Assembly: GCA_964016885.1 (NCBI GenBank)
Contig: OZ024744.1
Coordinates: forward strand, 22,878,001-22,942,000
Length of the DNA: 64,000 bases
Direction of reading: 5' to 3'
DNA from: Eledone cirrhosa
Lineage: Eukaryota
Part shown: piece after piece, positions 1 through 64,000 of the stretch
Layout of the letters: every line of letters starts with the position of its first letter
Position numbering within the stretch: position 1 is the stretch's first letter
Notes under the pieces: model-generated
What the model was told of the DNA's origin: nothing
Seen by the model: the letters and a program-made list of their open reading frames with translations, nothing else
The model's database searches: none
Program-made: the position numbers and the translations under genes

Positions 1-104
1 TATATATATATATATATATATATACATACACATATATATATATATATATGAAAGACGTAAAATAAGAAAATTTTAAAAATTAAAAATTAACTTACTAAAA
101 TTTT

Positions 105-188
105 AACTCCAACTAATTAGTTTCTGTAAGGGGATAAATATAGTTACGTAAGATAACTATAGAGAATTCCTTACGTCATCAGGGAGTC
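105..188 (-). ncRNA. Type I hammerhead ribozyme (copy 1)
   Basis: Minus strand reads gactcc-CTGATGA-cgtaagg...ccttaca-GAAAC-taatta-GTT-ggagtt. Stem I gactcc/ggagtt, stem II gtaagg/ccttac with an inner hairpin, palindromic stem III ACTAATTAGT. Predicted cut after GUU, between 111 and 110. Confidence 0.8.
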
Positions 189-640
189 TATTCTCAGCTA
201 AGTTCCCAGGCAATGCGCGGAAACTAGGAACCCATATAAAAATAATAATTCAGTGGATGGAACAAAGCTAGCGGGGACTAAATTCCAAAGCACTGAAAAA
301 ATTCACTGCCTCTCTGGTCAGTGGCAGATTCTAAAGGATCAATCACGTGACACTGAGGTTAATCAGTGAGGAGTGGGGTGGTATTATGACAATAGCCTAC
401 TACTACCATGAATCACAGCAGTAAATTTTGGCAAATTTTACTCAACAAATAATTTGGAGATAAATATTGAGAATTAGTATATCTACCAACATATGTATAC
501 AGATGTATACTCATGCTAGCAAATATATATGTTATGTCTTACTACCTTTGTGGTTCTATGCAGGGGGATGCAGAACAAGTATATGAAAGACGGAAAATAA
601 GAACATTTTAAAAATTAAAAATTAACTTACTAAAATTTTC

Positions 641-723
641 ACTCCAACTAATTAGTTTCTGTAAGGGGATAAATATAGTTACGTAAGATAACTATAGAGA
701 ATTCCTTACGTCATCAGGGAGTC
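641..723 (-). ncRNA. Type I hammerhead ribozyme (copy 2)
   Basis: Same core and stems as 105-188. Predicted cut between 646 and 645. Confidence 0.8.
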
Positions 724-832
724 TATTAGCTAAGTTCCCAGGCAATGCGCGGACACTAGGAGACCCACATAAAAATATGTTGGTAGATATACTAATTCTC
801 TCTCTATATATATATATATTTATTAAAATAAC

Positions 833-904
833 AGATTAAAGTTTAAGCAAATAATCGCTGCTTTCACCCTTAACGGGATCTTCTGAAACTAACAAAGTCA
901 ATCT
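833..904 (-). ncRNA. Hammerhead-like motif with variant core CAGAAGA
   Basis: Minus strand: agattga...agttt-CAGAAGA-tccc gttaa gggt-GAAA-gca...tgc-TT-aaact-ttaatct. All three stems pair, but core U4 is A. Confidence 0.6.
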
Positions 905-1037
905 GTAGAACGCAGAAGTAAATATTTCAAAAAACGTTGCAACCGGAGGAAGACAGGAAGACGATATTTTGGTTGGTGGAAACGTTCCCTGGCAAAGAAA
1001 GGCAAAAAACGAATATAATACGTCATTATTTGGAGCG

Positions 1038-1215
1038 GTGGATTGGCAGTATCGGTAGAGAGTCGGACACCATGCTTTGAAGCATAGAGTTACGTCCCTT
1101 TATGATCTGAGTTCAAATCCCGCCGAGGTTAACTTTGCCTTTCATCCTTACGGAATCGATAAAATAAAGTACCAGTAATGTACTGTGTACTAGCTTTGTG
1201 CCTAAAATAGAAACA
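1038..1215 (+). mobile_element. tRNA-derived SINE (MetaSINE-like central domain) with 13-bp TSD
   Basis: Box-B-like gagttcaaatcc, then ctttgcctttcatccttacgg.tcgataaaataaagtaccag. TSD attatttggagcg at 1025-1037 and 1216-1228. The paralog at ~38,435 lacks the insertion. Confidence 0.85.
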
Positions 1216-1721
1216 ATTATTTGGAGCGATGAAAAACAATTACACGCAAAGACAAAACCACGTTTATGGTATAAAAGAAGTCGGAGACTAATATTCTATT
1301 AGGTGGTTCATAGAGACGAACGAAAAAAACGAAGATAATACGTCATAAGTGGACCGTGGAGAACAATTGCACGCAAAGAAAAAACGACGTAAATGGTATA
1401 ACTGAAGTCGTAGACTAAAATTCTAACTAGGAAACCGAATGATTCTCGGCTTCAGAGTTAAGAATAAAGTAAATAAAATACAGAGGTAATTGAAATTAAA
1501 TAAATACATACACGCATCCATATACGTACATACACAAGCATACACGAAAACACTCGCCATAGGTATACAAATACACGCACGTACACCCCCCCCCCCCCAA
1601 AAAAAAAACAAAAAAAAACAAAAAAAAAACGCACGCACATACAGAACCCACGCAACGCCCGTACCCATACGAATGTATACACCAAATACAGATAAAAGTA
1701 TATATAAAATATATATATATT

Positions 1722-1753
<32 letters not shown>

Positions 1754-2209
1754 CGTGTATACATATAATTAAATAAACGTATATAAATAAATAAATACGT
1801 ATATAAAAAGCGCACACACATACCTACATGTAAATACACATATGTTCGGAGACGTACGTCAACCAAAACACAAAGTGGACATATACACACACCCTACATA
1901 CGTACGAACCCGCAAACTCACACAGACGCAAAACTCACGTATACACATAACCAAAAGCATATGTACCAGAATATATAATATATACACCATAACATACACA
2001 ATCAAATATACGTACGAGAAAGTATACGTACCTTCACAAAACATACAGGTAATATATACTTACCTATACAAATAAGTAATGGTATAAACATAACATATAC
2101 TTAGCTACCACATCAAGACGTAAAATATCCGCGTATAGTTCGTACTATCCGTAAGGGTATAATGTAGGGCTGTGATAGAGGAAAGTGTTGTGCAATTTAT
2201 GTTTACAAG

Positions 2210-4273
2210 CCGAAATTGCCTCATATTTTTTGTTTAAGATGTGGTCTTTGGCGTAGAGTATTTCCAGGGCCCCAGCGGCGCAGACGTCACATGGTCTTTT
2301 ATTTCCGTTATACGATATGGCCTAAGTTAGGATCTCCCAGTGTAACTTATATTGGGTGTGGTTGTTTTTTAGACTCCAGATATAAGCTGAAAGTGACGTC
2401 ATATTCCTTCTTAAAGGGTTACGAAAAGAATAGGTATTCATGTAAAGACGCTGCTTGAATATATTGGCGGTTAACCCTATGTAGACCCTACGGGACGTGG
2501 GTGTTTCAACCTTACATTTGTAGACAATGTTACTAGAGAGGCATTTCCCGGATAGGGGACAGTCAACCTCATTCCTACAATTACAGTTAGTACTAACTAC
2601 AGGGTTGCAGTGTTCATACGGCTAAGTAGTTTATCTAAATTTGAAGCTGTAATATTATGTGCAAGGTTAGGAGTCGTAAAGTAAGACATTTTAATAGTAT
2701 TTCTATTAAAAATGTTATTATATTTATGTGTAGGGAGAAAATGCTTCATAATAAGGGAGAGAAAGATCTTAGCTAATGGTGTGGCCACCTCCATATTATA
2801 TGGTGAGTTATACCATATAATGCGTCAGGATCTATTTCTTCTAGATCTATTCTCGTACTCTGTATATGCTACCTTATCGACAAATCCACTCCTAGCAAGA
2901 GCTTCATTGTAATATGCGGAATGGTCGTTGAAAATATGCTCGTTAGTAGATAGACGGGAAAGCCTCAAAGAAACGTTTCTTACCAGGTTCTTGGTTATGC
3001 TGGTAGGATGGTTAGAATGCTTACTTATGGAATTAAGCGTATCATTCGGCTTTCTATACGGGTAATACAACCCATTCAATAAATTGAGGGTAACGTCGAG
3101 GTAATTAACGACCGAGAGGTTGGCCTAAATCTGTATGGAGAGGTTGAAGCCTTTAAAGAAGGCTGTGAGTTCTTTTCTGAACCTGTCGCAAGCACGTGGG
3201 CCACACTTAGTCATGGTCAAAAGACCATCATCACGGTACAAACCACCGCCGACGTAGGGGAATTCGTCATTGATAGAGAAAAGAAGGAAAAGGCCGATAA
3301 GATCAGTAACCTCCGCTGAATCGCTGCCGCCCATACTCACGTCGAATGGGGTACTATTGGATTTTTTAATCCAAATAGAGTCGTCGAAATTAATCACTGA
3401 CTTACGGGCATTGAAGATGACATCAACTTCGAAATCCTTAACGACTGTGAGTTTTTTAGCGAAATTGATAGCTCTAAGGAGAAGTGGTAAAGTGATGGAG
3501 GAGTAGTAATTATTGATGTCGAATTGGATAAAACGGCAATGTTCCTTGTTGCATATGCCGTTGAACCAATCAATCGCTGCGAAAGAATTGTTCCACAGTG
3601 CAAGAGAGGCCAAACTTCTAATTTCAGGTATAATTCTATCAAGAATCCTTTTACTAAGTCTACCTAAATCGGACTTCGTAGGGTTAATAAGCCGAATAGA
3701 GGGGTTGTTCGGAAAATTGGACTTGTGATCGTTCAGGGTAAAGTGGGGAGAAATAGGGTCCAGAGGTTCAGTCCGGTCCAGGATGTTGAGATCAGAGGTG
3801 ATTTTAAACCCAGCATCGTTGATTTCATTAATGACGCTCCGATTAGTTTTACGGTAATCCTTAGTTACAGCATTATGTAGTAGTTGATGGTAAGTACTGC
3901 GCTCCATTTGATATAGATTGCCAGTTTTGTCAGAATTGACGTGCACGGCATTAGAATCCTTAATAGAACGGATTCTATTCTTCAGGTCCTGCTGGAAGGA
4001 ATTGCTCCTATTCCGAAATTTGATACTCCGTATGAGTTCCAAGACATCATTTTCGAAGGGTAGCAATGCTGGGTTACTCGGAGGGTTATTATAGGTTTTA
4101 AACCCTAATTTATCCTGTTTGTTGTCTGCTTTTCCATGATTATCGAAATAAAAGGCACGCCAACGCGACCTTTTAATGAACGCGTTTGTTTTCTGTATCA
4201 GAAGTTTTAGGTATGTTTTCCTGCTTGGTACAGGTATGTTCTTTGTAGAAATATTCAGATGTTGTTTCTGCAT
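2210..4273 (-). pseudogene. Penelope (Naiad-type) RT-GIY-YIG polyprotein, disrupted
   Basis: In-frame TAG at 3125-3127 and TGA at 2825-2827, plus a frameshift near 2600. RT and GIY-YIG motifs are recognisable. Confidence 0.85.
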
Positions 4274-4288
4274 GATGAATAATAATAA

Positions 4289-4593
4289 TGGATGAGAGAG
4301 GCAAGAATGGCCCGAGTGAATGGACCTACTCTGAGTCTATGCCTATAAATTGAAGGTGGAAAACTGGGAGAGGACACTTGCCCTGGTGGTCAGGGTCACG
4401 ATTGTTTTTTTTAAATGGGCTTTCTCCACGATGGCCCTCGGAAGTCTCCCACCTATTGGGTAATTTTTCAATGTTCTTTTATCACAACCTCTGTTTTTTT
4501 TACACGCAGAAATGCCTATTTGTACCGTCCTGTATTGTCATGTACTGTCCTTAATGTCTCTTTTATGTAAACCCTTGTGGTTAATAAAGAAAG
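4289..4593 (+). mobile_element. 3' fragment of a divergent Tx1-like LINE ending in (ATT)n
   Basis: Encodes WMREARMARVNGPTLSLCL*, homologous to the ORF2 C-terminus WVKVARMARVNGPSLYIRL*. The 3' end cccttgtggttaataaagaaa matches the other Tx1 copies. Confidence 0.75.
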
Positions 4594-4645
<52 letters not shown>

Positions 4646-4646
<1 letters not shown>

Positions 4647-7600
4647 TTTGACTCTCAGTTATTGATGTTAGTTAACTGGAAAGTTTATTGAAATGAATAT
4701 CAAGCCACTACCTGCAGCCTCAGATATTCAGGACGTATCGGAGGGTTTTTGCTGTTCCCAGCAAGCATGCCTTTTGAAGCGTTCCAAAAAACGTGAAGGG
4801 GCCAATTTTCTTTAACCATCCCTGGAAACTTTTTGAGATAGTACCTAGTGCGCCTATGACAATCGGGACCACTTTGACTTCATGGCAGTTCCAAATCCTT
4901 TTTACCTCCCACTTTAAGTCCTGGTATCGGTTAATTTTCTCCCTCTCCTTCTCTTGCACTCTCGTATCGAATGGGCAGGCCACATCCACAATCAGGCACG
5001 ATCTTTTTTCTTTGTCCACAACCATCAGGTCAGGTCTATTGTGTTCCAGTTTCTTGTCCGTCTGTATCCTAATATCCCACAGCACCTTCACCTTATCGTT
5101 TTCTATCACCGACTCTGGCTTATGCTCATACCACTTCTCAGAATGTGGTAAATTGTTTACTTTGCATAGGTGCCAGTGGATCACCCTGCACATCACATCA
5201 TGTCTCCAGCCCTTATAGTGAGTCTGGGCTAGGTGTTTACACTCGGATACAATGTGAGCCACAGTCTCTTCTCTCTCTCCACAGATCCTGCACAGTGGGC
5301 TAGCCTCCTCCTTGTAAATATGGTGTTTCAACCACTTCGTTTTGAGGGCCTGCTCTTGCGCAGCCATTAACATTCCTACTGTAGCCTTTTTAAGGTCTCC
5401 TCTTTTCAACCAGTTCCATGTCTCTGGATCTCTGAATTCAGTTTTCTCAAAGAAGGTACTATGAAGGGATTTTTCCTGAAGGCTGCTCTTTCTCCTTGAT
5501 GTTATTTCCTCCTTGGACATCCCCTCTCCTTCAGTACAGTTCTGAGCATTGGCTCCTTACTATCAGTCACGTATTTGTGTAGGTTGTTTTTCTCCATCTG
5601 AACACAGTCCTCTATGATGATGAGACCTCTTCCACCTTCAGATCTCCTTAAGTAGAGTTTATCGACATCACTCCTCTTGTGGAACATGTTGTAGATAGTG
5701 AATAGATTCCTAGTCTTCCTATCCATTTCTTTTTGTTCAGCAACATTCCATCTCAGAATTCCCGCACTGTACCTAATAATAGACACAGCATCCGGAATTT
5801 ACTGCACTTATGGCATTCCTACTGTTCAGATGTGACTTTAATACGCTCCCTACTCTCCGAATGTATTCATTTCTTATCAATTCCTTCATTTTTTTGTTCT
5901 TGATGTCATCAGCCTCCAGAACACCCAAATACTTGCATCCTTCTTCAGTGTCAATTTCCTTTATCATCTCACCTGTTGGTACCTGGATTCCGTTACTTCT
6001 GCTCAATTTACCCCTCTTCGTCACAAGGACTCCACACTTACTAATACCAAATTGCATACATATATCATTGCTGAAAATACTGACAGTGTCAACAAGCACA
6101 TACAACTCCTTCTCAATCTTCCCGAAGAGCTTAAGATCGTTCATGAAGAGCAGGTGATTGATGGTAAGCCCTCCCTTTCCCAATCTGTATCCTGCTCTCA
6201 CTTTTCGCAGTGTACTGGTCAGGGGCATCAGGGCAAGGACAAACAACAGAGGGGACAGACTATCTCCCTGGAAGATACCTCTCTTGATCTTCACGCTTCC
6301 CAAGGATTCTCCAGCTGATGTTAACTCTATTTCCCAGGACTTCATACTTTTGCCCAACAACTGTCTGATGTTATCTGCCACCCTGAAGATCTCCAGGCTT
6401 TTGGTGATCCAAGAATGAGGCACCATGTCAAATGCCTTTTTGTAGTCTATCCATCCCATGGCAAGACCAGTGCGTCTCCTTTTGCAATTCCTCATTACCA
6501 TCTTATCAATAAGTAACTGGTCCTTTGTACCACGGGACTTCTTTCGGCATCCTTTCTGTTCGTCCGGTAACAAGTTGTTTGTGTGGTGGTGATGGTAGAT
6601 TTCCTCAGACATAATGCTTGTCAACAGTTTCCACATTACGGACAGACATGTGATAGGTCTATATTTGGTAACATCATTACCCTTGATTCGGTCTTTCATT
6701 ATCAGAACTGTGGTACCTTTTGTCAACCACTCTGGTACCTCACCTGACATCAAGCAGTCATTGAACATGGTTGTCAGTTTCGGGTGGAGGGATGTTATAT
6801 TTTTAATCCAATACCCCTGCACACCATCTGGGCCTGGTGATTTCCAGTTGGTTAGTTTCAACTGTGATACTCAAATCAGTTTGTTGGTGTGCCTGTTCAC
6901 TAATCTCCTTCTGTACTGTCTCAATCCACACTGCCTGGTCATTATGTTTAACATCCTGCTCCCATATTCCTCTCCAGAATGTTTTAGTTTGTTCCGCCCC
7001 AGGGATCAAGTCGTTGCCTCTTTCTTTCCCCTCAAGCTGTCCAAACAGCATCTTCTGGTTGTTGTCAAACATGCGGTTCTGTCTATACTGACTGACTGTT
7101 CTCGTATCGCCTGATTTTTGCACTCTTTGCTACAATGCGTTGCTTCAGTTCCTCTATGATAATATTTAGCTTTTTCCTCCTAGTTTTGTACTTTATTTCC
7201 AGTCTATTTTTAGTGTCTATGTTTTTTAGTGTCCCATTCAGTAGGGACTCAAGCTTTCCAATGTCTTTTCTCATTTCCCTGATTTGACCACTCAGTCGTT
7301 TCTTCCACCAAGGCTTGATCTTTCTTGTTTGTTGTTTCCTCTCGCTTTTATACCAAGTAATTTCCTCACCGTATTTGGTGTTGCTTTGAGGATATTGTTG
7401 CACTGGTGAAGGCTCCTCGCCTCAAGGTATTGGATGACCTTGTTTACCTTAGCTGTTGTTTCTTTTAACTTTTTCCTGTCCACAAATCTTAGGTTCATAG
7501 GTTTCCCACTATCATTGTTCAATTCATCTACCACTAAGTTTAGGATATCAACCAAATCTTGTCCTAGCCCGTCAGCATTCATCTCCTCAGTGGCCGTATC

Positions 7601-7758
7601 TCTGTTCCAGGTATTGTTTATCTCAGCATTCAGATCATTGTCTGCTTCGGATGGTTCCTCCGTTCTCTCGACCTCTTCAGCTTCATTTCCCACTGGCTCG
7701 TTTGCCTGGCATACTCCACTCTCCATTTCCAATCTAATTTCTCTGCTGAGTTCCTCCA

Positions 7759-7759
<1 letters not shown>
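4646..7759 (-). mobile_element. R4/Dong-like non-LTR retrotransposon (RT + CCHC + restriction-like endonuclease), 5'-truncated and frameshifted, flanked by (TAA)n on both sides
   Basis: ORF pieces with WKSPGPDGV, YRPITCL, WIDYKKAFDMVPH, GIFQGDSLSP, LLFMNDLKL, CRICGEREETVAHIVSEC, RHD and HNRPDL...VDVACP. (ATT)n tracts at 4594-4645 and 7760-7792. Dong elements are known TAA-repeat targeters. Confidence 0.88.
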
Positions 7760-7793
<34 letters not shown>

Positions 7794-7973
7794 CATATGA
7801 GTGCGTGTGTGAGTGTTTGCGTGTGTCTGTGTGTAGTGTGTGTGTGTGTGTGTGGTGTGTATACAGACATATTTATTCATATAAATATTTGCTGCTGTAT
7901 TCAACTATCTATCTGTTAATTTATGTACGTGTTTTGTATTGAGATATAATTATCTCAGTGCATGTGCGTGCCC

Positions 7974-8116
<143 letters not shown>

Positions 8117-8252
8117 ACGGGTAAAATTCCCGAGATCCAAGAACGAGTTCTCTCTAGCGGTCTCTGAGGGTCGGGCGCTATGCTTTGCCCCTTTAGGGTC
8201 TGAGTGGGTTTCTTGGTTAGTGTCTAAGTCTCAGACCCGTACTGTGGCATAG

Positions 8253-8657
8253 ACTCAACTGAAGCAACGAAGAGGCGGATCTCCATGTTTTTACGAAGGT
8301 CCTCCTTCCACACCGATCACAAACTGTAGCACGCCGCCCAGGCTTTGTTCTTCCTCTCCACCCCCATCATCCTCTGCATTTCCAATCTTCTGCTCCCAGA
8401 TACAGGAAGTCCTCAACCAATTATAGCAGCTTCCCGCCTACATTAGTAATCTTCTCTGGTTTCTTAATATTCTCTACCAGATACTTCGTCTTAATCTCAT
8501 TCATTCTCAGCCCCACACTCATCGACACAATCTCCACCTCCAGCATCAAATCCTCTTCCCCCTTCACTGTGTTTATCACCAGAACAATGTCGCCGGCAAA
8601 TTCAGCATCTGATATATTTTTAGCCTTAACTCTCCTGCTCTGAGCCAGTGGTAGAGT
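8253..8657 (-). mobile_element. RTE-clade LINE RT fragment, degenerate
   Basis: ISDAEFAGDIVL...VGLRMNEIKTKY...LVEDFLYLG resembles RTE RT domains 5-7. Truncated by the Tx1 copy at 8658. Confidence 0.6.
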
Positions 8658-10266
8658 AAAACAAGGCGTCCTCAATAAGGAGGAGGCAATAACAATATAT
8701 AAACATAAAATAAAATATAACAAAAAATAAAATTTATAACAAAGTCCTCAATAGAGAGGAGGCGCCTTGGGGGGTCGCACACACGCCCGAAAAAAGTGTG
8801 CAACCCTTCTCCTCAGGAGCACAGAGAAGGGGTGCTCCCTTGGTCTTTTATCTTCCTCACCTATAGTCTGATGTAGAGTGAAGGCCCATTCACACGGGCC
8901 ATTCTCGCCACTTTCACCCATCTTTCATAGAAATGGCTGGGGTGCAGCACCTCTCTCTCCATCCTGATCCTTCTTCCGAAATGATATCGGAAGAAACGGA
9001 CCAGTTGTTGGCCAGAGAGAAAGGTGTCTGACCTCAGTCCTTTCAGACGCGTCCACCATACAACCTCTTTCGCCATGGCTATTACGCACAGAAACACCGC
9101 CTCTCCTTCGTTTTTGAAGAGGGGAGGCGGCTTGATCGTTACAATAGACTCGGTGGTCAACCGGATTGGTCCCACCCTTGACAGCAGTTGTTCGACATAG
9201 CCCCACAGATCGGCAATGCCCTAGCAGTGTACCAATGCGTGTGCAACGGTTTCCTCGTCGCACACGCATCTGGGACAGATCTTTTTCTAAGGCTCCCTAC
9301 CCGGGCGCGCGTGTCTGTAGAGCCTTTCTCGAACGGGCAGAGCCCTTCTGTAGCATTGCCAGGTCAGGGACCTCTGGAAGTTATCCATGGGTCCCGGGCT
9401 GAATGTCCTACCGAACAGGTTGGCCAGTTCGTCTTCCTCCATGCCTAGGGCTTCTCCGAGGGCGTCGTCGCACCTGCTAACCACCAGCCCTCTATAGAAT
9501 GACGAGGTGGATTCTCCACTGACAGCCGGGTCCGCCTGCCAGAGAGCCGTGAGCGCCTGGGCACACTCGGTGTGCCAGGCGCCCAGTTTTCTCGGTCTTT
9601 GCTTGACCCAGGATTGCAGCTCGGTGAGTGAGACGAGTCTGGGAAAGGCTCGCCTCACAAACGGGGCCCACACCGGTTGACCGGAGAGGAATACCTTAAG
9701 GTGCCGTAGCCTTAATGCGTGTTTACGCATCATTAGCCACGGCATCCCCAGCCCTCCTTTCGAAGGGTGTTGACAGCAGATGGATCTCCTCACCATAGGA
9801 GCCCGCTTCTTCCAAAGGAATTGGAAGAGTGCGCGCTCCATTTTGGCGAGCGTTTCCCTTGGGCAAGGCACAACGGTCAGGCGGTAGTAGATGACGGACG
9901 CTATATAAGTGTTCGCCACCTCCGCCCGTCCTTTCAGGGACAGTTTGCACTCGGCCCACTTCTGGGTCAGTGCAAACACCCTGTTCGTCACCTCACCCCA
10001 GTTCTTCTCCACCTGGAGGTCTGGTCCGAACCAGACCCCGAGCAACTTCACCGGGCCCTCCGTCCAGCGCCCGACGACGCCATCGGAGGGCATCGATCTG
10101 CCCCTCCACGTGCCGAGTTGCAGACCGATCGACTTGTCCCGGTTCAGCTTAGCCCCTGTAAACCTTGTGTACTCCTCCAGTAAGGTGCCATTCGCCCCGA
10201 TTTCCGAGGCCGTCGACACCATTACTGTTACGTCATCGGCGTAGGCTGACACTGCTTTCCGCAATC
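8658..10266 (-). mobile_element. 5'-truncated Tx1-like LINE copy
   Basis: Close match to 11.4-13.0 kb (AYADDVTV through CPRC zinc knuckle and 3' UTR). Frameshift near 9290. The 5' junction runs directly into (GATA)n. Confidence 0.92.
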
Positions 10267-10267
10267 T

Positions 10268-10296
<29 letters not shown>

Positions 10297-10298
<2 letters not shown>

Positions 10299-10607
10299 TG
10301 TTTCTTTATTAGCCACAGGGGTTCAAAAGAAGGGGACAAATACAAAGGGGGAAGTTTACATACAATAAAAACGTGTAAAATAATATCACAAATACAATTT
10401 AAAAGTTAATCGATTTTCCCCAATAGGGGGAGACATTACATATGGGTAACACATAGACCCGAAAAAAATGTGCAACCCTCATCTCCAGGAGTTTGTACCC
10501 CTTTCCTCTCCTACTCTTTTTCCTCAACCTACAGGCTGATATAGAGAGATGGCCCATTCACTCGGGCCATTCTCGCCACTTTCACCCACCTTTCATAAAA
10601 CTTGCTG
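10297..10607 (-). mobile_element. Short 3' fragment of a Tx1-like LINE subfamily
   Basis: Encodes the ORF2 C-terminus plus 3' UTR with aataaagaaacata, followed by (TATC)n. The 5' junction is at agatagata. Confidence 0.85.
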
Positions 10608-10922
10608 AGATAGATATGTAGTGACCTACATTCCGCGGGCTCACATACATTCTCTGTGCGTGATTTGGCTCAGTTCAGCCAATCAGCGCCAGTAGAAGAG
10701 GATGTATCCCTACGCGCCCTGAGGAAGAAATACCCCGCGAAGATTTGAAGAATCTCTCTCTTGTTTCAGAAACTTCGAACCAGCAACACGCATAATGTAA
10801 CGGTGAGATATTGCACCCTAGCCTCGCCGGCTTAACGGCGCAAAGGCACACTCCCTTTTGTAACCTCATTTTATGTGTAACTTCGACCATACCAAGTTAA
10901 CCAACATTATTTGTGCTACAAC

Positions 10923-11044
10923 TTGCCATTCTGAGTTCAAATCCCGCCGAGGTTAACTTTGCCTTTCATCCTTACGGGGTCGATAAAATAAAGTACCAGT
11001 AATGCACTGGGATAATCGCTGGCCTTGTGCCAATAGTAGAAACA
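10923..11044 (+). mobile_element. 5'-truncated SINE with 17-bp TSD
   Basis: TSD attatttgtgctacaac at 10906-10922 and 11045-11061. Same SINE body as 1038-1215. Confidence 0.88.
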
Positions 11045-11309
11045 ATTATTTGTGCTACAACAAAAATAAACATACATTTCCTCTCTAATTTCTGCTGTTG
11101 ACGTCATTATTATGTTACTCGTGTCTCAATAACATCTATAATCCATGCTGCTGGAATTGGCGACCTGACGAAAGGAATATTGTAAATACTAAGACGGTAA
11201 ATAGATAGAGGGACCTTCCCTCACGTCTATGTCGACAAGACAATGCAACGAGGATATCATCACGTTACAACACTGCCACACTAACAACACTTCATTCAAC
11301 TACCCTGCT

Positions 11310-11352
<43 letters not shown>

Positions 11353-11616
11353 TATTTCTTTTATTTGCCACTAGGGCATCAAAAGTGGGACAAGTACAAA
11401 GGGGGGAGTTTACACAAAAAGGCGTCCTCAATAAGGAGAAGGCAATAACAAAATATAAAAATAAAATAAGATATAACAAAAAATAAAATTTTTAACAAAA
11501 TCCTCAATAGAGAGGAGGCGCCTTGGGGGGTCGCACACACCCCCGAAAAAAGTGTGCAACCCTTCTCCTCAGGAGCACAGAGAAGGGGTGCTCCCTTGGT
11601 CTTTCATCTTCCTCAC

Positions 11617-14600
11617 CTATAGTCTGATGTAGAGTGAAGGCCCATTCACACGGGCCATTCTCGCCACTTTCACCCATCTTTCATAGAAACGGCTGGGGTG
11701 CAGCACCTCTCTCTCCATCCTGATCCTTCTTCCGAAATGATATCGGAAGAAACGGACCAGTTGTTGGCCAGAGAGAAAGGTGCCCGACCTCAGTCCTTTC
11801 AGACGCGTCCACCATACAACCTCTTTCGCCATGGCTATTACGCACAGAAACACCGCCTCTGCTTCATCTTTGAAGGGGGGAGGCGGCTTGATCATTACAA
11901 TAGACTCGGTGGTCAACCGGATCGGTCCCACCCTTGACAGCAGTTGTTCGACATAGCCCCACAGATCGGCTACGCCCGAGCAGTGTACTAATGCGTGTGC
12001 AACGGTTTCCTCGTCGCACACGCATCTGGGACAGATCTTTTTGGCGGGGTCCCTACCCGGGCGCCCGTGTCTGTAGAGCCTTTCTCGAACGGGTAAAGCC
12101 CCTCGGTAGCACTGCCAGGCCAGGGACTTCTGGAAGTTGTCCATAGGTCCCGGGCTGAATGTCCTACCGAACAGGCTGGCCAGTTCGTCCTCCTCCATGT
12201 CTAGGGCTTCTCCGAGGGCGTCGTCGCACCTGCTGCGTACCAGCCCTCTATAGAATGTTGCGGTGGAGTCTCCACTGATAACCGGATCCGCCTGCCAGAG
12301 GGCGGTGAGCGCCTGGGCACACTCAGTGTGCCAGGCGCCCAGTTTTCTCGGTCTTTGCTTGACCCAGGATTGCAGCTCGGTGAGTGAGACGAGTCTGGGA
12401 AAGGTTCGTCTCACAAACGAGGCCCACACCGGTTGTCCGGTGAGGAATACGTAGAGGTGCCGTAGCCTTAATGCGTGTTTACGCATCATTAGCCACGGCA
12501 TCCCCAGCCCTCCTTTCGAAGGGTGTTGACAGCAGATGGATCTCCTCACCATAGGAGCCCGCCTCTTCCAAAGGAATTGGAAGAGCGCGCGCTCCATCTT
12601 GGTGAGGGTTTCCCTTGGGCAGGGCACTACGGTCAGGCGGTAGTAGATGACGGACGCTATGTAGGTGTTCGCCACCTCCGCCCGACCTTTCAGGGATAGT
12701 TTGCAACTGGCCCACTTCTGGGTCAGTGCAAACACCCTGTTCGTAACCTCCGCCCAGTTTTTCTCCACCTGGAGGTCCGGTCCGAACCAGACCCCGAGCA
12801 ACTTCACCGGGCCCTCCGTCCAGCGTCCGACGACGCTATCGGAGGGCATCGGTCTGCCCCTCCACGTGCCGAGTTGCAAACCGATCGACTTGTCCCGGTT
12901 CAGCTTAGCCCCTGTGAACTTTTCGTACTCCTCCAGTAAGGTGCCGACCGCCTCGATTTCGGAGGCCGTCGACACCATTACTGTCACGTCATCGGCGTAG
13001 GCCGACACCGCTTTCCGCAATCCCTGTTCCAAAGGGATGCCCTGCAACAACTCCAACTTCCGCAGTAGTGGCTCGAGAGTCAACACATACAGAAGGGAGG
13101 AGAGAGGGCACCCTTGTCGGATGGACCGCGCGATTTTGAACGGCTCCGAGAGGTAGCCGTTCACCTTGACCCTAGAGCAGATGCGGCTGCTGTGCATAGC
13201 AGTGATCCAGCCCCTGAAAACGGGTCCGAAGCCTGCCGCCGCTAGCACCGCATCCAGGTAACCATGGTCGACCCTATCGAACGCCTTAGATTGATCCAAG
13301 TTGATCAGAGCCCCACCAAAGCCGGGTTCGTTCCCAACCCTCTCTATGATGTATCGCATGAGGTGGAGGTTGTCATGGATGGACCTAGACGGGATAGCGC
13401 ATGTCTGCGCATCTCCCACCAGGTTGCCCACGACAAGCGCCAACCTCTTTGCTAGCACCTTGGCCAAAATCTGTAACTCTGTATTTAGCAGTGTTATGGG
13501 CCTGAAGTTACTTATTTCGTCCCCCTTGTTCTCGTCCTTCCTCACTAGCGTGACTACGCCCTTGGTCACAGTACAGGGAATTCTCCCGTTCTGTTGCCAG
13601 TTGCAGTAGACCGCCTCGAGGAGATCGGGGAACAAGTCCGGCATAGCTAGATATAATTCGTAAGGAAGACCATCGAGACCCGGGGATTTGCGTTTGCCGC
13701 ATTGGCTCAGCACGTCCTCTATCTCAGCGGCCGAAATCGGCTCCTCGCAGGACTTCGCCTCCCTGTCCGAGAGGCGCGGCAGGCCGTCGAGGTATGGACC
13801 GAAGTCCACGTTCCCAACCGGCTCCCCGCCCCTCCCGAACAGTCGGGCAAAGTGCCTTTGAAAGGCCTCACACATCTGCTTAGGCTCAAGAATCGCCCGT
13901 CCATCCAGGTCTCGCAAAGACCGGATGGTGGATTTAGTTCCACTGTTGGCCTCTGTCACGCGGGCCCAGCTAACAGCTTTGGTCCCCTCGTTCCCTAGAG
14001 CACGTATTTTACTTCGGACAACGCAGCCTTCGTGCTTCGCGTCGAAAAACTGGCTCAAAGCCGTTCTCGACGCTAGCACTCTGGCCACGTCGCCGCTTCT
14101 AATTGCCTCTTCTACTCTATCTATTAGCTCCCTTTCCTTCCTATTCCTATCCGCAGCTAGAACCTTACTAAATTCTATCGAGACTACTCTAATCTCTCTC
14201 TTTAGAGATACCCACCACCTGCTGTTGACGATCGCTCCAGTCAACCGTTCCTTAACTAACGTACTAATCCGATTCCTGTAGGCTCTACTTGCCGGCAAGG
14301 ACAAGTTGAGCTTCCAGTAACCGGGGCCCTGTCTATGAGTTCTGCGGAGGTTGACCATGCAGGTCACTAATTTGTGGTCTGAATAGCCAACAATGCGCAT
14401 TTTTAGACAACTTAAAAAGTCCTTATCCTTAATTCTAACTAAGAACCTATCTAGGTACGACCTAGATGATCCGCTACGATTTGCCCAAGTCCAGGTTGGC
14501 GCAGTCGGAAAATCTAATCGATATCTATCGGCCAGGTCAAATCGACCGATTAACCCTTTGAGGCTATTACACCCCTCTCTATCGGGGCAGGCCCCTACGT

Positions 14601-15078
14601 AGTCCCAGCGTGCATCTAGGATACCATTCCAGTCCCCCACTAATAGCAAGGAGCGGGACGTCCCCAGAAAAGTCTCCAGACGATGGAAGAAGTCCGGCCG
14701 CATTGACCCGAAAGGGCCGTAGGCGGCTACCAACCTAAACGCTCCGCCTTTACCACTGCCAAGGTCCAGAACCACTAGTCGACCCTCCGGGTCCAAATGT
14801 ACCATCTGTGTTGCGAGACCCAGATGTTTTTGCAGCAGAACGACAACTCCACCCCCACCTCCGGGCTGACAGAGAGATGCGTGCATCTCAAAGTCATCAA
14901 AGGTGGGGGCCAGCTGTCGCACGTTGCTGATCCGGGCCTCGCAAATAACCATCACATCTATACGTTGTGACCTGAGGTCATTTAGAAGCATTGCTTGCTT
15001 CCAAGTTGAGCCCAGGTCACGCGCATTTAAACAGCCTACTCTTAGCATAGCCATGTTGGTGGTGAAGAGAAAAGGCAC
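11617..15078 (-). CDS. LINE ORF2: AP endonuclease + reverse transcriptase + CCHC (zf-RVT); likely start ATG near 15054
   Basis: Uninterrupted 1153 aa. APE motifs GCLNARDL, VGDWN, SYLDRF, SDHKL. RT motifs KSPGLDGLP, FRPITLLN, LDQSKAFDRVDH, RQGCPLS, AYADD. Zinc knuckle CPRC...H...C. Confidence 0.92.
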   Translation of the reverse strand: MPFLFTTNMAMLRVGCLNARDLGSTWKQAMLLNDLRSQRIDVMVICEARISNVRQLAPTFDDFEMHASLCQPGGGGGVVVLLQKHLGLATQMVHLDPEGRLVVLDLGSGKGGAFRLVAAYGPFGSMRPDFFHRLETFLGTSRSLLLVGDWNGILDARWDYVGACPDREGCNSLKGLIGRFDLADRYRLDFPTAPTWTWANRSGSSRSYLDRFLVRIKDKDFLSCLKMRIVGYSDHKLVTCMVNLRRTHRQGPGYWKLNLSLPASRAYRNRISTLVKERLTGAIVNSRWWVSLKREIRVVSIEFSKVLAADRNRKERELIDRVEEAIRSGDVARVLASRTALSQFFDAKHEGCVVRSKIRALGNEGTKAVSWARVTEANSGTKSTIRSLRDLDGRAILEPKQMCEAFQRHFARLFGRGGEPVGNVDFGPYLDGLPRLSDREAKSCEEPISAAEIEDVLSQCGKRKSPGLDGLPYELYLAMPDLFPDLLEAVYCNWQQNGRIPCTVTKGVVTLVRKDENKGDEISNFRPITLLNTELQILAKVLAKRLALVVGNLVGDAQTCAIPSRSIHDNLHLMRYIIERVGNEPGFGGALINLDQSKAFDRVDHGYLDAVLAAAGFGPVFRGWITAMHSSRICSRVKVNGYLSEPFKIARSIRQGCPLSSLLYVLTLEPLLRKLELLQGIPLEQGLRKAVSAYADDVTVMVSTASEIEAVGTLLEEYEKFTGAKLNRDKSIGLQLGTWRGRPMPSDSVVGRWTEGPVKLLGVWFGPDLQVEKNWAEVTNRVFALTQKWASCKLSLKGRAEVANTYIASVIYYRLTVVPCPRETLTKMERALFQFLWKRRAPMVRRSICCQHPSKGGLGMPWLMMRKHALRLRHLYVFLTGQPVWASFVRRTFPRLVSLTELQSWVKQRPRKLGAWHTECAQALTALWQADPVISGDSTATFYRGLVRSRCDDALGEALDMEEDELASLFGRTFSPGPMDNFQKSLAWQCYRGALPVRERLYRHGRPGRDPAKKICPRCVCDEETVAHALVHCSGVADLWGYVEQLLSRVGPIRLTTESIVMIKPPPPFKDEAEAVFLCVIAMAKEVVWWTRLKGLRSGTFLSGQQLVRFFRYHFGRRIRMEREVLHPSRFYERWVKVARMARVNGPSLYIRL

Positions 15079-15741
15079 TTACCTCTCTGCGTCCCGGGTA
15101 TCGGGCTGCACAATTTCCATTAGGGTGGGGGATGGGTTGTTGGGTGGGGTGGTGGTTTGTGGAAGTGTGGGGGCATCAGTGTGTTGTGTGGTTGGGGAGC
15201 TTGGAGTTGTGAGGGTGTTTGGGGAGGGGGTGGGATAGTTTTTTAGGAGGACGCGGTTAATGGGCCCGACGCAGGGGGGACCCACGTCCTCTTTAAAATT
15301 GTTTTTTAAAGTTTTATAGGTGCCCTGTGGGGCCTTAATCATTTTGAGGTGGGGGAAATCCCCTGCCTGGGTGAAGTTAGGTCCTTGTGTTTTTATTAGA
15401 TTGTTGTTGTACACAATGTTTAACAGTTTTTTGTTTCTTGTATTTATGTATGTGTATGCATGTTTTTGTTTTTGTGTGGTGTTTTTTGTTTGCTGTTGTG
15501 AGCTCTTTTGTGTTGGTGTCAGTGTTATGTTTTGGGGAGGGTTTTTTTTCATTTGTGTGTCTGAGGTGTGTTTTCTTTTTTTTCTTTTGATTGTGTGGAA
15601 GTGCTCCTCCTCGTCTGACGACGAACTAGGGTCATCTTCCGCGTTGGAGGGGAGGGGTATATTTTCGGGTTGTGTTTGCGGTACGGGTGTTTTGGAAATT
15701 GTTTTTGTTTTTTGAGTGGAGGGGATGGGTTGGACATTGTT
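15079..15741 (-). CDS. C-terminal part of LINE ORF1 (5'-truncated; Pro/Thr-rich with a basic KRKKRK patch)
   Basis: Homologous to ORF pieces at 27.4-28.1 kb (AYINTxNK, PHLKxI, DVGxPC..PINRVLLK, EIxQPD). The listed Met lies in flanking sequence. Confidence 0.7.
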   Translation of the reverse strand, partial: NNVQPIPSTQKTKTISKTPVPQTQPENIPLPSNAEDDPSSSSDEEEHFHTIKRKKRKHTSDTQMKKNPPQNITLTPTQKSSQQQTKNTTQKQKHAYTYINTRNKKLLNIVYNNNLIKTQGPNFTQAGDFPHLKMIKAPQGTYKTLKNNFKEDVGPPCVGPINRVLLKNYPTPSPNTLTTPSSPTTQHTDAPTLPQTTTPPNNPSPTLMEIVQPDTRDAER

Positions 15742-15761
15742 AGATAGATAGATAGATAGAT

Positions 15762-15804
15762 ATGCTTCTTTATTTGCCACAAGGGCGCACAAGAAGTGGG
15801 ACAT
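15762..15804 (-). mobile_element. ~45-bp extreme 3' end of a Tx1-like LINE
   Basis: Minus strand tgtcccacttcttgtgcgcccttgtggcaaataaagaagcata followed by (TATC)n matches the family 3' terminus. Confidence 0.75.
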
Positions 15805-16254
15805 GATAGACGGTAGTGTAAGAAAATAGAAATAAATAGATGGGTGTGTATAGAATCATTAGAAATAGATACACATGTGTATAAGTATAAATTACGAGTA
15901 TATATTTTTATTTATATTGTTAGTGTACCGAGATATTGATTCCGGCTGAAAAGGACAAGAAACTGATATGAGAAACAAACAACAACAACACATAAGAGAA
16001 CAAATAAAAGTATACCACTTGTTGATATAAGTTTATATAGCATGTGCAAGTGATTAAATGAATATTTAAATATTAAATATACATGTGTATGTAGGTGAAT
16101 GGAATATACGTACATACGTATATATATGTAAATATATACGTCTGTATGTATGTGTGTGTGTACACTCACACATACACATACATACATATACGTACGCATA
16201 TATAAACGTTTATATATATATATATTATATATATATATATATATTATATATATA

Positions 16255-16297
<43 letters not shown>

Positions 16298-16316
16298 AAT
16301 ATATATATATTATATA

Positions 16317-16390
<74 letters not shown>

Positions 16391-16465
16391 TGTACATAAT
16401 GAAAAATACATATGATATATGTATATAAGTAGGTATATATTTACGTACCTAGGAATGTGTGCGCT

Positions 16466-16540
<75 letters not shown>

Positions 16541-16606
16541 GTTATTCCGGGTTGAATCGGAGGTAACCACAGTAAGTAAGGTACTCAATACATAGCAGAG
16601 TATAAC

Positions 16607-16728
16607 AGTTTTAATATAGATGAGATTCTACAGGACTAGAACTGTTTCATTCATTAGAAATCATCAGATTCCTGATGATTTCTAATGAATGAAACAGTTC
16701 TAGTCCTGTAGAATCTCATCTATATTAA

Positions 16729-16732
<4 letters not shown>
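16607..16732. repeat. Perfect 61-bp inverted repeat made of two head-to-head hammerhead cores (Penelope inversion junction)
   Basis: Arms 16607-16667 and 16672-16732 with spacer attc. Each strand reads CTGATGA-tttc taat gaat-GAAAC-agttcta-GTC-ctgtagaatc. Confidence 0.8.
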
Positions 16733-16785
<53 letters not shown>

Positions 16786-16874
16786 AGCGCACACATTTAT
16801 ACGTACGTAAATATATACCTACTTATATACATACATATATATATATATCCCTACATTCATTCATACGTACATTC

Positions 16875-16987
<113 letters not shown>

Positions 16988-17196
16988 TGTGTATATATAT
17001 ATATATGTATGCATATCAATAAGTATGCGGGTGTGAGGTTGTGAAGTTAAGCAAATATAGATTTACATATTTTAAACATATAAAAGCAAGAAAAGGGTAA
17101 TATTGTCAATGTCCTTCGTTGTAAAGTGTGTATTTGTATTAGTATATACACTTATCAATCATTCAATCACATGCACCATAGAACACACACACACAC

Positions 17197-17380
<184 letters not shown>

Positions 17381-17645
17381 ATGTGTGTGTGTGTGTATAT
17401 ATATATATATGTATATACTTATATATGTATAGTTGGGTAGGGTGTTAGGTAAGTAAGTAGGTATGTGTATGCGTATTTGTAAATGTGAGAGGAGTTGGAA
17501 ATTATATATATATATATATAGGAAAATGTATGACCCGACGGCAGACCTCAAGCCGTTTCGACTACCCTAATTATTGAGTACTCTGGTGCGCTATGGTCCA
17601 TCTGGTTCCTTACCACAACTTCTTCATTTTATATATATATATGTA

Positions 17646-17777
<132 letters not shown>

Positions 17778-17957
17778 TATATATATATGAATATACATAT
17801 ATATATACAAATATATGTATATACATACATATGTATATATGTGTGTGTGTGTGTGTATGTATATTTTAACACTGGCTTATATTTTATGTCAATATAATTT
17901 GATACGGTATATAGATGTACTCATACCGGACAGGCATACTCCCAATGGTACGTTTGT

Positions 17958-18036
<79 letters not shown>

Positions 18037-18120
18037 CGTGTATATATATACATGCATACTTAGACACACACAGACACATGTTCATACATATAGACGGACT
18101 GATAGTCAAATAGATAGATA

Positions 18121-19110
18121 TGTCTCTTTTATTTGTCACCAGGGCATCAATGTGGGACAAGTACAAAGGGGGGAGTTTACAAAACAAGGCGTCCTCAATA
18201 AGGAGGAGGCAATAACAATATATAAAAATAAAATAAAATATAACAATAAATATAATTTATAACAAAGTCCTCAATAGAGAGGAGGCGCCTTGGGGGTCGC
18301 ACACACCCCCGAAAAAAAATGTGCAACCCTTTTCCTCAGGAGCACAGAGAAGGGGTGCTCCCTTGGTCTTTCATCTTCCTCACCTACAGTCTGATGTAGA
18401 GTGAAGGCCCATTCACACGGGTCATTCTCGCCACTTTCACTCATCTTTCAGAGAAACGGTTGGGGTGCAGCACCTCTCTCTCCATCCTGATCCTTCTTCC
18501 GAAATGATATCGGAAGAAACTGACCAGTTCTTGGCCAGAGAGAAAGGTGCCTGACCTCAGTCCTTTCAGACGCGTCCACCATACAACCTCTTTCGCCATG
18601 GCTATTACGCACAGAAACACCGCCTCTTCTTCGTTTTTGAAGAGGGGAGGCGGCTTGATCGTTACAATAGACTCGGTGGTCAACCGGATCGGTCCCACCT
18701 TTGACAGCAGTTGTTCGACATAGCCCCACAGATCGGCAATGCCCGAGCAGTGTACCAATGCGTGTGCAACGGTTTCCTCGTCGCACACGCATCTGGGACA
18801 GATCTTTTTCGAGGGGTCCCTACCCGGGCGCCCGTGTCTGTAGAGCCTTTCTTGAACGGGCAGAGCCCTCCTGTAGCACTGCCAGGCCAGGGACCGCTGG
18901 AAGTTATCCATGGGTCCCGGGCTGAATGTCCTACCGAACAGGTTGGCCAGTTCGTCTTCCTCCATGCCTAGGGCTTCTCCGAGGGCGTCGTCACACCTGC
19001 TAACCACCAGCCCTCTATAGAATGACGAGGTGGATTCTCCACTGACAGCCGGGTCCGCCTGCCAGAGAGCCGTGAACGTCTGGGCACACTCTGTGTGCCA
19101 GGCGCCCAGT
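18121..19110 (-). mobile_element. 5'-truncated Tx1-like LINE copy flanked by (GATA)n on both sides
   Basis: Close match to the 3' 1 kb of 11352-15741. tagatagata at ~18111-18120 and atagatagatagataga at ~19114-19130. Confidence 0.92.
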
Positions 19111-19387
19111 CAAATAGATAGATAGATAGACCGGAATTATTGAAATATGAGGTAGAAGACGAACAAGATTTAGTATTAGAAAAAGTATTTGAAGGGGGAG
19201 GAGGAGAATTTAAGAAGAAATCTTTAGTTATATATAGTTATATATAGTTATATATACTTACGCTTATACATATACGGTGTATATATGTACATGTATATAT
19301 GTATATATGTATGTGTATATATGTATACATACATATATATATATATATATATATTATATGTATAAATATATATGTAAATATGTATGT

Positions 19388-19426
<39 letters not shown>

Positions 19427-19527
19427 CATATATATATATATGTATATACACATATATATGTAAATATGTATGTATACATATATATATACATACACACACA
19501 CATATATATGTAAATATGTATGTATAC

Positions 19528-19622
<95 letters not shown>

Positions 19623-19624
19623 TA

Positions 19625-19714
<90 letters not shown>

Positions 19715-19715
19715 C

Positions 19716-19750
<35 letters not shown>

Positions 19751-20106
19751 TTATATACATGAGTCTGTTCTTGTTTTTTGACGAGGTTGTATTTTATGTC
19801 ACAATGAAAAATGTTTGTACTAAGCACTTTTCCTCTCGATTGGCTGGTAATGTTTTTCTTGTCTTTTTCTTTTCCCTTTGCTGTTGTCTTGTTATTTTTT
19901 TTCTTTTTCTTTTTTTTTCGAAAACAACAACAACCACCAACCACCACCACAACAACAACAAAAAACAACAACAACAACAACAACATAAACTATCAGAAAA
20001 AAGCTACTATAAACTACAACTATAATAACAACGAAAAATATATCAGATATGGAAGCCGAGTCTGCTGTGGAGTCTTGTATAAGAGAAAAATCTTTGATGT
20101 TACGGT

Positions 20107-20138
<32 letters not shown>

Positions 20139-20359
20139 CACTTTCTCTCTCACACTCTTGTTCGCTCCCCCTCTTTCTCTACTAGAACTCTCCTCTTCTA
20201 CAGCTTGCAGTTGACATCAAAATGACACAGGAATATTAAGTGTTTATGCAGGAACACATAACTTCTTTTGGCTAACATTACAGGAAAACGAAGATATAAA
20301 TTTCTTTTGAACATGTCAGTTAATTAAATCTAATTGACTGACCAATAAAGATATTTCTT

Positions 20360-20436
<77 letters not shown>

Positions 20437-20463
20437 GTTTATATATATATATATATGTGTATG

Positions 20464-20526
<63 letters not shown>

Positions 20527-20666
20527 CTGTGTGTGTGTGAGAGAGAGAGGGGATGGAGAGAGTGTGTTTGTGTGTATTAAAGAGAAATGTTGGCATAATA
20601 TATACATTTCTATAAACATATATGTATACGTTTCTCTGTATATGCATATATATATGTGTGTGTGTG

Positions 20667-20722
<56 letters not shown>

Positions 20723-20973
20723 CATACATGAGTTTACAAATATGTTTATGTAGAGGGAAGGAGAGGGAAAAAGAGAGTAAGAGTGAAGGATGAAAGCGAA
20801 AGGGAGAGAGGTAGATACAAAAAAATGTTCCCGACCACTACGTACACAAACCACACAGACACACAGAGACACACACACACATACACACATACACAGATAA
20901 AACGTATTGGGGAGAGAATTAGAGAAACAGAGCTAGAGATAACTAGATAGACATGCACACACATACACACACT

Positions 20974-21079
<106 letters not shown>

Positions 21080-21343
21080 TATGTACATATGTATGTGTAT
21101 ATGCATATATATGTATGTTAAATGTATCAATCTATGTATGCATATATATATAACTATGTATGTATGTTTTTCTACAATGATATACAGAATATAAATAACT
21201 GATTCTACCCGTCCACCCTAACCAACACGTCCCACTTACCTCTCCATTCCACCCTCAGCTAACCAGTCGAAAACTTGGAATGTTTAAATATATTTTAAGT
21301 TTATGAAACTCTAAGGTTATAATGAAATACGTGGTATCATTTC

Positions 21344-21395
<52 letters not shown>

Positions 21396-21398
21396 CAC

Positions 21399-21455
<57 letters not shown>

Positions 21456-21464
21456 CATATACAC

Positions 21465-21527
<63 letters not shown>

Positions 21528-21592
21528 CATATACACATATATGTATATGTATAAATATATATATATAAATATATATATATATACATATATAC

Positions 21593-21708
<116 letters not shown>

Positions 21709-21734
21709 ATGTATATATATATATACATAACCGC

Positions 21735-21880
21735 TAGAATTGGTTGAGGACTTCCTGTATTTGGGGGCAAAGATTAGGATTACGGAAGATGATGTGGTTG
21801 AGAGGAAGAACAAACCCTGGGCGGCGTGCCACAGCTTGAGATCGGTGTGGAAGTGGGACCATCGTAAAGACCTGAAGGTC
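21735..21880 (+). mobile_element. RTE-clade LINE fragment
   Basis: [12 protein letters not shown]...[14 protein letters not shown] is similar to the 8253-8420 fragment on the opposite strand. Confidence 0.55.
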
Positions 21881-22104
21881 AGTAATTTCCTACTACCTTA
21901 TTACCAGTATGAGAAATACCTGAATGTATGAACATCAGTTGTTTTACAGAGCAGGAAAATAAATAAATTATACAATTATCAAAGTTGTGTTCAAATCATT
22001 TAATAGCTGACAATCATTTCTTCCAAACTCGTTTGGAGTCATTGGAGGATTATCAATGTTTGCACATATAATTAACCTCCTATTCAACTGAACAATAATA
22101 TAGA

Positions 22105-23925
22105 TATTGATGTTGTGAGCAACAGTTTCGTATTTACAGGGTGGAATGGATGTGACATATACTTTACGAGAATTGTACCATAATTGTACAAACATTCAAG
22201 TTCAAATTAAAATTCAAATTAAATTCAAATCAAAGGCATGGAGTGGTGGAATACATGTAACAGATAAAACAAGAGATTAGTCCAATTATTAAAGAGGCAT
22301 TGAGAAAGTGGTTTTGAGAAAGGAAGAGTGCATTAACAATTCATATGTAGGCGTTTGGAGAGTGCAACTGCGTTAGTCATATACATGAGAAGGAGACAAG
22401 CAAAGCTCTTATGCATATATAGATGAATAAATATTGTACTTTAAGCAAATATGTTAAAGTATTAGAGTCTATGGTGGATGCTGAATGTTGATAGTGTTCG
22501 AATTTATGTGTGTTGAGAAACATACAACTTTTGCAGACTTTTCCATGACATATGTTGAATTAAATTTTAGTTAATGTTTATATTGAATGTTTTAAGTTAG
22601 TTAGAGCAATGGATTGTAAATTAGTCTTAATGAATTCATATTCATAGACTATATTTGATCAACCGTTAAATTTTTCAATCGTTAATTTCCGGAAGTGGAT
22701 AAGGGGAGCTAATGCGTAAGGGGGGGGGGGGGTAACTAGCTAATTAAGTTCAATTCAGTTGTTAAAATTCTTTGTTCTAATATAATGTGATACCATTGGA
22801 TCTCTGTTACATAACGCTGTATATTTATACCTGATTTTAAATACAGTGTATTTTACTATCATACATTAAAGGTCTCTTTAGATTGTCATCTATTCATTGC
22901 TGGACAAGGTATATGTTATGAAGGATTATATAGCTGTTAATATGTCATAATAGATATGCCATATGTGTATTTAATTATAAATGTATATATATACTTTTTT
23001 ATTATTATGTTGTGTAATTTAAGCATTTAATTATACAATTATAAATGCATATATAGTTTATTATCACATACTACATTAAATGTCTCTACATACCAAGTAC
23101 CAAATATCCATTACTGTATATGATATAATTAATCTATTGTAGTTATATCACAAGGTGGTAACTCTGTGTCTAATTCTAACTGTTATTGCAGAGCATAAGG
23201 TTATAGATGAATAGGAGGTGTGTAGAGGAAAGAGTTGATCGAGGGGTTTGTGGTTATGGGTGCTGCTAAGTCTTAGATGTGTAGTGTTAATGGTGGTGGG
23301 GAATTCAAATCTGACATTGTTGTATACTAACAGCTAGGTTTAAAGTTATGGAAAGAATGCCGGTACCGGTGTTGGCACGAGGAAAATATCTCTGACTTTC
23401 TATTAAGGAGGTCTAGTTTCGAAAAGATTATTGTATGGGTCTCCAGAAGGCACAGATTACACAATTTATTCGGTGGTTTATACGATGAGGCCCTACCAAC
23501 TTCTTCCCATTGCAGTGTAAATGGTCTATTCCTAGTTTTCAGAGAGTGTACGTAGCTAGATAAAGAAGTGGTGCTGGCTAGATTGTGTTTTTTGAAAGAG
23601 TGGAGGTGCGAGTTATAACTCGTCTTGAAGTTGTTCGAAGTAGAACCTATATATGTTTTAGAAGAGTTGTATGCGTTGACGGTGCATGAGTAGATGATGT
23701 CTTTGGTTAAGCAATTATTACCTAAGGGGCATGATCTATTAGTTCTACAGTTACATTTATTCTGGGTGTTAGCTTGCCGGTTCCTATGTTGTGAAGAATT
23801 CTGGTTGATTTTAATTTAATTTGAATTTGAAATTGAATATTTGTACAAGTCTTGTACAATTCTCGTAAAATATATGTCACATCTATTCCACTCTGTAAAT
23901 ACGAAACTGTTGCTCACAACATTAA
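22105..23925 (-). mobile_element. 5'-truncated Naiad-type Penelope element with inverted terminal pLTR copies
   Basis: Open GIY-YIG frame at ~23790-23327. ~120-bp imperfect inverted repeats at ~22105-22233 and ~23806-23925. Confidence 0.8.
23327..23790 (-). pseudogene. GIY-YIG endonuclease domain of a Naiad-type PLE (no start codon)
   Basis: Manual translation: KCNCRTNRSCPLGNNCLTKDIIYSCTV...KTYIGSTSNNFKT...TTSLSSYV...LQWE...CNLCLLE...LLNRKSEIFSSCQHR, stop-free to a TAG. Not in the ORF track. Confidence 0.85.
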
Positions 23926-23939
23926 TTTATATGTATTAT

Positions 23940-23984
<45 letters not shown>

Positions 23985-24013
23985 GTACTAATACACACAC
24001 GCACACACACACG

Positions 24014-24084
<71 letters not shown>

Positions 24085-24817
24085 TCTCACACACACACAC
24101 ACACACACACATACATGTATGTCTGTATATATGTATATTAGTGAGATATCGCGAGAGAAAGGAAGGCAGAGAGAAAGAGTGAGAGTCTGAGAGAGAGTCA
24201 AAGAAGAGAGAGAGGAAAAGAGATACAAACAAAAGGAGGAGAAATTAGTTACAGTTGTTGTTGCTGTAGGAGCTGACATATGATCTCTCTCTCTTCCTTT
24301 TTCTCTCACTCTCCTTCTCTTTCTCTCGCCTCTCTTTCTCTCCTCTCTCTCTATTCGTCTCTCTCACTCTCTTCTTTCTCTATCCTGTCTTTCTTTCCCC
24401 TTTCTCTATTCTCTCTTACTCTCGCCTTTCTCTTTCCTCTCTTGCTCTCCTCTTTATCTCCCCTCTCTTTTCCTCTTTCTCACTGCCTCTCTTACTTTCT
24501 TCTTTCTCTATCCTGTCTTTCTCTCCCCTTTCTCTCTCTTCTCTTCCGCCCCCCTCTCTCTCTCTCTCTCTCTCTCTGTCTTTCTTTCTTTTAAGCCATG
24601 ACCATAAGCCTTCCTTTCAACAATAACATCATCCCATCCATCCATGACAGCTGGGTGTAATTTGAAGGAAATGTGACGACTGCAACTTCTAATACGTTTG
24701 GTGAACATGTAGAGCAATGGAGACCAACCGGAGTTCCGAGAACCACTGGTGGCCCGAGAGAAAACTTCGGTTGTCTGCAGAAAATGTTGGACATTATTTG
24801 CAATTTTTATGTTTCAT

Positions 24818-25005
24818 TGGATTGGCAGTATCGGTAGAGGGTCGGACGCCATGCTTTGAAGCATAAAGTTACCTCCCTTTATGATCTGAGTTCAAATCCC
24901 GCGGAGGTTAACTTTGTCTTTCATTCTTACGGGGTCGATAAAATAAAGTACGAGTAATACACTGGGATAATTGCTGGTCTTGTGCCAAAAGTAGAAACAA
25001 TTATT
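24818..25005 (+). mobile_element. tRNA-derived SINE
   Basis: Match to 1038-1215. Confidence 0.85.
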
Positions 25006-25021
25006 AATAAAACATATATTA

Positions 25022-25235
25022 GCGTAGTGGATTGGCAGAATCGCTAGAGGATCGGACACCATGCTTTGCAGCATAGAGTTACGGCCCTTTGCGGTATGAG
25101 GTCAAATCCCGCCGAGATTAACTTTGCTTTTCATCCTTACAGAGTCGATAAAATAACGTACCACAACGTACTGGAGTCGACTTTCCCCTCCTCCAAAATT
25201 ACTGGCCTTGTGCCTATACTAGAAATCATTAATAA
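25022..25235 (+). mobile_element. tRNA-derived SINE (related subfamily)
   Basis: Match to the SINE consensus, with an extra ggagtcgac...cctccaaaatt segment. Confidence 0.8.
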
Positions 25236-25440
25236 TAAAACGAAAATAATATTCGGTTAAAATATATTTTATAACGCCCTAAAAAATGTTTCCCCTCGGT
25301 AAAGAACTAACATCCATTAAATATGTCACATATGTCACATATGTGTCATCTATCAACAATATGACACAAGTTCGCTTCAGTATTGTTTCGAGCATTGACC
25401 ACTAATTCATATAAGTGGTCCGCGAGATTTAAAATTATGA

Positions 25441-25881
25441 ATTTAGTGGTCAGTGAGGTGAGAAAGGTTGGTGACCTCTGACCTAGCCGTTTCCCTTTTG
25501 ACAATTTAGTGGTCGGTGAGGTGAGAAAGGTTGGTGACCTCTGACCTAGCCGTTTCCCTTTTGACAATTTAGTGGTCGGTGAGGTGAGAAAGGTTGGTGA
25601 CCTCTGACCTAGCCGTTTCCCTTTTGACAATTTAGTGGTCGGTGAGGTGAGAAAGGTTGGTGACCTCTGACCTAGCCGCCTCCCTTTTGACAATTTAGTG
25701 GTCGGTGAGGTGGGAAAGTTTGGTGACCTCTGACCTAGCCGCCTCCCTTTTGACAATTTAGTGGTCGGTGAGGTGGGAAAGTTTGGTGACCTCTGACCTA
25801 GCCGCCTCCCTTTTGACAATTTAGTGGTCGGTGGGATGGGAAAGTTTGGTGACCTCTGACCTAGCCGCCCCCCTTTTGACA
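25441..25881. repeat. 63-bp minisatellite, 7 copies, spanning a MITE terminus and flank
   Basis: Unit aatttagtggtcggtgaggtgagaaaggttggtgacctctgacctagccgtttcccttttgac; a 21-aa periodicity is visible in the ORF track. Confidence 0.92.
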
Positions 25882-26014
25882 ATCTCGAAACAAAGTTCGG
25901 GTTAATTCAGTTGTTAATGGTTGGAAGTTAATTCTTAATTTCCGGTAAAATTTATTAGTTTCTTCAGTTGAAGTATAGGTGGCGTTGAAGTATATGATTT
26001 GCGGTGTTGTTATA

Positions 26015-26112
26015 ACTCTTCTGAGGTCAAATTCTGCCGAGGTCAACTTTGTACTCCATCCATCCGAGGCCGATAAATATACGAATAGTACCAGTTAAAC
26101 TATTGGGGATGA
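26015..26112 (+). mobile_element. Old, degenerate SINE fragment
   Basis: ctgaggtcaaattctgccgaggtcaactttgtactccatcc...gataaat. Confidence 0.6.
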
Positions 26113-26917
26113 TTCTACCTCTATATTACTTTCTATCTCTCATTTGACTCTATCTCTCACTCTTCTCCCTTTCTTTGTCTGTCTCACGCTCTCTCTCCTC
26201 TCTCTTTCCCTCTCTCTCTCTCTTTATTACTTGTTACGTACCTACCTACCTACCTACCTACCGTCCTACCTACCCACCTACCTACCTACCTTCCTACCGT
26301 CCACCCTTCCTACCACCCATCTACCTACCATCCCACCGACCTACCTACCTTCCTACCGTCCTACCACCCCACCTATCTACCTTCCTACCGTCCACCCTTC
26401 CTACCATCCTACCACCCCACCTACCTTCTTACCCTCCCACCTACCTTCTTACTACCCTTCTTCCGTTCTTCCTCTCTCTCCCCCGCCCATCCAGCCATCT
26501 TCCCTTCCTCTATCAAAAAAAAAGGGGGGGGGGATAAGTCCTAGTCTCCCTCTCCTGCCCCTCAGTGCTAGACAATAAGGTTTACTGGAGAATTCCTCCC
26601 TCCCACCACTGCAGTGATTGTTGTCTAATGTGAAAGTCATGTAAACATTTGCACATTTAATGACAATTAGACGATTAATCGATTAATCGAACAGTTATCA
26701 ATCATACTCTTTATATATCTTTCTCTCTCTCTCTCTCTCTCTCCCTCTCTCTCTCTTTCCCCCCCTATTCTTCTCTTTCTCTTTCTCTTTTGTTACATTC
26801 TTCTTATTTCTTTCTCTCCCTTTCTCTCTTAATCCATGTTTTTATACCACACTGTCACTCTCTCTTACTCTCTTTTTGCCCCTATCTCACCAACAGTTTC
26901 TTTGCCCACCCATCTCT

Positions 26918-27000
<83 letters not shown>

Positions 27001-27004
<4 letters not shown>

Positions 27005-27123
27005 GTTTCTACTTTTGGCACAAGGCCAGCAATGACCCAGTGCATTACTGGTACTTTATTTTATCGACCCGTAAGGATGAAAGGCAAAGTTAACCTCAGC
27101 GGGATTTGAACTCAGAATGGCAA
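27001..27123 (-). mobile_element. 5'-truncated SINE in (TA)n
   Basis: Reverse complement of 10923-11044, with the same 5' start (ttgccattctgag). Confidence 0.85.
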
Positions 27124-27131
27124 ATATATAT

Positions 27132-27181
<50 letters not shown>

Positions 27182-27184
<3 letters not shown>

Positions 27185-27328
27185 AAAATGTTCAAGACCC
27201 CGACGGCAAACCTCAAGCCGTTTCGACATCTATTTCTGGACATCTATTTCTGTCCAGAAATAGGAAAAAATCGGATCTAACTGTTGAAACGGCCAGAGCT
27301 CAGCCGTCGAGGTCCTGAATTTGTTCAT
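27182..27328. mobile_element. Head-to-head Penelope-like termini carrying hammerhead 3' halves
   Basis: GAAACGGC-loop-GCCGTC on both strands, (TA)n on both flanks. Related pieces at ~17521-17600, 33680-33781 and 46631-46688. Confidence 0.5.
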
Positions 27329-27390
27329 ATATATACATATATATATCAGCTCTCTATCCATCTATCTGTCTATCTATCTATTTATATATC

Positions 27391-30300
27391 AACAACAGAA
27401 AAAACAGAGACAACACCCCTGAAGAACACAGCCCCACTCCATCCCACTCCATCAAACACTACCACAAACACACTCACCGAAATACCACCACCACACAACA
27501 TACCACTACCCCACACACCTGACGATGATTATTCATCGACGGATGAAGCTGCTTCTCCTTCTTTAATTGAAGAAGAGGGAGAGCCGCGGAAATCTAAAAA
27601 CAAAAAAAGAGACACCACAAAACCCCCAAAACTCCAATCACCAACACCAACACACAACCACAGACACAAACAACAATACAAACAACACCACAGTCAAACA
27701 TCCCCCTATCAGCAAAACCAACACCAACACCACCCCAAACACAAGCACCCACCATAAAAAGAAAACTCTCGGACGAACAACAAACTAAAACAACACAACA
27801 AAAACACAAACAACAATACGCATACATCAACACAAACAACAAGAATTTGATGGAGGTCATCTCCCAAAACCCCAAGGTGGAGACGGAGGGCAAAACTTTC
27901 GTCAAGGCAGAATCGTCTCCACACCTTAAACTTATAAGGGTTTCTATGGAGACCTATAGTGACCTAAAAAATAAATGTTCACAGGACGTGGGCAACCCCT
28001 GCCAGAAACCCATCAACCGCGTCCTGTTAAAATGTTTCCCCACCAACACCCCATCCAGCACACAACTGGAGATTGAACAACCCGATCTCCAGGAAATGAA
28101 AAGGTAAGTGCACCTTTCGTCCTTTTTCTCCAACTTTTCTACACCAACATGGCTAGTTTACGAGTTGGAACCGTGAATGTGCGCGGCCTAGGGATGCCCT
28201 GGAAACAGGGCCAACTTTTAAACGACCTTAGGTCACACAGGCTCCACAACAGGCAGCAACTAACCCCCATCTTCGACGACTTTGAGATCTACACATCTCT
28301 CTGTCAGCCAGGAGGTGGAGTGGCTGTCATGTTTCGGAAGAACCTGGACGTCGGAATACAGCAAGTACACTTGGACCCGGAGCGTAGACTGGTAGTCCTA
28401 GACGTGAACAGTATTGGAGGTGGAGCCTTCAGACTGGTGGCCGTTTATGCCCCGACCGGGCAATCACAATCACGGCCAAACTTCTTTAGGCGTCTAGAGT
28501 CTTTTCTGGGAACGTCTCGCTCCTTACTTTTAGTGGGGGACTGGAATGGTATCCTAGATGCACGATGGGACTATGTAGGAGCATGTCCCAGGAGAGCGGG
28601 GTGCAACAGCCTCAAAACTTTAATCGGCCAATTCCAACTGGCCAATAGGTATCGACTGGATTTCCCGACTGCACCACAGTGGACGTGGGCAAAGCGCAGT
28701 GGGACATCTAGATCGTATTTAGATAGGTTCTACATTAGAGAAAGGGACAAGGAGATGTTAAGCTGTCCACGAATGGACATGGTTGCCTATTCAGATCACA
28801 AGTTAGTCGTCTGCTTAGTCAACCTTGATAGAATACATAGACAGGGTCCCGGATACTGGAAGCTGAACGTGTCGTTGCCGGCACGTAAAGCTTACAGTGA
28901 ACGGATAAGTAGACTAGTCAAGCAACAGTTAACGGGAGCCATCGTCAACAATATATGGTGGTACTCTCTCAAGAAAGCAATAAGAATAGAATCGATAGGG
29001 TTTATCAGAGAGTTAGCCGTAGAGAAAAACAAAATAGAAAGAGAACTAGTAGCCAAGGTAGAGGAGGCACTTAGAAGTGGCAACGCGGCTAGAGTGTTAG
29101 CGTCGAGAACGGCACTGGACCAGTTCTTCGATGCGAAACACGAAGGCTGCGTGGTCAGAAGCAAAACACGTGCTCTAGGAAACGAAGGAGCGAAAGCTGT
29201 CAGCTGGGCCCGAGTGGTGGAGGCAAAAAGTGGCAACAAGTCCACGATTCGGTCTTTGAAAGACCAAAACGGACGCGTGCTACTTGACCCCAAGCAAATG
29301 TGCGCGGCCTTTCAGCGGCACTTTGCGCGACTGTTTGAGCAGAACGACGGTGAGCCGGACGGGGCAATGGACTTTAGTTCATACCTCGACGGCCTGCCGT
29401 GTCTCTCGAACACGGACGCCGAGTTCTGCGAAAAACCGATCACGGACATTGAGATACGGGACGCTCTGGGCCGCTGCGGGAAACGCAAGTCACCCGGTCT
29501 AGATGGTCTACCCTACGAATTTTACATAGGCATGCCGGATTTGTTCTCTGGCGTCCTCGAACCCGTCTACTGCAATTGGCAGCAGAACGGGAGAATTCCC
29601 AGTTATGCAGGCAAGGGCGTAGTAACGCTGATCAGGAAAGATGAGAACAGGGGGGACGAAATTAACAACTTCAGGCCCATAACTCTACTCAACACAGAGT
29701 TAAAGATTTAGGCCAAGGTGCTAGCGACAAGGTTGGCGCTAGTCGTCGAGACCCTGGTAGGGAAAGCGCAAACGTGTGCAATCCCGACCAGGTCCATACA
29801 CGACAACCTCCACCTCATGCGATACATCATAGAGAGGGTGGGTAGTAATCCCAGCTTCGGTGGGGCTCTGATCAACTTGGATCACTCTAAGGCATTCGAT
29901 AGGGTCGACCATCGATACTTGGAAGCGGTTCTCAAGGCGGCCGGTTTCAGTCCCGTGTTCAGAGGATGGATCGAGGCGATGCACACCAGCATCTGCTCGA
30001 GGGTCAAGGTGAACGGCTACCTATCGGAGCCGTTCGCAATCATGTGTTCCATTCGACAGGGGTGCCCTCTCTCCTCCATTCTGTATGTATTGACTCTAGA
30101 GCCACTACTGCGGAAATTGGAGCTGTTGCAGGGCATCCCTCTAGAACCGGGACTGCGCAAAGCGGCGTCGGCTTATGCCGACGAGATCACGGTAATGGTG
30201 TCGAGCACCTCGGAAATCGGGGTGATCGGCAACTTACTGAAAGAATACGAAACGCTGACGGGAGCAAAACTAAACCGGGACAAGTCTGTTGGTTTGCAAC

Positions 30301-31799
30301 TCGGTAAGTGGAGAGGAAAACCGATGACGTTCGATAGCGTCGTTGGACGCTGGACGGACGAACTAGTGAAATTGCTCGGGGTCTGGTTCGGTCCAGACCT
30401 CCAGGTGGAGAAAAACTGGAACGAGGTCACGGCTAAAGTGTTTGCACTCACCCAGAAGTGGGCAGAGTGCAAACTGACCTTGAAAGGTCGAGCAGGGGTG
30501 GCGAACACTTACATAGCGTCCGTCATCTACTACCGTTTGACTTTCATGCCTTGTCCCCGTGAACCCCTCGTCAAGATGGAACGCTTGCTTTTCCAGTTTC
30601 TGTGGAAGAAGCAGGCTCCGCTGGTGAGGAGATCCGTCTGCTGTCAGCACCCATCCAACGGATGGCTGGAAATGCCATGGCTGATGATGCGCAAACATGC
30701 GCTGAGGCTGCGGCATCTCCAGGAATTCCTCACCGACCCCCAACCGGTGTGGGCACCGTTTGTGAGACAGGCTTTCCCACAGCTCATCTCGCTGACGGAG
30801 CTGCAGTCCTGGGTGAAGAAATGACCGAAAACGATGGGCGCCTGGCACATTGAATGCGCTCAGGCGCTCACAGTCCTCTGGCAAGCGGGCGCAGCAATCA
30901 GTGGAGACTCTACTTCGACATTCTATAGAGGGATTGTACGTTACAAGGGCGACGACGTGGTCGGCGAGACTCTGGGCGTCGAAGACGATGAGCTCACCAG
31001 TCTGTTTGGTAGGACTTTCCGCCCGGGACCTATGGACAACTTCCAGAGGTCCCTGGCCTGGCAGTACTACCGAGGAGCTCTACCGTTTCGTGACAAGGTC
31101 TACAGGCACGGAATGCCCCGGTAGGGATCCTTCCAAGAGGACGTGTCCAAGATGCGCGCAGGAAATTGAAACAGTCCTGCACGCAATTGTACACTGCCCG
31201 GGCGTAACCGACCTGTGGAACTATTCAGAACTGTTGTTGCGTATGGGACAAATCCAGTTGACTGCCGAGTCCATAGTAAGGATCAAACCGCCAGCCTCTT
31301 TCAAAAACGAAAGAGAGGCGGTTTTCCTCTGTACGGTGGCTATGCTGAAAGAAGTTATATGCTGGACGAGGTTGAAAGGACTGAGGACAGATGCCTTTCT
31401 CTCCGGACAACAATTGATTCCCTTCTTTAAGTATCACTTTAGAAGGAGATTCAGAGTGGAGAGAACAGGCATTGCACCCCAGTAAATTTACTGAAAGGTG
31501 GGTGAATGAAGCGAAAATGACCCGAGTGTTTGGGCCTTCTCTGTATATAAGCCTGTAGGTTGAGGAAGAAAGCAAAAGGAAGAAAGGAGCACTTGCACAA
31601 CACGCTCTTGGAGTTGAGGGTTGTTTTATCGACGGGGTATTAAACAACCCATTTGTGGCGCCTCCCCCCCCCCCCTATTGGGGATTTCGATTGTTGTAAT
31701 TGTTTGTTTTTATATATTTTACACGACTGTATGTAAAATCCCCGGCATGTCTTTGTATTGTCCCCTTTTCTTGTGCGCCCTTGTGGCTAATAAAGAAAT
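27391..31799 (+). mobile_element. Near full-length, decayed Tx1-like LINE (divergent subfamily) flanked by (TATC)n
   Basis: ORF1 remnants at 27.4-28.1 kb. ORF2 from 28149 is broken by stops at ~29709, ~30822 and ~31122 and by frameshifts. tatc repeats at ~27355-27390 and ~31798-31816. Confidence 0.92.
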
Positions 31800-32401
31800 C
31801 TACCTATCTATCTATCTGCCATAGAACTAACTAAACCTCTCTGATGATTTAACTGTAATTTAGGAGAAGAATCCGTAAGATAAACTTCCAGGAATATTTA
31901 TCGCGCCCCTTCCTCCCCCTATCCACCATCCTCCCCATATCCCCCAATCCCCCCTACCCCCCCCCCCCTCACACATTATCAGGATAAGATATATTTTATT
32001 TTATTTATTTTTATTTTATTTAATTTATTTATTTATCTTCCTATTATTGTCTGTAACTGGCGGCAGTTCTGATGCACTTGTTTTAACGGATGGATGCTCT
32101 ACCAACCACAATTCATTGAACTGTAATGAGGAGGGGGAGGAGGAGGAGGCGGAAGAAGAAGAAGAAGAAGAAGAAGAAGAAGAAGAAGAAGACAAAAATA
32201 GAGAGGAAGAGGGGGAAATAGGAGAGGGTAGTAATGATTATGATGATGATGATGTGGAGGTTGAAGAGGCAAATGCGAAGAGGAAGCAGCAGTAAGATGA
32301 AGTAGGTAGACTATTCAAGTTCATCATGATCTAAAGGTCGGGAGTTTGTTTCCCGGCCGCACATTTTGTCCTTCAACAAGACACTTCACGTTGCTCTAGT
32401 C

Positions 32402-32718
32402 CAGTGATCTCCGACCATTTTTACACCACAGACCGGCGCTTCATGCCGGACAATCGTGGACCGGTAGCTAGACAAATATATTATTTAAGTATATTTCCAT
32501 AAAGAGAGCAATAATAAAAATAGCAATTTATTAAAGGGAAGAAAAAGTGTATTGAATAGATGAATATTTTAAGATTTAAACAAATCTTTTAAAATTAAAG
32601 TCCAATATTCAATTCATCTATTATATAGTTTTAAACAAGTTAATTATTACTCTGCAGCCTGGTAGCAAATGATCTACGGACCGTTTTTGGTCCGCGGCCC
32701 CATGGTTGGGGACTTCTG
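32402..32718. mobile_element. hAT/Charlie-type MITE
   Basis: TIR-like ends cagtgatctccgacca / tggttggggacttctg. Degenerate 8-bp TSD ctctagtc / ctgtattc. Confidence 0.7.
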
Positions 32719-32824
32719 CTGTATTCCCCTCAACTGGCAAAAAAAAAAAGATATTCTACCTATAATTCAAAGGTTCAACATTGTCCTATAGTTTCACGTT
32801 AAAACACATCGAGAACTACTTTAA

Positions 32825-33049
32825 CCTTTTGGCATTTAAACCGGCCATATCCGAACAGAATTCTCTGATCTCTTTCTGTTCAAAGCGGTTGTAACCAGCC
32901 ACTCATACTGATATTAAGGTATTCTTCTCAAAATAAAAATCATCAAAATTTCATAGATTCAATATTATGTGAAATAATTATACATATGAGGTAAAGGCTT
33001 TAGTGAGAAAAAACAATATTAACTATAGAGTAGTGTGAAGGCTAAAGAG
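32825..33049. mobile_element. piggyBac-type MITE
   Basis: TTAA at 32821-32824 and 33050-33053. Ends ccttttggc / gctaaagag form degenerate TIRs. Confidence 0.65.
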
Positions 33050-34571
33050 TTAAGAGTACACGGCATCTGTGTAATGTTCAGCCACTTAGATATTAAATAT
33101 CCGGGCTGGATGTTCCGGTTTTGGGAGAAGAGGAACATCTGCCACTGGAACCGCCATAGGTTTAGCAACCTGTGACATTTTATGTCATTTTGGTTGTTAT
33201 TTAGTCCGGCCAGACAGTTCTAATCGGGCAGATTCAGACCTTTGGTCAGACAGTATCAGTATTGATCACGAATACTATCAATCTTTCTAGGGTAGTACAA
33301 TACATGCAACACTCTAGGCCAACCTAGGGGTGTTCCCAAATGGTGAATAGGGGAGCGACTTGTCTACGTAGGAGTTAACGGCAAATATAGATATTCGTTG
33401 GACAATATATAGACTGTTTTGTAAACAATAACACTTAAGGGTCACCCACGTCAGGGTCACAGTTGAGACTACGTGGATGTGTTGCAGGGAGATGTGCAAT
33501 CTGGATAAAGAGAGAGCCATAATAACGGAAACTCTCCAGGCTCAAAGAAGAGGTTTACTAAGTGATAAAAAGTTTTACTGCTATAGATTTAGCAATCACA
33601 CACACACACACATATGCACACATACGCACACACACACACACTCGCCTCGCACGCACCCCCATATATATATATATATATATGAAAGAATCGGGACCTCGAC
33701 GGCTGAGCTCTTGCTATTTCAACAGCGAATTCGGAAATTGCTGTTGAAACGGCTCAGCCGGCTGGATCCCGACTCTTTCATATTATCACACTCTACAGCC
33801 CCAACTCTTTTATTCTTTTACCTGTTCCAGTCTGTGTTAGCTGGCCATTGGTGTAAGAGGGAGTTTGTTGCTGCTGCCTTTAGGTTACGTCCTCACCATG
33901 CAGATCTCTCAAATTTCTTGGCATCTTTTTTGAAGATTTGAGGGCCTTTAAACCCCAGGCTTTTACAATATCTGCTTTACCTTGACACCTTTCCATTCCC
34001 ATTCCTCAACCGACTCCACCACCCACATCAGATCCTACCAACCCACCCACCCACAACTTACTGTCACTCTTCCCCCTAACCTTCCACTGTCTTGTTCCGA
34101 GCGTTCACTCCTCAGTAGAGGTCTGCGTTTCATACATTCTCGCCTATTCCCAATTCCTCCGCCACCTGTGAAGACGAAACCATGATTTTAAGATTTAGTC
34201 TCATTACTTGGCCAGACTTTTCACTAGACATGGATACTCCTTATCCTGATCCAAGCTGCCCTCACCCGCGCTCGAGGCGTCATTCGCACCACTGCCTTTA
34301 CTCCACGCTACCCCACCCCTACCTACCGACTGCTCTCCCCTTTACCTACCACCCTTCTACCTTGCCCCTCCAGAAGACGGTCCTCTGCCTACAGTCTGAT
34401 CCCTCCCCCTCACCTGTATTTTCCTTAATCCCCCCAACACATCTGGATCCCACCCCAGTTCCTGACACCGCTGCCATACATGCAGATTTATCTCCAACAC
34501 CACCACCCGTTTCCGTCCCAATGACCAGTCATTTCTGTGTTAGGAACCGCTTCATCTGCACCTGCACAAAC

Positions 34572-36731
34572 CTTGTCTATGGACTCCATTGTAGTCTGTG
34601 TGGATCTATCTACTTGGGTGTTGTCTATGAACTCCATTGAGGTCTGTGCGGAGTTATCTACTTTGCTCTTGTCTTTGGACTCCATTGTAGTCAGTGCGGA
34701 GTTATCTACCTTGGTCTTGTCTTGGAACTCCATTGTAGTCTGTGCGGAGCTATCTACCTTGGTCTTGTCTATGGACTCCATTGTAGTCTGTGCGGAGTTA
34801 TCTACCTTGGTCTTCTCTATGGACTCCATTGTAGTCTGTGCGGAGTTATCTACATTGGTCTTGTCTATGGACTCCATTGTAGTCTGTGCGGATCTATCTA
34901 CCTAGATCTTGTCTATGGACTCCATTGTAGTCTGTGCGGATCTATCTACCTTGATCTTGTCTATGGACTCCATTGTAGTCAGTGCGGATCTATCTACCTT
35001 GATCTTGTCTATGGACTCCATTGTAGTCTGTGCGGATCTATCTACCTAGATCTTGTCTATGGACTCCATTGTAGTCTGTGCGGATCTATCTACCTTGATC
35101 TTGTCTATGGACTCCATTGTAGTCTGTGCGGATCTATCTACCTAGATCTTGTCTATGGACTCCATTGTAGTCTGTGCGGATCTATCTACCTTGATCTTGT
35201 CTATGGACTCCATTGTAGTCAGTGCGGAGTTATCTACCTTGGTCTTGTCTATGGACTCCATTGTAGTCTGTGCGGAGCTATCTACCTTGGTCTTGTCTAT
35301 GGACTCCATTGTAGTCTGTGCGGAGTTATCTACCTTGGTCTTCTCTATGGACTCCATTGTAGTCTGTGCGGATCTATCTACCTAGATCTTGTCTATGGAC
35401 TCCATTGTAGTCTGTGCGGATCTATCTACCTAGATCTTGTCTATGGACTCCATTGTAGTCTGTGCGGATCTATCTACCTTGATCTTGTCTATGGACTCCA
35501 TTGTAGTCTGTGCGGAGTTATCTACCTTGGTCTTGTCTATGGACTCCATTGTAGTCTGTGCGGAGCTATCTACCTTGCTCTTGTCTATGGACTCCATTGT
35601 AGTCTGTGCGGAGCTATCTACCTTGGTCTTGTCTATGGACTCCATTGTAGTCTGTGCGGAGTTATCTACCTTGGTCTTGTCTATGGACTCCATTGTAGTC
35701 TGTGCGGAGCTATCTACCTTGCTCTTGTCTATGGACTCCATTGTAGTCTGTGCGGAGCTATCTACCTTGGTCTTGTCTATGGACTCCATTGTAGTCTGTG
35801 CGGATCTATCTACCTTGGTCTTGTCTATGGACTCCATTGTAGTCTGTGCGGAGTTATCTACCTTGGTCTTGTCTATGGACTCCATTGTAGTCTGTGCGGA
35901 GCTATCTACCTTGGTCTTGTCTATGGACTCCATTGTAGTCTGTGCGGAGTTATCTACCTTGGTCTTGTCTATGGACTCCATTGTAGTCTGTGCGGAGCTA
36001 TCTACCTTGGTCTTGTCTATGGACTCCATTGTAGTCTGTGCGGATCTATCTACCTTGATCTTGTCTATGGACTCCATTGTAGTCTGTGCGGAGCTATCTA
36101 CCTTGGTCTTGTCTATGGACTCCATTGTAGTCTGTGCGGAGTTATCTACCTTGGTCTTGTCTATGGACTCCATTGTAGTCTGTGCGGAGCTATCTACCTT
36201 GGTCTTGTCTATGGACTCCATTGTAGTCTGTGCGGATCTATCTACCTTGATCTTGTCTATGGACTCCATTGTAGTCTGTGCGGAGCTATCTACCTTGGTC
36301 TTGTCTATGGACTCCATTGTAGTCTGTGCGGAGTTATCTACCTTGGTCTTGTCTATGGACTCCATTGTAGTCTGTGCGGAGCTATCTACCTTGGTCTTGT
36401 CTATGGACTCCATTGTAGTCTGTGCGGATCTATCTACCTTGATCTTGTCTATGGACTCCATTGTAGTCTGTGCGGATCTATCTACCTTGATCTTGTCTAT
36501 GGACTCCATTGTAGTCTGTGCGGATCTATCTACCTTGATCTTGTCTATGGACTCCATTGTAGTCTGTGCGGAGCTATCTACCTTGGTCTTGTCTATGGAC
36601 TCCATTGTAGTCTGTGCGGATCTATCTACCTTGATCTTGTCTATGGACTCCATTGTAGTCTGTGCGGAGCTATCTACCTTGGTCTTGTCTATGGACTCCA
36701 TTGTAGTCTGTGCGGAGCTATCTACCTTGGT
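34572..36731 (+). repeat. 48-bp minisatellite, 45 units, encoding (LVYGLHCSLCG[SVA]IYL[GDA])n
   Basis: 2160 bp = 45 x 48. ORF 34722-36761 is open through the array. One TGA in unit 2 (34638-34640). Confidence 0.95.
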
Positions 36732-37514
36732 CAGGTTGGACGTCGTCAACAGATTTATTGAACATCTTAGGGACATTCAGGTCGACAACCCGACTCCGAT
36801 CTCCTGACATTTTCGAACCACTGGCCACTACACACGCTACCTCAGTGTCTTCGGGCTCTCACATTATGCCAGACTCCCCCTAGCGGAGAGAACAACTTAT
36901 TTTCTCCTTACAACCTTCTTCCTCCTCACCTTAATACGCCACCCATCTTCCTTTAATCGTCTCTGTCATATACTCTCTATCACACACTAAACATACTTCC
37001 TTAACCTATGACACATACTTGTTAATATATTCACACATATCACTGTTAGAAACGTTTCACGTACACATTATAAACTTCAACATACACACGTTATAATTTA
37101 TCATACCCTCACACATACTAATCCACTCTTCTCACCAACATGCGGTACACCACCGATATTTTACACACACACAAAACTACTTCAACACGCATATACAGTA
37201 CACACATTCAAACTTACATTTACTCACATATACATGTCTACTACCACTAACATATATATATACACATACACACACTATCTTTGTTACTTTATTCAATTTA
37301 CCTTTAAATTTCACACACGTTTAAACATACACTTACATTCACACATATAACAACACTAATACATACACATATAACGACACTTACACTCACACTAATAACG
37401 ATATTAATACACACACTACACTTGGCGTTCCAACTCGTTACCATGACTACCCGACGGCATTCTTGTTTTCCCTCTTCATTTCCGATTTTTCTGTTTCTCC
37501 ATTGTGATCTATTT

Positions 37515-37552
37515 GTTCTCCTGAAAAAGGACTTAAGCCCAAAACGTCGAAC
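37515..37552 (+). ncRNA. Degenerate minimal hammerhead at the Penelope 3' end
   Basis: gttctc-CTGAAAA-aggacttaagccc-AAAAC-GTC-gaac. Two core G residues are mutated, so it is probably inactive. Confidence 0.5.
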
Positions 37553-37629
37553 TTTCTTTCCTCTTTCCAATATAAAGCGTGAAACTAATAAGACTTCTGT
37601 ACCTCTGTTTCTTGTCTCCACGGACTATA

Positions 37630-37667
<38 letters not shown>

Positions 37668-37976
37668 AACAGTAAAAACAAAAGTCAGGTGTAGGTAGAG
37701 AGTTAGTTCATTGTTTTATGATCATTTCAGAGGGTCGATTGATCGATATATCGACTAAACACATACACACACACACACACATACACACACACACACATAT
37801 ATATATATATTGTTATACTTGGGGAGGGTCATATTTGTGTAATATTGCCAGAATTAATAACAGAACACACTCACTGTTTGGTTGGTTTTCGCTTCTGTGT
37901 CTTTTATATCGGTAATCTAATTTATAACAATATTTGTTTCGACACACGATTTCATATCAAAAACCTCGCAAAACTA

Positions 37977-38007
<31 letters not shown>

Positions 38008-38074
38008 AATGATTTCTTTATTTCTTTTTTTCTTTCTTTATTTACTTATTTATTTATTTATTTATAATAATAAT

Positions 38075-38213
38075 AATTGTTTCTACTTTAGGCACAAGGC
38101 CAGCAATTACCTAGTGCATTACTGGTACTTTATTTTATCGACCCCGTAAGCATGAAAGGCAAAGTCAACCTCGGCGGGATTTGAACTCAGATCGTAAAGG
38201 GACGTAACTATGC
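38075..38213 (-). mobile_element. SINE, 5'-truncated
   Basis: Reverse-complement match to 1038-1215. Confidence 0.85.
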
Positions 38214-38230
38214 TATATATATATATATAT

Positions 38231-38706
38231 TTATTAAAATAACAGATTAAAGTTTAAGCAAAGAATCGCTGCTTTCACGCTTAAGGGGATCTTCTGAAAC
38301 TAAAAAGTCAATCTGTGAACGCAGAAGTGGATATTTCAAAAAACGTTGCAACCGGAGGAAGACAGGAAGACGATACTTTGGTACGTGGAAACGTTCCCTA
38401 GCAGAGAACGGGAAAAAACGAATATAATACGTCATTAATGGGAGCGGTGAAAAACAATTGCACGCAAAGAGAGGACCACGTTTATGGTATAAAAGAAGTC
38501 GTAGACTAATGTTCTCTTAGGTGGTTCATAGAGACGAATGAAAAAAACGAAGATAATACGTCATATGTGGAACGTGGAGAACAATTGCACGCAAAGACAA
38601 AACGACGTAAATGGTATAGCAGAAGTCGTAGACTAAAATTCTAACTTGGAAACCGAATGATTCTCGGCTTCAGAGTTAAGAATAAAGTAAATAAAATACA
38701 GAGGTA

Positions 38707-38709
<3 letters not shown>
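38231..38709 (-). mobile_element. Solo 3' terminus of the Naiad-type element (hammerhead-like motif at 38244-38314)
   Basis: Aligns with 820-1490 minus the SINE. (TA)n on both sides. Confidence 0.85.
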
Positions 38710-38744
<35 letters not shown>

Positions 38745-38754
38745 ATAATAATAA

Positions 38755-38811
<57 letters not shown>

Positions 38812-38815
<4 letters not shown>

Positions 38816-39095
38816 TTAAAATAACAGATTAAAGTTTAAGCAAAGAATCGCTGCTTTCACCCTTTACGGGATCTTCTGAAACTAACAAAGTCAATCTGTA
38901 AACGCAGAAGTGAATATTTCAAAAAACGTTGCAACCGGAGGAAGACAGGAAGACGATACTTTGGTTCGTGGAAACGTTCGCTGGCAAAGAACGGGATAAA
39001 ACGAATATAATACGTCACTAATAGGAGCGGTGAAAAACAATTACGCGCAAAGAGAGAACCACGTTTATGGTATAAAAGAGGTCGTAGACTAATAT
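38812..39095 (-). mobile_element. Second solo 3' terminus of the Naiad-type element (hammerhead-like motif at 38826-38897)
   Basis: Aligns with ~822-1300 minus the SINE. The 3' end lies in (TA)n. Confidence 0.85.
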
Positions 39096-39181
39096 TTGCT
39101 CTACGGTTCTTATATATTTGATATATATTTATCCTTATCGAACCCTCTTTGGATTTTAGTCTTCAATTTTATTATTATTAT

Positions 39182-39422
<241 letters not shown>

Positions 39423-39604
39423 TATAATTAATAGCTAAGTGGTAAGACTTGTTACGCTGAAGCGCCACTTGCGCACTCATAGGTTTATCAGACACGACAG
39501 TCTTGTCATTAAATAAGTGTCCTATGTCGGTAAATAGCTTTGGCAAAGTTGGTTGAGCATCGAACAGAAGGATTCATGTATTCCTTTCGAGCATTTATTT
39601 TAAA

Positions 39605-39755
39605 ATTCTGAGTTCAATTCACTCCGAGAACAACATCACCATTTATATTTCCGGAGTCGATAAAATAAAGTATAAGTGAAATACTATGAGTCATTGTCCT
39701 TGATTCGCCTCCATTGAAAGAATTGCTGACTTTGTACCTTAGGAAGAAATCATTA
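39605..39755 (+). mobile_element. Old SINE copy
   Basis: ttctgagttcaattcactccgag...ggagtcgataaaataaagta...aattgctgactttgtacc. Confidence 0.6.
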
Positions 39756-40210
39756 TATAATGTCTTCTTACATTTCTGACAGGCTCGTAATTAAAGAGAG
39801 AGTTGTTAGCTGCTATTTATAACAGGTCGAGCCTATAAAACAGTTCTTGTGAGATGCCTGGGTTTGATAGTTAATGAAAGGAAGACCAATTCTTCGATTT
39901 ATAATTATATGCGTAGCTCTCTGGCACAAAACGGATTCACTAACAAAAGAGCTCTCTACCATATTAGAAATATATACTGATTTATTATTATTGGGTGTGT
40001 CCTACAGTATGTGTGCGTGTTTGTATAATTGTGTGTGTATGCGTGTGTGTATAAGTGTGTGTGTATGTGTGTGTGAAATATCTACCCATTCTGTTTATTT
40101 GTCATTTCTAAGTTGGTGATACCTCTATTTATAAGTATTAAATCAAAGTTAGATAAAAACACAAACATTTCACTCTCTCTCACTTCGCACCTAGATATGC
40201 ATCCCTGCCA

Positions 40211-40254
<44 letters not shown>

Positions 40255-40465
40255 GTGTGTATATATATATATATTTGTGTGTATATATGCGTGTGTATAT
40301 ATATGTGTGTGTGTGTGGGTGTGTATGTATATATCTATATATATATGTATATATATATATGTATATGTATATATATATATTTACATATATATATATACAT
40401 ACATATATATATATGTATACATATACATATATATATATACAAATATATATATATGTATATATATT

Positions 40466-40497
<32 letters not shown>

Positions 40498-40745
40498 TAA
40501 ATACATGTATATATATACATATATACATATATACATATAAACACACACACACATATATATACACACACATATATATATTATATATATATATATAATATAT
40601 AAATGAAAAGTATAGAAATTATTGTAGCAAGAAGCCAACAGTATTCCATAATATATAATATATATATATATATAATATAACTTAGAGTTTACACTCAATG
40701 GGGTCATTTACAATTATTTTAGCTCTAAGAATCGCTTCTGAGCAG

Positions 40746-41425
40746 TATAAATTAATATATGATAAACATTTACATGTTTTTTTTTGCAATTGACAATAAA
40801 TAGCTAGAATGAAATATCATAATTCAAATACATATAGTCAGCCTGTACAGATCTAAAAAATAATAAATCAATACTCATAAACACATACGGGCAAAAGGCC
40901 TTGGTACCTAGACACGTTTAAATTTCAAAATACAAACTTTTTCCGCAGATCAGTCCGAACTTCAAAATTTAAACGTGTTTCACAAAGGATGGTATAATAG
41001 TGAAATAATTAATTAAGTAGTAGTGAGTTAATTAATTTTCTGTGTTTATCAATAGGTGCATAGATAAATTAAGTAACTTCACCTCGGAAAAATATCTAAG
41101 GTCTGGTTAACGTAGCGAAAATACACGAGGTTTTGCACACGACTTATTCCAATCCTCTAGCCTCCCACAATCATAGTGCTAGAAATAACAGCCGTTTATA
41201 TGGGACACGTTTAAATTTTGAAGTTCGGACTGATCTGCGGAAAAAGTTTGTATTTTGAAATTTAAACGTGTCTAGGTACCAAGGCCTTTTGCCTGTATGT
41301 GTTTGTGAGTATTGATTTATTATTTTTTAGATCGACACAGGCAGACTATTTGAATTAAGATATTTCATTCTAGCTATTTATTGTCAATTGCTAAAAAAAG
41401 AAATGTAAATGTTTATCATATATTA

Positions 41426-41432
<7 letters not shown>
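40746..41432. repeat. Long inverted repeat (~230-bp arms, ~226-bp spacer); foldback/MITE-like
   Basis: 40746-40978 is a high-identity reverse complement of 41205-41432. Each arm ends internally in a 14-bp hairpin acacgtttaaattt/aaatttaaacgtgt. Confidence 0.85.
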
Positions 41433-41492
<60 letters not shown>

Positions 41493-41532
41493 AGAGTGAA
41501 TACATATATATAGCTGTGGTGGTGTGTGTAGG

Positions 41533-41578
<46 letters not shown>

Positions 41579-41717
41579 GGGAGAGAGAGGGATATATGTA
41601 TGTATAAGATAAATATGTCTTTGGTACTAGTATATCATTTAATATAATATTCTCACAAATAATTGCTTTCTTCAGATATCTGAATGAGTTTCCACTACGT
41701 TTTTATTTCTTCTCATT

Positions 41718-43015
<1,298 letters not shown>

Positions 43016-43143
43016 TCTCTTACTCACTGTCCGTCTTTATGATCCTCTTTATAAAAACAGAAATATCTAATGTGTCTATCTTAAAAATATATATGTGCAT
43101 GTAGATCGGTATATCGTGCGGGTGGACATTTTATATACATAGG

Positions 43144-43177
<34 letters not shown>

Positions 43178-43447
43178 CGTATGCATACAGACATACACAC
43201 AAACAAGACTTTTGAGGAGAAGAAAGAGAGATACAGAGAGCCAAAAATAAGTGGTTAGATAGGTAGATAGATACACGTATAGGTATTAACACAGTCACAC
43301 ACACACACCCATACACACACACACATACACCCATATACACACACACATACACACAGACACACATACATACACATACATACACTCACATTCACACACACAT
43401 ACACATACACACACACTGACACACACACACACACACATATATATATA

Positions 43448-43494
<47 letters not shown>

Positions 43495-43565
43495 ATATAT
43501 ATATATGTGTGTACATATATGGGTATAAACAAACATACACATTAATGTGTATGTTTGTTTGCTAT

Positions 43566-43607
<42 letters not shown>

Positions 43608-43883
43608 TTATCAATTATATAGAGGTCATGTTACTGCAATAGTAGTGTCATAGAACTACCAAATTAACTCAAGTGGTGGTGAAGCCTGTTTCCTAAGTAA
43701 AATCACATGCTCTATCTACTTGACAGCCGCACAAAATACTAAATCTTGCCCACATTCAAATTCTTATTTTCATATTTATCTTATTTTAATACATTTTTTA
43801 TTATTTTTATATATATATATTTCTGCGCAGTAGGGGGAGATGGGTGAGAGGTTGAATATTTTGTATATATATATGTATATTTG

Positions 43884-43916
<33 letters not shown>

Positions 43917-44086
43917 ATATGTATATGTATGTGTGTGTGTATATATGTATGTTTAAACTCTCGGCATTGCCTGATGTTAAGTAGTATAAAGTTGTTTTAC
44001 TTTTGTTTCACTTTTCATTCACAGATTGGAACCAAAGTAATCCCCACGATTGCCAACTGTCGAAACATAGACACACACAACACTAC

Positions 44087-44203
<117 letters not shown>

Positions 44204-44383
44204 TGTATGCACACACACACACACACACTCACACATACACACATATACGCATTCACACACATACACGCATGCACACACATACACACACACATAAACACAG
44301 ACACACACACATATATATATATATATAGATATATACATATACATATATATATATTTATACATACGTATATATATATACATGTA

Positions 44384-44425
<42 letters not shown>

Positions 44426-44740
44426 TATATATATATATATATACGTGTTTATAATGTGTTTATAATTCGTGTAGGTGGTAATGTAGTGAATGACGTACGC
44501 AAAAAATTCTTAATGAATTGACATGTACGCATTAGTTGAGAAAGGAAAATGAAAAACCTACCGTTAATTCATAAGGACTGCCGAAGACAGGGGACGTAAT
44601 TGCGTATTAATTACAAACAACCTTGAAATAATTTTTGTAAGCAAGGTGGCAGCTGCAGTCATATTTCAATATTCAGTAATGTACTGGGATAATTGCTGGC
44701 CTTGTGCCAAAGTAGAAACAATTATTATTATACCTCATAA

Positions 44741-44930
44741 GGCGGTATATTGGCAGTATCGGTAGAGAATCGGACGCCATGCTTTGACGCATAGAGTTAC
44801 GGCCCTTGCCCTTCTGAGTTCAAATCCCGCCGAGGTTAACATTGCCTTTCATTCTTACGGGGTCGATAAAATAAAGTACCAGTAATGCACTGGGTATTTG
44901 CTGGCCTTGTGCCAAACGTAGAAACAATTA
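44741..44930 (+). mobile_element. Full-length tRNA SINE, preceded by a SINE 3' fragment at ~44675-44725
   Basis: Consensus match. Imperfect TSD attatacctcat / attatatctcat. Confidence 0.85.
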
Positions 44931-45184
44931 TAATTATATCTCATCAGCAATTATTATTATACATTTTCAAGGCAGCCGCCGTCGAAGGCTCAGGCAACTT
45001 CGGACTCCGTAAAATCGTAATGACTGCTGCCCGGTGTGTTGGCTATTGCAACAGGGGTCGCTGGCCATTGTCCGAGACCTTTGTCATTTTTTCTACTGGA
45101 CGCAGTCGAAACACCATACTGTCTTTCGTGTAGAGTCTGTCACCTCTTCTCCCTTTCTTTCGTTGTTTAACCCCCCCCCCCCGC

Positions 45185-45259
<75 letters not shown>

Positions 45260-45676
45260 TCCTCTCTTTTGTAGTCATTTACGATGTTACTTTCTTTTCA
45301 TATATATCTGACTAAATATTAAATTCTTTATTAAATATTATTCTGCTAATATATATATACATACATGGTGGCTACCAACTCGTTTTCGAGTACGGCCACT
45401 ACTTTATATCCATGTAGGAGAACCCCTACCGATGCGCTGAACGAGTGTGACTTTTTACTCCAGCCAGCGACTTGAAAACTCTGGTACAAACACTACACTT
45501 GTGACAATTATTGACACATAGTGCTGGGCCCATGGTACCATGTGAGGACAAGTGCAGAGAGATCTCCAGATCATTGGATACCATCAGGGTTGCAGGTGTT
45601 ATATCAGAGTTTTCCTTCTCCTAGAATTCTGCCTTGACAAAGGCTAAGGGGTCATCTCTCCCATAAACATACATAC

Positions 45677-45767
<91 letters not shown>

Positions 45768-46178
45768 CACACATATATGCATGTATATTGAAAACAACAT
45801 GATCAAATGATTAAACGATTTGCACAATAATCGAGTATCGCTAGGTTGTTCTCTGTCCAGTGCTTTCTCTATCGTGTCCCCGGGGTGCAGCTGTGATATA
45901 CCACTTAGCCAAGGGTGTAAAGTAGGCCTCACCCTACCTCCTCATTTTCGTAATACAATTTTGTTCTTAACGCTTACTGTTTATTATCACCAGGTCCAGT
46001 TTGGTCTCCCAGTTCGGCATCTTATGAAAGACTTTCTAACAGCGCTAGTATTTCAAAAGATCAGCGTTTTTTCCACCAAGAGTGCACAGTTGTCTCTGGA
46101 ATACTCAGCCATTTGCTCGATCAACCCTAAAACTGACGATAGTCTGCACATGCAATCATTAATTCACCACCGCTCGTA

Positions 46179-46265
<87 letters not shown>

Positions 46266-46380
46266 TGTATATATATATATATATGTGTGTGTATATAGAT
46301 ATATGTATATATATGCAGAGGTTAAGGTTGTCTTTTTTTCAAGGTATGTCAATATTTATTTATAAAACTAATCTGTATTG

Positions 46381-46446
46381 TATTTTATCTGATGAAAGCG
46401 CACCATAATTTGCCTTGGTTGCCCTTGAAATATGTATAATAAAATA
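46381..46446 (+). ncRNA. Type I hammerhead ribozyme in a ~170-bp solo pLTR-like insert in (TA)n
   Basis: tattttat-CTGATGA-aagcgcacc...ggttgccctt-GAAA-tatgt-ATA-ataaaata. Perfect 8-bp stem I, imperfect stem II, short near-palindromic stem III. Confidence 0.7.
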
Positions 46447-46485
46447 AATATGGTTTTATAAATATAGTTTCTATTTGTTAATATA

Positions 46486-46594
<109 letters not shown>

Positions 46595-46691
46595 TATATA
46601 CACATATATATATATTTATATACATATATATCGGATCTAGCTGTCGAAACAGCCGGAGCTCAGCTGTCGGGGTCATGAATCTTTTCATATA

Positions 46692-46791
<100 letters not shown>

Positions 46792-47083
46792 GGATACTGT
46801 AAAAACCTGTTTAGACAATTACTAACCAGAGTACTCGATACTTTGGGTAGTAGAGTGGGTAATAGGAAAGGGTCCCGTGTCCCTACTCATATATATATTT
46901 CATATATATGTTTGTGTGTGTGTTTCTATGTGTGTGTGTGTGTGTGTACATGTGAGTGAATGTGTGTGTAAGGGTATGTGTGTGTGCAAATATAAATGTA
47001 TATATGTATGTATTAAGACATCTCTCTAGGAGAAGGTCACTCTCATATAAAACCTGCCACTTCGTTTACATCCAATAAATAAT

Positions 47084-47188
47084 TGTTTCTACTTTAGGCA
47101 CAAGGCCAGCAATTACCCCAGTACATTACTGGTACTTTATTTTATCGACCCCGTAAGGATGAAAGGCAAACCTCGGCTGGATTTGAAC
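47084..47188 (-). mobile_element. 5'-truncated SINE with 8-bp TSD
   Basis: taaataat at 47076-47083 and 47189-47196. SINE consensus match. Confidence 0.8.
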
Positions 47189-47326
47189 TAAATAATATAG
47201 ACCAGTTCTTCTTTTTGGGGTAAATGTATTCGATGTTCAGAGTGTGGGATTGGCCCCGTGCAAAGCCCTTCCTCACTTAAAAAAGCTTCCAACGCAGGCA
47301 TTGCTTGAAATCCAGTTGCAGTCATC

Positions 47327-47411
47327 ATGTATGTATGTGTTTGTATATGTGTTTGTATATATATGTATGTATGTATTTATGTATGTATGTATGTGTTTGT
47401 ATATGTGTTTG

Positions 47412-47443
<32 letters not shown>

Positions 47444-47605
47444 TGTATGTATGTATGTATGTATGTATGTATGTATGTATATGTATGTATGTATTTATGT
47501 ATGTATGTATGTGTATGTATGTTTGTATGTATATATATGTATGTATGTATGTGTATGTATGTATGTTTGTATGTATATATATGTATGTATTTATGTATGT
47601 ATGTA
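47327..47605. repeat. (TATG)n/(TACA)n microsatellite at the 3' end of an RLE LINE
   Basis: Direct reading. Confidence 0.9.
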
Positions 47606-49529
47606 TATTATCTCTTTCTCTTAATTTCGAGTATATTTTTTTGACCGGCCACCTTCCTGGTCGCAAGGTTGTAAAAGAAAAGAAATTGTCATCCCTTGAA
47701 TCGCAAGAATGTTTTGTAAATTTTGAAACTGCCAGCTAACGCAGCCATTTGTAGTCCATGAATTAGGGAGTTGCGCTCTTTGTCCGCATATCCAAGTTCA
47801 GTCATACTTTGGTCCAAGCGGGCTGGTATATAACCCGTAGCTCCAATAATGATAGGTATGAAGCTAAAGGTGTATCTTGGATACTGGATCTGCAAACTCC
47901 TAATCAATGGTCCGTAGATGTCCTCCTTCTCCTGTATTTTTCTGACAACGTTTACATCAAGTGGGCAGCTGATCTCCACAACAGAACACGTTTTCAATGT
48001 GTGATCCCAAACAACAATACTAGGCCGGTTGTGCTTTAATTTGGTGGCAGTATTCCTTAGTGCCATCTGTCTCAATATATTCTTCCTCGTTTGTTGTTAA
48101 TTTTGTTTTCCGAAGTGCGTTCCAGATGGTTCTAGCTATCCCATCGTGTCTCATGGGGAGGTAGTAGCGAGATGACATTCTTTCGCAGCTGGCAACAATG
48201 TGGCTTACATCCTCGATCTTTGTTTTACATAGTCTATATTTATTGTCAGCTGCTGGCCCTCCTCTTTTGTGCAGCAGATATTTGGTAGGGAGTTCTTGTT
48301 CCTGTATTGCATAGAGATATCCCTCAAGGTGTGATGTCATAAACTTGTCGGAACTCCATGCCAGGCTTTTTGAGTGGTTTATCCCCTCTATGGTCTGTGT
48401 TTTACGTCTCAAGTATCAATGCACAACTTTTTCTGTAAATTGGTCAATTTTTTCACCTTGTTTGAACATTGAATAGGATCTTCCGATTTCTCTGGTTGAG
48501 AGATTTATATCAGGCTTTATTCCATATCTCTCCTTCAGATCAGTCGCTATTCTAATGATATATTTTTTTTCATGCTCATAAACCTGGGCAAGATGGTTGC
48601 CAACCTTTTTCCTCTGTTGAAGGTGTTGCTTCAGTGTTACTATCCGGGTCTCATATGATGTTAATATTGATTTTAGACCCCGGCCACCTTCCTTGCGTGA
48701 GAAGTATAGCCTATCCACATCACCATTGATGTTAAAGTTCCCAGTAACACTGAGAAGTTTGCGAGTTCTAACATCCATCTCACTTAGTTTTTGCAATGAC
48801 CAGTTCAGCAGGCCAAATGTTGGCGTTAGAATTGGCACAGCATAAGTATTGTGGGTAATGTATTTGTTGTACGCTGACAGTTCTGATGACCATATTTTCT
48901 TTAATCTTCTGATGTATTCAGTTCTGGTTCTCTCCTTATAAATGGATCCATCATATCTGACATTCTCATCCTGTCCAAGATATCTGTAGTTGTCACCTGA
49001 CTGTAGAGGTTGTATTGTCAGGCCGTTCATCTCTAGATTTCTAGAGGTGGGCACATTCTTCCACGTTTTACTGCCAAATATGCACACTTGGACTCACCAA
49101 ATTTCATTTTGATGTCTTGAAAATTGTGTAATCAGGTCCAATTGTTTCTTGATGTCATTGATATTTGGCCCATACAACTTTAGGTCATCAACAAAGAAAA
49201 GATGGGAGATACTTCTGGACCCACTTCTTTGTCCACCTTGTTTCCTGAGTAGGTAAGATAGTGGATTTAGTGAGAGAACGAAGAGTAGCACTGACAACCT
49301 ATCACCCTGAAAGATGCCCTTCTGGTAATGTATCTTATCAGTCTTAACTTGCTCCTTCTCACCTCTAAGGATCAAATTGGTGTACCAGTTCTTGGTCAGA
49401 CGTTCAACAGCAGCTACCAGTGGTTGTGGAACTTTGGCTAACTGTAAAGCCTTAACAATCCACCCATGAGGTACACTATCAAATGCTTATTGATAGTCCA
49501 GCCACACCACAGTCATGTTTCTGCGATTC
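47606..49529 (-). mobile_element. Second R4/Dong-like RLE LINE, frameshifted, cut off by the gap
   Basis: GIFQGDRLS, LFFVDDLKLY, YRYLG, DVDRLYFSRKEGGRGL, AIQEQ, RLCKTKIEDVSHIVASC, RHD, HNRPSIVV...VEISCP. Confidence 0.85.
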
Positions 49530-49729
49530 NNNNNNNNNNNNNNNNNNNNNNNNNNNNNNNNNNNNNNNNNNNNNNNNNNNNNNNNNNNNNNNNNNNNNNN
49601 NNNNNNNNNNNNNNNNNNNNNNNNNNNNNNNNNNNNNNNNNNNNNNNNNNNNNNNNNNNNNNNNNNNNNNNNNNNNNNNNNNNNNNNNNNNNNNNNNNNN
49701 NNNNNNNNNNNNNNNNNNNNNNNNNNNNN
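49530..49729. other. Assembly gap (200 N)
   Basis: Run of n; adjacency across the gap is unverified. Confidence 0.99.
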
Positions 49730-52700
49730 CAGTTCTTAAGATTCAACTGTTGTAAAACGAGTTTTATCTTAAGATTCAGCTGTTGTTAAAACGAGTCAGT
49801 TCTTAAGATTCGACTGTTGTTAAAACGAGTTTTATCTGAAGATTCCACTGTTGTTAAAACGAATCAGTTCTTAAGATTCAACTGTTGTTAAAATGAGTCA
49901 GTTCTTAAGATTCAACTGTTGTTAAAACGAGTTTTATCTTAAGATTCAACTGTTGTTAAAACGAGTCAGTTCTTAAGATTCAACTGTTGTTAAAACGAGT
50001 TTTATTTGAGGATTCAACTGTTGTTAAAACGAGTCAGTTCTTAAGGTTGAACTGTTGATAAAACGAGTCAGTTCTTAAGATTCAACTGTTGTTAAAACGA
50101 GTTTTATCTAAAGATTCAGCTGTTGTTAGAATGAGTCAGTTCTTAAGATTCAACTGTTGTAAAAACGAGTTTTATCTTAAGATTCAACTGTTGTTAAAAC
50201 GAGTCAGTTCTGAAGAATCAACTGTTGTTAAAACGAATTTTATCTTAAGATTCAACTGTTGTTAAAAGGAGTTTTATCTTAAGATTCAGCTGTTGTTAAA
50301 ATGAGTCAGTTCTTAAGATTCAACTGTTGTTAAAACGAGTTTTATCTTAAGATTCAACTGTTGTTAAAACGAGTCAGTTCTTAAGATTCAACTGTTGTTA
50401 AAACGAATTTTATTTGAAGATTCAACTGTTGTTAAGATGAGTCAGTTCTTAAGGTTGAACTGTTGATAAAACGAGTCAGTTCTTAAGATTCAACTGTTGT
50501 AAAACGAGTTTTATCTTAAGATTTAGCTGTTGTTAAAACGAGTCAGTTCTTAAGATTCAACTGTTGTTAAAACGAGTTTATCTTAAAATTCAGCCGTTGT
50601 TAAAACGAGTCAGTTCTTAAGATTCAACTGTTGTTAAAACGAGTTTTATCTTAAGATTCAACTGTTGTTAAAATGAGTCAGTTCTTAAGATTCAACTGTT
50701 GTTAAAACGAGTTTTATTTGAGGATTCAACTGTTGTTAAAACGAGTCAGTTCTTAAGGTTGAACTGTTGATAAAACGAGTCAGTTCTTAAGATTCAACTG
50801 TTGTTAAAACGAGTTTTATCTACAGATTCAGCTGTTGTTAAAATGAGTCAGTTCTTAAGATTCAACTGTTGTTAAAACGAGTTTTATCTTAAGATTCATC
50901 TGTTGTTAAAACGAGTCAGTTCTGAAGAATCAACTGTTGTTAAAACGAGTTTTATTTGAAGATTCAACTGTTGTTAAAACGAGTCAGTGCTTAAGGTTGA
51001 ACTGTTGATAAAACGAGTCAGTTCTTAAGATTCAACTGTTGTTAAAACGAGTTTTATCTTAAGATTCAGCTGTTGTTAAAACGAGTCAGTTCTTAAGATT
51101 CAACTGTTGTTAAAACGAGTTTTATCTTAAGATTCAACTGTTGTTAAAACGAATCAGTTCTTAAGATTCAACTGTTGTTAAAATGAGTCAGTTCTTAAGA
51201 TTCAACTGTTGTTAAAACGAGTTTTATCTTAAGATTCAACTGTTGTTAAAACGAGTCAGTTCTTAAGATTCAACTCTTGTTAAAACGAGTTTTATTTGAG
51301 GATTCAACTGTTGTTAAAACGAGTCAGTTCTTAAGGTTGAACTGTTGATAAAACGAGTCAGTTCTTAAGATTCAACTGCTGTTAAAACGAGTTTTATCTA
51401 AAGATTCAGCTGTTGTTAAAATGAGTCAGTTCTTATGATTCAACTGTTGTTAAAACGAGTTTTATCTTAAGATTCAACTGTTGTTAAAACGAGTCAGTTC
51501 TGAAGAATCGACTGTTGTTAAAACGAGTTTTATTTGAAGATTCAACTGTTGTTAAAACGAGTCAGTGCTTAAGGTTGAACTGTTGATAAAACGAGTCAGT
51601 TCTTAAGATTCAACTGTTGTTAAAACGAGTTTTATCTTAAGATTCAGCTGTTGTTAAAACGAGTCAGTTCTTAAGATTCAACTGTTGTTAAAACGAATTT
51701 TATCTTAAGATTCAACTGTTGTTAAAACGAGTTTTATCTTAAGATTCAGCTGTTGTTAAAACGAATCAGTTCTTAAGATTCAACTGTTGTTAAAACGAGT
51801 TTTATTTGAAGATTCAACTGTTGTAAAACGAGTTTTATCTTAAGATTCAGCTGTTGTTAAAACGAGTCAGTTCTTAAGATTTAACTGTTGTTAAAACGAG
51901 TTTTATCTTAAGATTCAACTGTTGTTAAAACGAATCAGTTCTTAAGATTCAACTGTTGTTAAAATGAGTCAGTTCTTAAGATTCAACTCTTGTTAAAACG
52001 AGTTTTATCTTAAGATTCAACTGTTGTTAAAACGAGTCAGTTCTTAAGATTCAACTGTAGTTAAAACGAGTTTTATCTGAAGATTCAACTGTTGTTAAAA
52101 CGAATCAGTTCTTAAGATTCAGCTGTTGTTAAAATGAGTCAGTTCTTAAGATTCAACTGTTGTTAAAACGAGTTTTATCTTAAGATTCAACTGTTCTTAA
52201 AACGAGTCAGTTCTTAAGGTTGAACTGTTGTTAAAACGAGTCAGTTCTTAAGATTCAACTGTTGTTAAAACGAATTTTATTTGAAGATTCAACTGTTGTT
52301 AAGATGAGTCAGTTCTTAAGGTTGAACAGTTGATAAAACGAGTCAGTTCTTAAGATTCAACTGTTGTTAAAACGAGTTTTATCTTAAGATTTAGCTGTTG
52401 TTAAAACGAGTCAGTTCTTAAGATTCAACTGTTGTTAAAACGAGTTTATCTTAAAATTCAGCCGTTGTTAAAACGAGTCAGTTCTTAAGATTCAACTGTT
52501 GTTAAAACGAGTTTTATCTTAAGATTCAACTGTTGTTAAAATGAGTCAGTTCTTAAGATTCAACTGTTGTTAAAACGAGTTTTATTTGAGGATTCAACTG
52601 TTGTTAAAACGAGTCAGTTCTTAAGGTTGAACTGTTGATAAAACGAGTCAGTTCTTAAGATTCAACTGTTGTTAAAACGAGTTTTATCTAAAGATTCAGC

Positions 52701-55700
52701 TGTTGTTAAAATGAGTCAGTTCTTAAGATTCAACTGTTGTTAAAACGAGTTTTATCTTAAGATTCAACTGTTGTTAAAACGAGTCAGTTCTGAAGAATCA
52801 ACTGTTGTTAAAACGAGTTTTATTTGAAGATTCAACTGTTGTTAAAACGAGTCAGTGCTTAAGGTTGAACTGTTGATAAAACGAGGCACTTCTTAAGATT
52901 CAACTGTTGTTAAAACGAGTTTTATCTTAAGATTCAGCTGTTGTTAAAACGAGTCAGTTCTTAAGATTCAACTGTTGTTAAAACGAATTTTATCTTAAGA
53001 TTCAACTGTTGTTAAAACGAGTTTTATCTTAAGATTCAGCTGTTGTTAAAACGAATCAGTTCTTAAGATTCAACTGTTGTTAAAGCGAGTTTTATCTTAA
53101 GATTCAACTGTTGTTAAAACGAATCAGTTCTTAAGATTCAACTGTTGTTAAAACGAGTGTTATCATAAGATTCATCTGTTGTTAAAACGAGTCAGTTCTG
53201 AAGAATCAACTGTTGTTAAAACGAGTTTTATTTGAAGATTCAACTGTTGTTAAAACGAGTCAGTGCTTAAGGTTGAACTGTTGATAAATCGAGTCAGTTC
53301 TTAAGATTCAACTGTTGTTACAACGAGTTTTATCTTAAGATTCAGCTGTTGTTAAAACGAGTCAGTTCTTAAGATTCAACTGTTGTTAAAACGAATTTTA
53401 TCTTAAGATTCAACTGTTGTTAAAACGAGTTTTATCTTAAGATTCAGCTGTTGTTAAAACGAATCAATTCTTAAGATTCAACTGTTGTTAAAACGAGTTT
53501 TATTTGAAGATTCAACTGTTGTTAAGATGAGTCAGTTCTTAAGGTTGAACTGTTGATAAAACGAGTCAGTTCTTAAGATTCAACTGTTGTAAAACGAGTT
53601 TTATCTTAAGATTCAACTGTTGTTAAAACGAGTCAGTTCTTAAGATTCAACTGTTGTTAAAATGAGTCAGTTCTTAAGATTCAACTGTTGTTAAAACGAG
53701 TTTTATCTTAAGATTCAACTGTTGTTAAAACGAGTCAGTTCTTAAGATTCAACTGTAGTTAAAACGAGTTTTATCTGAAGATTCAACTGTTGTTAAAACG
53801 AATCAGTTCTTAAGATTCAACTGTTGTTAAAGTGAGTCAGTTCTTAAGATTCAACTGTTGTTAAAGCGAGTTTTATCTTAAGATTCAACTGTTGTTAAAA
53901 CGAGTCAGTTCTTAAGGTTGAACTGTTGTTAAAACGAGTCAGTTCTTAAGATTCAACTGTTGTTAAAACGAGTTTTATCTTAAGATTCAACTGTTGTTAA
54001 AATGAGTCAGTTCTTAAGATTCAACCGTTGTTAAAACGAGTTTTATCTTAAGATTCAACTGTTGTTAAAACGAGTCAGTTCTTAAGATTCAACTGTTTTT
54101 AAAACGAGTTTTATTTGAAGATTCAACTGTTGTTAAAATGAGTCAGTTCTTAAGATTCACCTGTTGTTAAAACGAGTTTTATCTTAAGATTCAACTGTTG
54201 TTAAAACGAGTCAGTTCTTATGATTCAACTGTTGTTAAAACGAGTTTTATTTGAGGATTCAACTGTTGTTAAAACGAGTCAGTTCTTAAGATTCAACTGT
54301 TGTTAAAACGAGATTTATCTAAAGATTCAGCTGTTGTTAATATGAGTCAGTTCTTAAGATTCAACTGTTGTTAAAACGAGTTTTATCTTAAGATTCAACT
54401 GTTGTTAAAACGAGTCAGTTCTGAAGAATCAACTGTTGTTAAAACGAGTTTTATTTGAAGATTCAACTGTTGTTAAAACGAGTCAGTGCTTAAGGTTGAA
54501 CTGTTGATAAAACGAGTCAGTTCTTAAGATTCAACTGTTGTTAAAACGAGTTTTATCTTAAGATTCAGCTGTTGTTAAAACGAGTCAGTTCTTAAGATTC
54601 AACTGTTGTTAAAACGAATTTTATCTTAAGATTCAACTGTTGTTAAAACGAGTTTTATCTTAAGATTCAGCTGTTGTTAAAATGAGTCAGTTCTTAAGAT
54701 TCAACTGTTGTTAAAACGAGTTTTATCTTAAGATTCAACTGTTGTTAAAACGAGTCAGTTCTTAAGATTCAACTGTTGTTAAAACGAATTTTATTTGAAG
54801 ATTCAACTGTTGTTAAGATGAGTCAGTTCTTAAGGTTGAACTGTTGATAAAACGAGTCAGTTCTTAAGATTCAACTGTTGTTAAAACGAGTTTTATCTTA
54901 AGATTTAGCAGTTGTTAAAACGAATCAGTTCTTAAGATTCAACTGTTGTTAAAACGAGTTTATCTTAAAATTCAGCCGTTGTTAAAACGAGTCAGTTCTT
55001 AAGATTCAACTCTTGTTAAAACGAGTTTTATCTTAAGATTCAACTGTTGTTAAAATGAGTCAGTTCTTAAGATTCAACTGTTGTTAAAACGAGTTTTATT
55101 TGAGGATTCAACTGTTGTTAAAACGAGTCAGTTCTTAAGGTTGAACTGTTGATAAAACGAGTCAGTTCTTAAGATTCAACTGTTGTTAAAACGGGTTTTA
55201 TCTAAAGATTCAGCTGTTGTTAAAATGAGTCAGTTCTTAAGATTCAACTGTTGTTAAAACGAGTTTTATCTTAAGATTGAACTGTTGTTAAAACGAGTCA
55301 GTTCTGAAGAATCAACTGTTGTTAAAACGAGTTTTATTTGAAGATTCAACTGTTGTTAAAACGAGTCAGTGCTTAAGGTTGAACTGTTGATAAAACGAGT
55401 CAGTTCTTAAGATTCAACTGTTGTTAAAACGAGTTTTATCTGAAGATTCAACTGTTGTTAAAACGAATCAGTTCTTAAGATTCAACTGTTGTTAAAATGA
55501 GTCAGTTCTTAAGATTCAAGTGTTGTTAAAACGAGTTTTATCTTAAGATTCAACTGTTGTTAAAACGAGTCAGTTCTTAAGATTCAACTGTTGTTAAAAC
55601 GAGTTTTATCTTAAGATTCATCTGTTGTTAAAACGAGTCAGTTCTTAAGGTTGAACTGTTGATAAAACGAGTCAGTTCTTAAGATTCAACTGTTGTTAAA

Positions 55701-58700
55701 ACGAGTTTTATCTAAAGATTCAGCTGTTGTTAGAATGAGTCAGTTCTTAAGATTCAACTGTTGTTAAAACGAGTTTTATCTTAAGATTCAACTGTTGTTA
55801 AAACGAGTCAGTTCTGAAGAATCAACTGTTGTTAAAACGAGTTTTATTTGAAGATTCAACTGTAGTTAAAACGAGTCAGTGCTTAAGGTTGAACTGTTGA
55901 TAAAACGAGTCAGTTCTTAAGATTCAACTGTTGTTAAAACGAGTTTTATCTTAAGATTCAGCTGTTGTTAAAACGAGTCAGTTCTTAAGATTCAACTGTT
56001 GTTAAAACGAATTTTATCTTAAGATTCAACTGTTGTTAAAACGAGTTTTATCTTAAGATTCAGCTGTTGTTAAAATGAGTCAGTTCTTAAGATTCAACTG
56101 TTGTTAAAACGAGTTTTATCTTAAGATTCAACTGTTGTTAAAACGAGTCAGTTCTTAAGATTCAACTGTTGTTAAAACGAGTTTTATCTTAAGATTCAAC
56201 TGTTGTTAAAACGAGTCAGTTCTTAAGATTCAACTGTTGTTAAAACGAATTTTACCTTAAGATTCAACTGTTGTTAAAACGAGATTTATCTTAAGATTTA
56301 GCTGTTGTTAAAACGAATCAGTTCTTAAGATTCAACTGTTGTTAAAACGAATTTTATTTGAAGATTCAACTGTTGTTAAGATGAGTCAGTTCTTAAGGTT
56401 GAACTGTTGATAAAACGAGTCAGTTCTTAAGATTCAACTGTTGTTAAAACGAGTTTTATCTTAAGATTTAGCTGTTGTTAAAACGAGTCAGTTCTTAAGA
56501 TTCAACTGTTGTTAAAACGAGTTTATCTTAAAATTCAGCCGTTGTTAAAACGAGTCAGTTCTTAAGAATCAACTGTTGTTAAAACGAGTTTTATCTTAAG
56601 ATTCAACTGTTGTTAAAATGAGTCAGTTCTTAAGATTCAACTGTTGTTAAAACGAGTTTTATTTGAGGATTCAACTGTTGTTAAAACGAGTCAGTTCTTA
56701 AGATTGAACTGTTGAGAAAACGAGTCAGTTCTTAATATTCAACTGTTGTTAAAACGAGTTTTATCTAGAGATTCAGCTGTTGTTAAAATGAGTCAGTTCT
56801 TAAGATTCAACTGTTGTTAAAACGAGTTTTATCTTAAGATTCAACTGTTGTTAAAACGAGTCAGTTCTGAAGAATCAACTGTTGTTAAAACGAGTTTTAT
56901 TTGAAGATGCAACTGTTGTTAAAACGAGTCAGTGCTTAAGGTTGAACTGTTGATAAAACGAGTCAGTTCTTAAGATTCAACTGTTGTTAAAACGAGTTTT
57001 ATCTTAAGATTCTGCTGTTGTTAAAACGAGTCAGTTCTTAAGATTCAACTGTTTTTAAAACGAATTTTATCTTAAGATTCAACTGTTGTTAAAACGAGTT
57101 TTATCTTAAGATTCAGCTGTTGTTAAAACGAATCAGTTCTTAAGATTCAACTGTTGTTAAAACGAGTTTTATTTGAAGATTCAACTGTTGTTAAGATGAG
57201 TCAGTTCTTAAGGTTGAACTGTTGATAAAACGAGTCAGTTCTTAAGATTCAACTGTTGTAAAACGAGTTTTATCTTAAGATTCAACTGTTGTTAAAACGA
57301 GTCAGTTCTTAAGATTCAACTGTTGTTAAAATGAGTCAGTTCTTAAGATTCAACTGTTGTTAAAACGAGTTTTATCTTAAGATTCAACTGTTGTTAAAAC
57401 GAGTCAGTTCTTAAGATTCAACTGTAGTTAAAACGAGTTTTATCTGAAGATTCAACTGTTGTTAAAACGAATCAGTTCTTAAGATTCAACTGTTGTTAAA
57501 GTGAGTCAGTTCTTAAGATTCAACTGTTGTTAAAGCGAGTTTTATCTTAAGATTCAACTGTTGTTAAAACGAGTCAGTTCTTAAGGTTGAACTGTTGTTA
57601 AAACGAGTCAGTTCTTAAGATTCAACTGTTGTTAAAACGAGTTTTATCTTAAGATTCAACTGTTGTTAAAATGAGTCAGTTCTTAAGATTCAACCGTTGT
57701 TAAAACGAGTTTTATCTTAAGATTCAACTGTTGTTAAAACGAGTCAGTTCTTAAGATTCAACTGTTTTTAAAACGAGTTTTATTTGAAGATTCAACTGTT
57801 GTTAAAATGAGTCAGTTCTTAAGATTCACCTGTTGTTAAAACGAGTTTTATCTTAAGATTCAACTGTTGTTAAAACGAGTCAGTTCTTATGATTCAACTG
57901 TTGTTAAAACGAGTTTTATTTGAGGATTCAACTGTTGTTAAAACGAGTCAGTTCTTAAGATTCAACTGTTGTTAAAACGAGATTTATCTAAAGATTCAGC
58001 TGTTGTTAATATGAGTCAGTTCTTAAGATTCAACTGTTGTTAAAACGAGTTTTATCTTAAGATTCAACTGTTGTTAAAACGAGTCAGTTCTGAAGAATCA
58101 ACTGTTGTTAAAACGAGTTTTATTTGAAGATTCAACTGTTGTTAAAACGAGTCAGTGCTTAAGGTTGAACTGTTGATAAAACGAGTCAGTTCTTAAGATT
58201 CAACTGTTGTTAAAACGAGTTTTATCTTAAGATTCAGCTGTTGTTAAAACGAGTCAGTTCTTAAGATTCAACTGTTGTTAAAACGAATTTTATCTTAAGA
58301 TTCAACTGTTGTTAAAACGAGTTTTATCTTAAGATTCAGCTGTTGTTAAAATGAGTCAGTTCTTAAGATTCAACTGTTGTTAAAACGAGTTTTATCTTAA
58401 GATTCAACTGTTGTTAAAACGAGTCAGTTCTTAAGATTCAACTGTTGTTAAAACGAATTTTATTTGAAGATTCAACTGTTGTTAAGATGAGTCAGTTCTT
58501 AAGGTTGAACTGTTGATAAAACGAGTCAGTTCTTAAGATTCAACTGTTGTTAAAACGAGTTTTATCTTAAGATTTAGCAGTTGTTAAAACGAATCAGTTC
58601 TTAAGATTCAACTGTTGTTAAAACGAGTTTATCTTAAAATTCAGCCGTTGTTAAAACGAGTCAGTTCTTAAGATTCAACTCTTGTTAAAACGAGTTTTAT

Positions 58701-61700
58701 CTTAAGATTCAACTGTTGTTAAAATGAGTCAGTTCTTAAGATTCAACTGTTGTTAAAACGAGTTTTATTTGAGGATTCAACTGTTGTTAAAACGAGTCAG
58801 TTCTTAAGGTTGAACTGTTGATAAAACGAGTCAGTTCTTAAGATTCAACTGTTGTTAAAACGGGTTTTATCTAAAGATTCAGCTGTTGTTAAAATGAGTC
58901 AGTTCTTAAGATTCAACTGTTGTTAAAACGAGTTTTATCTTAAGATTGAACTGTTGTTAAAACGAGTCAGTTCTGAAGAATCAACTGTTGTTAAAACGAG
59001 TTTTATTTGAAGATTCAACTGTTGTTAAAACGAGTCAGTGCTTAAGGTTGAACTGTTGATAAAACGAGTCAGTTCTTAAGATTCAACTGTTGTTAAAACG
59101 AGTTTTATCTGAAGATTCAACTGTTGTTAAAACGAATCAGTTCTTAAGATTCAACTGTTGTTAAAATGAGTCAGTTCTTAAGATTCAACTGTTGTTAAAA
59201 CGAGTTTTATCTTAAGATTCAACTGTTGTTAAAACGAGTCAGTTCTTAAGATTCAACTGTTGTTAAAACGAGTTTTATCTTAAGATTCATCTGTTGTTAA
59301 AACGAGTCAGTTCTTAAGGTTGAACTGTTGATAAAACGAGTCAGTTCTTAAGATTCAACTGTTGTTAAAACGAGTTTTATCTAAAGATTCAGCTGTTGTT
59401 AGAATGAGTCAGTTCTTAAGATTCAACTGTTGTTAAAACGAGTTTTATCTTAAGATTCAACTGTTGTTAAAACGAGTCAGTTCTGAAGAATCAACTGTTG
59501 TTAAAACGAGTTTTATTTGAAGATTCAACTGTAGTTAAAACGAGTCAGTGCTTAAGGTTGAACTGTTGATAAAACGAGTCAGTTCTTAAGATTCAACTGT
59601 TGTTAAAACGAGTTTTATCTTAAGATTCAGCTGTTGTTAAAACGAGTCAGTTCTTAAGATTCAACTGTTGTTAAAACGAATTTTATCTTAAGATTCAACT
59701 GTTGTTAAAACGAGTTTTATCTTAAGATTCAGCTGTTGTTAAAATGAGTCAGTTCTTAAGATTCAACTGTTGTTAAAACGAGTTTTATCTTAAGATTCAA
59801 CTGTTGTTAAAACGAGTCAGTTCTTAAGATTCAACTGTTGTTAAAACGAGTTTTATCTTAAGATTCAACTGTTGTTAAAACGAGTCAGTTCTTAAGATTC
59901 AACTGTTGTTAAAACGAATTTTACCTTAAGATTCAACTGTTGTTAAAACGAGATTTATCTTAAGATTTAGCTGTTGTTAAAACGAATCAGTTCTTAAGAT
60001 TCAACTGTTGTTAAAACGAATTTTATTTGAAGATTCAACTGTTGTTAAGATGAGTCAGTTCTTAAGGTTGAACTGTTGATAAAACGAGTCAGTTCTTAAG
60101 ATTCAACTGTTGTTAAAACGAGTTTTATCTTAAGATTTAGCTGTTGTTAAAACGAGTCAGTTCTTAAGATTCAACTGTTGTTAAAACGAGTTTATCTTAA
60201 AATTCAGCCGTTGTTAAAACGAGTCAGTTCTTAAGAATCAACTGTTGTTAAAACGAGTTTTATCTTAAGATTCAACTGTTGTTAAAATGAGTCAGTTCTT
60301 AAGATTCAACTGTTGTTAAAACGAGTTTTATTTGAGGATTCAACTGTTGTTAAAACGAGTCAGTTCTTAAGATTGAACTGTTGAGAAAACGAGTCAGTTC
60401 TTAATATTCAACTGTTGTTAAAACGAGTTTTATCTAGAGATTCAGCTGTTGTTAAAATGAGTCAGTTCTTAAGATTCAACTGTTGTTAAAACGAGTTTTA
60501 TCTTAAGATTCAACTGTTGTTAAAACGAGTCAGTTCTGAAGAATCAACTGTTGTTAAAACGAGTTTTATTTGAAGATGCAACTGTTGTTAAAACGAGTCA
60601 GTGCTTAAGGTTGAACTGTTGATAAAACGAGTCAGTTCTTAAGATTCAACTGTTGTTAAAACGAGTTTTATCTTAAGATTCTGCTGTTGTTAAAACGAGT
60701 CAGTTCTTAAGATTCAACTGTTTTTAAAACGAATTTTATCTTAAGATTCAACTGTTGTTAAAACGAGTTTTATCTTAAGATTCAGCTGTTGTTAAAACGA
60801 ATCAGTTCTTAAGATTCAACTGTTGTTAAAACGAGTTTTATTTGAAGATTCAACTGTTGTTAAGATGAGTCAGTTCTTAAGGTTGAACTGTTGATAAAAC
60901 GAGTCAGTTCTTAAGATTCAACTGTTGTAAAACGAGTTTTATCTTAAGATTCAGCTGTTGTTAAAACGAGTCAGTTCTTAAGATTCAACTGTTGTTAAAA
61001 CGAGTTTTATCTGAAGATTCAACTGTTGTTAAAACGAATCAGTTCTTAAGATTCAACTGTTGTTAAAATGAGTCAGTTCTTAAGATTCAACTGTTGTTAA
61101 AACGAGTTTTATCTTAAGATTCAACTGTTGTTAAAACGAGTCAGTTCTTAAGATTCAACTGTTGTTAAAACGAGTTTTATTTGAGGATTCAACTGTTGTT
61201 AAAACGAGTCAGTTCTTAAGGTTGAACTGTTGATAAAACGAGTCAGTTCTTGAGATTCAACTGTTGTTAAAACGAGTTTTATCTAAAGATTCAGCTGTTG
61301 TTAGAATGAGTCAGTTCTTAAGATTCAACTGTTGTTAAAACGAGTTTTATCTTAAGATTCAACTGTTGTTAAAACGAGTCAGTTCTGAAGAATCAACTGT
61401 TGTTAAAACGAGTTTTATTTGAAGATTCAACTGTTGTTAAAACGAGTCAGTGCTTAAGGTTGAACTGTTGATAAAACGAGTCAGTTCTTAAGATTCAACT
61501 GTTGTTAAAACGAGTTTTATCTTAAGATTCAGCTGTTGTTAAAACGAGTCAGTTCTTAAGATTCAACTGTTGTTAAAACGAATTTTATCTTAAGATTCAA
61601 CTGTTGTTAAAACGAGTTTTATCTTAAGATTCAGCTGTTGTTAAAATGAGTCAGTTCTTAAGATTCAACTGTTGTTAAAACGAGTTTTATCTTAAGATTC

Positions 61701-64000
61701 AACTGTTGTTAAAACGAGTCAGTTCTTAAGATTCAACTGTTGTTAAAACGAATTTTATTTGAAGATTCAACTGTTGTTAAGATGAGTCAGTTCTTAAGGT
61801 TGAACTGTTGATAAAACGAGTCAGTTCTTAAGATTCAACTGTTGTAAAACGAGTTTTATCTTAAGATTTAGCTGTTGTTAAAACGAGTCAGTTCTTAAGA
61901 TTCAACTGTTGTTAAAACGAGTTTATCTTAAAATTCAGCCGTTGTTAAAACGAGTCAGTTCTTAAGATTCAACTGTTGTTAAAACGAGTTTTATCTTAAG
62001 ATTCAACTGTTGTTAAAATGAGTCAGTTCTTAAGATTCAACTGTTGTTAAAACGAGTTTTATTTGAGGATTCAACTGTTGTTAAAACGAGTCAGTTCTTA
62101 AGGTTGAACTGTTGATAAAACGAGTCAGTTCTTAAGATTCAACTGTTGTTAAAACGAGTTTTATCTACAGATTCAGCTGTTGTTAAAATGAGTCAGTTCT
62201 TAAGATTCAACTGTTGTTAAAACGAGTTTTATCTTAAGATTCATCTGTTGTTAAAACGAGTCAGTTCTGAAGAATCAACTGTTGTTAAAACGAGTTTTAT
62301 TTGAAGATTCAACTGTTGTTAAAACGAGTCAGTGCTTAAGGTTGAACTGTTGATAAAACGAGTCAGTTCTTAAGATTCAACTGTTGTTAAAACGAGTTTT
62401 ATCTTAAGATTCAGCTGTTGTTAAAACGAGTCAGTTCTTAAGATTCAACTGTTGTTAATACGAATTTTATCTTAAGATTCAACTGTTGTTAAAACGAGTT
62501 TTATCTTAAGATTCAGCTGTTGTTAAAACGAATCAGTTCTTAAGATTCAACTGTTGTTAAAACGAGTTTTATTTGAAGATTCAACTGTTGTTAAGATGAG
62601 TCAGTTCTTAAGGTTGAACTGTTGATAAAACGAGTCAGTTCTTAAGATTCAACTGTTGTAAAACGAGTTTTATCTTAAGATTCAGCTGTTGTTAAAACGT
62701 GTCAGTTCTTAAGATTCAACTGTTGTTAAAACGAGTTTTATCTTAAGATTCAACTGTTGTTAAAACGAATCAGTTCTTAAGATTCAACTGTTGTTAAAAT
62801 GAGTCAGTTCTTAAGATTCAACTGTTGTTAAAACGAGTTTTATCTTAAGATTCAACTGTTGTTAAAACGAGTCAGTTCTTAAGATTCAACTGTTGTTAAA
62901 ACGAGTTTTATTTGAGGATTCAACTGTTGTTAAAACGAGTCAGTTCTTAAGGTTGAACTGTTGATAAAACGAGTCAGTTCTTAAGATTCAACTGTTGTTA
63001 AAACGAGTTTTATCTAAAGATTCAGCTGTTGTTAAAATGAGTCAGTTCTTATGATTCAACTGTTGTTAAAACGAGTTTTATCTTAAGATTCAACTGTTGT
63101 TAAAACGAGTCAGTTCTGAAGAATCGACTGTTGTTAAAACGAGTTTTATTTGAAGATTCAACTGTTGTTAAAACGAGTCAGTGCTTAAGGTTGAACTGTT
63201 GATAAAACGAGTCAGTTCTTAAGATTCAACTGTTGTTAAAACGAGTTTTATCTTAAGATTCAGCTGTTGTTAAAACGAGTCAGTTCTTAAAATTCAACTG
63301 TTGTTAAAACGAATTTTATCTTAAGATTCAACTGTTGTTAAAACGAGTTTTATCTTAAGATTCAGCTGTTGTTAAAACGAATCAGTTCTTAAGATTCAAC
63401 TGTTGTTAAAACGAGTTTTATTTGAAGATTCAACTGTTGTAAAACGAGTTTTATCTTAAGATTCAGCTGTTGTTAAAACGAGTCAGTTCTTAAGGTTGAA
63501 CTGTTGTTAAAACGAGTCAGTTCTTAAGATTCAACTGTTGTTAAAACGAGTTTTATCTTAAGATTCAACTGTTGTTAAAACGAGTTTTATCTTAAGATTC
63601 AACTGTTGTTAAAACGAGTTTTATCTTAAGATTCAACTGTTGTTAAAACGAATCAGTTCTTAAGATTCAACTGTTGTTAAAATGAGTCAGTTCTTAAGAT
63701 TCAACTGTTGTTAAAACGAGTTTTATCTTAAGATTCAACTGTTGTTAAAACGAGTCAGTTCTTAAGATTCAACTGTAGTTAAAACGAGTTTTATCTGAAG
63801 ATTCAACTGTTGTTAAAACGAATCAGTTCTTAAGATTCAACTGTTGTTAAAATAAGTCAGTTCTTAAGATTCAACTGTTGTTAAAACGAGTTTTATCTTA
63901 AGATTCAACTGTTCTTAAAACGAGTCAGTTCTTAAGGTTGAACTGTTGTTAAAACGAGTCAGTTCTTAAGATTCAACTGTTGTTAAAACTAGTTTTATCT
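49730..64000. repeat. 34-bp satellite DNA (~420 monomers) with two monomer types and higher-order structure
   Basis: Type A gagtcagttcttaagattcaactgttgttaaaac and type B gagttttatcttaagattcaactgttgttaaaac, mostly alternating. Runs to the window end. Confidence 0.97.

What the first reader, a model, noticed from the sequence alone, without database searches (positions are those of the whole stretch)
34572..36731. GIY-YIG/CxxC nuclease signature amplified in frame 45 times inside an RT-less Penelope element
Seen: the 48-bp unit is exactly the segment encoding the two signature strands of the nuclease with the Neptune-type CxxC insert (LVYGLHCSLCGSIYLG). Upstream FICTCTN and downstream GQVGRR/RFIEHLRDI..HF..GH complete the domain. 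The array is 45 x 48 bp with no net frameshift and is open for 679 codons. Variation is almost confined to two codons (S/V/A and G/D/A), with H-C-x-x-C retained in nearly all units and sub-patterns of variant order recurring. Inference: most simply a young minisatellite, probably seeded by microhomology at the unit ends (accttg). If expressed, it would give a ~43-repeat HCxxC metal-binding beta-repeat protein born from a transposon active-site motif. A stop in unit 2, the lack of an evident in-frame ATG after it and a downstream frameshift argue against function in this copy.
Basis: partly seen in the sequence, partly recalled or inferred. Interest (0 to 1): 0.75.

Follow-up and report, generated by a model that had tools for sequence, protein, structure and literature searches.

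The report
Minisatellite inside a dead Penelope retrotransposon
A 48-base piece of a broken jumping gene's nuclease has been copied 45 times head to tail, and its changes look unselected, so it is likely an ordinary minisatellite rather than a new protein gene, although the same piece was also amplified in a second, separate element family.

Summary
The array is real: 45 x 48 bp at 34572-36731, no indels. It repeats the strand-CxxC-strand hairpin of the GIY-YIG nuclease in a dead Neptune-like Penelope element whose reverse-transcriptase core (about 1.26 kb) is deleted.

The repeat-protein idea is not supported. The 17 distinct changes split 3 silent, 13 amino-acid and 1 stop, as expected without selection. 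The 706-codon frame after the stop has no ATG, and three of six frames are open. The His of 'HCxxC' is a change from the family's Arg. All units share four changes from the family majority, so the array grew in DNA after the element decayed.

Two extras. The array's 3' end plus 0.7 kb is duplicated (97.7%) next to a 54-kb satellite 6.8 Mb away. A second family carries an independent 7 x 48-bp array of the same hairpin; a rough chance expectation is 0.004-0.13, so a duplication hot spot is possible but unproven. The scan's index showed no look-alike on other DNA.

The parts
33988..34135 (+). Remnant of the N-terminal part of the Penelope-like ORF (aa 73-121 of the intact relative in L084); the element's true 5' end was not defined
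   Evidence: tblastn 51% identity, E 4e-9; DNA match to L102 and L108
34135..34145 (+). Junction of an internal deletion of about 1.26 kb that removed the RT core
   Evidence: In L102 and L108 the two flanks lie 1.2-1.3 kb apart with RT between them; none of 56 genome matches extends more than about 8 nt across the junction
34139..34571 (+). Decayed RT thumb, linker and start of the endonuclease, with stops, frameshifts and a second deletion of about 90 nt
34451..34483 (+). Decayed CX4CxxC linker motif (first Cys changed, one stop, out of frame with the array)
   Evidence: the motif is intact in relatives L016 and L084
34572..36731 (+). Minisatellite, 45 x 48 bp; the unit is the first strand, CxxC loop and second strand of the GIY-YIG domain; units 1-6 are more diverged than units 7-45
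34638..34640 (+). TGA stop in unit 2; it ends the only ATG-started in-frame ORF (ATGs at 34182, 34230, 34521)
34641..36761 (+). 706-codon open frame without methionine (43 whole units plus flanks)
36732..36953 (+). Rest of the endonuclease, broken by a 5-nt deletion near 36746 and later stops
36668..37368 (+). Tract duplicated at G000:C28:29.735 Mb (L021, minus strand): end of one unit, one whole unit and 637 bp of flank, 97.7% identical over 685 bp
37329..37418 (+). Second small tandem expansion (24-bp period) in the non-coding 3' part, absent from the sister copy and five family copies
37521..37545 (+). Decayed hammerhead-ribozyme core in the 3' terminal region; both conserved boxes are mutated
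   Evidence: matches the twice-present terminal motif of L084 at 85-89%; the core is intact in L004 and L084
37625..37664 (.). (TA)/(TG) microsatellite at the 3' border of the element

Best explanation
The array is a single-locus 45 x 48-bp tandem repeat inside a broken Neptune-like Penelope retrotransposon, and it likely grew without selection by DNA-level slippage and unequal exchange long after the element died. Shown: the element lost its RT core and carries stops and frameshifts on both sides of the array. Shown: all 45 units share four changes from the family majority, and multi-unit blocks recur exactly. Inferred: one 48-bp segment of the nuclease was duplicated after most of that decay, then expanded and was homogenised from unit 7 onward while units 1-6 aged. 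The long open frame is inherited from the coding ancestor because 48 is a multiple of three. Inferred: the 3' end of the array plus 0.7 kb was later copied into another dead family member beside a 54-kb satellite, by ectopic repair or gene conversion.
For: 17 distinct changes in the nuclease frame: 3 silent, 13 amino-acid, 1 stop, against 25-28% silent expected without selection (its automatic tally read one two-base codon change as a stop, corrected here to amino-acid). The Gly of the YIG motif is lost in 19 of 45 units. No Met after the stop; three of six frames of the unit are open. Flank divergence from the family majority is 10.4% (31/299), against a mean of 11.5% among 39 distinct copies from 62 loci; units 7-45 differ pairwise by only 3.7%. 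The four changes are present in 45 of 45 units. An 8-unit block recurs exactly, and even lags 2, 4, 6 and 8 are enriched (p 0.009-0.03 each, uncorrected). An exact unit 20-mer occurs 40 times in the array and once elsewhere in 3.0 Gb. None of 25 family loci with a unit hit has two units. Unrelated minisatellites in this genome have open frames of up to 3167 codons. Pfam found only retroelement domains among 91 other window ORFs. No database protein matched at E<=0.001 among 7997 candidates scored.
Against: A second, independent 48-bp array covers the same hairpin in another family (L139), and a rough chance expectation for it is only 0.004-0.13. No in-register microhomology or stable hairpin explains the 48-bp period in either array. 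Units 1 and 2 differ at 9 of 48 sites, so the first duplication may be older than the bulk. With 17 changes the selection test is weak. Length variation between individuals and transcription were not testable.
Confidence: 0.85

Rival explanations
1. The GIY-YIG hairpin segment of these elements is a recurrent hot spot for 48-bp tandem duplication, for a DNA- or chromatin-level reason not yet identified. The arrays would still be neutral, so this adds to the best explanation rather than replacing it.
For: Two arrays in different families (units 28/45 identical in register; one-unit regions 63% identical) have the same period and registers one codon apart; each lies in a dead copy. Rough expectation of such a second array: 0.004-0.13, and 0.0008-0.38 with the density interval. 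Database proteins P0003 (58 aa x about 7) and P0001 (52 aa x 3) are in-frame arrays of neighbouring nuclease segments from other assemblies.
Against: The search used a 16-residue repeat, so it could only find in-frame arrays of this period and segment. Unrelated 48-bp minisatellites are common here. The chance figure rests on 3 arrays in 269 kb and on assumed window sizes, period shares and copy numbers. P0001 and P0003 have other periods. No sequence feature favours lag 48.
Confidence: 0.2
2. The array is transcribed and translated, through a splice into unit 3, a CTG start or read-through of the TGA, into a Cys-rich metal-binding repeat protein that is being kept.
For: 706 open codons with CxxC in every unit after unit 2. 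AlphaFold2 gave a confident beta model for 16 units (best pLDDT 88.9). Upstream in-frame ATGs exist. Selenocysteine at TGA is reported for Naiad elements (PMC8557442 abstract).
Against: Neutral spectrum of changes. The first ATG inside the array opens another frame that stops after 108 codons. The five models range from pLDDT 21 to 89, the unit does not form its native hairpin, and there is no PDB match at E<=0.001. [quoted passage not shown] The CxxC is half of a CCHH site whose histidines lie beyond the frameshift. No SECIS family appeared at E<=1 in loci covering the array and 1.8 kb downstream.
Confidence: 0.04
3. The array was written by the telomerase-related Penelope reverse transcriptase copying one 48-nt stretch of template repeatedly during insertion.
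For: Penelope RTs are related to telomerase (PMC8557442, listing). Same-family copies show different internal deletions, which could reflect template jumps. The same site recurs in two families.
Against: All 45 units carry four changes from the family majority, about as many as single-copy units have accumulated (mean 5.6 of 48), so they were copied from decayed DNA unless later homogenised. Variants are inherited in blocks rather than scattered. In L139 the seven units are 99% identical inside a copy whose flank is 9.5% diverged.
Confidence: 0.05
4. The array, or most of its length, is an assembly artefact.
Against: 14 distinct unit types in a structured order. Contig pieces of 293-367 nt span the left junction and the first units without differences in 3 of 3 contig sets (one sample). 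The sister locus holds the end of a preceding unit.
Confidence: 0.03

Closest known systems
Transposon-derived minisatellites (Alu-, B1-, MaLR- and Ogre-derived; review PMC6947457, passages read) and retrotransposon-internal arrays that expand into satellites (PMC7004042, abstract read)
   Same: A short internal segment of a dispersed element is duplicated and then expanded by slippage, conversion or unequal crossing-over; unit and array size are in the minisatellite range.
   Different: The source here is a protein-coding active-site motif of a Penelope-like element, kept in frame. The flanking 5-10 bp repeats expected by the model cited in the review are not in register.
Neptune/Nematis-type EN+ Penelope-like elements (PMC8557442, passages and section 6 read)
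   Same: RT, CX2-5CxxC linker, C-terminal GIY-YIG with internal CxxC, a terminal hammerhead-like core and microsatellite borders; intact in relative L084, decayed in the window.
   Different: This copy lacks the RT core and has an array within the nuclease. Clade placement rests on motifs only; no tree was built.
Non-LTR retrozymes derived from Penelope-like elements (bioRxiv 10.64898/2026.07.22.740005, passages read)
   Same: Tandem repeats born from a part of a Penelope-like element.
   Different: Retrozyme units come from the terminal repeat, carry a hammerhead in each unit and are dispersed; this unit is from the coding region, has no ribozyme and is at one locus.
DRT2 repetitive 'neo' gene made by reiterative reverse transcription (PMC12039810; title and start of abstract seen in a search listing, the gene name and details recalled)
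   Same: A long in-frame repeat ORF next to reverse-transcriptase sequence.
   Different: Here the repeat is chromosomal, carries inherited variants and post-dates the decay of the element; there is no evidence of RNA-templated synthesis or of function.

Membership tests
EN+ Penelope-like element | Single ORF with RT and GIY-YIG endonuclease | tested here: met
   Relative L084 has an 828-aa open frame: RVT_1 E 3e-4 and GIY-YIG E 0.07, both below Pfam cut-offs; library hit P0007 passes the RVT_1 cut-off. The L084 nuclease model matches I-TevI (probability 1.00, rmsd 2.0, E 7e-3). The window holds colinear remnants.
EN+ Penelope-like element | CCHH motif and catalytic residues in the nuclease | tested here: met
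   C50, C53, R68, E71, H72, H87 and H93 are at least 90% conserved in the 83-sequence alignment. In the window they are present but split by a frameshift and a stop.
EN+ Penelope-like element | Hammerhead ribozyme in terminal pseudo-LTR | tested here: inconclusive
   A CTGA-N-GA...GAAA core occurs twice in L084 and once in L004, and is mutated in the window. Rfam reported no hammerhead at E<=1 in 10 loci. Only the core was checked, not the stems.
EN+ Penelope-like element | Intact RT in this copy (autonomy) | tested here: not met
   About 1.26 kb of RT core deleted
Neptune clade | CX2-5CxxC linker upstream of a C-terminal nuclease | tested here: met
   CX4CxxC in L084 and L016, decayed in the window. 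The feature is shared with Nematis (PMC8557442).
Neptune clade | RT phylogeny with reference Neptune elements | not tested
   No named reference sequences were fetched; the supplements of PMC8557442 were not read.
Minisatellite / VNTR | Head-to-tail unit of tens of bases, up to about 100 copies, one locus | tested here: met
Minisatellite / VNTR | Variant units inherited in blocks; more diverged edge | tested here: met
   Exact 8-unit repeat; units 1-6 average 3.5 differences from unit 45 against 1.3 for units 7-45
Minisatellite / VNTR | Length polymorphism among individuals | not testable with these tools
   Only one sample held the stretch; the one reduced-representation run laid gave 1 partial read
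Non-LTR retrozyme | Hammerhead in every unit; dispersed arrays | tested here: not met
Protein-coding repeat gene | Start codon leading into the repeat frame | tested here: not met
   No Met in 706 codons; upstream ATGs end at the unit-2 stop. A splice entry is not excluded.
Protein-coding repeat gene | Purifying selection on the frame | tested here: not met
   3 of 17 changes silent against 25-28% expected; low power
Protein-coding repeat gene | Transcription and translation | not testable with these tools
   No suitable RNA data were available to lay

The most novel reading that the evidence does not exclude
The two-strand CxxC hairpin of Penelope nucleases is a recurrent source of in-frame 48-bp arrays (two independent families here), and this one is read into a 43-repeat cysteine protein, a new repeat gene caught at birth from a transposon active site. 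The hot-spot half alone has a probability of about 0.2; the probability given is for the whole claim.
Probability: 0.03. Interest if true: 0.7.

Novelty: new member of a known kind. Interest (0 to 1): 0.22.

Why it matters
As a neutral minisatellite it is a clear, datable example of a known process: the birth of a tandem repeat from a transposon, with the ancestral single-unit state preserved in many family copies. It also shows that long open frames in minisatellites are not evidence of genes. The one point worth following is the independent 48-bp array on the same hairpin in a second family. If a genome-wide map confirmed a hot spot, it would give a testable case of how minisatellites start without flanking microhomology, and a steady source of in-frame cysteine repeats for new genes.

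Tried and rejected
No RNA holder was listed for the stretch; this says nothing about expression.

A word-indexed protein search with a 105-aa family nuclease found nothing among longer proteins; the exhaustive search found 1541 at E<=0.001. The protein atlas gave no result.

Descent of the 39-bp satellite from the 48-bp unit: alignment not significant (p 0.13 against 2000 shuffles; 1.6% of 697 control 48-mers score as high), and its far end is not Penelope sequence. Only a short motif is shared at the junction.

Other arrays returned by the repeat-protein searches: 10 of 11 fetched regions, and the 11 loci checked (9, 2), had no nuclease match. The 51-bp satellite family, whose translation resembles the unit, is treated as chance picked out by the query.

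ACCTTG microhomology and DNA hairpins were rejected as the cause of the period. Pfam hits of the 706-aa frame to zinc-ribbon families are sums over many weak repeats, and were not taken as evidence.

A direct genome-wide count of hairpin duplications by period could not be run, so the hot-spot question stays open.

Paper searches listed no paper on a minisatellite from a Penelope nuclease segment. The library lacks most subscription papers, and no supplements were read. 'Octopus' was used as a search word on a guess only; the organism was not identified.

Full report
Observation. Tandem Repeats Finder gives 45.0 copies of a 48-bp unit at 34572-36732, 95% matches, no indels. Cutting the window into 48-mers confirms 45 units of 14 types, ending at 36731. 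The unit reads LVYGLHCSLCGAIYLG, in frame with FICTCTN upstream and GQVGRR downstream. Unit 2 has TGA at the first cysteine. Two other frames of the unit are also open, giving 457- and 448-codon stretches. Contig pieces of 293-367 nt from three public runs span the left junction and the first three or four units with no differences; these runs are one sample and may be the assembly's source.

The host element. The window lies on contig C28 of a 3.0-Gb genome. The flanks belong to a dispersed family: 38 further matches at 73-88%. A related element has an 828-residue open frame with RT, a CX4CxxC linker and a C-terminal nuclease (L084). A model of its nuclease, folded with 82 library relatives, has pLDDT 91.5; its best structural match is the GIY-YIG nuclease I-TevI (probability 1.00, rmsd 2.0, E 7e-3, short of the 0.001 mark). 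The 16-residue unit corresponds to strand 44-50, the CxxC loop and strand 56-61 of that model. The window copy matches residues 73-121, then jumps to about 557. Same-family copies L102 and L108 hold 1.2-1.3 kb with the RT core between those two points, and none of 56 genome matches extends more than about 8 nt across the junction. So the copy is RT-less by a deletion that appears to be its own. It also has stops and frameshifts upstream, a 5-nt deletion and a stop downstream, and a mutated hammerhead-like core.

Classification. PMC8557442 (passages and section 6 read) states that the two cysteines within the GIY-YIG core are part of a CCHH motif found in all canonical EN+ elements. The upstream CX2-5CxxC linker marks Neptune and Nematis. 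The element is therefore Neptune-like by its linker and domain order, not by the amplified CxxC. No tree was built.

Timing. Of 62 loci, 39 distinct copies at 70% identity or more were aligned. They diverge 11.5% from the family majority, and the window's right flank 10.4% (31/299). All 45 units share four differences from that majority; single-copy units average 5.6 (n=28). One of the four turns the majority Arg codon into His, and 7 of 27 single-copy units show His too, which I infer to be CpG decay. Units 7-45 differ pairwise by 3.7% and the whole array by 5.0%. An 8-unit block recurs exactly and a 4-unit block three times. This points to duplication of already decayed DNA followed by turnover. 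Against a wholly young origin, units 1 and 2 differ at 9 of 48 sites.

Selection. There are 17 distinct changes from the majority unit. In the nuclease frame 3 are silent, 13 change the residue and 1 is a stop; 25-28% silent is expected without selection (the script counted the second base of a two-base codon change as a stop, which I corrected). The chance that at most one change hits His, Cys or Cys is 0.20. The conserved Gly of the YIG motif is replaced in 19 of 45 units. The test has low power but shows no constraint. The in-frame ATGs at 34182, 34230 and 34521 end at the unit-2 stop. The first ATG in the array opens a different frame that stops after 108 codons.

The hypothetical protein. 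AlphaFold2 on 16 units gave a beta model with pLDDT 88.9, but the five models scored 89, 87, 57, 35 and 21. Where the model breaks its strands, it does so at unit residues 6-7, one long strand per unit, and not as the native hairpin. Foldseek found no match at E<=0.001. PMC11795689 (abstract read) reports such confident beta-solenoids for meaningless perfect repeats. No database protein matched at E<=0.001 among 7997 candidates. Other minisatellites in this genome have open frames of up to 3167 codons. Among 91 other window ORFs Pfam found only retroelement domains, so no host exon was seen nearby; a long intron is not excluded.

Seed. The two ACCTTG copies lie 42 bp apart. In-register identity at lag 48 is 4 of 12 at best, against 8 of 12 at lag 42, and the region has no unusually stable DNA hairpin. 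The cause of the 48-bp period is unexplained.

Sister locus. An exact unit 20-mer occurs once outside the array, 6.8 Mb away on the same contig. There, 15 of 16 bases matching a unit's end, one whole unit identical to unit 45, and the right flank follow a 39-bp satellite. Identity is 97.7% over 685 bp, then falls to about 72%. The motif spanning the 5-nt deletion was found only in these two copies. The satellite runs 54.5 kb, about 1400 units, and is not significantly related to the 48-bp unit (p 0.13). I infer that the array's 3' end was copied into another dead family member by ectopic repair, joining the satellite at a short shared motif. The reverse direction is less likely, because the sister holds part of a preceding unit and unit 1 shares the array's four changes.

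Recurrence. Searching the genome with six units as protein (150 of 26,245 candidates scored) returned a second true case. L139 on contig C2 has seven 48-bp units reading HVVYALRCSLCRSLYI, between FTCIST and GQTGRR. It belongs to another family, with relatives at 81-90%. Its units are 99% identical in a copy whose flank is 9.5% diverged, and 7 of 11 relatives had a unit hit, each once. The register is one codon earlier than in the window, and the two units share 28 of 45 bases. Ten of 11 fetched regions, and 11 loci checked later, had no nuclease match. A hairpin pattern matches 1490 places against 73 for the control. With 3 complex arrays in 269 kb of background and assumed windows, period shares and copy numbers, the expected number of such second arrays is 0.004-0.13, with a wider interval of 0.0008-0.38. 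That is suggestive only, since the search could find nothing but in-frame arrays of this segment and period. Library proteins P0003 (58 residues, about seven times) and P0001 (52 residues, three times) show that nuclease segments of Penelope type are tandemly amplified in other assemblies, with other periods.

Comparison. Minisatellites born inside transposons are well documented (PMC6947457, passages; PMC7004042, abstract). Penelope-derived tandem repeats are known as retrozymes (bioRxiv 10.64898/2026.07.22.740005, passages), which this is not. Five paper searches listed no report of an array from the nuclease hairpin; no supplements were read. The scan's own index had no look-alike.

Verdict. 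A real, likely neutral minisatellite in a dead Neptune-like element (confidence 0.85), and a new member of a known kind. Interest is 0.22, most of it from the unexplained recurrence at the same hairpin.

Noticed in passing
L139:2993-3329 (-), G000:C2 about 14.352 Mb: Independent 7 x 48-bp in-frame array of the same GIY-YIG hairpin in another Penelope-like family; it lies in a frame of about 200 codons with an upstream ATG that seems to come from adjoining sequence.
   Followed up: partly
L021:5616 to L111, G000:C28:29,735,600-29,790,100: 54.5-kb array of a 39-bp satellite; all 311 exact 35-mer matches are on one strand, consistent with a single locus. It abuts the sister copy.
   Followed up: partly
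window:49730-64000 and L093-L094: 34-bp satellite that continues for at least 20 kb beyond the window.
   Followed up: no
L138, L140, L141, L144, L148 (contigs C22, C25, C27, C4): Multi-locus 51-bp minisatellite family with open frames up to 3167 codons; one frame resembles the unit, but no nuclease flanks were found.
   Followed up: partly
window:11620-15078 (-): 1153-codon open frame of an AP-endonuclease/RT LINE; more broken copies at 4723-6870, 18444-19109, 28077-31485 and 48023-49486.
   Followed up: no
L084:2523-5006 (-): Penelope-like element with an 828-codon open frame and a hammerhead-like core on both sides; part of a young, abundant family.
   Followed up: partly
proteins P0001, P0003: In-frame tandem arrays of Penelope-type nuclease segments (52 aa x 3; 58 aa x about 7) in other public assemblies.
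   Followed up: partly
window:33677-33783: 32-nt inverted repeat (84% complementary) beside the microsatellite upstream of the element; probably a small separate repeat.
   Followed up: no
window:25440-25883: 7 x 63-bp tandem array, 97% matches.
   Followed up: no
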